Source: Nannocystis bainbridge
Lineage (GTDB): Bacteria; Myxococcota_A; Polyangia; Nannocystales; Nannocystaceae
Direction of reading: 5' to 3'
NCBI RefSeq assembly: GCF_028368995.1
Contig: NZ_JAQNDL010000001.1
Coordinates: 2,880,001 to 2,944,000 of the forward strand
Length of the DNA: 64,000 nucleotides
Positions 1-64,000 of this stretch are shown here, one piece after another. The notes under the pieces were generated by a model. That model saw only the letters and a list, made by a program, of their open reading frames with translations. It had not been told where the DNA came from and ran no database searches. The translations under genes and the position numbers were made by a program. Every line of letters begins with the position of its first letter. Within the stretch, counting starts at the first letter, position 1.

Positions 1-842
1 CCCACCTCGATGTTGGCCGCGCTCTCGCGCGACGACAGCTCGGCGTCGACCTTGGCGTCGGCGCTGATCCTGACGATCACCTTCTCGCGCACCGACTTGC
101 CGGCGTCCTCGATCTCCTTGAGGTAGCCGGCCGTCTTGCCGCGCAGCGCCTCGATCTCGGCCGTCGCGGCCGCCAGCAGCTTCTCGCGCGCCTCCCAGTT
201 CTTGTCGCGCTGCGCCTGCGACTCTGCCAGTTGCCGCTCGAGCAGGCGCCGCTGCTCCGCGAACTGATCGGCCACCAACCGGCGCTGGCGCTCGATCTCG
301 TAGGCGTACTTCTCCTCGTCCGCCGTGCGCTCCTTGGCCCGGGCCGCGTCCGTCTCGGCCTGCGCCGTCGTCTTCTCCGCGTCCTCCTTGGCCCACGCTT
401 CGAGCTGCCGGACGATCTTCTCGTCGAGCTCGCGGACCTCGGCGGCGAACTTGTCCTCCAGCGTCTGCAGCCGCTTGGCGTCGTCCTGATGCAGGATCTC
501 GAGCGCCTCGGCCGCGATCCGCACGTGCTTCAGGTCCTCGACCCGCGCCGCCTCGGCCGCGATCGCCTTGCGCAGCTCGTCGAGCTTGGTCGCCTCCGAC
601 GCCAAGCGATCGGCCAGCGCCTCGACCGCGGCGCCGAAGCTGACCTGCAGCTCCGCGAGCCCCTTGATGATGGTCTCGCTGGTGTACTGCGCGGCGCGCT
701 CGACCGCCTCGCGCAGCTTGGCCCGCTCGGCCGCCTCGGCCTTGGTGGCCGGCTGTGCGGCCTGCTGCGCGTGTTTCTGCAGCAGCGGCGAGAAGCTCTT
801 CAATACTTCGTCTCGGGACTTCGGGGCGATCACACTCGACAC
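1..842 (-). CDS. Long coiled-coil protein, truncated by the window edge (not in the supplied ORF track)
   Basis: GTG at 842 preceded by AGGAG. The frame is open to position 1: MSSVIAPKSRDEVLKSF...AAQYTSETIIKGLAELQVSF...EKYAYEIERQRR; Ala/Glu/Lys/Arg-rich helical composition. Confidence 0.8.
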   Translation of the reverse strand, partial: MSSVIAPKSRDEVLKSFSPLLQKHAQQAAQPATKAEAAERAKLREAVERAAQYTSETIIKGLAELQVSFGAAVEALADRLASEATKLDELRKAIAAEAARVEDLKHVRIAAEALEILHQDDAKRLQTLEDKFAAEVRELDEKIVRQLEAWAKEDAEKTTAQAETDAARAKERTADEEKYAYEIERQRRLVADQFAEQRRLLERQLAESQAQRDKNWEAREKLLAAATAEIEALRGKTAGYLKEIEDAGKSVREKVIVRISADAKVDAELSSRESAANIEV

Positions 843-1095
843 TTTCGACTCCTAGGCTGCGCACCCAGCAGGGCGGCGATGCGAGAACCTACCAGAGCCG
901 CATCGCCTGGCGGAGATCACGCGGGGCGCAGAGTCGTGAACCGTCGCGTCGCCGATGCATCGTGCGCGCCGTCGCTCCACGCTCGCGCGGTTCTGCGCCA
1001 GTACAGCGTTATCCCGGGACGGCGCCGCCTCTGAACCTCCGAGCTTCTCGCCCCGGCCGGGTCCGGGCTACGCTGGGCATCCTTCGGCGCGCTCA

Positions 1096-1147
1096 TCATC
1101 TGTCCCTCAAAACATGTCCTCATGAACATGTCCTCCGAGACAATTCA
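1096..1147. repeat. Cluster of the 14-bp-period RRACATGTCC palindrome
   Basis: aaacatgtcc 1110-1119 and gaacatgtcc 1124-1133, with degenerate copies in phase at 1096 and 1138. Confidence 0.75.
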
Positions 1148-2015
1148 CCTCCATCACGCGCGAGACCTCGAGCTGTCGGCCGCCAGCGGCCTGGTGCGCC
1201 GTGATGGTTGGTCGTTCGTGGTCGCCGACGACGAGCTCGAGCTGCACGCCTACCCGGACGACGGCCCCGCGCGCCGCTACCCGCTGCGTCCTGGCGCCCT
1301 GCCGACCGAGCCGGAGGCGCGCAAGCGGGCCAAGCCCGACTTCGAGGCCCTGTGCCCGTGGGACGGCGGCGCCCTGCTCGCGCTCGGCTCCGGCTCGCGG
1401 CCGAACCGTCACGCCGGCGTCCTCGTCCATGTCGCGAAGGACATGTCCTCTGCGACATGCCACGAATTCTCGCTCGCCCCGCTGCACGCCGCGCTCGCCG
1501 GCCTCGTGCCCGAGCTCAACCTCGAGGGCGCCGCGCTGTGGGGCGACCACCTGGTGCTGCTGCAGCGCGGCAACGGGGCCGGCAACCGCAGCGCCCTGAT
1601 CCGCCTCGACCGCGACGGCGTGGCCGCGGCCGTGGCCGCGCGCGCCGCGTGGCAGGCCGACCTGATCCGCGACCTCGCCTTCCTCGACCTCGGCGACCGC
1701 GAAGGCGTGCCCTACAGCGTCACCGACGCCGCCGCCTTGCCCGACGGCGGGCTCTTGCTCACCGCCGCCGCCGAGGACACGCGCGACACCTACGCCGACG
1801 GCGCTTGCCTCGGCTCGGCGCTGATCCGCCTCGACGCGCCGCACACCGTCCGCTGGCGGCGCGCGCTGCCGGGCCGGCTCAAGTTCGAGGGCGTATGGGC
1901 CGAGCCGGACGGCGACCTCGTCCGCGTCCACCTCGTCGCCGATGCCGATGACCGATCCGTGCGCGCCCCGCTCTGCGTCACCGTCCTCGATCCGCGCACC
2001 GGCCTCGCGCGCTGA
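1122..2015 (+). CDS. Conserved hypothetical protein, probable beta-propeller (DUF6910/DUF6929-like)
   Basis: Motifs LSAASGLV..VVADDE, KPDFEAL, LNLEGAA, AAAEDT..TYADG, KFEGV; GC3-biased codons. Confidence 0.7.
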   Translation: MNMSSETIHLHHARDLELSAASGLVRRDGWSFVVADDELELHAYPDDGPARRYPLRPGALPTEPEARKRAKPDFEALCPWDGGALLALGSGSRPNRHAGVLVHVAKDMSSATCHEFSLAPLHAALAGLVPELNLEGAALWGDHLVLLQRGNGAGNRSALIRLDRDGVAAAVAARAAWQADLIRDLAFLDLGDREGVPYSVTDAAALPDGGLLLTAAAEDTRDTYADGACLGSALIRLDAPHTVRWRRALPGRLKFEGVWAEPDGDLVRVHLVADADDRSVRAPLCVTVLDPRTGLAR

Positions 2016-2141
2016 GCGAGCGACGTCTCGCGCACGGCCGCGACCGGCGTGAGCCGCTCTGCGTCGCCGTCCTCGATCCGCGCACCGGCCTCGCGCGCTG
2101 AGCGAGCGACGTCTCGCGCACGGCCGCGACCGGCGTGAGCC
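1968..2141 (+). repeat. 86-bp tandem duplication covering the 3' end of the upstream CDS
   Basis: ccgctctgcgtc(a/g)ccgtcctcgatccgcgcacc...cggcgtgag starts at 1968 and again at 2054. Confidence 0.9.
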
Positions 2142-2264
2142 TCTCTCTCGCGCCGGCCGCCTGTGATTCTTCGTTCGCCTGCGGCGCCGCCGCGGCAGCG
2201 ACCCGCGTCGCTCGCCGCTCTCTTGCCAAGCCATGCTGCCCCTGTCAGGCTCGCCCCGGCCGCC

Positions 2265-2942
2265 ATGTCCGACGCCCTCCTCTCCTCTTGCGGCGCCGTC
2301 GTCCTCGCGGGCGGACGCTCCTCGCGCATGGGCGCGCCCAAGGCCCTGTTGCCGTGGCGCGGGCAGCCGCTGCTGGGCCACGTCGTCGAGGTCCTGCGCG
2401 AGGTGTGCGACCGACCGATCGTCGTCGTCGCCCAGAACGGTCAGCCGCTGCCGCCGCTCCCGTCCGACGTCGTGCTCGCCTACGACCCGCCCGAGTTCGA
2501 CCACGGCGGCCCGCTCGTCGGGCTGTTCGCCGGCCTCGGCGTGCTGCTCGCCCACCGCGTCGAGTTCGCCTACCTCGGCGCGTGCGACAGCCCGTTTCTC
2601 AGCGCCGATTACGTGCGCCTGCTGGTGCGCCGGCTCGTCGACGAACCTGGCCTCGGGGGCATCTTGCCGTTCGACGCCCCCGCCTCGGGCGACCCCGCCG
2701 ACCGTCACTTCCCGCACCCGCTCGCCAGCGCCGTGCGCGTCGCCGCCGCTCACGCCGCCGCCGCCGAGGTGTTGGCCAAGCACGGCAGCCGCCCGCTCTT
2801 CATGTTCGACCGCCTCGGCGCTCGCTGGCTCGACGCCGCCGAGCTGCCCGACCGCCGCGTCCTCCGCACCTGCAACACCCCGCAGGAGTACGACGAGGCG
2901 CTCGCGCTCGACCGTCAGGACCGCGGCAGCGACGGACCATGA
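2265..2942 (+). CDS. mobA: Molybdenum cofactor guanylyltransferase
   Basis: AVVLAGGRSSRMGAPKALLPW, GGPLVGL, ACDSPFL, CNTPQEY motifs; ATG at 2265. Confidence 0.88.
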   Translation: MSDALLSSCGAVVLAGGRSSRMGAPKALLPWRGQPLLGHVVEVLREVCDRPIVVVAQNGQPLPPLPSDVVLAYDPPEFDHGGPLVGLFAGLGVLLAHRVEFAYLGACDSPFLSADYVRLLVRRLVDEPGLGGILPFDAPASGDPADRHFPHPLASAVRVAAAHAAAAEVLAKHGSRPLFMFDRLGARWLDAAELPDRRVLRTCNTPQEYDEALALDRQDRGSDGP

Positions 2943-3133
2943 TCGGCGCCGGTCGGCGCCTTCGGCCGACCGACACGGCCGCGACCGATCGGTGCCATCG
3001 GCCCGCGAACACGGTCGCGAGGTCTTCGGCCTCCTGTCCCTTGCGCCAGGTCCTCCTCGCATTCGCGCGCGGGTGAGTCACGCCACGCCTCTGCGCCCGC
3101 CGCTCGCGCCGTTCGCGTGGTAACGTCGCGCCG

Positions 3134-3766
3134 GTGAACGACCCCGTGTCCGTGCCCGCGCCCGCGCCCGTCGCCTCGCGCAACCCGCTCCGGCGCATCT
3201 ATCAATGGGTGCTGAGCTGGGCCGACACCCCGTACGCCGTCCCGGCGCTGGTGGCGATCGCGTTCGTCGAGTCGAGCGTGTTCCCGATCCCGCCCGACGT
3301 GCTGCTGATCGCGCTGGCGCTGTCGGTGCCGACGCGGGCGTTCCGGTTCGCGCTGTGGTGCACCCTCGGCTCGGTGCTCGGCGGCCTGTTCGGCTACCTG
3401 ATCGGCTACGCGCTGTGGTCGACCTTCGAGCCGTACATCGTCGGCCCGGTGTTCTCGCGCGAGAGCTTCGAGCTCGTCACCGGCTCGTACCAGGAGCACG
3501 GCGAGCTCGCCGTCTTCATCGCCGCCTTCACGCCGATCCCCTACAAGGTCTTCACCGTGGCCGCCGGCGTCGCCCAGCTCAACATCGTCGGCTTCGCCCT
3601 CGCCAGCATCCTCGGCCGCGGCGGCCGCTTCTTCCTCGTCGCCGCCGTCATCAAGCTGGCCGGCCCGCGCGCCAAGCAGCTGATCGACAAGTACTTCGAC
3701 GTCGTCACCATCGTCACCGGCCTCCTGCTGGTCCTCGGCGTCGTGCTCTACCAGCTGCTGCGCTAG
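3134..3766 (+). CDS. YqaA/DedA (VTT domain) membrane protein
   Basis: FVESSVFPIPPDVLLI, FTPIPYKVFTVAAG, GRGGRFF; several TM segments. Confidence 0.9.
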   Translation: MNDPVSVPAPAPVASRNPLRRIYQWVLSWADTPYAVPALVAIAFVESSVFPIPPDVLLIALALSVPTRAFRFALWCTLGSVLGGLFGYLIGYALWSTFEPYIVGPVFSRESFELVTGSYQEHGELAVFIAAFTPIPYKVFTVAAGVAQLNIVGFALASILGRGGRFFLVAAVIKLAGPRAKQLIDKYFDVVTIVTGLLLVLGVVLYQLLR

Positions 3767-3791
3767 CGCCTCGGCCGTCGGCTGCGCGAAC

Positions 3792-3843
3792 GGACATGTC
3801 CGTTCGCGCATGCCCTCGAGGACATGTTCGATCGGACATGCCC
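3792..3843. repeat. Cluster of the 14-bp-period palindrome (4 units)
   Basis: ggacatgtcc 3792, gcgcatgccc 3806, ggacatgttc 3820, ggacatgccc 3834. Confidence 0.85.
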
Positions 3844-3920
3844 CTGAGGCCAGTGTCATTGGTTCGGGGCGGGCCCGATCTTGACGCTCGCCGCGCCACC
3901 GGGCACCTCTCGAGGTGAGC

Positions 3921-5089
3921 ATGACGGACCCCGCCTTCGTGAGCTGCCCGGGCCTGACCGACGACGAGCTGCGCGAGGTGTTGCGCGAGCTGAAGGCCGC
4001 GCGCAGGGAGCGGTCGCGGATCCACCGCGCCCTGGCGGTGTTCCGATACCACGCCGACTGGCACCAGGTGATGTGGCACATCGCTCGCCACCGCCTGACC
4101 CGCGTCGAGGATCACGAGCCCTTGCTGTCCGTGCTCGCCGAGACTGCCGCGCTCGATCCGTCCTCGTCCCCCGACCTCGCCCAGATCGCCGCCGACCTGC
4201 TCACCCGCCTGCCCGACGAGCGCGACCACGGCCTGCCCTCCGGCTGGAACCCGCACTTCGACGACCTCGTGTTCGCGCTGTTCCGCCACGATCGCGCCCC
4301 CTTCCTGGCCGTGCGCCCGGGCCTGCCACCGCGCCTGCGCTGCGCCCTCGACTTCGTGCGCGGCCGCCTCGGTGAGCGGCTCGACGAGGACGAGCGCGCC
4401 GACGTCCTGGCGATGCTGCTCGCCCACGCTGGCAGCGTCGGCCTCACCGGCCCCCATGCCCTGCAGCTCCTCGACGACGACGGCGAGTGGCAGGAGCTCA
4501 TGCTCGCGACGGCCGACGAGGTCCGTTCCGTCGCCCTGCGGTTCGGCAGCGGCGAGGCCTGGGACGACGGGCTCGACGCCGAGGTCCGCAAGAACCGCTG
4601 GACCCGTTTCGACGACGTCTTGCCGGCGCTGGTCCGCCTGCCGCTCGCCGAGTTGCTGGCGCTGCTCCTGCCGCATCGCCTGTCCGCGGGCATCGTGCAC
4701 ACCCTCTTCGCCGATCGGTCCGAAGACGACGAGACCCTGCGCGCCGCCGCCCTGACGCTCCCGGACGATGCCGATGGCGTCCGGCTGCGCCACGGCATCG
4801 CCGAGACGCTGAAGGCCCGGGCGGCATCGCCGGTCGAGCAGTGCGCGGTACAGCTGACGCGCGTCGGCCCCGAGCGGATGCGCCTGATCAAGCTGCTCGC
4901 CACCCGCACCCCGCTCGGCGTGCAGGGGCTCGCGCTGCCCTCGAAAGCCTGCCCGCCGAGGTCTCGCCCGGCATGCCGGCCGACGCGGCGAGGCAGCTCG
5001 CTACCGACGTGCAGGCCCTGGGCGGCGAGCTCGTGCTCTCGAGGTTCCGCATCACCCCCGGCCACGTCGTCCGCGATCTGCTCCCGTGA
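3921..5089 (+). pseudogene. Hypothetical protein with C-terminal ribosomal L7/L12-CTD-like domain, frameshifted near 4925-4928
   Basis: VQLTRVGPERMRLIKLLATRTPLGVQ continues in another frame as ARAALESLPAEVSPGMPADAARQLATDVQALGGELVL. One G appears to be missing in the G-run. Confidence 0.65.
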
Positions 5090-5204
5090 TGGCAGCCAGC
5101 CAACGGCAGGTCGTGACGGCGCGGCACACCGACCTCGCCCAGATCACGCCTGCGCGGCGAAACTCGAGCCGCGCGGCCCGAACCGGGCTACACAGCGAGC
5201 AGCC

Positions 5205-5870
5205 ATGAACGCAACCTCCCGCACGGCCCTCCTCGTCGGCGCCACCGGCCTCGTCGGTCGCGAGCTCCTCCGCCAGCTGCTCGCCGACCCGCGCTACACG
5301 GCCGTCACCGTCCTGGCCCGCCGCTCGGCCGGTGTGCAGCACGACAAGCTCACCGAGCACCTCGTCAATTTCGATCGCCCCGACGACTGGCGCGCCCTGG
5401 CCACGGGTGACCACCTCTTTAGCGCCCTCGGCACCACGCTCAAGGTCGCCGGCTCGCGCGAGGCCCAGTACAGGGTCGACTACACCTACCAGCACGAGAC
5501 GGCGCGCGCGGCCCGGCAAAACGGCGCCGAGGTCTACGTCCTGGTGTCGAGCACCGGCGCCTCGGCGAAGTCGCCGATCTTCTACTCGCGCATGAAGGGC
5601 GAGCTCGAGCGCGACACCGCGGCGCTCGAGTTCCCGCGCGCCCGCTTCCTCCAGCCCGGCCCGCTCGACGGCGATCGCCAGGAGCAGCGCGCCGGCGAAC
5701 GCTGGACACTGCGGATCCTTCGCCCGCTGGCGCCGATCCTGCCAGCCGCGGCCCGCCCGATCGACGCCGCGATCGTCGCCCGCGCCGGCATCACCGCCGC
5801 CTTCGACCCGACCCCAGGCCCGCTCCGCCTCGGCGCCGCCGACCTGTTCCGCCTCGGCTCCCCGGCATGA
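5205..5870 (+). CDS. NAD(P)-binding Rossmann oxidoreductase (YraR/TIP30-like atypical SDR)
   Basis: ALLVGATGLVG, ALGTT, YRVDY, FYSRMKGELE; own ATG at 5205. Confidence 0.88.
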   Translation: MNATSRTALLVGATGLVGRELLRQLLADPRYTAVTVLARRSAGVQHDKLTEHLVNFDRPDDWRALATGDHLFSALGTTLKVAGSREAQYRVDYTYQHETARAARQNGAEVYVLVSSTGASAKSPIFYSRMKGELERDTAALEFPRARFLQPGPLDGDRQEQRAGERWTLRILRPLAPILPAAARPIDAAIVARAGITAAFDPTPGPLRLGAADLFRLGSPA

Positions 5871-5874
5871 CGCC

Positions 5875-5925
5875 AACCATGCCCCGAGGACATGTCCTAA
5901 AAAACATGTCCTAATAGACATACTG
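5875..5925. repeat. Cluster of the 14-bp-period palindrome
   Basis: aaccatgccc 5875, ggacatgtcc 5888, aaacatgtcc 5902, agacatactg 5916; directly after the stop codon. Confidence 0.8.
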
Positions 5926-5984
5926 CTCTCAAGTCATTTTTGACGGTCCGATCGGGCATTCTTTTTTAAAAAAAGACCTGACGC

Positions 5985-7133
5985 TCACCGCCGCGAACCG
6001 GCGATGAACACCGCCTCTGGCTCCGCCAGCGTCCCCGGCGATACCCGCGGATCGGCCGCGAGGATTAAAAAGCTCGCCGCCCCGCCGACCGCCAGCACCC
6101 CCGGCCCGGGCATCTCCGCGCGATCGAGGCCCCAGAACTGCGCCGGCGTCGTCGTCATCGCCGCCACGATCGCCGGTCCGTCCAGGCCGGCCGCCATCAG
6201 CAGCGCGATCTCCTCGCTCGAGATCGCTGGCACCTGCGTGTTGCCGAGATCCGTCCCGTACAGCACCGTCGCCCCGGCCGCGCGCAGCCGCGCCAGATTC
6301 TCGCCGGCCGCCCCGCCGAACGCCGAGAGCGTCGAGATCACCGCGCGCCCGGCCCACGCCTCGACCGTGCGCGCCTGCAGCGGCTCGACCGGCGCGTGCG
6401 CCAGCAGATCGGCTCCCGCGTCCGCGGCCGCGCGCGCGTGCCGATCGAACAGCGCATGCGCGGCCACCTTCAGCCCGCGGGCGTGGGCTGCTTGCACGAT
6501 CGCCCGCAGCGTCGCTGGCGGCAGCGTCGGCCCGTCCGTCACCGGCACCTTGATCACCTTCGCCCCGGCGGCCGCCAGCGTCTCGACCGCCTGCGCCGCC
6601 GCCCTCGCGTCCTCGACCTCGAGCCCGAAGCCATCCTCGCCCCAGTCGCGGGTCGGGTAACCGGCGCGCGCCGTGATCATCGGCCCGCTCGCCAGCACCA
6701 CCAGCTCGGGCGGGGCCTCGCGCTCGCGCAGCGCCGTCAGCGGGGCCGCCAGGTCGACCACCGCCGCGACCCCGCCGTCGAGCAGGCGCCGTCCGCCGGG
6801 CAGGTAGCTCAGGTGCACGTGGCTGTCGATCGCCGCCGGCACGATCCACCGCCCCGCGCGCTGCAGCGCCGGCACCCCCGCGGCGACCTCCCCGATCGCC
6901 GCGATCCGGCCGTCCTTCACCTCGAGGTCCGCGACGCCGACGCCGACGATCTCCGCCCCGCGGATCACGAAGTGCCCCCCGCGCGGCTCCATCGGGGCCT
7001 GGGCGCTCGCCTGCGCCTCGCGCTGCACCACCTCGCCGGCCGGCCGCGCCGCCTCGGGCGCCCGCCCCGGCGCGCACGCCAGCGAGATGAGTCCGAAGAG
7101 ACATGTCCCGAAGGTCAGCCCGCGTCGCGCCAT
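5985..7133 (-). CDS. Amidohydrolase family lipoprotein
   Basis: WIVPAAIDSHVH metal motif, VAAHA, LAHAP, YGTDLGN; N-terminal lipobox-like LISLAC. Confidence 0.85.
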   Translation of the reverse strand: MARRGLTFGTCLFGLISLACAPGRAPEAARPAGEVVQREAQASAQAPMEPRGGHFVIRGAEIVGVGVADLEVKDGRIAAIGEVAAGVPALQRAGRWIVPAAIDSHVHLSYLPGGRRLLDGGVAAVVDLAAPLTALREREAPPELVVLASGPMITARAGYPTRDWGEDGFGLEVEDARAAAQAVETLAAAGAKVIKVPVTDGPTLPPATLRAIVQAAHARGLKVAAHALFDRHARAAADAGADLLAHAPVEPLQARTVEAWAGRAVISTLSAFGGAAGENLARLRAAGATVLYGTDLGNTQVPAISSEEIALLMAAGLDGPAIVAAMTTTPAQFWGLDRAEMPGPGVLAVGGAASFLILAADPRVSPGTLAEPEAVFIAGSRR

Positions 7134-7322
7134 CCGCTCGAACGTACGCGCCACAGGCTGAAGCAGATCGGTCGGCTTTCCGGTCGTCCCGGAGGACCCT
7201 CCCCGGGCATCGTTTCCGCCCGCGCGCCGCCTCTCCGCGGCGCCTCACGCCTCCCGGCTAGCGACGACCCCGTCATCGCCTGCCGTCCTGCGCCGGCGAC
7301 CCCGCCGTCACGCGACGTCGAG

Positions 7323-7374
7323 AGACGTGTCCTCAAGGGCATGCCTCTTCGAACATGCCCCTTCGGACCTGTCC
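7323..7374. repeat. Cluster of the 14-bp-period palindrome (4 units)
   Basis: agacgtgtcc 7323, gggcatgcct 7337, gaacatgccc 7351, ggacctgtcc 7365. Confidence 0.85.
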
Positions 7375-7375
7375 A

Positions 7376-8098
7376 TTACGCCTTCTTCGCCTGCGCCTTG
7401 GCGGCCAGGAACGCGCCGATGCGGGCGCGCAGGGCCGGGTCGGACCAGTGGGGCAGCAGCGCCTCGCGTTCGGCGCGGCGCTGGGCCTGGCTCATGTCGA
7501 GCACCCCGCTGCGGAGGGCGCGCTTCGCCGCCGAGTAGGCGGTCGCGGGGTGGCCGGCGAGCTCGCTTAGGCGCTGGCGGGCGACCGCCTCGGCCGCGGC
7601 GGCCACCTCGTCGACCAGGCCGACGCGCAGCGCCTCCTCCGGCCCGTACAGGCGGGCGCCGAGGATCACCTCGTCGAGCGCCTGCGGATTGACCCGTTTG
7701 CGCGCCAGCGCCAGCGCGGCGCCCGGGAAATGCAGCCCCAGCGCGACCTCGTTGAGGCCGATCTTCAGCCGCGGGTCGGCCGCGCACACACGGTGGTCGC
7801 AGCACATCGCCACCAGGCAGCCGCCTGCGATCGCGTGGCCGCCGACCAGCGCGACCGTCGGGCCCGGGTAGTTGTAGAGCTCGAGCAGCAGGTCCTCGAG
7901 GACCGCCAGGAATTCGTCGAGCCCGGCCGCGTCGAGGGTCGCGAGCTCGAAGAAATTGAGGCCGGCGGAGAACGCATCGCCCTCGCCGCGGACCAGCACC
8001 GGCTGGCCCTCGGCCCGCGCCAGCTGGCCGCGAAGCGACTGCATCAGCGCCGAGCTCAGCGCGTTCTTCCCCGGACCCGAAAGGACGACATCGATCAT
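7376..8098 (-). CDS. Enoyl-CoA hydratase/isomerase family protein
   Basis: GPGKNAL, AFSAGLN, GGHAIAGGC, IGLNEVALGL; ATG at 8098. Confidence 0.9.
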   Translation of the reverse strand: MIDVVLSGPGKNALSSALMQSLRGQLARAEGQPVLVRGEGDAFSAGLNFFELATLDAAGLDEFLAVLEDLLLELYNYPGPTVALVGGHAIAGGCLVAMCCDHRVCAADPRLKIGLNEVALGLHFPGAALALARKRVNPQALDEVILGARLYGPEEALRVGLVDEVAAAAEAVARQRLSELAGHPATAYSAAKRALRSGVLDMSQAQRRAEREALLPHWSDPALRARIGAFLAAKAQAKKA

Positions 8099-8133
8099 CG
8101 CCCTGATTTTACCGCGTCGGACCGGCGCGCGGC

Positions 8134-9270
8134 TCAGCGGAACAGCGAGAGGATCTTGTCCCACCAGCTCCGGGCGCCCGCGGCCTTCGCGGCGAGCCCC
8201 GCGTCGTCGTCCGCGCTCTGCCCGGTCGGGGCCTCCGGGCCGCTCGTATCGCTGTCGGCGCCGTCGGGCCAATCGGCCAGCAGCTCCTCGAGCGTCTCGA
8301 CCAGGGACGTGTAGTCCTGGATCTCCGACTGCAGGTAGATCCGCTCCGGCACGTTCTTGTTCTGGATCGGCGCAAAAGCGGCCTGCACCGTCGCCAGGTG
8401 CTCGCGGCCGCGGAGGAGGCAGCGGGTCACCGCCCCCTTGGCCTCGTCGCCGGTCTGCCCCAGCTCGACCAGGTCGCGCGCCGCGGCCTCGGCCGAGCTC
8501 ACGGTCTCCTTGTCGTGGCGGTCGAGGCAGTCGAGCAGCTGCGGCAGGCAGGCCGCGAGCGCCTGCCTCTGGCGCGCGCGATCGCCTTCGAGCTCGGTCT
8601 GGATCTTCTGCGCCAGCAGGTGCGCCGCGTGCCAGCGCGTGCGCGGCACCGGCGACTGCAGCTCGGCCAGCGCCGACTCGACCGTGTACTCGACCTCGGG
8701 CTCCTCCGCTTGCTCCGAGACCGCGGCCCGGTTGGCGACCATCTGCCCGGCCTGGGCGTTCATCGCCGCGACGTGGGCCGGGTTGTACTTGGCGTACAGC
8801 TGCCCGTACTGGCTCGTGATGCGGTGCATCGTGTCCTGGCTCATCGCCTGGTTCCACGCGTCGCGGCCGGCGTTCCACGCCGCCTCGCTGACGCCGTGGC
8901 GCGCCAGCAGGCCCGCGAAATCGACGCCCGGCTGGGTCGCCTCGGCCGACAGGCGCGCGTACATGTCGAGCGTCAGCCCGCCGCGCGACTCCTGGCTCAT
9001 GTCGGCGACGTCGCCGAAGTGCGCCTGCATCGTCAGCGCGGTCTGGGCTGCGTTGAAGCGGGCCCACAGCTGGCCGCTCTTGTCGGCGTCCATGCGCGAG
9101 TGCCAGCTGTTCCACGCCTGCGCCCAGGCGGCCTCGTCGACGCCCTTGGTGCCGAGGTAGCGCAGGAAGTACGGCTTGAACGCGGGCTCGCCGTGTTGCG
9201 CGCGCAGCTCGTTGTGTTTGCTCATGGTCTCGGCCATGGCTTCGATCGTCAGTCCGTGAATGCTGTCCAT
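8134..9270 (-). CDS. Hypothetical protein (repeated Trp-containing helical units plus HEAT-like C-terminus)
   Basis: ATG at 9270; GC3 codon bias; two similar units (IHGLTIE..GVDEAAWAQAWNSW and RGGLTLD..GVSEAAWNAGRDAW). Confidence 0.7.
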   Translation of the reverse strand: MDSIHGLTIEAMAETMSKHNELRAQHGEPAFKPYFLRYLGTKGVDEAAWAQAWNSWHSRMDADKSGQLWARFNAAQTALTMQAHFGDVADMSQESRGGLTLDMYARLSAEATQPGVDFAGLLARHGVSEAAWNAGRDAWNQAMSQDTMHRITSQYGQLYAKYNPAHVAAMNAQAGQMVANRAAVSEQAEEPEVEYTVESALAELQSPVPRTRWHAAHLLAQKIQTELEGDRARQRQALAACLPQLLDCLDRHDKETVSSAEAAARDLVELGQTGDEAKGAVTRCLLRGREHLATVQAAFAPIQNKNVPERIYLQSEIQDYTSLVETLEELLADWPDGADSDTSGPEAPTGQSADDDAGLAAKAAGARSWWDKILSLFR

Positions 9271-9361
9271 GTGGGGGGCTCCGAGGGCGGGCGGATACCA
9301 CTCGCCACGGCGCCCGCACAAGCCGGCGAAACCGCGCCACCATCCTGTTATCCTCCCGGCC

Positions 9362-10507
9362 ATGCGTCCCGTCCTCGCCCGCCTCGCGGCCCCGCTGACC
9401 CTCCTCGCCCTCGTCGCCTGTCAGAGCGCCGACAAGCCCGCCGACAAGCCCGCCGCCGCCGAGCCCGCGACCGACAAGCCCGCCGCCGACAAGCCCGCCG
9501 AGCCCCCCGCCGAGCCGGCGACGAAGGTCGATCCGAACGTCCCGCTGACCGGCGAGCGCCACTTCAAGTCGCTGCAGCAGCTGACCTTCGGCGGCGAGAA
9601 CGCTGAAGCCTACTTCGCCGGTGACGAGAAGCGGCTGGTGTTTCAGAGCACCCGCGACGGCGCCGGCTGCGACCAGATCTACACCCTCGACCTGGCCGAA
9701 AAGGCGACCCGGCGCGTCAGCTCCGGCAAGGGTCGCACGACCTGCGCCTACTTCCTCCCGGGCGATCAGCGGGTCCTCTACGCCTCGACCCACGCGGCCG
9801 CCGACGACTGCCTGCCCAACCCCGACCGCAGCCGCGGCTACGTGTGGAAGCTGTACCCCGAGTTCGACATCTACACCGCCGCCGTCGACGGCAGCGACAT
9901 CCAGCCGCTCGTCACCGGCCCCGGCTACGACGCCGAGGCCACCGTCTCGCCGACCGGCGACGCGATCGTGTTCACCTCGACCCGCGACGGCGACCCCGAG
10001 CTCTACAAGATCAACGTCGACGGCACCGGCCTGGTGCGCCTCACCAACACCCCTGGCTACGACGGCGGCGCCTTCTTCTCGCCCGACGGCAAGCGCCTCG
10101 TCTACCGCGCCAACCACCCCGAGGGTGACGCCGAGCTCAAGGCCTACGACGACATCATCAAGGAGCACCTGGTCCGCCCGACCCGCCTCGAGATCTTCGT
10201 CATGAACGCCGACGGCAGCGACCAGCGCCAGATCACCAAGAACGGCAAGGCCAACTTCGCCCCGTTCTTCCACCCCGACGGCAAGCGCATCATCTTCAGC
10301 TCCAACCAGGGCGACCCCCGGGGCCGCGACTTCGACCTCTACCTGATCGGCGAGGACGGCCAGGGCCAGGAGCAGGTCACCCACAGCGACACCTTCGACG
10401 GCTTCCCGATGTTCACCCGCGACGGCAAGCACCTGGTGTTCGCCTCCAACCGCGGCGCCAAGAACCCCGGCGACACCGACGTGTTCCTGGCCGAGTGGGT
10501 CGACTAG
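9362..10507 (+). CDS. TolB-like PD40 beta-propeller lipoprotein
   Basis: Lipobox LVAC; GENAEAYF, GYDAEATVSP, GYDGGAFFSPDG, FDGFPMF repeats. Confidence 0.9.
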   Translation: MRPVLARLAAPLTLLALVACQSADKPADKPAAAEPATDKPAADKPAEPPAEPATKVDPNVPLTGERHFKSLQQLTFGGENAEAYFAGDEKRLVFQSTRDGAGCDQIYTLDLAEKATRRVSSGKGRTTCAYFLPGDQRVLYASTHAAADDCLPNPDRSRGYVWKLYPEFDIYTAAVDGSDIQPLVTGPGYDAEATVSPTGDAIVFTSTRDGDPELYKINVDGTGLVRLTNTPGYDGGAFFSPDGKRLVYRANHPEGDAELKAYDDIIKEHLVRPTRLEIFVMNADGSDQRQITKNGKANFAPFFHPDGKRIIFSSNQGDPRGRDFDLYLIGEDGQGQEQVTHSDTFDGFPMFTRDGKHLVFASNRGAKNPGDTDVFLAEWVD

Positions 10508-10521
10508 CCGCCTGACCCGAA

Positions 10522-10573
10522 GGACATGCCCCGAGGGACCTGTCCTAAGGGGCCTGTCCCGAAGGACCTGTCC
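10522..10573. repeat. Cluster of the 14-bp-period palindrome (4 units)
   Basis: ggacatgccc 10522, ggacctgtcc 10536, gggcctgtcc 10550, ggacctgtcc 10564. Confidence 0.85.
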
Positions 10574-10841
10574 CCGGAGCCTGCTGGGCCCGGGCCTCGA
10601 GCTCCGCCTGTCGCCGCTCGCGCTTGGCCGCGAACATCCCCTCGAGCGCGACGAAGTAGACCACCAGGTCGAGCGCGACGAACACCGCCACCCCCGCGGC
10701 GATCGCCAGCCCGCGCCCGCGTCCGCGGCGGCGCAGGGCCCGGCCGGCGAACACCGCCGCGGTGACGATGGCCGGCAGGACCAGCAGACCGGCCCAGCCG
10801 AGGTACGCCGCGTCGAGCACCAGCGTCGGCGGCGGAGCCAT
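10545..10841 (-). CDS. Small 2-TM membrane protein
   Basis: ATG at 10841; two hydrophobic segments separated by an Arg-rich loop. Confidence 0.55.
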   Translation of the reverse strand: MAPPPTLVLDAAYLGWAGLLVLPAIVTAAVFAGRALRRRGRGRGLAIAAGVAVFVALDLVVYFVALEGMFAAKRERRQAELEARAQQAPGTGPSGQAP

Positions 10842-10861
10842 GTCCGCCACCAACGGGCCGC

Positions 10862-11527
10862 TCAAGACTCGGGCTCCGTCAGATACGAGTAGGGCGTCTG
10901 CTTCCACACCGCCGGCCAGGTGGCGGTCACGCTGGGCCGCTCACGCATGCGCCCGCAGAAGGCGTGGAGGTTGGGGTAGCGCAGGCCGAGCTCGAGGCCG
11001 AGGTGCGCCGCCGTGGACACGTAGGCGAACACCGCGAGGTCGGCCAGGCTGATCGCCGAGCCGGCCGCCCAGTGGCCGATGCCGTAGTAGTACTCCCAGA
11101 AGAACAGCTCGTCGTGGAGGAACGACGCCAGGTGATCGACCTCGGCCGGGTCGAGGTCGATCGCCTTGGTGTTCATCAGGTACGAGAACAGCGCCATCCC
11201 GACCTGCTTGAGGTTGTTGGCCTCGTGCAGCCGCGTCAGCGCCAGAGCCCGCAGCGCGTTGGTGTTGGGCAGCAGCGCCGGCTGCGGGTAGGCGTATTCG
11301 AGGTAGTCGAGGATCGCCAGCGTCTCGTAGACGACGATGTTGCCGTCCATCAGCACCGGCACGGTCCCGCGCGGGTTCTTGGCCAGCATCTCCGGGCTCT
11401 TGTGCTCACCGGCCGCGAAGTTCAGCAGCTTGCACTCGTGGTCGAGCCCCTTCTCTTCGAGCGCGAGCCGGACCATCCAACACGGCGGAGAGCACTCGAC
11501 CGCGCGGATCGTGCTGGGGTCCGGCAT
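10862..11527 (-). CDS. Glutathione S-transferase family protein
   Basis: SPPCWMVRLALEEKGL, NPRGTVPVL, YETLAILDYL, ISLADL. The start may be 11527 or 11566. Confidence 0.9.
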   Translation of the reverse strand: MPDPSTIRAVECSPPCWMVRLALEEKGLDHECKLLNFAAGEHKSPEMLAKNPRGTVPVLMDGNIVVYETLAILDYLEYAYPQPALLPNTNALRALALTRLHEANNLKQVGMALFSYLMNTKAIDLDPAEVDHLASFLHDELFFWEYYYGIGHWAAGSAISLADLAVFAYVSTAAHLGLELGLRYPNLHAFCGRMRERPSVTATWPAVWKQTPYSYLTEPES

Positions 11528-11678
11528 GTAAAGCCTGATCTCCTCAGACGATTCGGACGAGAACATGCGTGCGTCTTGATTAACAGATCCGTCCGCCGCG
11601 CGTCAAGCGCACACGCGCTCGACCGGTGAAAGCCGGCCGCAGCGGCCTCTCGCGGGTCTTCGAGTACACTTCTCGGCC

Positions 11679-13031
11679 ATGAACGCCGGGAAAGCCAAGA
11701 AGCGCGTGCTCATCGTCGGCGGTGGGTTCGGCGGCCTGCGCGTCGCTCGCGGGCTCGCGGGCGCCGACGACCTCGAGATCACCCTCCTCGACCGGCGCAA
11801 TCACCACCTGTTCCAGCCGCTCCTGTATCAGGTCGCCATGGCCGGCCTCAGCCCGGCCGAGATCGCCGTCCCGATCCGCACCGTCTTCAGCCGCCAGAGC
11901 AACTGCCGCGTCATCCTCGAGTCCGCCGCCGGCATCGATTTCGCCAACAAGAAGCTCAAGACCACCGGCCTCGGCGACCTCGACTACGACTGGCTGGTGC
12001 TCGCGTGTGGCTCCCGTCACAGCTATTTCGGCCACGGCGAGTGGGAAGACTACGCGCCCGGCCTCAAGTCGCTCGAGGAGGCGACCGAGATCCGCCGCCG
12101 GGTCCTCACCGCGTTCGAGCTGGCCGAAAAAGAGACCGACCCGGCCAAGCAGCGGCGCCTGCTGACGTTCGTGGTCATCGGGGCCGGCCCGACAGGTGTC
12201 GAGCTCGCCGGGGCGCTCGGCGAGATCAGCCGCTTCACCCTGTCCCGCGATTTCCGCCGCATCGACCCCGAGCGCGCCCGCGTGATCCTCATCGAGGCCG
12301 GTCCGCGGATCCTCCCGACCTTCGCCGAGAAGCTGTCCGACAAGGCCACCCGCGACCTCGAGCAGCTCGGCGTCACCGTGTGGACCAACACCATGGTCAC
12401 CAACGTCACCGCCGAGGGCGTCGTGCTCGGCGGCGAGTCGGTGCAGTCCGCCACCGTGCTGTGGGCCGCCGGCGTGGCCCCGTCCGAACTCAACCGCAGC
12501 CTCGGGGTCGAGCTCGACCGCCAGGGCCGCATCATCGTCGACAAGGACTGCAGCATCCCCGGGCACCGCGAAGTGTTCGTCATCGGCGACCAGGCCCACC
12601 TCGAGGAGGAGCCCGGCAAGCCGCCGCTGCCCGGCCTGGCCCCGGTGGCGATCCAGCAGGGCCGCCACGTCGCCCGCAACATCCTGCTCGAGCTCAAGGG
12701 CAAGCCGCGCGAGCCGTTCCGCTACGTCGACAAGGGCCAGATGGCGACGATCGGTCGCCGCCGTGCGATCGCCCAGTTCGCCGGCATGGAGATCGCCGGC
12801 TTCGTCGCCTGGCTGGCCTGGCTGCTGGTCCACGTCTACTACCTGATCGGCTTCAAGAACCGCCTCCAGGTCATGTGGGAGTGGACCTGGTCGTATATTC
12901 GGTTCCGCCGCGGCGCCCGCCTGATCGTCAACAAGGACTGGCGCGCCCCCTTGCAGACGCCGACCAAGCCGGCCGAACAACCGGCCCCGGTCGAGTCGCT
13001 CCCGCCGCCGGCCACCCAGGCCCCCGCGTGA
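11679..13031 (+). CDS. ndh: Type II NADH dehydrogenase (NDH-2)
   Basis: GGGFGG, HLFQPLLYQVA, GAGPTGVELAG, VFVIGD, LAPVAIQQG, DKGQMATIG. Confidence 0.92.
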   Translation: MNAGKAKKRVLIVGGGFGGLRVARGLAGADDLEITLLDRRNHHLFQPLLYQVAMAGLSPAEIAVPIRTVFSRQSNCRVILESAAGIDFANKKLKTTGLGDLDYDWLVLACGSRHSYFGHGEWEDYAPGLKSLEEATEIRRRVLTAFELAEKETDPAKQRRLLTFVVIGAGPTGVELAGALGEISRFTLSRDFRRIDPERARVILIEAGPRILPTFAEKLSDKATRDLEQLGVTVWTNTMVTNVTAEGVVLGGESVQSATVLWAAGVAPSELNRSLGVELDRQGRIIVDKDCSIPGHREVFVIGDQAHLEEEPGKPPLPGLAPVAIQQGRHVARNILLELKGKPREPFRYVDKGQMATIGRRRAIAQFAGMEIAGFVAWLAWLLVHVYYLIGFKNRLQVMWEWTWSYIRFRRGARLIVNKDWRAPLQTPTKPAEQPAPVESLPPPATQAPA

Positions 13032-13203
13032 GCGCGTCACCGCAGCCATGAATCCGAGCGCCGGTGAATTCGAGCTTCTGGACGCCGCGCGGACCCTCGG
13101 GACCCGCGCGGTTTCGCCATGCGCGTCCGCCCGTGCGCACCCCCACGCCGCGGAAGTCCTTTGCAAAAGCGGCCGGACTGCCGTGATCATCGTACCGCCC
13201 GCG

Positions 13204-13944
13204 ATGTCCGCCACGCCCGACGAAGTCCCTCACGACTACGACATGAGCGGCTCGCTGTGGATGCGTCTCGTCGACGCGACCAGCATGTCGGTGTTCTTCT
13301 TCTTCGAGTACCTGCTGGCGCGCGACGTGTACCTGCACCTCGAGGCCGCGCCCGCGGGTCCGGCGGTCTGGCTGCTGCCGGTGGCGCTGCTGCTCGGCTA
13401 CGTCACCGCCGACTTCGTCTCGGGCTTCGTGCATTTTCTCGCCGACAACATCGGCTCGACGCGCACGCCCTTCTTCGGCCCGGTGTTCATCCGCCCGTTC
13501 CGCGAGCACCACATCGACCCGCTGGCGATAACCCGCCACGACTTCCTCGAGGTCAACGGCGCCAACTGCCTGATCAGCCTGCCGATCCTGATCGGCACCT
13601 GGTACTTCGTCCCGATCCACGACGCCGCCTCGCTGTTCTTCGCCGCCTACATCGGCCTGTTCCTGTTCGGCATCTTCCTCACCAACCAGTTCCACAGCTG
13701 GGCCCACAGCCCCCGCCCGCCGGCGTGGATCCGCGGCCTGCAGCGCTCCGGCCTCATCCTCGGCCCCGAGCACCACGCGCGCCACCATACGCCGCCGTTC
13801 AACAGCTACTACTGCATCACCTCCGGCTGGCTCAACCCGATCCTCGCCCGCACCCGCCTGTTCGAGCGCCTCAAGGAGCCGCTCCGCCGCGTGCTCGAGC
13901 CGATCGCCGGCAAGGCCGACGAGGTCGGCGGCGTCCAGGAGTGA
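13204..13944 (+). CDS. carF: CarF/TMEM189 plasmanylethanolamine desaturase family protein
   Basis: ADFVSGFVHFLAD, FREHH, NQFHSWAH, HHARHH, YYCITSGWLN histidine boxes. Confidence 0.85.
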   Translation: MSATPDEVPHDYDMSGSLWMRLVDATSMSVFFFFEYLLARDVYLHLEAAPAGPAVWLLPVALLLGYVTADFVSGFVHFLADNIGSTRTPFFGPVFIRPFREHHIDPLAITRHDFLEVNGANCLISLPILIGTWYFVPIHDAASLFFAAYIGLFLFGIFLTNQFHSWAHSPRPPAWIRGLQRSGLILGPEHHARHHTPPFNSYYCITSGWLNPILARTRLFERLKEPLRRVLEPIAGKADEVGGVQE

Positions 13945-13965
13945 CCTGTCCGCGAGGACAGGTCA
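13942..13965. repeat. Two-unit palindrome cluster forming a perfect 10-bp hairpin with a GCGA loop
   Basis: tgacctgtcc-gcga-ggacaggtca overlaps the carF stop codon. Confidence 0.75.
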
Positions 13966-14014
13966 CATGTCTCTCGCGCCAGGTCGCACGACCTGGCCGG
14001 AAGGCCAGGCGACC

Positions 14015-14215
14015 CTACGTCGGCCGGGTCCACAGCGGCGGCCAGTCGTCGAAGCGCAGCAGCTCGACGCCGTCGATCGCCAGCGCGTAGAGCGGCTCGT
14101 CGGGGAAATCGCCGAGCCGGATCGTCCAGCGCTCGCCGTCGACCTCGGCCACGTACATGGCCGAAGGGTCCTGTCCCTTCGACCAGTCGATGACTCGCCG
14201 CAGCCGCCCGTCCAT
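14015..14215 (-). CDS. Small acidic/aromatic protein, candidate immunity protein
   Basis: 66 aa, WTIRLGDFPDEPLYALAIDG..FDDWPPLW; ATG overlaps the upstream stop (TGATG). Confidence 0.7.
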   Translation of the reverse strand: MDGRLRRVIDWSKGQDPSAMYVAEVDGERWTIRLGDFPDEPLYALAIDGVELLRFDDWPPLWTRPT

Positions 14216-14727
14216 CAGAACCCCAGGCTCTGGTTGACGGCCGCGTCGGTCTTCTGGGCGCTCTCGACGATCGCCAGGTAGGCCGCGTCGCCGGTGAGGC
14301 CCTTGGCCAGGTTGCGCTCCAGCAGCCACTCGAAGCTCGGCCCGTCGGGGTCGCCGTACTTGGCGCGATCGCGCTCCTGCAGGGCCGCCAGCTCGGCCGG
14401 GTCGGACATCATCGCGCGGGCCGTCATGCGGGCGTCGTGGCGGATCTGGTAGGCGCGCCGGGCCTGCTCCTCGGCGGGGATCTGCTCCGCCTGCCACCGC
14501 TCGACCTCGCCGGCGATGGTGGCCACGCGCTCGAGATAGAGCTGCCGCGCCTGGCGATTGGTCCAGCGCGTGCCGGCCTGCTCGAGCCGCTCGGCCTCGG
14601 CGACGTCCTGCGGCCGCGGCAGACCGTCGGGCCAGGCCTCGCTCACCGGGATCTCGCGCGCACAACCTGCGAGCGCCGGGCCGGCCAGGCTCAGCGCGAC
14701 GAGGACGAACCGGAGCCACGAGCGCAC
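14215..14727 (-). CDS. Lipoprotein carrying a polymorphic-toxin C-terminal-like domain
   Basis: Lipobox LAGC; EEQARRAYQIRHDARMTARAMM..RDRAKYGDPDGPSFEWL..AIVESAQKTDAAVN resembles C-terminal tips of Rhs/haemagglutinin toxins, from recall. Confidence 0.6.
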   Translation of the reverse strand: MRSWLRFVLVALSLAGPALAGCAREIPVSEAWPDGLPRPQDVAEAERLEQAGTRWTNRQARQLYLERVATIAGEVERWQAEQIPAEEQARRAYQIRHDARMTARAMMSDPAELAALQERDRAKYGDPDGPSFEWLLERNLAKGLTGDAAYLAIVESAQKTDAAVNQSLGF

Positions 14728-14826
14728 GCGGGCAGCATGCCACAGCGCGCCGGCCCCTGTAAGCCGCGGCGGACGCCGGCCGTTCGCAAGCTATCATCGG
14801 CACCCTCGCCGCCTCGTGAGCCCGTG

Positions 14827-15723
14827 ATGCATCGACTCCGACCCCTCCTGGCCGCCGCGTTCCTCCTCTCTTCGTTCGGTTGTTCCATGGCGCCCAGGCG
14901 GGAGACCGCGTCCTCGCCCCCGATGGATGCCTCGTGGGGCGGCGGCGGCGCGATGGCCGACGGCGACGTGGCCGCGCCCGAGATGGCCCCCATGCCCGCC
15001 GAAGCCGACGGGAGCATCGACTTCAAGAGAGACGAGGCGATGACGAAGTCGATCGCCCCGACGACCTCGCTGAGCGCTCCGGCCCCGGCGCGGGGTCCAG
15101 TGGCCGGCCCCCCGGAGCCCAGGCCGGCGAGCACCCCGACCGTCAGCGGCGGTCAGGGCGAGGACAAGGAGAAGGAGCCGCAGAAGCAGTTCGCGCGGCA
15201 GATCGTCTACACCGCCGACATGGCGATCTCGTGCTTCAAGCTCGACGAGGCCATGCAGCGGGCCGAGGCCTTGACGCTCGAGTCCGGCGGCTACGTGCAG
15301 ACCATGTCGCAGGGCTACTTCGTCCTGCGGATCCCCGCCGTCCAGCTGCGCCGCGTCATGGAGGAGCTCGGCAAGCTCGGCGTCGTCGAGGGGCGCAACC
15401 TCCAGGCCCAGGACGTGACCCAGGAGTTCGTCGACCTCACCACGCGGATCCGCGTGCTGCGCGAGACCCAGAGCCAGGTCCTGCTCCTGCTCAAGCAGGC
15501 GCGCAACGTCCAGGAGGCGCTCGACGTCCGCCGCTCGCTCGACGCCATCACCCTCGAGCTCGAGACGGCGCTGGGCCGCCTGCGCCTGCTCGAGAACCAG
15601 ATCGACTTCTCCACCCTCACCGTGCGGATGAGCGAGCGCGGGCCCCAGAACGCGGTCCCGTCGAGCAACGATCCCTTCCCGTGGGTCGACACCCTCGGCG
15701 TCGAGGCCACCGAGTGGAACTGA
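14827..15723 (+). CDS. DUF4349 domain lipoprotein
   Basis: Lipobox SFGC; RQIVYTA, GGYV, LRIPA, QDVTQEFVDL, FSTLTV. Confidence 0.85.
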   Translation: MHRLRPLLAAAFLLSSFGCSMAPRRETASSPPMDASWGGGGAMADGDVAAPEMAPMPAEADGSIDFKRDEAMTKSIAPTTSLSAPAPARGPVAGPPEPRPASTPTVSGGQGEDKEKEPQKQFARQIVYTADMAISCFKLDEAMQRAEALTLESGGYVQTMSQGYFVLRIPAVQLRRVMEELGKLGVVEGRNLQAQDVTQEFVDLTTRIRVLRETQSQVLLLLKQARNVQEALDVRRSLDAITLELETALGRLRLLENQIDFSTLTVRMSERGPQNAVPSSNDPFPWVDTLGVEATEWN

Positions 15724-15728
15724 AGGCC

Positions 15729-16340
15729 ATGTCCAAAAATACCTGTCTCTTCGCACTCGTCATCGCCGCGACCGCGCTGCTGTCCGGCTGCAAGAAGTAC
15801 GCGATCGAGCCGCCGGTCGGCTTCGTCGAGGTCAGCAGCAACTCGTACGAGACGCGCATGAAGGCCCAGGACGACGTCGGCCTGCGCGTCCACCGGTTCG
15901 CCAACGTGCGCGGCGGCTCGCTCGGTTACTGGGCCGCCGACCTCGTCACCAAGCTCGGCAAGCGCGGCTACGTGCTCACCGGCCAACAGCCGGCCCGCAG
16001 CAAGAACGGCCGCGAGGGCACCCGCTTCGACTTCGACTACGCGATCCCCGGCAGCGACGAGCCCAAGTTCTACACCGTCGTCCTGTTCGTCACCGACGAT
16101 TACAAGTTCACGCTCGAGCTGGCCGGCGACCGCCAGCACGCCGCGACCCATCGCGCGCGCATCGCCGAGATCGCCGGCGAGCTCAAGATCCGCGGCTGCA
16201 AGCCGGCCTCGAAGATCTGCCGCAGCCCCCAGCCGCCGAAGCTGAGCTCCCCGCCGCCCGACCCGCTGCCCGGCCTGCCCGAGCCCGTCGTGCCCACGAC
16301 CCAGCCCGCCGGCCCGCCTGCCCCTCCGCAGGGCCCGTGA
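15729..16340 (+). CDS. Hypothetical lipoprotein (operon partner of DUF4349)
   Basis: ATG 5 nt after the upstream stop; lipobox LSGC; Pro-rich tail. Confidence 0.75.
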   Translation: MSKNTCLFALVIAATALLSGCKKYAIEPPVGFVEVSSNSYETRMKAQDDVGLRVHRFANVRGGSLGYWAADLVTKLGKRGYVLTGQQPARSKNGREGTRFDFDYAIPGSDEPKFYTVVLFVTDDYKFTLELAGDRQHAATHRARIAEIAGELKIRGCKPASKICRSPQPPKLSSPPPDPLPGLPEPVVPTTQPAGPPAPPQGP

Positions 16341-16459
16341 TTTCACCGCCTCGCACTCGCCTCGCTTTCGCGGTCGCAATGCGCTCGCGGCCATCGGCCT
16401 CGCGCGCATGAAGGTCCGTCCTTGACGTCCTCCCCCGCGGCGGGCCACCAATAGCCTGC

Positions 16460-18298
16460 GTGCCGCCCGACGAACTCGTCTCCGCCGGTCTCGCCCACGC
16501 CCGGCGGTGGGCCCTGCTCGCGGCGCTGCTCGGCTTCGCGGCCGGCTGGACCGCGTGGGCCCTGCTGCGCGGCGATCCAGCCGCGCTCGTCGCCGGCGAC
16601 CTCGACCCCGCGCAGCGGCTCGCCGCGCTCCGTGCCGGCCTCGCAGGCCTGGTCGTCCTGCCCGTCGTCTACTTCTTCGCCGCGCGGCGGCTGCAGCGAC
16701 CGCTCGCCGAGCTCGCCGTCACCTGGAATCATCGCCTCCTCCTCCTCGCCGGCGCGCCCGCCTGCGTCCTCCTCGCCGCGCCTGGCCTCGCCGAGCGGCG
16801 TGGCTTCGTCCCGCTCGCCGTCAGCCTCGGCCTCGGCCTGCTCGCCGCCGCCACCGCGTCCGGCTGGCGCGACGTGCTCGCCCGTCAGCCTGCGCGTCCG
16901 CGCCTCACCGCCGGCCTCTTGTTCGCGCTCGGCCTCGCCGTCGCCGCCCTGCTCGTCCACCTCGGCGTCGTCCGTCATCACGCCCTCGTCAGCAACATCC
17001 ACGACCTGGGCATCTTCGAGAACGTGCTGTGGCGCTCGCTCCACGGCGACCTGCTGGCCACCAGCCTGTTCCCCGGCGACACCTTCAACGGGCAACACTT
17101 CGCCCCGCTGTTGCTCGCGCTGGTCCCGTTCTACGCCCTGAGCCCGCGCGCCGAGACCCTGATCGCCCTGCAGGTGGTGTGGCTGTGCTCGGCCGCGATC
17201 CCCCTGTATCTGTTCTCGCGCCGGCGCAGCGGCAGCCTCGCGCTCGGGTTCGCCGTCACCCTCGCCTTCCTCGTCTCGCCGCTGGTCCACGCCAACGCGC
17301 TGTGGGATTTTCATGACCTCACGCTCGCCGTGCCGCTGGTGCTGTGGGCACTGTGGGCCCACGACGGCGATCGCCGGCTCGGCCTCGCCCTGGCCGTGGG
17401 CGCCCTCCTGCTCGCGCGCGAGGAGATGGGCCTCGTGGTCGCCGCGCTCGGCCTGTTCGTCGCGCTCGACGGCCGCCCGCGCCGCGGCCTCGTCCTGCTC
17501 GCGCTCGGGCTCATGTGGTTCATCCTCGTCGCCCGCGTGTTCGCGCCCGGCACCGGCGTCGGCGCCCACGCCGACGGCTTGCGCGGCAACCTGGCCGAAG
17601 CGACAGGTTATGGCGACCTCGCGCTCGCCCTGCTCGCCAACCCGCTGCGGCTCCCGCTCGAGCTGCTGCGGCCCGACAAGTTCGGCTACCTGCTGTGCCT
17701 CGGCGTCCCGCTGCTGCTGTTGCCCGCGCTCGCCGGTCGCCTGCTCGTGCTGCTGCTCCCGGCCGCCGCGATCTTCGTGCTCAGCGGCAACCAGTACGTC
17801 GCCGATCCGTACTTCCACTACACGAGCTTCTTCTTGCCCGCGGTGTTCGCCGCCGCTCCTGTCGGCGCGCTCCACCTGCAACGATGGCTCGGCGGTCCGC
17901 GAATGCACGAGCTGGCCGCCGGCATCGTCGTCGCCGCGCTCGCGTTCGGCTGGTCGTTCGGCCTGCCCGGCGGCAGCTTCCGCGCCGGCTTCCACCCGGT
18001 CCCGACCGCGCTCACCGAGGCCGAGCGCGAGCGCCACGCCTGGCTCGCCGGCCTGGCCCGCGACCTGCCCGCCGACGCGTGTGTCGCCGCCACCGGCGAC
18101 GTCGGCGCTCACCTGGCCGGCCGCCGCTGCTTCGCGTGGTTCCCGGCCCGCCTCGACGTCGACTACCTCGTCCTCCACCGCGAGGACATCAACGCCAAGC
18201 ACATGCCCCTGCTCCGCAACCTCCGCGCCGAGCAGCGCTTCCGCACCTTCGACGAGCAGCACAAGATCCTGGTGCTGCAGCGCAACCCGGACAAGTAA
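16460..18298 (+). CDS. DUF2079 family multi-TM protein (putative GT-C glycosyltransferase)
   Basis: DLGIFENVLW, GQHFAPLL, WDFHDL, LLAREE, FHYTS motifs. Confidence 0.82.
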   Translation: MPPDELVSAGLAHARRWALLAALLGFAAGWTAWALLRGDPAALVAGDLDPAQRLAALRAGLAGLVVLPVVYFFAARRLQRPLAELAVTWNHRLLLLAGAPACVLLAAPGLAERRGFVPLAVSLGLGLLAAATASGWRDVLARQPARPRLTAGLLFALGLAVAALLVHLGVVRHHALVSNIHDLGIFENVLWRSLHGDLLATSLFPGDTFNGQHFAPLLLALVPFYALSPRAETLIALQVVWLCSAAIPLYLFSRRRSGSLALGFAVTLAFLVSPLVHANALWDFHDLTLAVPLVLWALWAHDGDRRLGLALAVGALLLAREEMGLVVAALGLFVALDGRPRRGLVLLALGLMWFILVARVFAPGTGVGAHADGLRGNLAEATGYGDLALALLANPLRLPLELLRPDKFGYLLCLGVPLLLLPALAGRLLVLLLPAAAIFVLSGNQYVADPYFHYTSFFLPAVFAAAPVGALHLQRWLGGPRMHELAAGIVVAALAFGWSFGLPGGSFRAGFHPVPTALTEAERERHAWLAGLARDLPADACVAATGDVGAHLAGRRCFAWFPARLDVDYLVLHREDINAKHMPLLRNLRAEQRFRTFDEQHKILVLQRNPDK

Positions 18299-18305
18299 TC
18301 CAAAT

Positions 18306-18357
18306 GGACATGTCCCATAGGACATTCTCGAAAGAGCATGTTCTTTTGAACATGTCC
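18306..18357. repeat. Cluster of the 14-bp-period palindrome (4 units)
   Basis: ggacatgtcc 18306, ggacattctc 18320, gagcatgttc 18334, gaacatgtcc 18348. Confidence 0.85.
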
Positions 18358-18519
18358 ATTCATTCCTATTTTCGCATCCATCACCCCGACGCCCCCGCCT
18401 GAGACTCGCTGTCCGACCGTGGCGCCTCGCTCGCCGGCGCGCGGCCGCGCTCGCACGTTTTACACAGCCTTGACCGTCGCCGCTTCCGTCCGCCGGTACA
18501 CCCGACGTCGGAGACAGCG

Positions 18520-19977
18520 ATGCCCACTCGCGGACCTATCTGGTGCACCTTGTTCCTCGCTCTCGGCGTACCCGCGCCCGACGCCGGCGCCAGCGTCTCA
18601 CCACCTGTCCTCGAGGACAGATATTCCACCACGCAAGCCCCTGGCCCGCTCGCAACGACGAACGCGGCGGTCCTCGAGCACACCCTCGGTCAGGCGCGTG
18701 GCCTCGCCGCGCTCGCGCGCCTGGCCGTCGCTGACGACGAAGGCATCGCCCAGGCCGCCCGCGCCCGCCTGCGCGCCCGCGGGCCCGAGGGCCTCCGCGC
18801 CTTCGAGCGCGCCCACGAGCCGGCCCTGACCGCCGCCCTCGACGCTCTCCTCGCGGCCGCCGAGGCTCCCATGGATCGCCGCGATCCGGCCGGCCTCCGC
18901 GATCCCGCTCGCGCTCGCCTGCTCGACGCCCTCGACCAACTATGCGGCCAGCGCGACTGTCTGGCGTCGCGCCTCTACTGGCACACCGACCTCGACGAAG
19001 CTGTGCGAACGTCCAGGCGCGAGGGCAAGCCCGTCCTCTCGCTGCGCCTGCTCGGCGACCTGCGCGACGAGCTGAGCTGCGCCAACAGCCGCTTCTTCCG
19101 CGCCCTGCTCTACCCCGACCCAGCAGTGCGCGCCCTCCTGCGCGACCGCTTCGTGCTCCACTGGAGCAGCGAACGGCCCGCCCCGAAGATCACCATCGAC
19201 CTCGGCGACGGCCGCCAGGTCGTCACCACCATCACCGGCAACAGCGCCCACTTCGTGCTCGACGCCGCCGGCCGTCCGGTCGACGTCGTGCCCGGCCTCC
19301 ACGCGCCCGCCGAATTCCTGGCCGCCCTGCAGCGCGCCGAGGCCCTCGCGCGTCGCACCGCCATCCTCGCAGGTCCGGCCCTGCGCGACGCGCTCGCCGC
19401 TCATCACGAGGCCCGGGCGCGCGACCTCGACGCGTCGTTCGCCCTCATGGTGGGCTCCGCCGGGCGACGCCCGCTGCCCCGCGGAGCTCGCCCCGGCCCC
19501 GACCTCCCGCGCGCCGGACAGGCCGCCCCGCTGGCGATCGGCAAGATGGACGTCGAGGCCCCGCTGCTGCGCGCCATCGGCGAGCCCGTCGACCCGCTCA
19601 CCTCGCGCTACGATCGGATCGCCGAGCTCGCCGCGCCCGCGATCGTCCTCTCGCGCGCGAGCCTCGGCCTGCTGCGCACGCAGCAGTGGCGCAGCGGCGA
19701 CGCCGTGCGCGACGCGGCCGACCTCACCGCGACGCTCGACGGCCTGCGCCGCACGCTCGCGCTCGACACCCTGCGCAACGAACAGGAGATCCACCGCGAG
19801 ATCCACGAATGGTGGGCCCGCGGGGCCGACGCGCCGCGCGACCTCTCGACCCTCGTCCGCCGCGTCTACGACGACCTGTTCTTGACCCCCGCCCGCGACC
19901 CCTGGCTCGGACTCGCCGACCCGAAGACCTACGGCGGCCTCGTCGGTGGCGGCCGGCGGACGCACGCGCACCTGTGA
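18520..19977 (+). CDS. Secreted protein with a thioredoxin-like domain
   Basis: LYWHTDLDEA..GKPVLSLRLLGDL..ELSCANSRFFR..FVLHWSS; signal-like N-terminus. Confidence 0.7.
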   Translation: MPTRGPIWCTLFLALGVPAPDAGASVSPPVLEDRYSTTQAPGPLATTNAAVLEHTLGQARGLAALARLAVADDEGIAQAARARLRARGPEGLRAFERAHEPALTAALDALLAAAEAPMDRRDPAGLRDPARARLLDALDQLCGQRDCLASRLYWHTDLDEAVRTSRREGKPVLSLRLLGDLRDELSCANSRFFRALLYPDPAVRALLRDRFVLHWSSERPAPKITIDLGDGRQVVTTITGNSAHFVLDAAGRPVDVVPGLHAPAEFLAALQRAEALARRTAILAGPALRDALAAHHEARARDLDASFALMVGSAGRRPLPRGARPGPDLPRAGQAAPLAIGKMDVEAPLLRAIGEPVDPLTSRYDRIAELAAPAIVLSRASLGLLRTQQWRSGDAVRDAADLTATLDGLRRTLALDTLRNEQEIHREIHEWWARGADAPRDLSTLVRRVYDDLFLTPARDPWLGLADPKTYGGLVGGGRRTHAHL

Positions 19978-20092
19978 GCGCGCGCGGGCCCGCCCGCTCG
20001 CACCCGTGCCGACAATTCCTGCCCCGAGCCCAGCCGACTGTGTAACTCTCGGGCCCGGAGGCCGGGGGCGTGGGACCCGCGGGCTCGTGCGC

Positions 20093-20779
20093 ATGAGTGA
20101 TTTCCTCGTCGAAGCCGCCCGCAGCAGCCCCGCGATCGCCGCGAGCCTGAGCAAGCTCCGGCAGCGCGCCGAGGCTGCGATCCGCGACGCCGCGATCGCC
20201 GACACCGTGCTCGACGCCCGCGATTCGGCGCCGCACCCGACCGTCCCGCGCGGCTCGGACAGCGCGACGGTGATCCCGCGCGAGCACGCCCACTCGAACG
20301 CGATCGACGCCAACACACGCGACGCCCGGAGCTGGAGCGCCGACCTCCTGCGCGACGTCGCCGCGCCCGACGTGTTCGCCAGCAACCCGCTCGGCGAGCT
20401 CGAGCTGCTGGCCCTGCGCAGCGCCCAGGCCCTGCGGACCCAGGGCTCGCGCCTGCGGCAGTTCACCATCCTGGTCGCCGGCCTCGCCGCCGCCGTCGTC
20501 GGCGCCGGCCTCTACGCCGCCGTTCAGGGCGAGTACGGCCTCGCCGGCGGGCTCGTCCTCGGCGGCCTCGTCGTGCTCGCGCTCGTCATCGGCAAGTGGA
20601 ACCCGTTCCGCCGGGCCGCCCGCTCCGCCGAGCTCGCCGAGCTCGCCGACGCCACCGCCACCACCCTGCGCCTGCGCATGCGCGCCCTCGCCGAGCTCGG
20701 CGACAGCAAGACCCGCGCGCTCGAGCAGTGGAAGGTCGTCATCGAGATGACCGAGTCCGTCCGCCGCCGCCACGCGTAG
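20093..20779 (+). CDS. Hypothetical 2-TM membrane protein
   Basis: ATG at 20093; two hydrophobic helices followed by a helical tail. Confidence 0.65.
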   Translation: MSDFLVEAARSSPAIAASLSKLRQRAEAAIRDAAIADTVLDARDSAPHPTVPRGSDSATVIPREHAHSNAIDANTRDARSWSADLLRDVAAPDVFASNPLGELELLALRSAQALRTQGSRLRQFTILVAGLAAAVVGAGLYAAVQGEYGLAGGLVLGGLVVLALVIGKWNPFRRAARSAELAELADATATTLRLRMRALAELGDSKTRALEQWKVVIEMTESVRRRHA

Positions 20780-20790
20780 AAGATACTTTG

Positions 20791-20828
20791 GGACATGTCG
20801 ATATCGACATGTCCTGAAAGACAGCCGC
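20791..20828. repeat. Cluster of the 14-bp-period palindrome
   Basis: ggacatgtcg 20791, cgacatgtcc 20805, degenerate copy at 20819; between convergent genes. Confidence 0.8.
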
Positions 20829-20841
20829 CTCAAACGCGCGA

Positions 20842-22551
20842 CTAGGTCGCCAGGCGGTGTGTCAATGCCACGAGCGCCTCCCGCACCGCCTGCACCTGCG
20901 ACGGGTCCTGCGCGTCGAGCACGGCACGGAAAGCCGCGATCCCCTCGCCGAGCTCCGACCGGGCCGGACCGGTCAGCTCCGCGTACAGCGCCATCGCCCG
21001 CGCCAGCGCCGTCGTATTGGGCAGCGCATCGCGCGGGTGGAACTTGAACCGCTGCATCTCCTGGCGTGCCCGCTCGATCTCCGCTGTCGAGAGCTTGACC
21101 GCGCTGCCGTGGAACAGCGTCGACACGCTGTTGGTAGTGCCGACCACCTCCGCGTCGACCTCGAGCAGCCCATTGAGATCGTAAGTGAAGCGGACATCGA
21201 TGAGCACCTCGCCGGCGGATCGCTTCGGGAGCCCCTTCACCTCGACGTGGCCGAGCAGCGTGTTCTTGCTGGCTTGCGGGTGCTCACCCTGGCATACGAG
21301 GAACGCGATCTCGGTCTGTCGATCGCGGACAGTGCTGTAGCGCTGGACCCGGCTGCAGGGGATCACCGTCCCGCGATCGATGATCGGCGAGAACACATCG
21401 GCCACCTCCGCTCCGCTATATCGGCTCGTCACGGCGGTGCCGAGCGTGAACGGGGTGATGTCGGTGACTACCAAATCGCCGAGAGCGGTGTCGCCAGCGA
21501 CGAGCCCGGACTGGACTGCGGCCCCCATCGCCACCGCCTCGTCGGCGGGCAACGTGCAGAGCGGCAGGCGGCCGAACATCCGCGCGGCCAGCCGTCGCAC
21601 ACACGGCATGCGCGTCGCGCCGCCGACCAGCAGCACCTCGTCGACCTGGGACGGATCGATCCGCGCGTCTCGCAGGGCACGAACGATCACCCGCCGCAGC
21701 CGCTCCAGCAGACCCTGCCACGCCTGCTCTGCGGTCACGAGCGTGATCTCCTCGCTCAGGGCCACCCGCTCTCGACCCACGCGCAGCTCGGGATGCGCGA
21801 CCTGGACGACCTCCATGCTCGACAGCCGGTGCTTGGCCGACTCGCACAGCTCGCGCATCAGGGACCACGCTCGGCGGTCGGTGCGGAGGTCGACCCCCCG
21901 CTCTCTCACCAATCGCTCCCGCACCAGTTCCGTCAACACTTCGAGGAAATCCTCGCCACCGAGACGCGCGTCCCCGGCCGACGCCTGGACCTCCATCACC
22001 CCCTCGATAATCTCGAGCACCGTGACATCGAAGGTCCCGCCGCCGAGGTCGAGCACCACCACGCGCTGCTCGCGGTCGGCCGCATGGAGCCCGTACGCCA
22101 GCGCCGCAGCCGTCGGCTCGTGTACCAGGCGCTCGACCTTGAATCCAGCGATCTGCCCCGCCTCGCGGGTCGCCGAGCGCTGAAGCTCGCCAAAGTACGC
22201 CGGGACCGTGATCACCGCCCGCTCCACCGGCTGCCCCAAGGCCGCCTCCGTGTCCTCTTTGAGGCTACGCAGCACCATTGCGGACAGCGCCTGCGGCGTG
22301 AACTCTCGCCCACCGATCGAGTATGTGCGCGACGTACCCATGTCGCGCTTGAACACCGCCGCCGTCGCTTCGGGGTGCGTGACGAGCCGCGCCCGTGCGG
22401 CCGCGCCGACGACCCAGCGTCCGTCATCGAGCAGGCTGACGGCGCTGGGCGTGAGCGTCTCGCCGAGCGAGTTGGCCAGCACGCACGGCCGACCATCCTG
22501 TAACGCGCAGACGAGCGAATAGGTGGTCCCGAGATCGATACCGACGATCAT
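20842..22551 (-). CDS. hscC: Hsp70 family chaperone, HscC-like
   Basis: MIVGIDLGTTYS, VITVPAYF, DLGGGTFDV, LVGGATRMP; HscC-type C-terminus KFHPRD. Confidence 0.85.
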   Translation of the reverse strand: MIVGIDLGTTYSLVCALQDGRPCVLANSLGETLTPSAVSLLDDGRWVVGAAARARLVTHPEATAAVFKRDMGTSRTYSIGGREFTPQALSAMVLRSLKEDTEAALGQPVERAVITVPAYFGELQRSATREAGQIAGFKVERLVHEPTAAALAYGLHAADREQRVVVLDLGGGTFDVTVLEIIEGVMEVQASAGDARLGGEDFLEVLTELVRERLVRERGVDLRTDRRAWSLMRELCESAKHRLSSMEVVQVAHPELRVGRERVALSEEITLVTAEQAWQGLLERLRRVIVRALRDARIDPSQVDEVLLVGGATRMPCVRRLAARMFGRLPLCTLPADEAVAMGAAVQSGLVAGDTALGDLVVTDITPFTLGTAVTSRYSGAEVADVFSPIIDRGTVIPCSRVQRYSTVRDRQTEIAFLVCQGEHPQASKNTLLGHVEVKGLPKRSAGEVLIDVRFTYDLNGLLEVDAEVVGTTNSVSTLFHGSAVKLSTAEIERARQEMQRFKFHPRDALPNTTALARAMALYAELTGPARSELGEGIAAFRAVLDAQDPSQVQAVREALVALTHRLAT

Positions 22552-23477
22552 GCCGCCTCCACGATCGATCGCACCAGCCCGATCACGATCATGAGGACGC
22601 AGACGGCCACGGTGGCGTAGAGGTAGCGATCCTGCCATTTTTCGTGGATCCGCCACGACAGCTCGTGAAGCAGCGGGGCCCAGCGGCGGAGCAGGCTCAA
22701 ATTGACATCGGTGAGGAAAGGATGCGCGGTGAACACCTGCGCCAGGCCTCCAGGGCGCCGCTCGAGCAGAGCCTCCGCAAGCTCGGCCCGCAGCACCGCA
22801 GAGAACTCGTCCGGCAGCGACAGCAACTCGCAGCTGAAGATCCACCGTTCTGACTCGTCGGCGAGCATTTCGAGCGCGCGTTGCATCGGGAGCCACTGCA
22901 GGCTCCAAGCACCGATCCTCCGCGCCGCCGGCAGCTCGCCGCGCACCATCAGCATCAACTGCGCGTCGATCACCGGCGACACTCGGATGTCGGCGGCCTC
23001 GCCGAACGGCTCATCGCAGGCACGTTCGAGGAGCACCTCGACCAGGCCAGCACCTGCCTCGCTTGCCCCGCTGTCGATGAGCCGGAGCGCCACGGCGAGC
23101 AACCGCGACACCGGACGGCCCAGCGCGACCTCGGTCTCCTCGGCCTCGACGAGCAACGCATGATGTCGTCCGATCCACCCCCGCAGCGCCTCGTCGTGGG
23201 GCGAGCGGTGGGGTCCGGGCGACTGGCCCGACCGTGTCGCACCCGACGCTCGCGGCGGGCGAGGATTCCACCGCGGAGTAGCCGCCTCCGTCCCGGCGGA
23301 CAGCACCTCGAATGCACTGCGGACCCGCTGAAATTCCACGGCATCGCGCTCCGGCGAGGACCGGCGGATCGCTCGCAGATAGGCCCGCCGCACCACCTCC
23401 GCCCGCTTTTCGACCGGCAGCAGCTCGAGCTCTTCCTGCGTCAGGCCCAGGATCTTCAACGCATCTTCGGTCGTCAC
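22548..23477 (-). CDS. Membrane-anchored J-domain-like co-chaperone (DjlB/DjlC-like)
   Basis: ALKILGL..VVRRAYLRAIRRSSPERDAVEFQRVRSAFEVL; C-terminal TM; ATGA overlap with the Hsp70 gene. Start uncertain. Confidence 0.7.
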   Translation of the reverse strand: MTTEDALKILGLTQEELELLPVEKRAEVVRRAYLRAIRRSSPERDAVEFQRVRSAFEVLSAGTEAATPRWNPRPPRASGATRSGQSPGPHRSPHDEALRGWIGRHHALLVEAEETEVALGRPVSRLLAVALRLIDSGASEAGAGLVEVLLERACDEPFGEAADIRVSPVIDAQLMLMVRGELPAARRIGAWSLQWLPMQRALEMLADESERWIFSCELLSLPDEFSAVLRAELAEALLERRPGGLAQVFTAHPFLTDVNLSLLRRWAPLLHELSWRIHEKWQDRYLYATVAVCVLMIVIGLVRSIVEAA

Positions 23478-23590
23478 TTCGTCACGCTGGCACGCCCGCG
23501 GCGTCGTCGTCAATCGGCTCGCCATTATGAACAATGTTTCGCGGCGACGCGCTCGACCGATCCTCGCCGTTATCCGCTATCGTGACCTGC

Positions 23591-24637
23591 ATGTCGCAAC
23601 CTCGCTCGCTCCTCGGCCTATTCGGTAGGCTCCTCGGCCTGTACGCACGGCGCCAGCCTCGACTGGCCCTATTCTCGGTCTTCATGCTCGTGGTATTTGC
23701 CGGCCTCGGCGGGCAGCGGTCCGCCGCGCCGTCGACTGCCTCGATCCAGCTCGCGGTGCTGGCGGAGGGCTTCGGCCTGCTCCACGGCGACGCGGGCGCG
23801 CGGCGCTTCGTCGAGTTCGCCCCCGACGGCACGCAGCGACGCGAACTGTCGCTCGACCTCGATGCTGACGCACGCTTGGTCGGCACACGCCTCGGCGCCG
23901 CTCTCGGCTGGAAAGACGGCAAAAAGGTTCGGCTGGCCGCGTTCGACGATCGCGGTCGATTGACGGATCCGTCGACGTGGGGCAAGTCAGTCCAGCGCCT
24001 GTGCGACGGCGCGGCCACCGGCGACGGCCGCTTCGCGGTCGGATGGATCGAGCAGGACGGCAAAGTGTGGTTCGTTCACGGCCCGATGGCACAGGCCATC
24101 GCCTTCGAGGCTCCGCATGCGGCCGACATCGAGCCTCTGCGGGCAGACTGGTGCGGCATCGCCTCGGCGGAGCACAACATCGCCCTGATGTGGAAGGGCA
24201 AGCATACCTACATCAATTTCTGCGGTCCGCGCGAATGCTCGAGTCTGGTCGCCCGAATCCAGATCGACGCACGTGAGCGTGTACTGAGCTTTGGTTGCCT
24301 GCGCGACAGCTGCCTCGTCGGCACACGGGATGATCGCGGCATCTCCCGCGTCCACCTCGTGACCCCGCTCGGCAAGATCGCGTGGAGCCGCACGCTCGCG
24401 CCCGGAGACGGCGGCGCTTTGACGATCGTCGGCGCTGGCGATCGCGCGTTCCTGGTCGCCGCCGCTGACGGCGACGGCTCCCAGGTCCTCCGCTTCGAAA
24501 CGACAGGAAAGAGCACACCGGTGTGGCAGCGCCGCGGCGCCTCGGTCCCGAGCCTCGCTTGGTCGCGTGGGCGTCTCGCCCTGGCGCACGCGGAGGCTGG
24601 CGGGGTCCGTAACGAGTTTGTCACGGTCCCCCGCTGA
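23591..24637 (+). CDS. Hypothetical exported protein
   Basis: Hydrophobic N-terminus; beta-rich body with several Cys. Confidence 0.6.
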   Translation: MSQPRSLLGLFGRLLGLYARRQPRLALFSVFMLVVFAGLGGQRSAAPSTASIQLAVLAEGFGLLHGDAGARRFVEFAPDGTQRRELSLDLDADARLVGTRLGAALGWKDGKKVRLAAFDDRGRLTDPSTWGKSVQRLCDGAATGDGRFAVGWIEQDGKVWFVHGPMAQAIAFEAPHAADIEPLRADWCGIASAEHNIALMWKGKHTYINFCGPRECSSLVARIQIDARERVLSFGCLRDSCLVGTRDDRGISRVHLVTPLGKIAWSRTLAPGDGGALTIVGAGDRAFLVAAADGDGSQVLRFETTGKSTPVWQRRGASVPSLAWSRGRLALAHAEAGGVRNEFVTVPR

Positions 24638-24649
24638 AGCCTCCCGGGT

Positions 24650-25297
24650 TCAGCCCTGCACCGGCCTGAACTCCGGCCCGCGGAACACCTGCCTGGCGTT
24701 GCCGCGCTCGATCGCGTTGTGCTCATCCCAGCGGGCTCGTTCGGCCTCGCCGCGGCGGGCGGCCGCCCCGGCCAGCAGCAGGGCCGCCAGCCGCTCGCGG
24801 GCGATCCGGCGGTTCTGCCCCTGCGAGCGCTCCTCGCGGGCCACCACCTCGAGGCCCGACGGTTTGTGGCGCAGACGGACCGCCGTGCTGCGCTTGTTGA
24901 CGTTCTGCCCGCCCGAGCCGCCGCTGCGGACCGCCGACTCCTCGAGGTCCGCCTCGCGCAGCGTCGCCTCGACCTCCGCCTCGACCGGCAGGCGCGTCAG
25001 CTTGACGAACCAGTTGCGCCGGCGGTGCGTCGGCCGCAGCGGGCTGCGCCCGATCCACTGCGCCGTGCCCTCCCACTGCGACAGCAGCGTCGCGATGGCT
25101 GTCCCATCGGACATGTCCTCGAGTTCATACACCAGCGACCACGCCGTCTCGGCCGCCGGCCCGTCCGCGCGCTGCAGCTCCTCGCAGCCGAGGCCCGCCG
25201 CCGCCGCCGCCGCCACGAACACCGGCCCGAGGCGGTGGACCACCCACGCCAGCTCCGGCGGCCCGTGACCGCCGGAGATCAGGACCCACGCCTTCAT
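24650..25297 (-). CDS. prfH: Peptide chain release factor homolog PrfH
   Basis: [42 protein letters not shown] (GGQ); coupled to rtcB. Confidence 0.92.
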
Positions 25298-26481
25298 CGT
25301 CGGCTCCTCGTCTTGTAGGTCAGCACCGGGCGCAGCGTCGCCACCACGGTGCACAGGCCGGCCGCCACCAGGTCGCCGACGACCGTGTCGATCTTCTTGT
25401 ACGCCTCCGGCGCCTCCTCGTAGAGCAGCTCGCGGTCCTCGCAGATCACCCGCCCGCCGAGGGCCGTGCGCACCAGGTCGTCCGGGCGATAGCGGTCCTG
25501 CAGCCGCTCCTTGACGTCGCCGCGGCGCCACTTGCGACCTGCCCCATGGGCCAGGGACCAGCCGGCCTCTGCGCGGCTCGGGTCCGGCTTCACCACGTAG
25601 CTCAGCGCCCCGCGCGAGCCGGGGATCACCACGATCCCCGCCGTCGACGGCGCCGCGCCCTTGCGGTGCAGCCACCGCTGCGGCGCGCCGTCCGGGCACG
25701 GCACCACTGCGTTGTGGCACACGTCGAGCACCGGAGCGATCGCCGTGCCCAGCGCGTCGGCGAAGCGATGCGCGATCAGGGCCCGGTTGGCCCCCGCCCA
25801 CGCCACCGCGCCGTCGTGCGCCCGCAGGTACGCCTGCGCGTCCGCGCTCGCGCTGTCCAGCCCCGCCGCCGCGAACCGGTCGACGTGGGCGCGCAGGATC
25901 GACTCGCCGAGCCCGCGCGAACCACTATGGACCAGCAGCACCAGCGAGCCCGCCGCGATCCCGAGCGAAGCCCACGCCTCGGCGTCTTCGATCGCATCGA
26001 CCTGCTGCAGCTCCGCGAAGTGATTGCCGCCGCCGATGGTCCCGAGCGACCCGTCGTGGTCCGTCGCCGCGACTGTCCTTTCGGCCAGGAACGCCCGCGG
26101 ATCGCCCTCCCACGGCCCGTCGAGGTCGCCCAGGCGATCGGCCCAGCGCTCGAGCTTCTGCTTGCGCTGCGGCAGCTCCGTGCCCCACAGCGCCATCCCG
26201 CAGCCGATGTCGTTGCCCACCAGGTGCGGATAGATCCGCCCCTCGCTGACGAACGCCGCCCCGATCGGCGAACCCTTGCCCGGGTGGAGGTCGGGCATCC
26301 CGACCGCCGCGATCATGCCCGGCAGCGTCGCCGTCCGCTCGAGCTGTTGCACCGCCTCGCCCTCGATCCACGTCTTCGGCGACGCCACGATCCGCACCGC
26401 CGGCCTGTCTTGCGTATCCATCCCTGCACCTCCGCGTGGCGCCTGCCGCTCCGCGCTCTCGTCATCCTGCTTCGTCATCAT
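25294..26481 (-). CDS. rtcB: RNA ligase RtcB2
   Basis: [63 protein letters not shown]. The start may be 26481, 26478 or 26421. Confidence 0.93.
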
Positions 26482-27206
26482 CGCACCCCCGGCGGCAGCC
26501 GCCGCAGCTCGCGCTTGCTGATCTGCCGCTTCGCCGTCGCGTAGCGGTCCCAGTACCCGTACTGCTGGTTCAGCTCCCAGCCGCGCTGCCACATCGTCCC
26601 GAGCTTGCGCAGATCGCCGAGCAGCAGGTCGTGGACCTCGCGTTCCGGCTCGCTCGGCAGCGGCGACAGGGTGATGCGGTACCACTGCCCGTCGATCTTG
26701 CGGTACTGCGCCTCGCGGTCGATCAGCACCACCTCGATCTCGGGCGGCGGGGCCGCCGGCCCCGGCACGAACGGCAACTTCTTCAGCAGGCCCGAGTCGG
26801 GGCACACGTACACCTCCGCCCGCCGCCAGCCGTGGCCGATCGGCCGCACGCCCCACGAGCCGTGCTCGTACAGGCTGTCGCCGATCTTCACCACGTTGGT
26901 GTAGACCATGTCGCGCAGGTGGTCGAGCACGTGCTTCTGCACCGCGCTCGTCACCCGCAGGTGCGCGGCGATCTCCGAGTGGACGGCGTCCCACCGGCGA
27001 CCGACCCGGCTGAGCAGGAACCGGTGCAGCGGCGCCAGATTCTCGCTGAGGTACTTCGAGCGCCGATGTCGCTCCTTGATCGGCTCGACGTACGCGGCGG
27101 TCTCCGGCTCGGCGCGGCGGCGCATCGCCGCCCGTCCCCCTCCCTTGCCCCAAGCGCCGCCGCGGCGCGGCCGCTCGATAATCACTTCATACATGTCCCA
27201 ACGCAT
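26478..27206 (-). CDS. Basic conserved hypothetical protein, first gene of the rtcB2-prfH operon
   Basis: VIIERPR, LSENLAPLHRFL..VGRRWDAVHSEI, YVCPDSGLL, KRQISKRELR; GAGGTG RBS; overlaps the rtcB start. Confidence 0.8.
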   Translation of the reverse strand: MRWDMYEVIIERPRRGGAWGKGGGRAAMRRRAEPETAAYVEPIKERHRRSKYLSENLAPLHRFLLSRVGRRWDAVHSEIAAHLRVTSAVQKHVLDHLRDMVYTNVVKIGDSLYEHGSWGVRPIGHGWRRAEVYVCPDSGLLKKLPFVPGPAAPPPEIEVVLIDREAQYRKIDGQWYRITLSPLPSEPEREVHDLLLGDLRKLGTMWQRGWELNQQYGYWDRYATAKRQISKRELRRLPPGVR

Positions 27207-27281
27207 TCAACACCTCGCCTCTCCGCCCTCGCGGGCGATGGGGTCGATCTCACAGAAATCACAGCAGTTCGAATTGCCCAT
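27207..27281 (-). CDS. Candidate 24-aa leader peptide MGNSNCCDFCEIDPIAREGGEARC
   Basis: ATG at 27281; TGA at 27209-27207 directly abuts, in frame, the ATG of the next gene. Confidence 0.45.
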   Translation of the reverse strand: MGNSNCCDFCEIDPIAREGGEARC

Positions 27282-27795
27282 GGTGGTATTCTCGACACAC
27301 GACAATGCCCGGGGCACGCGCGGCGACGCTGCCCCCATTCGCCGCAATGGCGAATGAACAATGGGAGGCCTCCGCCGCCGCGTCAGGCCGGCCCGCGGGG
27401 GCGAGGCGAGGCCGCGACGCGCGAAGACGTCGCAGCCTCACCTCGCCCCGCGCGGGCCCTCGCTGGTGGGCTCGAGGCGCCCAGAGCGGCCGGAAACGGC
27501 CTTCTGGGCCCCAGGAGCGGCGTCCGGCAGCACGCGCGGGCGTCGTCACGAGGACGGCGCGGACGGCGGGTCGCGTCGCCTACGACGGCAGACGCACACC
27601 TCACCGCCTTGCGGCGTGAAGTCCCTCGGCGTCCGAGATCGGACTGCGCGAAGGCGAACGGACGCGGCCAGCGGGCCTGCGTTCGAGCGGATGTGGCTCA
27701 GTGGCGAGACATGACACGAACCGCCTGGTGAGAGGCGATGGGCACTCTATACGGTACGACCTCGGCGGCGTCAAGCGCCATTGCGATCGGTCGCA

Positions 27796-29286
<1,491 letters not shown>

Positions 29287-29289
29287 GCC

Positions 29290-30654
29290 TCACTGAGGCC
29301 GGAAGATCACGGGGAACTCGAAGTTCGAGTTGTCGCCGTTGCCGAGGATCGCGTCCTTGCCCTGGCAATCAGGGGCCTGGTTCGAGAGGCAGTAGTCGAT
29401 GCTCCACTGGACCACGAACGGGCGCGTCTTGAACTCGTCCGGGACGACGTCGCCTTTCGCCCACATTTCGTGCGCAAACCCGGTCTTCGGCGTGCCCATC
29501 AGGGGCAGGAGCGAGCACTGAATCGCCTTGTCGCCGTCGGGCTCGTTGCCGTCGGCCACCAGCGGGCACAGCCCGAAGCAGCCGTCCTTGTCGGACTTGC
29601 AGTCGCCGGTGCCGAACGGCGACATCGACACGCGGTAGAGGAAGCCGAAGAAGCACGAATCGCCGCAGCTGGCCTTCTTCACCTCGAAGCGCGGGTCGGC
29701 GTCGCCGTCGAAGCGCAGCGGCTGGTCGGGGTCGAAGCCGATCAGCATCGGCTCGAGCGCGTTGTTCGTCTCGCCGCTGTGGTTGCCGACGATCGCGTAG
29801 GCCTTCGGCGCCTGCTGGGTCTGCTTGGCGCAGTACGGCGCGAACACCTTCACGCCCGACTGCTCGGCGGCCACGATCCAGGCCCAATTGCCGTACCGCG
29901 ATTCGCCGATCGTCCCGGTGATCTCGCAGCTCTTCGCGTCGACTCCGAGGCCGGCGGGCACCTTGCCGTCGCCGGTCCCGGCCGGCGTGGCGCAGGTGAT
30001 CGGCGAGCCGTCGCCGCCGGTGATGTAGTCGAGGATCGTCTTGTCGCTGTCCGCCGCCACGCACGGGCCGTCGGCCGCGAGCGCGTCGTAGTCGACCGTG
30101 AGCTGGTCGCCGATCGTCAGCGCCGGACAGCTGGCCACGGCCACGTGGTCCTCGAGGTCGGTGACGGTGAGCTCGACGACGAACTCGCCGGTCATGGTCG
30201 GCACGCCGGAGATCTCGCCGTTGGCGGCGTTGATGGCGAGGCCGTCGGGCAGGCCCGAGGCGGACCAGGTGTACTTCGGCACGCCGCCCGAGGCGGTCGG
30301 CTGGTGCTCGTACTCGGCCCCCTGCGCGCCCTTCGGCAGCGCCCCGCAGTCGACGACCAGCGCCGGCGGCGGCTCGTCGGTGGTCGCCGTCGTGGTCGTC
30401 GGCGCGTCGGTGGTGGCGGGGTTCGTGGTCGTCGTCGGCGCGTCGGTCGACGACGATGTCGGGTCCGCGTCGGTGGTGGTCGCCGGCGGCTCGGTGGTCT
30501 GGGTCGCGGAGCCGACGTAGCTCCCACCTCCCGCAGCGTCGTCGTCGCCGCACGCCGTCGACAGCGCCGACATGCCGAGCACGAGCATCCACGTCCATCC
30601 GGGCCCGGAGAGTCGCACTCTCCGCTCGCGGCCTTCACTGGCGAACCGCCTCAT
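29290..30654 (-). CDS. Cys-rich lipoprotein with a putative Ig (He_PIG-like) domain
   Basis: Lipobox STAC; Thr-rich linker; ASGGVPKYTWSASGLPDGLAINAANGEISGVP. Confidence 0.8.
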   Translation of the reverse strand: MRRFASEGRERRVRLSGPGWTWMLVLGMSALSTACGDDDAAGGGSYVGSATQTTEPPATTTDADPTSSSTDAPTTTTNPATTDAPTTTTATTDEPPPALVVDCGALPKGAQGAEYEHQPTASGGVPKYTWSASGLPDGLAINAANGEISGVPTMTGEFVVELTVTDLEDHVAVASCPALTIGDQLTVDYDALAADGPCVAADSDKTILDYITGGDGSPITCATPAGTGDGKVPAGLGVDAKSCEITGTIGESRYGNWAWIVAAEQSGVKVFAPYCAKQTQQAPKAYAIVGNHSGETNNALEPMLIGFDPDQPLRFDGDADPRFEVKKASCGDSCFFGFLYRVSMSPFGTGDCKSDKDGCFGLCPLVADGNEPDGDKAIQCSLLPLMGTPKTGFAHEMWAKGDVVPDEFKTRPFVVQWSIDYCLSNQAPDCQGKDAILGNGDNSNFEFPVIFRPQ

Positions 30655-30843
30655 CGTCCGATCTCCTCTTAGTTCAAAAGCCCGCCAATCGGGCCCGCCG
30701 AGCATAGCACCTCGCCGCCGCCGCCCTCGGGGAATTTCTTCCGTACGTCGTCCACCGCGGCCCGGACCCGCGACGGGGAGCCGCGGGGAAATCCGGTCCG
30801 CCGCGGTCGGTCGGCCGGCCTCGCGCTACGCTACGGTCCTCCC

Positions 30844-31350
30844 GTGAGCTTGTGGCAGCACCTCTGGCCCCCGCGACCGCGTCGCCTCGAACGACTGTCC
30901 GACATCCTGGGCACGGGGCGTGACGAGCTCGTCACCTTCAGCGGCAGCGTCGAACCGCTCGAGGCGATCCACGATCCCGTCAGCGGCGAGGCCGCGGTCG
31001 CCATCGACTACCGCGCCTTCCCGCCGCACAGCGTCGTCGGGGTCGCCGGCGCGCTCAGCGTCATCTCGCGGACGCTTCAGGTCGCGCGCCAGCAGGCCGT
31101 CGACTTCCTGGTCGCCGAGGGTCCGCACCGCGTCCTCGTCTGCGTCGACCGAGGCACCGACCTCGACAATTTCCACCGCGAATTGCTGACCCGCCACGGC
31201 GTCGGCCTCCGCACCGAACGATCCCTGGTGGCCCCCGGCGCCCGCGTATGCGTGATCGGCCGCCGGCTCGCTGCCCGTCCCACGTCCCCGCTGCGCGACG
31301 AACCCTACCTCGCGGTCGTGCGAGCGCAGCGGTTCTGGCCGCTCGCGTAG
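30844..31350 (+). CDS. Hypothetical protein
   Basis: GTG start; plausible codon usage; ends in (GCGTAG)x3. Confidence 0.6.
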   Translation: MSLWQHLWPPRPRRLERLSDILGTGRDELVTFSGSVEPLEAIHDPVSGEAAVAIDYRAFPPHSVVGVAGALSVISRTLQVARQQAVDFLVAEGPHRVLVCVDRGTDLDNFHRELLTRHGVGLRTERSLVAPGARVCVIGRRLAARPTSPLRDEPYLAVVRAQRFWPLA

Positions 31351-31689
31351 GCGTAGGCGTAGGCGGGACGTCGACCTCGGCGGACGTCGCACGGACGAGC
31401 GGCCTCTGCCGCGCGGCGCGAGTGAGGTCACGGCATCCGTGCGACCTGCTCGACCGGCCTGCGAATCAACGCCTGCGAGCTCGGTTTCCTCGCGACCTCG
31501 CCTGCGCCGCATGCCTCGCGTCCGCGGATCTTCGACTTGAAGCACTCGCATCCGCGCGACCCCACGAGCATGCCCGCGACCCGAACCATCGACCCGCTCG
31601 CGTGACGACAAAAATGCCCGCGCTCGCATCGGCTCGGCCGCACGAGCCATCCGCGACCGGGACTGCTTCGCATGCAGCCGCGACCTCGC

Positions 31690-31905
31690 GACATCGTCAC
31701 GCCCCACGCTCGTCGCCACGCCTCACGTCTGCGACCTCGTCGCTTCGACGCGCACACGCTCGTCGTCACGCCCCACGAGCACATCGCGGCCTCGCGCCGT
31801 CGACACACATACGCGTCGTCACGACCTCACGAGCACGTCGCGGCCTCGCAACGACGACACGCGCACGCGTCGTCACGACCTCACGAGCACGTCTGCGACT
31901 TCGAA
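31690..31905. repeat. Imperfect 53-54-bp tandem repeat
   Basis: cgtcgtcacg(c/a)cc(c/t)cacgagcac.. at 31761, 31814 and 31868, with a degenerate copy at 31692. Confidence 0.75.
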
Positions 31906-32042
31906 CCACGACCGACGCGCGACCACGGATCTCCGCCGAGCCTCGCGCACTCCCGCGTCCTGCCCTCGCGTCGCACACGCAACGGCGTACCGTCACGTCT
32001 TCTCCTCACACCCTGTCGGCGCCGAAGTCGCTGCGTGGTCAA

Positions 32043-32483
32043 TCAGTAGCCGCGGAGGCGGCGGATGTCGCGGCGTTCTTGTTTCGTCGGCCGGCCGAGG
32101 CCGCGATCGCGCACCACCATCCCGGGCACCTCCGTCGAGGGCGGGCGCGGCGGTGATCGATCGTTGTAGAGCGTGCGGGCCACCGCGGCCGGGCCCCGGC
32201 GTTCGCTGAGGCCGAGCACCTCCAGGATCCGCAGCCCGTCGCTGGTCTTGATCGTGACCTCCTCGCCGCGGCGCAGCGACCGGGCCGCCTTTGCCGTGAC
32301 GCCGGCCACCTTCACGTGGCCTGCGGCGCACGCCTCGCTCGCCAGCCCGCGGGTCTTGAAGCAGCGCGCCGCCCACAACCACTTGTCGAGCCGCACCGAC
32401 TGCAGCGCCGGATCTCCCGCGGGGCCTGGCGGCGTCGCACCGGCCTCGGCCTCGCCCTCGTCATTGTCGTCCGCGTCGTCCAT
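32043..32483 (-). CDS. hslR: Ribosome-associated heat shock protein Hsp15 (S4 domain)
   Basis: VRLDKWLWAARCFKTRGLA, RGPAAVARTLY, GRPTKQERR. Confidence 0.9.
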   Translation of the reverse strand: MDDADDNDEGEAEAGATPPGPAGDPALQSVRLDKWLWAARCFKTRGLASEACAAGHVKVAGVTAKAARSLRRGEEVTIKTSDGLRILEVLGLSERRGPAAVARTLYNDRSPPRPPSTEVPGMVVRDRGLGRPTKQERRDIRRLRGY

Positions 32484-32704
32484 CCAGGGGCCTTCAGCAT
32501 GCCCCGGGCCTCCCCCGTTCGCCAGCGCTGGCGACGCCTCGCGCGCGCTCGCCCGGCCTTGCGCGATCGTCGCTCGAGGCGTGGGCGGCCGCCTCTTCGG
32601 CCGCCTCGAGCGCACCGCCGTGGCCGCCACGAACATGCCCCAAGAGACATCTACCCGGCCGCGCGCTTGACAAGCGAACCCGGCCGCGAAACCCTCATGA
32701 ACGC

Positions 32705-33955
32705 ATGCAAGGCGCCCCCCCGATCAACTTCGCGGTGCCCGGAGACGTCGGGGCCGCGCAGCGAATGGCCGCCGCCGCTCGCGGCGACGCCGTCGCCTTC
32801 ATCGAGCTGTGCGAGAGCTACGCCCCGGCCCTGCTGGGCGCGACCTTGCGGATCCTCGGCGACCGGGTCGCCGCCGAGAGCGCGGTCTACGGCGTCCTCC
32901 TCGACGGCTGGCGCGGCGCCAAGCAGTTCGACCCGCGTCACTACAGCGTCCGCGTGTGGTGGACCATCGGAGCCCGCGGCGCGGCCCTGCACGCCCTGCC
33001 CGAGCACCGCGCCGCTCGCATGGCGGCCGTCCACGACACCCAGATCACCACCCTCGACGACAAGACCGAGGCGCCCGACGTGGGGCCCCTGCGCCAGGCC
33101 GTGCAGACGGCGATGCTCGACCTCGACGACGAGCCGCGCAGCGCCCTCCAGCTGGCCTACTTCGAGGGCCTCGGCGCCGGCGAGATCGCCGATCGTGCCC
33201 GCACCTCGCCCGAGGTCGTGCGCGCCCAGGTCGCCGACGGCCTGCGGCGGCTGTCGGCGGCGCTCGCCGGCACCCCTCCCACCACCGATGTCCCGCGCCC
33301 GCACGACCACCTCGCCGCCGCTTACTTGCTCGACGAGCTCGCGCCCGAGGACCGCGTCCGCTTCGAGCGCGGCGAGGCCATCGGCGAGCTGCAGGCCGTC
33401 GAGGTTGCGGCCCAGCGCGACAACGTCCACGGCCTCGCGCTCTACACCTTCCCCGCCGCCCTGTTGCCGCAGACGCGCGCGCGCCTGGTCGCCGCGATCG
33501 CCGGCCCCGAGCGACTCAGCCCGTTCACCGAGGACCTCGCCGCGCTGCTGCGCCTGCCGCACCACGACGCCCGCGAGATCCTCGCCCGCGTCGACGCGCC
33601 CCGCGGCTGGCGCGACGACGCCGGCCTGCGGATCTTGCCGCTCGAGACCGGCGCCGAGGTACGTGTCCCCGAGAGCATGTCCGAAGAGCCAGATGCGGTC
33701 TCCACCAGCGACATCACGCTGATCCAGCGTCCGGCGTGGCCGCGGCGGCTGATCGTGCGCGTCGCACCGGGCGCGGTCATCCCGTCTCGCTATCCGCACA
33801 GCGAGGCGCGCGTGCTGGTGCTCCAGGGCGGCCTCAGTCACGAGGAGTCCGGCGCGGCGCGCCCGGGCGACCTGGTGCCGTGGCCTTCGGGCACCACGCT
33901 GGGCGTGGCCGACGCGGGCGGGCCGGAGCTGATCCTCGCCGTTCTGAATCAATGA
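32705..33955 (+). CDS. Degenerate ECF sigma factor fused to anti-sigma-like and cupin-like domains
   Basis: Sigma2-like and sigma4-like (LQLAYFEGLGAGEIA) segments, then HLAAAYLLDELAPEDRVRFE, then VRVAPGAVIP..VLVLQG..PGD. Confidence 0.7.
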   Translation: MQGAPPINFAVPGDVGAAQRMAAAARGDAVAFIELCESYAPALLGATLRILGDRVAAESAVYGVLLDGWRGAKQFDPRHYSVRVWWTIGARGAALHALPEHRAARMAAVHDTQITTLDDKTEAPDVGPLRQAVQTAMLDLDDEPRSALQLAYFEGLGAGEIADRARTSPEVVRAQVADGLRRLSAALAGTPPTTDVPRPHDHLAAAYLLDELAPEDRVRFERGEAIGELQAVEVAAQRDNVHGLALYTFPAALLPQTRARLVAAIAGPERLSPFTEDLAALLRLPHHDAREILARVDAPRGWRDDAGLRILPLETGAEVRVPESMSEEPDAVSTSDITLIQRPAWPRRLIVRVAPGAVIPSRYPHSEARVLVLQGGLSHEESGAARPGDLVPWPSGTTLGVADAGGPELILAVLNQ

Positions 33956-33992
33956 GGTGCCGGGGGCGCCGTGGCGTGCTAACCACGGCCCC

Positions 33993-34304
33993 ATGTCCGG
34001 ATCTACCCACCGGCCCGACGAGACGCGCCGGGCCCCCGCGCGCGAGGCGATCCTCGCCGCGCACAGCTTCCCCGGCGAGTATACGATCAAGGCCTTCGGC
34101 CCAGCCGACGACGCCTTCCGGACCGCCGCGGTCGACAGCGCGCATGGCGTGGTCGGCCCCGCGCGGCTGGCCGTGAGCGAACGAATGACGCGCTCGGGCG
34201 ACCGCCTCTGTCTCACGTTCATTCTCGCCGCCGAGAGCGTCGAGGAGGTCGAGGAGGTGTACGCCCGACTGTACAGCCTCCCCGCCGTCCTCTTAATCTT
34301 TTGA
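33993..34304 (+). CDS. DUF493/YbeD family protein
   Basis: HSFPGEYTIKAFG, TRSGDRLCLT, EVEEVYARL. Confidence 0.8.
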   Translation: MSGSTHRPDETRRAPAREAILAAHSFPGEYTIKAFGPADDAFRTAAVDSAHGVVGPARLAVSERMTRSGDRLCLTFILAAESVEEVEEVYARLYSLPAVLLIF

Positions 34305-34391
34305 GGCCAGAGTCTCGCTCGCGCCCCTGAATGTCCTCGCGGCGCCGCGGGTCCAAACCCGCGGCTCCCGTCACCCCACCGACCAGTTGCC

Positions 34392-35015
34392 ATGCTTGCA
34401 CGTCCACTCCAGCTCATCGCCCTAGGCCTCGCGCTCACCTCCGGCCTCGGCGCCAACCTCGGCTGCAAGCCCAAGGCCGTGCGCGGCGGCCCCGGCACCG
34501 AGAACCCCAACCTCGACCAGGGCGCGATGAGCACCACGCTCGACCGCAAGGACTTGCAGGATCTGCTGCAGGTCGCGCTCGAGAAGCTGCACGCCTCGCC
34601 GTTCTGGGCCCAGGTCTCGAGCTTCCCGGCCCCGGTGGTGGTGGCGATCTGGCCGTTCAAGAACGAGACCTCGGAGCACATCGACGACCAGCTCAACACG
34701 CTGCTCGGCGACCTCGAGACCGAGCTCGTCAACAGCGGCGTGGTCCAGGTGGTCAGCCGCGAGCGCCAGGCCGAGATGGCCAGCGAAGCCGCGGTGCAGC
34801 AGAACCGCTCGGTCTACGACCCGAACTTCGCCGCCCAGATCTCGCGCCAGATCGGCGCCAAGTACTTCTTCACCGGCAAGGTCGGCAGCGTCGACGAGTT
34901 CTTCAACAAGGAGCGCCGGGTCCAGTACACCCTGTTCATCCAGGTGATCGAGGTCGAGACCAGCCTGGTGCGCTTCCAGTACAAGGCCGAGCGCAGCAAG
35001 GCGATCGTCCGCTAG
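34392..35015 (+). CDS. LpoB-family lipoprotein
   Basis: Lipobox NLGC; NETSEHID, LVNSG, IGAKYFFTGKV. Confidence 0.8.
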   Translation: MLARPLQLIALGLALTSGLGANLGCKPKAVRGGPGTENPNLDQGAMSTTLDRKDLQDLLQVALEKLHASPFWAQVSSFPAPVVVAIWPFKNETSEHIDDQLNTLLGDLETELVNSGVVQVVSRERQAEMASEAAVQQNRSVYDPNFAAQISRQIGAKYFFTGKVGSVDEFFNKERRVQYTLFIQVIEVETSLVRFQYKAERSKAIVR

Positions 35016-35021
35016 GGTGCC

Positions 35022-36419
35022 ATGCCCGCCCCGTCCGCGCGCCTGCGAGCCGGCCTGGCCGCGCTCTCGCTCGGCCTGGCCCTCGGGACAGGTTGTGCGA
35101 CCTACTCGGACCGCACCCGCGAGGCCCGCGGCGCGGCCCAGCGGGGCGACCTGCCCGGCGCAGAGAAGCAGGTCAACAAGCTGCTCGGCACCCGCAGCAG
35201 CAAGGACATGCCGACCAAATGGAAGAAGGACACCGCGCTGGCCCTGCTCGAGCGCGGCATGATCCTCCACGCCAGCGGCGCCTACAAGCTCAGCGCCCGC
35301 GACCTCTCGGTCGCCGAGAAGCAGCTCGAGCTCCTCGACATCGCCCGCGACGGCGCCGGCCAGCTCGGCAAGTACGTGTTCTCCGACAGCTCCACCAAGT
35401 ACAAGGCGCCGCCGTCGGAGAAGCTGGTCCTCAACGCCTACAACCTCCTCAACTACCTGTTGCAGGGCGACCTCTCGGGCGCGCGCGTCGAGGCCAAGCG
35501 CTTCACCGTGATGCACGAGTACCTCACCAGCTACGACCAGCGCGGCCGCCCGCGGGGCGACGGCGCGGGCGGCGAGGCCCCGGCGCTGCCCCACGGCGCG
35601 TTCGGCAGCTGGCTGGCCGGCTTCGTGTTCGAGCGCCTCGGCGAGCACGAGTCGGCGCTGCGCTACTACGACGAGGCCCTGCAGGCGCGCCCGTTCGCCA
35701 GCCTGGTCGGCCCGGTCCAGCGGCTGTCGGCGCTGGCCGGCTACCGCTCGCCCCACATCGATGCTGTCCTCGGGGGCATGTCCTATGAGGCAGCCCAGGC
35801 GCCGGCCGAGGTCGTGGTGGTCGTCAGCGTCGGCCGGGCCCCGCTCAAGGAGGCGCGCCACATGCCGATCGGCGCCGCCATCGGCCTGGCCCACGCCTAC
35901 GTCACCGGCGACAGCCGCGTGCTCGAGCGCAGCGCGCTGAAGATGGTCGTCTACCCCGAGCTGGTGCCGTCGGGCAGCGCGTTCGAGACCGCCGAGCTGC
36001 GCGTCGACGGCCAGGCGGTCGGGCTCGAGATCGCCAGCGACATCCAGACCGAGGTCATCACCGAGTACGAGGAGATGAAGCCGAAGATCATCGGCGCCGC
36101 GATCTCGCGCCTGATCGTGCGCGCCGCGGTGGCCGAGGGCGCGCGCGCGGCCGGCAACAGCGCGGAGAAGGGCGGCGCGATCATCGGCCTGTTCGCCGCG
36201 CTCGCGGCCGAAGGCGCCCTGCTGGCGGCCGATCGCCCTGACACCCGCTCCTGGACGCTCCTGCCCGGCCTCGTCCTGGTCGCGCGCGTCCCCGTCCTGC
36301 CCGGCCCGCACGCCGTCAGCGTGATCGCCTCCGGCCGCGGCGGCAGCGAGACCCGCAACTATTCGCTCGACGTGGCCGCCGGCGGCTACGTTGTGCTCGA
36401 CGTCACCACCCTGCGCTGA
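35022..36419 (+). CDS. COG3014-like TPR lipoprotein
   Basis: Lipobox GTGC; LLERGMI, YKAPPSEK, ARVEAKR, PDTRSWTLLP; adjacent to the LpoB gene. Confidence 0.8.
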   Translation: MPAPSARLRAGLAALSLGLALGTGCATYSDRTREARGAAQRGDLPGAEKQVNKLLGTRSSKDMPTKWKKDTALALLERGMILHASGAYKLSARDLSVAEKQLELLDIARDGAGQLGKYVFSDSSTKYKAPPSEKLVLNAYNLLNYLLQGDLSGARVEAKRFTVMHEYLTSYDQRGRPRGDGAGGEAPALPHGAFGSWLAGFVFERLGEHESALRYYDEALQARPFASLVGPVQRLSALAGYRSPHIDAVLGGMSYEAAQAPAEVVVVVSVGRAPLKEARHMPIGAAIGLAHAYVTGDSRVLERSALKMVVYPELVPSGSAFETAELRVDGQAVGLEIASDIQTEVITEYEEMKPKIIGAAISRLIVRAAVAEGARAAGNSAEKGGAIIGLFAALAAEGALLAADRPDTRSWTLLPGLVLVARVPVLPGPHAVSVIASGRGGSETRNYSLDVAAGGYVVLDVTTLR

Positions 36420-36499
36420 CCCTCGCTTACGCTGCTCGTCATCCGCCTCGCGCTCCGTCTCTCTCCATACGCAGCCCGCTCGCCCTTCGAGGTGTTCCC

Positions 36500-37114
36500 A
36501 TGATCCGTCGTCGCCTTCGTCTCCGCGCCCTGCACTCCTTCCTCTCGGTCGTCGGCGTGTACCTCGGATTGTGCGCCGTCGCGCCGGTCGCCGAGGCCAG
36601 CGTGCTCGGCCGCCGCGGCATCGAGATCGAGGGCCCGCAGGACCGCCGCGGCTTCTTCATCGGGCCCGGCATCGGCTTCGGCGCGACGTACTTCGACAGC
36701 CCGCTGTTCGCCCGCACCTTCAACGAGGCGACCGCCTTCATCCCCGGCGGCCGCATCGAGCTGGCCCTCGGCGGCGGCGTCGGCAAGCGCCTCACGCTCG
36801 GCGTCAACCTCCACCTCGGCACTTACATGTCGAGCCGCTTCGGCCCCAAGGTGTTCTTCGGCGGCGACGTCGAGGCCAACATCTTCATCATCCGCGGCTT
36901 CTTCGTCCGCACCGGCCTCGGCATCGGCGGCGTGCCGCAGGGCGACGGCCGCCGCGTCCGCATGGGCGCCGGCGGCGTGGTCGGCCTCGGCTACGAGTTC
37001 TGGCTCAACGCCAGCGCAGCCCTCGGCGTGGCCCTGCTCTACGACCTCCGCGCGGTCCCGGGCGACGGCCTGCGTCACACGCCGTACGTCGGCTTGCGCT
37101 TCGCCTGGTACTGA
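36500..37114 (+). CDS. Probable small outer-membrane beta-barrel protein
   Basis: Signal peptide; alternating Gly/aromatic strands; terminal YVGLRFAWY. Confidence 0.7.
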   Translation: MIRRRLRLRALHSFLSVVGVYLGLCAVAPVAEASVLGRRGIEIEGPQDRRGFFIGPGIGFGATYFDSPLFARTFNEATAFIPGGRIELALGGGVGKRLTLGVNLHLGTYMSSRFGPKVFFGGDVEANIFIIRGFFVRTGLGIGGVPQGDGRRVRMGAGGVVGLGYEFWLNASAALGVALLYDLRAVPGDGLRHTPYVGLRFAWY

Positions 37115-37300
37115 CGCCCGCATCGGCCAGGCCCGCGCCAAGTTCAGCGCAGCCCTCGAATTCCTTTTTGCGCGCAGGGTTAGAGGCCAAGGCGCTCGTC
37201 GGGAGCGGTCCCGGATAATCAGCAATCGTCCCCGAGCCTGTCCCAGGACTTTCTGTGACAGGCCTCGGTTCCGCGCGAAGCGCCCCGGGACCGAACCCTC

Positions 37301-37711
37301 GTGGACGGCACCGGCCCAGCCGACACTTACCTGGGCGGTGGCGACGTGCTCGTCATCAAGCTGTCCTCGAGCGATGAGAAGGTGTGGAGCCGCATGTTCG
37401 GCACGGGCGGGGGCGACGAACCCAAGGGCGTCGCCACCGACGCGTCGAACAACATCTATGTGGTCGGGTACACGTCGGGCAACCTGGGCGGCAACAACGC
37501 CGGGATGAATGATTACTTCGTCACCCTGTTCTCGAAGGGCGGGACCAAGCTGTGGAGCCGTCAACGCGGCACGAGCAAATCCGACTACTCGAGCGACATC
37601 GCGGTGACCTCGTTCGGCACGCCAGTGATCGCCGGGCAAACCGACGGCTCGTTCGGAACGCCGAACCTCGGCAGCAACGAATGGGTCGAGGCCATGCTGT
37701 GCGGGCAGTGA
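37301..37711 (+). pseudogene. SBBP (beta-propeller repeat) gene fragment
   Basis: GVATDASNNIYVVGYTSGNL and DIAVTSFG..IAGQTDGSFG repeats; no signal peptide, only about 2.5 blades. Confidence 0.6.
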
Positions 37712-37973
37712 GGTGCTGCGCCGACATCGAACTCGATCACGCCGGCGTCGGCAGCCAGCGCCGCGAGCTGCTCCGTCACCTGGAGGTCGCGGATGAACTG
37801 TAGAGGATCGCGGGGCCTCGACTCGGACCTGCCAACCGGCGCCCCTCGACGGCATCGGGGACGCGGTCGTGGGTCGTCGGGAGCATCCGCGAGCTGCTTG
37901 GCTGACGACTAACATCGCCGCACATCGGGCCGAGTTCGGATAAGTTCGGGCAAGAGACCAAAGGACACACGAC

Positions 37974-39074
37974 ATGGCTGCGACCGTCACGGAGCTCGAT
38001 GGCCCGCTCAGACAAGAATTCGAGTCGATCCTCTGCTCGCTCTTCGGCGACAACACCGGCGAGTTGCGACAGCACCTGAGCTACGAGCCGCAGGCCTCCA
38101 GCCTCGTCACAGAGCTACCCGGTCCGAGTGCCTCGATGAGCGCGCTGGTGCATGCGAGCGTGACACTCTTGCTGTCGCACGGCAGGTTGAGCGAACCAGG
38201 CTTCTTCGAGCGCTTGATCGCCCGGAGGCCGCTGCGTGGAGACGAGATCCGGGCGATACGCCAGCGGATCTCGGGTGAAAATTCCTCGCCAGGTGAGGCC
38301 GGGCGGACGCACGTCCTGGTGTTTCGCGGTCAGTTCCCGCAACAGCCGACGCTGATCTCGCTCAAAGAGATCCGGGACGCTCTCCGCCCGATCCAGCCGA
38401 TCGACGAACCAGAGTGGCTCGACTGGCCCCCGCTCGACGCACGGGACCTCACCGCCTGGCGCGCCGGCCTCCGGTCGCTGCATGAACGCGTGGGGCAGTT
38501 CATCGATGCCAAGGTGCGCCCTTCGACCGAGGGCAGCGTATCGGTATTTGCGCTCGGGCCGACTCCGTGGTTGATCGCACTCGGAGATCGCCTCGGAGAT
38601 GCGATTCCGGTCCGAATCTACGGGCGGCTGCGCGAGCCCGAGGGCTGGCACTGGCAGTCGTCCCCTGAATCGGAGACGGCGCTCCGGGTCGAACGGCGCG
38701 GCCCGACCACGAAGGTCACGAGCGTCGCGCTGCTCCTCTCGATCAGCGCTCGCATCTCCCGCAAAGAGGTCGACGCCGTGCTACCGAGACCCGGGCGGGC
38801 GCTGTTCGAGGTATCGCTCGAGCGTCCGCGGCCTGACGCGATCCGCACCGAGGCGCAACTGAGAGAATTCGCCGAACACGCGCGAACGTTGTTCTACCGG
38901 ATCTTCTCGGGTCATACGCGCGATCGGCCGATTCACGTGTTCGCGGCTGCGCCGGCGCCGGTCCTGCTCGCGCTCGGGCGAGCGCTGCCCCACCGCGTCG
39001 CCCGACAGGTCCACCTCCATGACTATTCGGCGCGGGAGGGGTTCAGCCAGGCGCTGCCGCTCTACGAGACATGA
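37974..39074 (+). CDS. SAVED-domain cyclic-oligonucleotide sensor with an N-terminal ~100-aa helical (EAD-like) domain
   Basis: AAAGGA RBS; SAVED-type motifs VFALGPTPWLIALG..LGD, WHW, ALLLSISA, IHVFAAAPAPVLLALGR, HLHDY. Confidence 0.8.
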   Translation: MAATVTELDGPLRQEFESILCSLFGDNTGELRQHLSYEPQASSLVTELPGPSASMSALVHASVTLLLSHGRLSEPGFFERLIARRPLRGDEIRAIRQRISGENSSPGEAGRTHVLVFRGQFPQQPTLISLKEIRDALRPIQPIDEPEWLDWPPLDARDLTAWRAGLRSLHERVGQFIDAKVRPSTEGSVSVFALGPTPWLIALGDRLGDAIPVRIYGRLREPEGWHWQSSPESETALRVERRGPTTKVTSVALLLSISARISRKEVDAVLPRPGRALFEVSLERPRPDAIRTEAQLREFAEHARTLFYRIFSGHTRDRPIHVFAAAPAPVLLALGRALPHRVARQVHLHDYSAREGFSQALPLYET

Positions 39075-48482: not shown

Positions 48483-49349
48483 ATGCCCTCCGATCGGCTG
48501 TCACGGCTCCGCGCCCACCTCGCCTGCGAAGGCTCTCGCAACATCGTGGAGCGGCAGGGCTGCTTTCATCAGATCCTTCGGCTCTTCAACGAATGGCGGG
48601 CCGGGCCCGACCGGGACGAGGCGTTCGCGGAGGCCCGGCGCGAGCTGCATCGGTGGTCCCATCTCTTTCGCGAAGCGCACGCATTGGCCGGCGAGAGCCT
48701 CGTCTACGACGAGGCAGCCAGGAGCGTGCGTGACACGCTCGGATTGGTTCGTTCGCTGCGGGTGCGGCGATACGACGACGACGACAGCGCGCCGCCGCTG
48801 TCGGCGATTCTGCGCAGCCCGCACGCACGCGAGCTCTCGATGCTCCACGTCAGCGGCACGCCGATCTCGTTCGAAGAGCTGGCGCGTGGACCGGGTGCCG
48901 CGCAGCTCGGCGCGCTCGTCCTCAACGGCGCGGTCGCGGGCGATGCACCGTGGGAAGCGCTCGAGCGCTGGCCTGGCCTCGCCACGCTGCAGTTCCTCCA
49001 GATCGCTGGCGCTTCGGCCGAGAGCTGTTCGTCGGAGCGTCTGTGGGCGCTGCTCGAGCACGCGCCGGTGTTCGCCAGCCTCCACGTTCAGCCGCTCGAC
49101 TTCGATCGCTTCATGGACGGCGTCGACGCTCATCCTGCGGTCGCGCATCGGCTGGAGCAGCTCTCGCTCCGGCAATGTCAGCTCCGGGACGACCATCTCC
49201 CGCGGCTGATCGCCGCGACCGCGCTCGATCGCCTCGCTACGCTCGACCTGCGCCAGAACAGCCAGATCACTTGCGCTGGCCTGGCCGCGCTGCGAAGGGC
49301 GGCTCATTTCAGGCGCGGGACGATCCTCATCGATCGCGACTGCCCCTGA
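48483..49349 (+). CDS. Leucine-rich-repeat-like protein
   Basis: LSMLHVS, LGALVL, LQFLQI, LEQLSLRQCQL, LATLDLRQN repeats. Confidence 0.65.
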   Translation: MPSDRLSRLRAHLACEGSRNIVERQGCFHQILRLFNEWRAGPDRDEAFAEARRELHRWSHLFREAHALAGESLVYDEAARSVRDTLGLVRSLRVRRYDDDDSAPPLSAILRSPHARELSMLHVSGTPISFEELARGPGAAQLGALVLNGAVAGDAPWEALERWPGLATLQFLQIAGASAESCSSERLWALLEHAPVFASLHVQPLDFDRFMDGVDAHPAVAHRLEQLSLRQCQLRDDHLPRLIAATALDRLATLDLRQNSQITCAGLAALRRAAHFRRGTILIDRDCP

Positions 49350-49533
49350 CGCCCCGTCGCGGGTGCGCAGCCCCGCGAGCAGCCGCTCCCCGCAAGCGGG
49401 GAGCTGAGTCGCCGCGCCATCGGCTGGCCGTCGCGGAGGCGCAGCCCCGCGAGCGACGGCTCCCCGCGAACCGAGAGCACGGTGCCAGGCGCGGCCCGGC
49501 CGTGACTCGTGCTCTCGCTCGCTACCGACAACA

Positions 49534-51063
49534 TCACTGGAGCAGCGGCGGCGGCTTGACCGTCTTGGTGTCCGTCAGCGTCTTGAGGTACGCGACGATC
49601 GCGGCCTCCTCCGTGAGCGTCAGGCCGAGGTCGCCGATCACGAAGCCGATGGCGAGCGTGCCCTGCTCCTCCGGCTCGGGCCAGCATTTCGCCGCCAGCG
49701 CCTCCGCTTCGGTCCAGTCCGTCTTGGCCGGGTCGCACCGCGTGACCCCGAAGGCGGCCGCGGTGGTACCGTCGACGTCCGCGGTGTTGTAGAAGTGGAC
49801 GAGGCTCTCGAGGCTCTTGAACCATCCGTTGTGGGTGTAGGCCTTGACGAAGCTCTTGGACGGGCGCTTGTCGACGTTGCGCAGGGTCGGGGTCTTGTGC
49901 TGCCCGAGCCTCACGGTCGGATCGTCGTCCGGGTCGACGATCACCAGGGGGCGAGCGCCGAGGCCCGGGCTGCCGTCCGGGCCCGGGATCTTGGCATTGC
50001 GCGGCACGCCGATGTTGTGGAAGACGGCGTCGGTGTAGAGCTCGTCCGGATCGAGGCCGGCCCGGTTGGGATCGGGGAAGACGGCCAACGGCTCGTTGCT
50101 GTGACAGACCGCGCAGCCGGCCCTGCCGTAGAACAGCTCGTGCCCGAGGTTCTCCTGGGCCGTCAGGCCCTTGAGCGGGAACGCCACATTCACGCCTTCC
50201 AGCTTGACCTCGGCCGCGAGGGCCTTGTCCCGCTTCGAGCTGAACTGGTTGACCTCGTCCGAGGCTTGCCAGGCCGCGAGCGCCACCGCGATCCGCTTGA
50301 AGCTGAGCGCGAAGCCGGCGTTGGTGCAGTCGATCTTCTCGCCCCAGGCCACCCGGTACAGCAATGCGTACACCGACTTCGAGACGTGGGTGCACACCGC
50401 CTTCTGGCTGATGTTCTGCTCGAGCGGGTTCGGGAACGGCTGCAGCGCCTGATCGGCCACCGGACCCAGGAAGTCCGCGAACAGGTCCTCGAGGGGGGCG
50501 CTGTTCTTGAACACCTCGGCGCCGATATGGGTCGTCGCCCCGCCGAACAGCGGCCCCACGTTGCCCTCGGCGCGGCCGTCCCAGAAGAGGCCGCCGCAGG
50601 GCAAGGCGAGCGGACCACACCCGGGCTGCAGCGGGATGTTGCGCGCGTAGGCGTTGCTGGGCGGCCTGATGGTGCCCACCGCGCCCTTGGCCGCGCCCGG
50701 GGCCGCCACTTGCGCCTTGTTGATCTTGGTGTCGGGGAAGGTCCAGCCGGCGGCCGGGTCATGGCAGCTGATGCAGCCTTGCTTCTTCGCCGGCACCGAG
50801 ATCTTGTCGAAGAAGACGAACTTGCCGAGCTGCTTCAGGCTCAGCTCCCGCAAGTTCAAGGAGCGAGCGGTCGGGACCTCGCCGTCGAACAGCAGCTCGA
50901 GCGGCACCTCCGGCGTTTCGTCGGCCGCGAACTCGGCGCTGACGCCGGTTTCGGTGACGAGCTCCGGCTCGTCCTCCGGCTGGACGCTGTCACACTGTAA
51001 AAAACCTGCGAGCGGGCTCGCCAATAGCGAGCCGATCACGATCCCGTGCATATGAATGGACAT
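49534..51063 (-). CDS. Diheme cytochrome c peroxidase (bCcP/MauG superfamily)
   Basis: LGKFVFFD, CISCH, LFWDGRA, CAVCH, FHNIG, KTPTLRNV, YTHNG. Confidence 0.9.
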   Translation of the reverse strand: MSIHMHGIVIGSLLASPLAGFLQCDSVQPEDEPELVTETGVSAEFAADETPEVPLELLFDGEVPTARSLNLRELSLKQLGKFVFFDKISVPAKKQGCISCHDPAAGWTFPDTKINKAQVAAPGAAKGAVGTIRPPSNAYARNIPLQPGCGPLALPCGGLFWDGRAEGNVGPLFGGATTHIGAEVFKNSAPLEDLFADFLGPVADQALQPFPNPLEQNISQKAVCTHVSKSVYALLYRVAWGEKIDCTNAGFALSFKRIAVALAAWQASDEVNQFSSKRDKALAAEVKLEGVNVAFPLKGLTAQENLGHELFYGRAGCAVCHSNEPLAVFPDPNRAGLDPDELYTDAVFHNIGVPRNAKIPGPDGSPGLGARPLVIVDPDDDPTVRLGQHKTPTLRNVDKRPSKSFVKAYTHNGWFKSLESLVHFYNTADVDGTTAAAFGVTRCDPAKTDWTEAEALAAKCWPEPEEQGTLAIGFVIGDLGLTLTEEAAIVAYLKTLTDTKTVKPPPLLQ

Positions 51064-51720
51064 ACTCGGAACTACCCTCCGTACAACTCTGGCCCGATCT
51101 ACCGGCTACCCCGACGATGTGGGGAATCCACCTGCCTGGCAAGCCGTGGAGGTGCTGGCTATCACCCGTACAGCCACCCCCCGGCGGCAAGAATCGCCGC
51201 AGGACCTCGTTCGCTCCGCCCCATTGCCCGACCGATCGCGGCCGTCGCAAAACTGTGCGCCGACGCGGTCGCGTCCTGTCACGATCGCATGGGCAACGCG
51301 CTCTGCCAGGGCTCCGATCGCCGAATCGGCGTTCGTGCGGTCATGCGTGCGTCACAAGATCCGGAGCCGCATGGACACGACGCGAGCACCATCCGCTCGT
51401 AGCGTCCGACTCTCAATTGCGGATTGGGTATATCGCGACAACCACGCCGAGCGGCCAGGCACGATTGCCGGCAGCGCACGTGCGAGCCCTGGAGCAGCGG
51501 GCTGCGCTCGCTCGGGGCCGTGGATGGTCCGGGGCGGCGCCGCGCGGGCACTCGCACGCTGGCGCGCAGCGCCCACGCTCGCGCCGTGGTGCGTCCAGCC
51601 TCACTTCGGGCCGCGGCCAGAGCTCCACCGGTTCAGGGCGCTCTCGGTGGCGTGACCGACGTAAAAGACCCTGTCCGAACGGCGACGAGCTCGGGCGACC
51701 TTCGGCGTCGCGGCAGGGCG

Positions 51721-52959
51721 TCAGGAGGTGGGGCGACGTCGTTCCACGACCGCGCGGTACTCGGCGGTGAGGGTGGCCAGCTCGGCGGCCTTGTCATCGG
51801 CAGGGCGGGTGGATGTCGCTCGCTCGGCGTGATCCATCTGCCGGTTCGCGCGGATGATCGCGGTGGTGGCCGGGCGCCGGTCGTTCTCGTACCGCTCCAG
51901 AGCAGCGGGCACGTCGCCGCCGCGGGAGAGTTCGGCGGCGAGGGCGGTGGCGTCGAGAATGGCCTGAGAGGCGCCGTTGGCGCCGATCGGGTACATCAGG
52001 TGCGCGGCGTCGCCTAACAGGGTGACGCGGCCCTGACCCCAGCGGTCGAGCGGCTCGCGGTCGATCATGGGGTAGCGCAGGATCTGTGCGCTGCGCTCGA
52101 AGACGTCGCGCACGTCGAGCCATCCCAGGTCCCAGTGGGCCACGTGGGGCAGGATGTCGGCGAGCTGGCCGGGCACGTCCCAGCCCGCGCTGCTGACCGG
52201 CCCCGGCGTGCCGATGCGAGCGAGCAGGACCCAATTGAGCAGCGCCTCGCCACGCGCGGCGTGCCGGGCGGAGATCGGGTACGCGATCAGGCGCGTGGCC
52301 CGCTGGTCGTTGGCGAGGATCATCGAGTGGCCGTCGAGGAAACCGCCCATCTCGGTCAGGCCGCGCCACATGACCACCCCGGCTCCGTTGAGCGCTCCGT
52401 GTTCGGGGTGGAGGCAGCCACGCACGACCGAATGCAGCCCGTCGGCGCCGATCAGGGCGGCGGCCTCGAACGTGAAGTCGGCGCCGTGGACCCGGTCATG
52501 GACGTGCACGCGGACGCCGCCGCCGGTCTGCTGGAGGTCGTGCAGCCGCACCCCGGTGCGAATCGCGTGGTCGCCGAGCCGTTCGCGGACCGCGTTCAGC
52601 AGCAGCGTCTGCAGCTCGCCGCGATGGATGGAGTACTGCGGGCACGGATAGCCTGCAGCGATGCCGCGCGGCTCGGTCCACAGGGTGACGCCCGTGTGAT
52701 CGATGTAGCGGTGTTCGCGGGTGGGGATGCCGGTCGCCGCCATCGCGTCCCCCAGCCCGAGGGCGGTCAGCTCGGCGACCGCGGCCGGCTGGATGTTGAT
52801 CCCGACACCGAGCGGGCGGAGCTCGACGGCGGCCTCCAGGATGGTCGTGGTAATGCCGCGAGCGTGCAGGGCGAGGGCGGCGGTCAGCCCGCCGATCCCG
52901 GCCCCTGCGATCACGATGTCGGCGGTGGTGTCATTGCTCGTGGCGACGGACAGGGCCAT
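51721..52959 (-). CDS. phzS: FAD-dependent monooxygenase, PhzS-like
   Basis: GAGIGG, LRPLGVGINIQP, QYSIHRGELQ, GADG, GDAAHLMYPIGANGASQAILD; last gene of the phz operon. Confidence 0.85.
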   Translation of the reverse strand: MALSVATSNDTTADIVIAGAGIGGLTAALALHARGITTTILEAAVELRPLGVGINIQPAAVAELTALGLGDAMAATGIPTREHRYIDHTGVTLWTEPRGIAAGYPCPQYSIHRGELQTLLLNAVRERLGDHAIRTGVRLHDLQQTGGGVRVHVHDRVHGADFTFEAAALIGADGLHSVVRGCLHPEHGALNGAGVVMWRGLTEMGGFLDGHSMILANDQRATRLIAYPISARHAARGEALLNWVLLARIGTPGPVSSAGWDVPGQLADILPHVAHWDLGWLDVRDVFERSAQILRYPMIDREPLDRWGQGRVTLLGDAAHLMYPIGANGASQAILDATALAAELSRGGDVPAALERYENDRRPATTAIIRANRQMDHAERATSTRPADDKAAELATLTAEYRAVVERRRPTS

Positions 52960-52981
52960 GGGTCGTACTCCCGCGAATGGT

Positions 52982-53614
52982 TCAAGGCTGCAGCCGGGCG
53001 CTCTTCCAGCCCCCGGGCGCGAGGTCGAAGCGCAGCCGGCGATGCAGTCGGTTGGAGCTCGACGCCCAGAACTCGAGCGCGAGCGGCTGGAGGGCATAGA
53101 CCATGAAGCGCTCCGGGCAAGGCAGCGCGCCCAGATCCGCGAGCCGCTGCGCCTCGTCGAGCAGCGCCGCAGACGAGACCAGGGGCTCGCTCTGGCGCGA
53201 AGCCGTCGACATCGAGTGCAGCAGGACCGGGCGCCGGTTCCACTCCGTGACGGCGCGTTCCCGCGACAGCGCCACGACCTTGCCGCTCACCGAGAGCTGG
53301 CGGCTGAGCTCGCGCCAGTAGAAGTGGCCACACGCGAACGGGACCGCCGTGGCGTCCTCGATCTTGCGGCTGGTGGCATGGGTCGCGAAGACCACGCCGA
53401 CGTCGGCGAACTCGAGGATGGCCATCACGCGCGACGACATCAGCCCCGAGCCGTTCGCTGTGACGAGCACCATGGCGCGCGGCTCGCAGACCTCCGCCTC
53501 GATCGCCTCGCGCAGCCATCGCTGGCCGATCGCGATCGGGTCGTCCGGTGGGTCGTCGTACTCGGGAAAGGCGAGGTCCGCCTCGCCGGTCATGCTTTCG
53601 AGTGTGCTGCTCAT
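52982..53614 (-). CDS. phzG: FMN-dependent phenazine oxidase PhzG
   Basis: EPRAMVLVTA, SSRV, YWRELSRQ, EFW..RLHRR, RLQP. Confidence 0.88.
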   Translation of the reverse strand: MSSTLESMTGEADLAFPEYDDPPDDPIAIGQRWLREAIEAEVCEPRAMVLVTANGSGLMSSRVMAILEFADVGVVFATHATSRKIEDATAVPFACGHFYWRELSRQLSVSGKVVALSRERAVTEWNRRPVLLHSMSTASRQSEPLVSSAALLDEAQRLADLGALPCPERFMVYALQPLALEFWASSSNRLHRRLRFDLAPGGWKSARLQP

Positions 53615-53623
53615 GAGTGACTC

Positions 53624-54466
53624 TCAGATGAAGTAACTGCCGACGGCGATTTGATAGCCGTAGCCCCCCGCCTCGAGGCGCGGCCCGTCCCGCTCCGTGC
53701 GGGCGGTCGCGTCCATGCGCGATGCTCGGCCCATCTCCACGCCCTGGGTGATCCTGATCTTTTCGCCGAACGCCGCCCGACCGTGCCGCACCAAATGCAG
53801 CGCCAGCGGGCCAGCCGCCGAGCCTGTGGCGGCGTCCTCGTTCACGCCGTAAGCGGGCGAGAACATGCGCAGGCGCCAGCCGCCGGCGCCGTCCGGGCAA
53901 AAGCACAGGGCCGCCATGTCGAAGTGGCTCGCCAGCCGGTTGAGATCCGGCCGTACCTCGCCGAGCGCGGCGACGTCTCTCACCCCGACGAACACGTGCC
54001 GCGGCCCCACGTCATACATCTCGACCGGCGACGTGCTCGCTTCGAGGCCCAAAGCCGCAAGGAGCTCGGGCTCGCGTTCATACCGGGACACGACGGGGCT
54101 CGGCTGCTCCATCTGCACGTAGGCAGTGAACGGCCGCGCCTTGACGCGCTCGACGGCGAACCGAAACGTGCCCTTTCGCGTCTCGAATTGCATCTCGTTC
54201 AAGCCGCGATCTTCTGCCAGAGCCACGGCGGTGCCGAGCAGCGGATGGCCTGCGAAGCCCAGCTCGTTGACGGGCGTGAAGATCCGGACCTCGAACGTCC
54301 CGCCCTTCCGCGGCGCACGGACGAAGGTCGTCTCGGAGAGATGGAGCTCGGCGGCCAGGCTCTGCATGTCCCCGTCGTCCAGATCGTCGCAGGCGAAGAA
54401 CACCGCGACGGGGTTGCCGGTGAAGCGCTCCTGGCCGAAGGCGTTGACTACGGTGTATCTGTGCAT
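53624..54466 (-). CDS. phzF: Phenazine biosynthesis isomerase PhzF
   Basis: GNPVAV, LSETTF, RIFTPVNELGFAGHPLLG, EDAATGSAAG. Confidence 0.92.
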   Translation of the reverse strand: MHRYTVVNAFGQERFTGNPVAVFFACDDLDDGDMQSLAAELHLSETTFVRAPRKGGTFEVRIFTPVNELGFAGHPLLGTAVALAEDRGLNEMQFETRKGTFRFAVERVKARPFTAYVQMEQPSPVVSRYEREPELLAALGLEASTSPVEMYDVGPRHVFVGVRDVAALGEVRPDLNRLASHFDMAALCFCPDGAGGWRLRMFSPAYGVNEDAATGSAAGPLALHLVRHGRAAFGEKIRITQGVEMGRASRMDATARTERDGPRLEAGGYGYQIAVGSYFI

Positions 54467-54750
54467 CTTGCTCTCTCCACCAATTCGAAAACGATTCGGT
54501 GGTCGGGCGGCCTGCCGATGAGCTCGGCGGAGACGTTGCGCGGCAGGCTCGCCCGGTCCGGCTTCTCGCCGTGCCACAGCATCAGGGCCCCCCAGCGGCG
54601 CGTCTCCTCGGAGACGAGCCAGAGCTTCGTCGTAAGGTTCGGGACGCGCTCCCATTCGGCGAACGCCTGCTGAATCACCGGGCTCGCCGCCAATGCGTCG
54701 GGATCGGGATCGCCGGCGCCGAGGTCCCACCACGCCAATTCAATCCGCAT
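54448..54750 (-). CDS. Small YdhR-like/PhzX-like protein
   Basis: 100 aa; WERVPNLTTKLW..RWGALMLW; overlaps both phzE and phzF. Confidence 0.65.
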   Translation of the reverse strand: MRIELAWWDLGAGDPDPDALAASPVIQQAFAEWERVPNLTTKLWLVSEETRRWGALMLWHGEKPDRASLPRNVSAELIGRPPDHRIVFELVERARCTDTP

Positions 54751-56614
54751 ACCCCAGGCCTCCGACCGAGAACACCGCGTCGCGCAAGATCCGGGGCCCG
54801 TCCTTCGTCAGCACCGACTCGGGGTGGAACTGCATGGAGCAGAAGCTCGGCCCCTTCAGCCCATGCACCTGATTCGACACGGGGTCGCGATAGACGTTCA
54901 CCGCGCCCCACGGGCTGTCGAAGCGGTCGGCCGCGGAGATGGCCGCGAAGGTGTTGTAGAAGCCGGCCGTCTCCAGCTTGCCGAAGATCGAGATCCGCTT
55001 CTGGAGGCCCTGGTTCGGCGCGGGGAGCCGCTGGATCGGCAGCCCCAGCAACGAGCTCAGCATCTGGTGCCCGAGGCAGATCGCGAGGAACGGCCGGGCC
55101 GCCTCCATCGCGGCCAGCATCAAGCGCCGGCTGGCCGCGACCCGCGGGTCCGTCAGCTTGCACGGGTCGCCGGGGCCCGGCCCGACGACCAGCAGCTCGG
55201 AGTCGCGGACCTCGCCGATGGTGGCGTACGACTCGACCCTCACGTCCAGGCCGAGCTCGCGCAGCAGATACTGCAGCATCGAGGTGAACGCGTCCTCGTT
55301 GTCGAGGATGGCGATGGCGGTCGCCTCGCCGCGACGCGAGACCGGCCGACGGGCGCATGCTTGCTCGCCGAGCCAGAAGCTCGAGAGGCGCCCGCTCCAC
55401 CTGCCGAGCGACTGCGCGACCGCGTCCTTCTTCGTCAGGTCGGCGAGCGAGCCGCCGCCGATGGCATTTTGCAGCGCGGCCGCTTTGGCCGCGGTCTCTT
55501 TCGTCTCGGACTGCGGGTCCGACTCGCGGACCAGGGTCGCGCCGACGCCGATCGCCAGCTTGCCGTCGTTCTCGATCTCGGCCGTGCGGATCAGGATCGC
55601 CGAGTCGAGCCGCGGGCCTGCCTCGTCCTCCTCGACGATAGCCGCGAGCCCGCTGTAGTACGAGCGCCCGCAGGTCTCGTAGCGGGCGATCACGCGGGTC
55701 GCGTTCTCCAGCGGGCTGCCGACGACGGTCGGCGCGAACATCGAGCGCTTCAGGATCTCGGCCACGGGCAGCTCGGTGGTGCCTTCGATGCGATAGCCGA
55801 CGTGAGCCAGTCGCGACATCTGGATCAGGTAGGGCCCGTACGCGCGGACGTCCGCGCTGCAGATGTCGGTCATCATCTTCAGCTCTTCGTCGAGGACCAT
55901 CGACAGCTCGTCCTCCTCCTTCCCGTTCTGCAGGAACTCGAGCACGCCCTCCTGCGTCGGGCCGAGCGCGGGGAACCTGTAGGTGCCGCTGATCGGGGTC
56001 ATGGTGACGTTCTTCGCCTGGAGCTTGATGTGCAGCTCGGGCGAGGCGCCGACGAACGTGATGCCGCGCATGCGGATGAAGAACGTCCAGTACGCGCCGC
56101 GCTCCTGGCGGAGGAGGTTGCGGAAGATCATCAGCCCGACGCGGTCGTCGTAGGCGTCGAGGCCGCCGACGAGCGTGCGCTTGATGACGAAGTTCGACCC
56201 TTCGCCGGTGCCGATCTCCTGGCGGATGACGCGGTCGACGATGTCCGCGTAGGCGGCGTCGTCCGGCGTGAATGCGCAGTCGCGCAGATGGACCTGAGCC
56301 TCGGGCAGCGCCGCCAGTGCCGCCTCGAGCGGCAGGGTCTGATACTCGTCGACGCAGAGCGCCAGCGTCGGCTTGTGGTCGTCCTTGACCGTGAAGCCGC
56401 GCTCGGCGATCTGGCGGTAGGGCGCGACGACGAGCGTCCCCCAGCGGCCCTTCGCGCGCTGTTCGGCCTGGATCTGGCTCAGGTCGTCGAACGCGGCCAG
56501 GATGCGCTCGGTCCCCGCCATCACCTCGATCGTCGGCGCGCCGAACCGGTCGGGGCGAAAGACCAGCGCGTAAGCGTCGAGTTGCCCCGCGAGGGCTCGT
56601 TGCAGGATCGTCAT
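54740..56614 (-). CDS. phzE: 2-amino-2-deoxyisochorismate synthase PhzE
   Basis: GEGSNFVIKR, GASPELH, PISGTYR, ELSMVLDEELKMM, plus a fused GATase (GPGPGDP, ICLGHQ, QFHPES). Confidence 0.92.
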   Translation of the reverse strand: MTILQRALAGQLDAYALVFRPDRFGAPTIEVMAGTERILAAFDDLSQIQAEQRAKGRWGTLVVAPYRQIAERGFTVKDDHKPTLALCVDEYQTLPLEAALAALPEAQVHLRDCAFTPDDAAYADIVDRVIRQEIGTGEGSNFVIKRTLVGGLDAYDDRVGLMIFRNLLRQERGAYWTFFIRMRGITFVGASPELHIKLQAKNVTMTPISGTYRFPALGPTQEGVLEFLQNGKEEDELSMVLDEELKMMTDICSADVRAYGPYLIQMSRLAHVGYRIEGTTELPVAEILKRSMFAPTVVGSPLENATRVIARYETCGRSYYSGLAAIVEEDEAGPRLDSAILIRTAEIENDGKLAIGVGATLVRESDPQSETKETAAKAAALQNAIGGGSLADLTKKDAVAQSLGRWSGRLSSFWLGEQACARRPVSRRGEATAIAILDNEDAFTSMLQYLLRELGLDVRVESYATIGEVRDSELLVVGPGPGDPCKLTDPRVAASRRLMLAAMEAARPFLAICLGHQMLSSLLGLPIQRLPAPNQGLQKRISIFGKLETAGFYNTFAAISAADRFDSPWGAVNVYRDPVSNQVHGLKGPSFCSMQFHPESVLTKDGPRILRDAVFSVGGLGYAD

Positions 56615-57243
56615 TGTTTGCACACCTCGCTCACGGGCAGGACCTTCGCGCAGCATTCAGCCGCGTAGCTCAACGCTTGCGCGTGCTTCTGCTTCGAGAA
56701 GTCGGCGATCGCGTCCTGGACCAGGAAGACCTGGATGTCGCGCGAGTAGGCGTCGATGGCGCTGGCCAGCACGCCGATGTGGGCGTAGACGCCGCAGATG
56801 ATGATCTGGTCGCGGGCGTGCTCGCGGAACCCCTCGTCGAGCGCCGTGGCGTAGAACGCACTGTATCGCCACTTCGCCAGCACCGGGTCCTGGGGCCGCG
56901 GCGCAATCTCCTCGGGGATCGCGGTGTGGGTGGCCGCGCTGCTCATCCCCTTGCCCCAGATGTCGTAGAGGAGGCCGCGCTCCTTCGGCGACATGTCGCC
57001 GCGCTGCGCCGTGTAGAAGATCGGGACGTCGTGCGCGCGAGCGTGCTCGACGAGCTTCCTGCAGCCCTCGACCAGGCTCCGGCGCACCGCCGGCGGCAGC
57101 AGGTCGAGGAAGTAATTTTGCATGTCGTGGACGAGCAGGAGGCTGCGGCGGTCGTCCTGGGCCCACGCGACGATGTTCGCGGCGCTGAGCTCGGGCGCGT
57201 GCAGCTCGTAGTCCTCGATGCGAGGGAAGACCATGTCGTTCAT
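56611..57243 (-). CDS. phzD: Isochorismatase PhzD
   Basis: LLVHDMQNYF, KWRYSAF, CGVYAHIG, DAIADFS; ATGA overlaps on both sides. Confidence 0.9.
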   Translation of the reverse strand: MNDMVFPRIEDYELHAPELSAANIVAWAQDDRRSLLLVHDMQNYFLDLLPPAVRRSLVEGCRKLVEHARAHDVPIFYTAQRGDMSPKERGLLYDIWGKGMSSAATHTAIPEEIAPRPQDPVLAKWRYSAFYATALDEGFREHARDQIIICGVYAHIGVLASAIDAYSRDIQVFLVQDAIADFSKQKHAQALSYAAECCAKVLPVSEVCKQ

Positions 57244-57707
57244 AGCGGGAGCCCCTTGCGGACGATCTGCGGGACCGGGAGGCCCAGCGCCTTGAACTGC
57301 TGGACCGGGTTCATGAACTCGCGCTGGAGCGCGATCTTGCCGGCCTCGAACCTGAAGTAGTGAATGAAGTGGTTCTCGTAGTGGCCCTCGGGGTAGCCGT
57401 CGAAGCGGATGGCGCCCCTGCCGTCGCACTCGACCCAGAACACGTTCGGGTCCTGGGTGTCGAAGATCGTGACGTCGTACCACTGCCAGTCCGGGAAGCA
57501 CTTCAGCGACCACACGGCGTGCGCGGCGAGGCGGTCCTTGCCGCGGATCATGATCGGCTCGCCGGTATCGCTGGTCCACAGGCCGCCGCAGCCGTCCGCG
57601 GTGAACAGCTCGTGGCGCTGCAGGCGGGCCTGCCCGCGGGTCTCCATGTACTGCCGCACGATCTGGCGATTGGACTGGCGCACTTCGGTGTCGGACATGG
57701 TGCTCAT
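57240..57707 (-). CDS. phzB: Phenazine biosynthesis protein PhzA/B
   Basis: RHELFT, GGLWTSDTG, WSLKCFPDWQW, WVECDG, YENHFIH, REFMNP. Confidence 0.93.
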   Translation of the reverse strand: MSTMSDTEVRQSNRQIVRQYMETRGQARLQRHELFTADGCGGLWTSDTGEPIMIRGKDRLAAHAVWSLKCFPDWQWYDVTIFDTQDPNVFWVECDGRGAIRFDGYPEGHYENHFIHYFRFEAGKIALQREFMNPVQQFKALGLPVPQIVRKGLPL

Positions 57708-57937
57708 TGGGCAATTCCTTTCGAGAGGCGCTCGTGAATTTCATTCACGAGAGGAACTGGGCGCTGGCCCTCGACGCGTAGCATGACGCGGGTCCGGCAG
57801 CGCGACAGCCGGCGAGCTCCGGCGGGTGATGCTATCCACACGAGGTAACGGCGCTGAAATCAGTCCTATGATTCGCGGACGGCGGCGCCGTCACGGGCAA
57901 TGCACCGACGACGCCGATGCATCGTGCCGCCAGCGCC

Positions 57938-59317
<1,380 letters not shown>

Positions 59318-60112
59318 TGAGATCACGGGAAACTCCTAGCAGGCCCGACCAGGGTAGCGCCCCATCGCCGTCTCGCCTCGGCGTTACAGGCGCGTGCGGA
59401 TGACGGGCGGCCGTCGTCACAGTCCTCGGGCACACGCGCCCCCCGGCGCTCAACGGTCATATGTCCTCTGGAACACGTACCTTCGGACACCACGGCCTTC
59501 GACTTCGGCGCCTGCTGCGAGACCGAGGATGCGTCGTCGTCGGCGATCGGGACGGCGAAGTCACGGTCGGGCGTCGATGTGGGAGCGCGAGGAGTACCTC
59601 CATTCCGGGCGCGAGTGCGCTGCGGCGGAGTGTGTGACGGGGTGACTGTTAAAAATCCTCCGGTCCACCTTTGGCCACTCGGAGCCGGGCGGCGCAGGCG
59701 ATCACGCATCGGGCCCGAACGAGTCGGCGCCACGACTGCGCAGCGCGCCGTGCGGAGCGACCAGCGCATCGCTTCGAAACGCCGCGCAGCGGCACGAGCG
59801 GCGGGCCGGCCCACGCGCAGCGCGATCAGCGGCCCGGTGAACGGCGAGGCTTCATCGTCTCTGCCGCGGTCCAGTTTCGCCGCGTATGGAGAGAGGATCA
59901 TGGCATTGGTGTGGGCGCATTCACGGGCTCGAAATGGCACGTCCTGATGATGCCTGTCCTTGGGGACATCCCGCATGATCTGCAAAAATGACGCGCCGTG
60001 CCGGCTCTCACCGGCGGCTGGCGCGTCCGTTGCCCGCAAAAGCGGGGGTGCTACCTCTGAACGTGATCGTTTTTGCAGCTCGGCGCGGATCGGCGTCGGG
60101 CCCCAAGGCAGC

Positions 60113-61432
60113 ATGAAACCGCTCCGCTTGATCCCGGCTCTGATTTCGTTCGTCTGCGGCTGCGCTGACGGAGCGGGCGGCTCGGACGATCTGCTGTTCG
60201 ACCCGCTGTCGATGCCCAGGACGCCCACGGTCGGGCTCGACAGCTTCGCCTCGGCGGACGATTGCGGCCTGTGCCACCAGGGCCATTACGACGAGTGGGC
60301 CACCTCGGCGCACGCCTATGCGATGAAAGATCCGGTGTTTCGCGCGTTCGTGGCGATCCGGCAGGAGAACTACGCCGGCAAGCAGGACAAGTTCTGCTTG
60401 CAGTGCCACAGCCCGATCGGCACCCGCGGCGGGGACATCGTGGCCGGCTTCGAATTCGCCGATCTGCAGCCTATCACCCTCGAGGGCGTGACGTGCGAGA
60501 GCTGCCACAAGGTGGCCTCTCTGGCCCGCCCGTACAACAGCGGGCACGTGCTCGACCCCGACGGGCCGATGCGCGGCACCATCGCCGCGCCGATCCCCAG
60601 CTCCTTCCATGAATCGCAATTCTCGCCGCTCCACGGCGGCTCGGGCTTCTGCGCGGGGTGCCACGACCTCCGCGAGGTCAGCGGCCTGGTGCTGGAGCGC
60701 CCTTACGCCGAATGGCAGCAGTCTCCCGCGGCGGAGATCGGCGTGCAATGCCAGGACTGCCACATGCCGCGTTACGAGGGCCAGGCGGTGCCAGGCGGCC
60801 CCACGCGAACGCTTCACCGGCACACGTGGATCGGCGCCGGCATCCCGCTGCTGGAGGGCTTCCTCACCGAAGACGAGGAGGCGGTGCATCGCGTGGAGGT
60901 CGAGCGGCTGCTCGCAGACGCCGCGCGGGTCGACATCGCGGCGCCCTCGTCCGTCGTCACCGGCGATACGCTCGAGCTCGGCATCACCGTCAAGAACAAC
61001 ATCTCCGCCCACAACTTCCCCACCGGCTCGACCTTCAATCGCCAGGCCTGGGTCGAGGTCGTCGTGCGCGACGGCGACGGTCGCGTCGTGTTCGCCACCG
61101 GCACGCTCGACGCGAGCGGAGAGCCGCACGGCCCCGAGCCGCTGCTGCTCGGCTCCGTCCTCGTCGACGCGCGCGGCCAGCGGGTCCTGTTCCCCTGGCG
61201 CGCGGCGGAGCACCTTTCGAACGCCATCGAGCCGCTGCGCGAGCGGGCGCTCCGGCTGAGCGTCGCCACCGCGAGCGCCGGACGCGGGCCGCTCTCGGTG
61301 GAGGCGCGCGTCCTGTTCCGCGCCTTCTCGCCCGCCGCGCTGCGGGCCCTCGGCCTCGACGAGTACGCCGCCAGGCTCGAGGTGCACGAGGTCTCGCGCG
61401 ACCTCGCCAGCGTCGAGCTGCGCCGGCGATGA
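60113..61432 (+). CDS. Pentaheme cytochrome c (c554-like) lipoprotein
   Basis: Five CxxCH motifs (CGLCH, CLQCH, CESCH, CAGCH, CQDCH), HNFPTG, lipobox-like VCGC. Confidence 0.88.
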   Translation: MKPLRLIPALISFVCGCADGAGGSDDLLFDPLSMPRTPTVGLDSFASADDCGLCHQGHYDEWATSAHAYAMKDPVFRAFVAIRQENYAGKQDKFCLQCHSPIGTRGGDIVAGFEFADLQPITLEGVTCESCHKVASLARPYNSGHVLDPDGPMRGTIAAPIPSSFHESQFSPLHGGSGFCAGCHDLREVSGLVLERPYAEWQQSPAAEIGVQCQDCHMPRYEGQAVPGGPTRTLHRHTWIGAGIPLLEGFLTEDEEAVHRVEVERLLADAARVDIAAPSSVVTGDTLELGITVKNNISAHNFPTGSTFNRQAWVEVVVRDGDGRVVFATGTLDASGEPHGPEPLLLGSVLVDARGQRVLFPWRAAEHLSNAIEPLRERALRLSVATASAGRGPLSVEARVLFRAFSPAALRALGLDEYAARLEVHEVSRDLASVELRRR

Positions 61433-61524
61433 TCGCAAGGCGGGTCGGCGCAGTACCCGGCACGAAGCGAGGTGAGCCCAGCCCGGCGCGGAGGCCCCGG
61501 TGAAGCATGGTATGAGTGGCGCCC

Positions 61525-62226
61525 ATGGGCTGGTACACCACCAACGCGGACGACACCTTCCAGTGGAAGTACGGCGACGTGGTCGCCCTCGCGCGCGCCT
61601 CGGGCCTCGGCGCGCTCGTCCTCCTCCCTCGCCTCCAGGTGGTCGACGAAGACGGCGAGTTCTTCGACGGCGAGGAGTTCATCGGACCGATCCAGCAGTG
61701 GGCGATCGAGCAAGAGCTGCCGTGGGAGCAGCCGATCTTGTTCGATCGGGACGACGGGCACGACGAGGCCGTGCCCGTCCCCGGCGACGTCGACGTGACC
61801 GCGCGGCTCGAGCAGTGGGCGAGGGTCCTCCGCACCAACCGCGCGTCGTTGATCGCCGCCCTGCGCCACTTCAACGACGTGGACCACGACGCGTTCGTGC
61901 GCGCCTCGCTCGCCACGGAGGCGATCTGGCGCCTCCCGGAGTCGGACTACGGCGCCCTGATCGCGTGGCTGAACGAGCCGCTCGTAGAGACGGGCGCGCC
62001 GAGGTTCTCGCTCGAAGACCTGCGCGAGGGCGACTTCGACGACGACGAGTACGAGCCCAGCGAGGCGACGCAGGCCGCCCTCGACGCGCTGCCTGCAGGC
62101 GACGATACGCGCGTGATGGCGGCCCACGCGCTCGGGCACGCGCTCGTCGAGGGCTCGCCGCTCGAGCTGTGCCAGCCCGGCGACAGCTACTCGCTGGCGC
62201 TCTGGGGCGACGAGGACGACGAGTAG
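61525..62226 (+). CDS. Hypothetical acidic protein
   Basis: ATG at 61525; GC3 codon bias; very acidic. Confidence 0.65.
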   Translation: MGWYTTNADDTFQWKYGDVVALARASGLGALVLLPRLQVVDEDGEFFDGEEFIGPIQQWAIEQELPWEQPILFDRDDGHDEAVPVPGDVDVTARLEQWARVLRTNRASLIAALRHFNDVDHDAFVRASLATEAIWRLPESDYGALIAWLNEPLVETGAPRFSLEDLREGDFDDDEYEPSEATQAALDALPAGDDTRVMAAHALGHALVEGSPLELCQPGDSYSLALWGDEDDE

Positions 62227-62863
62227 CTCCGCCGCGGCTCTGCGCCTCCGTTCGTCGACCCACCCGAGCACTTCCGTTCCACGCTGGCGCCATGTGGCGC
62301 TCGCCTTGATGAAGGCTTCCTTGAATCGTCTGCGCGGTACTTGGTGACGATTTCCTCTCGCAGCGCCACGGGAAGTTTATTGATCCCCATTTCCCAACAC
62401 ATCGAGAAGGACACCCCAATCCTCGACTCGGTCGAGATCAGGCCGTTCATGCCGGATTGAGGGGCCTTGGTGCCGCGCATACGACCGGTGTATGAAATCG
62501 CGCCTGCCTCGCAGGCCGCCAGTTCGGTGGCCAGTCTGGAGCGGAAATGCATCGACCCGTCGGATTGGGGCGACTTCGCGCGCGGATCGTCATTCATTCC
62601 GCCGGCCGCGCAGCTGCTCACATTCGAGCAGCGTCGAGCTTGGCGTTTCGACGATGAGCGACGCGGGGCAGAACAGCGTCTTCGCGGATTCGTCGAGCCG
62701 GCGCCAGAGAGACGACAGGGACGAACATCGTCCGTCGCGCACGCTGCGCATGTGCGACGATGCATTCCGTTATCATCGATACTATCGCTGCGGTCGCGTC
62801 GGACCCGCTGGCCAATTGCCGACCTCGTCCATGGGCCGTACCTACCCCCCCGGGAGAGTGCCC

Positions 62864-63151
62864 ATGACAGAAGAAATCAAGGTTGGGGAGGTCGCGAAGG
62901 ACCTCCAACTCGTGCTGAATGAGCTGAAGAATGTGCTCAGCACGGCACGCCGCCAGGAAGCGGAGCATCCCCGGAGCTGCGAAGGATGCGGCGGATGCCA
63001 TGGTTGTCACAACTGCCACGGCTGCGGCGGTTGCAGCGGCTGCGGCGGCTGCAGCGGCTGCGGCGGCGGGTGCCACGGGTGCCACGGGTGCCACGGGTGC
63101 GGCGGTTGCCACGGCTGCGGCGGTTGCCACGGTTGTGGTGGCTGCGGTTGA
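62864..63151 (+). CDS. RiPP precursor with a (Cys-X-Gly)n core (heterocycloanthracin/sonorensin-like)
   Basis: GGGAGAG RBS; ~38-aa helical leader, then [21 protein letters not shown]... with 19 Cys. Confidence 0.85.
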
Positions 63152-63229
63152 TCCAACGTTAACGACAATCCCTTGATCGACGCAGCACGGTCCCGGGCCG
63201 TGTTGCGTCGAACCCACTCCGATCTGGGC

Positions 63230-64000
63230 ATGAGCACCGTGATGGCCGAATCGACTCTCCATATTTCTTCGAGTGAGGATGTCACCGCTGCGGAGGTTCG
63301 ACGCCGATTGCGCGGCGCCCGGATCCTCCTGGTCGGCCTCGATCCGTGGGGCGTCGCTGCCGCGGTCGATCTGGCCGCGGCTGGCGTCGGGGCGCTGCAC
63401 ATCCTCGATGACGCGCAGGTGTCGGAGGATGACCTCGCCGCGGAGGTCTTCCCCGAGAATACGCGCGGGCTCGAGCGGGCGGCAGCGCTCTGCGCGACGC
63501 TGCGGCGGATCGCCCCCGAATGCGCAGCCACCTGGAAGCGGCTGTCGGTCGCCGCCCATCGTCCCCTCCTCCACGACGACGGCCGCTGGGATCTGGTGAT
63601 AGCCTGCGTCGCCGCCGACGAACTGCTGGTCCTGCAGAGCGTCGCCCGCTACGCCCATGCGGCCCGAGCGCCCTCGCTCAGTGCCCATATGGATGGACTC
63701 GATGCAGTGATCGGGCCGGCCGTCATACCGGGCGAGACGGCTTGCTGGGAGTGTCATCGATTGCGTCGGCTCGCCCATACCGAGGAAGGCCGCGTCGAGC
63801 ACGCGCTCCAGACCACGCTCCTGAGCGAACGGCCGCAGCCGCGCCGGCGCACTTGTCTGGCGTCCATGCCTGCATTGGTCGGCCACGCCGCCGCGCTCGC
63901 GGCGATCAATCTGCTGGTGCGAGGCAGCGCTTCCCGGTTCGCCGGCGCCGTCGTCGTGCAGAACCTCGTCGAGTTGGAGTCGTCCCTCCACTCCGTGCTG
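63230..64000 (+). CDS. ThiF-like TOMM leader-binding/cyclodehydratase component, truncated by the window edge
   Basis: LRGARILLVGLDPWG..LAAAGVGALHILDD, VIGPAVIPGETACWECHRLRR; open to the end of the window. Confidence 0.85.
   Translation, partial: MSTVMAESTLHISSSEDVTAAEVRRRLRGARILLVGLDPWGVAAAVDLAAAGVGALHILDDAQVSEDDLAAEVFPENTRGLERAAALCATLRRIAPECAATWKRLSVAAHRPLLHDDGRWDLVIACVAADELLVLQSVARYAHAARAPSLSAHMDGLDAVIGPAVIPGETACWECHRLRRLAHTEEGRVEHALQTTLLSERPQPRRRTCLASMPALVGHAAALAAINLLVRGSASRFAGAVVVQNLVELESSLHSVL

Follow-up and report, generated by a model that had tools for sequence, protein, structure and literature searches.

An azole-peptide cassette of the anabaenasin group in Nannocystis bainbridge, with a predicted polythiazole product and a maturase apparently split over two genes

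The window, by which we mean the whole 64,000-nucleotide stretch of DNA that was analyzed (contig positions 2880001-2944000), ends inside a four-gene cassette of 4.4 kb. Genes that extend past the window end are given in coordinates of the stretch L001, in which each position equals the window position minus 60000. Gene A (62864..63151, +) encodes a 95-aa precursor peptide; the translation of this interval agrees with the first-pass annotation, which had described a 95-aa peptide with 19 Cys. A purine-rich GGGAGAG-type stretch in front of it (62852..62858, +) is likely the ribosome-binding site, as judged from its sequence. After exactly 78 bp, as had also been reported, the next ATG (63230) opens gene C-D, which encodes a 714-aa ThiF(C)-YcaO(D) cyclodehydratase and of which the 5' part lies in the window (63230..64000, +; whole gene L001:3230-5374). 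The sequence GPAVIPGETACWEC in this protein matches the GPxxxPGxTACxxC motif that had been quoted for a ThiF-like gene; that gene is ThiF-like, but it represents merely the N-terminal third of the fusion, which continues beyond the window end. Gene B (L001:5385-6149, +), encoding a 254-aa SagB-type FMN dehydrogenase (TIGR03605), follows after 10 bp, and gene 4 (L001:6179-7213, +), encoding a 344-aa stand-alone RRE-C (ThiF-like) protein with a GTG start, after another 29 bp; both are located wholly beyond the window. The peptide had been read as an azole RiPP, against which a missing YcaO would have counted, and a search of the downstream sequence for a YcaO, a SagB-like dehydrogenase, a protease and a transporter had been proposed. 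Directly downstream there are indeed a YcaO, a SagB dehydrogenase and another ThiF protein that carries an RRE, in support of that reading, while neither a protease nor a transporter is adjacent to the cassette. The results of a promoter and terminator scan were at chance level.

The gene A product consists of a leader of ~38 aa, with the first Cys at residue 39, and a 57-aa (Cys-X-Gly)n core that contains 19 Cys, 8 His, 26 Gly and 2 Ser. The spacing of the core is highly regular: 17 of the 18 Cys intervals measure three residues, with one CGGG unit, and none of 100,000 shuffled cores had 17 such intervals (maximum 11). Among the 9-nt repeats that encode the core, the Gly wobble position (position 9) differs in 101 of 136 pairs, as compared to 16 for positions 7 and 8, and since variation at the wobble positions far exceeds that at the positions preceding them, the repeat is kept at the protein level. 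A six-frame scan of the genome identified 13 stretches with at least six Cys spaced by 3-4 residues, the longest of which is the gene A core. A helix is predicted at residues 7-34 of the leader by a single-sequence model, which is confident for the leader helix alone.

The gene A locus is no assembly artefact, since independent sequencing runs contain the precursor region either unchanged or as an allele of ~91% identity. Short contigs over the 5' part of gene A or the gap showed no differences in all four soil and rhizosphere runs examined, and the ~91% identical allele, recovered from a wetland run, spans the gene A leader and genes 2-4, with no Cys codon hit among the 40 rows of differences listed. 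At most 0.20 of the words were present in the sequencing runs. In RNA library X20, short contigs of a relative (92-96%) cover C-D, B and the start of gene 4, and these do not show transcription; libraries X18 and X19 are probably DNA.

Upstream of the cassette, the window contains a gene for a multihaem c-type cytochrome (60113-61432, +; PF13435) that is common to several congeners, and an ORF for an acidic 236-aa protein (61516-62226, +) with no Pfam or NCBIfam match, for which a 92% DNA match at another site was listed in one congener. A non-coding segment upstream of the precursor (62304-62508), with 91% identity over 85 nt elsewhere in the genome and 78-83% in congeners, is possibly a small repeat or a mobile-element remnant at the cassette border. 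A phenazine-type operon occupies 51721-59326 (-) and encodes a class II DAHP synthase with a score over the cut-off, isochorismatase-like, PhzE-like and FAD monooxygenase proteins, a PhzF-family protein that passed some related cut-offs, TIGR00654 among them, and fell short of others, a PhzG-like protein (247 versus a cut-off of 270), and a 155-aa ORF without NCBIfam hit that we assume to resemble PhzA/B. Downstream of gene 4 are a GH1 glycosidase and an SDR-like gene, both of which congeners have without the cassette, and ~7-16 kb downstream are polyketide-synthase-like and thioesterase-like ORFs, as classified from their translations (L001:14185-20000 and L002:1-3018, -).

The C-D protein matched the profiles TIGR03604 (249.7 bits, cut-off 219.25), TIGR03882 (66.1 bits, cut-off 36.9), PF02624 and PF00899, and its best matches among solved structures (PDB) were TruD, LynD and MusD. 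No second close copy was found in the host genome. The YcaO motifs GKG, ExxER(Y), SNG, ExxERD and the C-terminal PHP, which we take to represent the ATP site, are kept in 31-32 of the 32 C-D homologs, with the truncated L072 left out. PxP is described as a mark of azoline-forming YcaOs (PMC7136475). The protein ends in NPDPHPMA, so that the YcaO chain stops two residues past the last Pro, whereas the proposed base of McbD is a terminal Pro (PMC6395948), a difference that speaks against the reading given below. Gene B scored 149.8 bits against TIGR03605 (cut-off 78.4) and contains a Lys185-Tyr186 pair, with KY in 28 of 28 homologs, which corresponds to the catalytic Lys-Tyr pair of the McbC dehydrogenase (PMC6395948). 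By these motifs, both C-D and gene B look active.

The E1-like domains of C-D and gene 4 have both kept two CxxC motifs and share a GL(D/E)PWG loop, with no SNLQRQ. In gene 4, the nucleotide loop reads GLEPWG, with W and G in 20 of 20 sequences and P in 19 of 20 (L066 and L052 left out). Because of this loop and the missing SNLQRQ, unlike the MoeB-like protein of the host (GAGGLG...ESNLQRQ), the two domains are likely to be non-catalytic scaffolds.

The cassette was not found in ten of ten genomes of the same genus or in 30 further relatives, in which the best matches were partial and 26-38% identical; the genes that flank it match congeners at 81-92%. A sample of 400 genomes from the phylum yielded no gene 4 (E 1e-30); by contrast, 18 of 19 genomes of Sorangium, to which So ce56 belongs, contain it. 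The gene order (precursor, C-D, B, gene 4) recurs at 18 of 19 Sorangium loci (16 genomes), with Cys-rich precursors in the syntenic position, and at the metagenome locus L068. The window cassette is an ortholog of the Sorangium cassette. Enzymes that are closer still (64-89% identical) were from metagenomes. The host genome has a size of 11.0 Mb and a GC content of 71-72%, and the GC3 values of the cassette (0.75-0.875) are lower than those of the flanking genes (0.91-0.96; genome 5th percentile 0.825, 25th percentile 0.90), which is suggestive rather than demonstrative of lateral acquisition. At L023, L025, L029 and L030, the precursor and C-D, or the precursor alone, are tandemly duplicated with one gene 4 shared, and the paired precursors differ in core type, a hint of two-peptide products.

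A total of 24 family precursors were collected from 20 of the 25 loci scanned; the regular expression used missed the L038 precursor, which was seen otherwise, and had no match in L040 and L042-L045. These precursors have a common leader with the consensus PKDLDVxxKEIRNAIDDLSxRL, of which the window leader keeps KDL..L.E..N, its identity to the Sorangium leaders being weak (14-33%). A leader profile gave 7.9 bits for the window leader, a score attained by 3 of 1000 shuffles, and genome-wide at least eight other six-frame segments outscored it. A homology search with the precursor yielded 10 proteins, mostly via the low-complexity core and several with NHLP-type or other unrelated leaders, and also gave two proteins with an Anabaena-type leader.

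The family cores are hypervariable, with 11-36 Cys at a spacing of 2-6 and with (CS)n runs among them, and merely 3 of the 24 attain 90% triplets. His is absent from 12 of the 24 cores and occurs at least six times in 5, as compared to 20 cores with at least four Arg and 23 with at least four His and Arg combined. What the family has in common is a core with basic side chains, His or otherwise, among the Gly-spaced Cys, and the purpose that had been suggested for the alternating His residues, metal binding, is weakened accordingly. Uninterrupted (Cys-Ser)n precursors were seen at L030:5298-5669, L029:5443-5751 and L041:5361-5669, with ~27 repeats in So ce56; full processing of such a core would yield a very long contiguous thiazole-oxazole chain. 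The So ce56 (Cys-Ser)n precursor is already listed in Table S2 of Cox et al. (2015; PMC4603692), and the same strain also has a CGGCR core. A second, His-rich cassette in So ce1128 has an MNIO gene (MbnB/TglH/ChrH) and a NicO Ni/Co transporter gene at its flanks (L033:3068-3922, L033:10127-10999). Relatives with single-chain or discrete enzymes (L045:4845-5552, L065:4204-4608, L074:515-850, L089:2604-2996) have precursors in which a long leader that looks helical is combined with a core rich in CxP/CxxC (up to 235 aa), and the Paracoccus locus (L089) contains an additional 624-aa gene between the precursor and the C protein.

No protease, exporter or immunity gene was conserved beside the cassette across the 20 loci compared. 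Recurrent neighbors in Sorangium were genes for Ser/Thr kinases, an amidohydrolase, TPR and OmpA proteins and a P450, and one further upstream gene recurs at 11 Sorangium loci. The host genome contains two adjacent TldD/PmbA pairs (control detected in 8/14); TldD/E is the protease that cuts off the microcin B17 leader (PMC6395948).

The E1 domain of C-D begins near residue 21, which leaves no room for an RRE. The N-terminal domain of gene 4 was modeled as three strands followed by three helices (pLDDT 81.8), and the full-length protein matched the fold of MccB first, followed by TruD, PaaA and LynD. The gene 4 family aligns with the N-terminal half of a Bacillus TIGR03693 F protein (hhalign 97.3%, 19% identity), and gene 4 shares 36% identity with the C domain of the fusion. 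An RRE profile of the gene 4 domain matched 37 of the 120 fusion homologs listed, but none of the 59 closest, and nearly all of the RRE-positive homologs are ~790-830 aa long and 47-55% identical. At the RRE-C-D loci (Undibacterium, a gammaproteobacterium and metagenomes), gene 4 aligns to the first 340 residues of the fusion, with 31-44% identity in the nearer proteins; a stand-alone RRE-C gene in addition to the fusion was not detected at the loci inspected.

A maximum-likelihood tree was inferred from 43 selected C domains, with L066 and L052 (long branch) left out and no Bacillus F protein contained. One clade comprises the RRE-less fusions (11 rows, 99/95), and a second one comprises the stand-alone RRE-C proteins (6 rows, 100/100); together with 18 rows of RRE-C-D proteins, they make up a larger clade of 35 rows (97/97). 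Discrete C proteins fall outside this clade, and quick trees agreed. The stem of the gene 4 clade is long (1.03 changes per column). A candidate for a separate F protein, L066, was rejected, as its frame is broken and it groups with the RRE-C-D proteins. From the domain layout and the tree, we infer that what is one RRE-C-D enzyme in distant relatives is here split into an RRE-less C-D and an RRE-C protein. Duplication with reciprocal domain loss is the simplest reading of the split and not a shown one, because the base of the 35-row clade is not settled and the outgroup does not form one clade.

By analogy, the split can be compared to two known systems, the F protein of Bacillus and the McbB dimer, which is asymmetric. 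The Bacillus heterocycloanthracin system is F-dependent, with a truncated C-D fusion (PMC4603692), and in McbB a single peptide clamp lies between the McbB1 RRE and the McbB2 E1 domain, with McbB2 binding McbD (PMC6395948). Gene 4 is likely the leader-binding partner; a complex prediction for gene 4 and the leader, both supplied as alignments and with the fusion C domain absent, scored 0.02 against a mark of 0.32, a value that we give no weight in either direction.

We consider it probable that the cassette converts most of the 19 Cys to thiazoles and that the product is a Gly-rich, His-studded polythiazole with antibacterial activity. The E1-like domain of gene 4 would probably pair with that of the fusion, with the gene 4 RRE clamping the helical leader in the manner of McbB1 versus McbB2-McbD. 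Very probably, the YcaO would use ATP to cyclodehydrate the Cys, and possibly the two core Ser, to azolines, and it is highly probable that the SagB protein would oxidize these to azoles, with a mass shift of about -20 Da each, and up to -380 Da for 19 rings. More tentatively, the leader might be trimmed by a housekeeping protease such as TldD/E, and the product might leave the cell upon lysis or through a general exporter. With basic His/Arg residues between its rings, the product could then, at somewhat less than an even chance, act like microcin B17 and poison a nucleic-acid target in competitors. The analogy to microcin B17, the hypervariability of the cores and their basic side chains place an antibacterial, nucleic-acid-directed role slightly ahead of an intracellular or metal-binding role. 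The latter is the main rival because of the missing export and immunity genes and the near-universal presence of the cassette in Sorangium: without neighboring exporter, protease and immunity genes a secreted toxin fits poorly, and retention in 18 of 19 genomes suggests a core function more than it does a weapon of individual strains.

A bolder reading, which we regard as unlikely, is that the clade independently re-invented the F-protein system and makes very long azole polymers that are not exported and have a conserved intracellular role in Sorangium-like myxobacteria. The RRE-C-D gene would have been duplicated, with the YcaO lost from one copy and the RRE from the other, and the two genes would hard-wire the McbB1/McbB2 clamp for processive synthesis; the window core would give 19 thiazoles, and family cores reach 36 Cys, including the run of ~27 Cys-Ser pairs in So ce56. 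The role would be nucleic-acid or metal binding, for example, rather than that of a bacteriocin.

In the main rival itself, also unlikely, the peptide is processed identically, with the polythiazole retained inside the cell or at the cell surface, where it would bind metal via thiazole and His nitrogens or serve another housekeeping or developmental role. The lack of export and immunity genes beside the cassette and its occurrence in 18 of 19 Sorangium genomes would agree with retention in the cell. A metal role would also agree with the 8 His of the window core, the five relatives with at least six His and the MNIO and NicO genes beside the His-rich copy, but half of the cores contain no His and usually have Arg instead, and the MNIO/NicO context was found at only one of four extra-site copies (L033), on the opposite strand. 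Ring closure would also consume the thiolates, which are the best soft-metal ligands, and the multihaem cytochrome is the sole metal-related gene that flanks the window cassette.

It is improbable that gene 4, instead of passively binding the leader, is catalytically active as an adenylating enzyme of the MccB or PaaA kind and performs a further modification, for example at the C-terminus. MccB was the best full-length fold match, PaaA also ranked high, and the long clade stem means that the role may have shifted. On the other hand, an MccB/PaaA-type enzyme would be expected to have an intact E1 nucleotide loop and SNLxRQ, as compared to the GLEPWG loop and the missing SNLQRQ of gene 4; the degenerate loop is common to the C domain of the fusion; and the RRE-less fusion would need an RRE in trans.

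Even less probable is that the peptide remains unmodified as a Cys/His metallothionein-like chelator, with incidental or inactive enzymes beside it. The composition of the core (19 Cys and 8 His) would suit a chelator, but the YcaO, SagB and RRE-ThiF genes directly downstream make this reading unlikely. The YcaO and SagB motifs are intact, precursor and enzymes co-occur and were duplicated together in the Sorangium loci L023, L025 and L029, and a conserved leader with a variable core is the pattern of a RiPP.

We compared the cassette to the heterocycloanthracin/sonorensin family (PMC2674419), to which the first-pass annotation had likened it. The two are alike in the Gly-rich Cys-X-X core and in the combination of a truncated C-D fusion without the peptide-binding region, a B protein and, encoded separately, a ThiF-like partner that carries an RRE. 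However, the leaders are unrelated, the window precursor is adjacent to its enzymes whereas that of heterocycloanthracin is remote, and gene 4 has 344 aa as compared to 639 aa for the F protein. No match was obtained at the window for the leader profile TIGR03601 (117-125 bits in the Bacillus control) or the F-protein profile TIGR03693 (1252 bits in the control), both of which exceeded their cut-offs in the control; on the So ce56 ortholog of gene 4, the latter gave 25-29 bits, in the RRE only (cut-off 562). The window YcaO is 25% identical (E 2e-21) to the one Bacillus heterocycloanthracin YcaO compared and falls outside the heterocycloanthracin/thiopeptide group of D proteins. The leader and F-protein tests thus refute a heterocycloanthracin identity. 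Acquisition of such a cluster from Bacillota is hardly credible, even if alignments of the low-complexity core with Bacillus precursors attain up to 69-75%, the C-D, B and F-like gene set is the same in kind, and the ESM Atlas ranks heterocycloanthracin clusters second and third at 0.82 (all below 0.9, a lead only), given the failed profile matches, the shorter gene 4 and a YcaO that is closer to Sorangium than to Bacillus.

The cassette is an azole-peptide (LAP/TOMM) cluster and a member of the catalogued anabaenasin group, with a product that is predicted from sequence. It combines a precursor beside its enzymes, an azoline-type YcaO with PxP, an RRE-E1 partner (gene 4) and an FMN dehydrogenase, and no Lan dehydratase or macrocyclase was present among the adjacent ORFs scanned. 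Cox et al. (2015) place the So ce56 and So0157-2 clusters under "anabaenasin", a group of 11 members with no explored product (PMC4603692), and Table S2 of Travin et al. (2020) includes one So ce56 precursor (PMC7136475). The Sorangium rows in Cox et al. (A9GCG7 and S4Y1K9) were tied to L030 and L039 by identical precursors. The initial impression that no such product has been described holds in that none was found in our searches, but orthologous Sorangium precursors are already contained in the tables of these two studies. For the anabaenasin group as a whole, no product was found in the literature searched, with most subscription journals and bioRxiv supplements outside it, and the name occurs there in one paper only.

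With the YcaO domains of So ce56 and So0157-2, that of the window shares 64-66% identity. The D protein of the window gave E = 0.0 against both (database size 1e10), well within the BLAST limit of E < 1e-54 that defines the group, and 3e-52 against that of Paracoccus denitrificans, slightly short of it. The Gly/Cys-rich core and the four-gene order are also as in the Sorangium loci, and one Anabaena precursor in Cox et al. has CRH repeats (PMC4603692). In contrast, the same source describes discrete C and D proteins, with an architecture that is not conserved (PMC4603692), whereas C and D are fused here and also in the Sorangium members that it lists, and discrete in the Paracoccus locus L089. 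Unlike the Sorangium anabaenasins, the window precursor has a shorter leader and a near-strict triplet core with His and no Arg.

The cassette is not a new class of chemistry. It has a His-rich core, and what is new, as far as the domain layout and the tree tell, is the two-gene split of the maturase, of which we found no description in the literature covered by the same searches. As a compact unit, the cassette offers an easy entry point to the anabaenasin group, and it could reveal the number of consecutive azoles that one synthetase installs and test the two-gene leader clamp as a reproduction of the McbB asymmetry. For the construction of thiazole-peptide libraries, an enzyme set that accepts (CS)n to (CHG)n cores would be valuable as a tolerant catalyst. 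It is a puzzle that, in a genus as heavily mined as Sorangium, the cassette is retained almost universally without export genes.

The fused C-D is shared with the cyanobactin heterocyclases TruD and LynD and with the ~810-aa RRE-C-D relatives from Undibacterium and metagenomes. The latter single-chain proteins are 30-55% identical, and some are accompanied by related leaders and CXX cores (L065); unlike the C-D protein of the window, TruD, LynD and these relatives all carry their own RRE. Microcin B17 has a Gly-rich azole core, and the further genes of its operon (mcbABCDEFG), which provide export and immunity, are absent from the window cassette. The McbBCD synthetase resembles the cassette enzymes in its E1-like RRE scaffold, its YcaO and its FMN dehydrogenase with Lys-Tyr, and also in having two E1-like domains per YcaO and one RRE for the clamp (PMC6395948). 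The difference is that McbB is the product of one gene that is used twice, whereas here two genes would fill the two roles.
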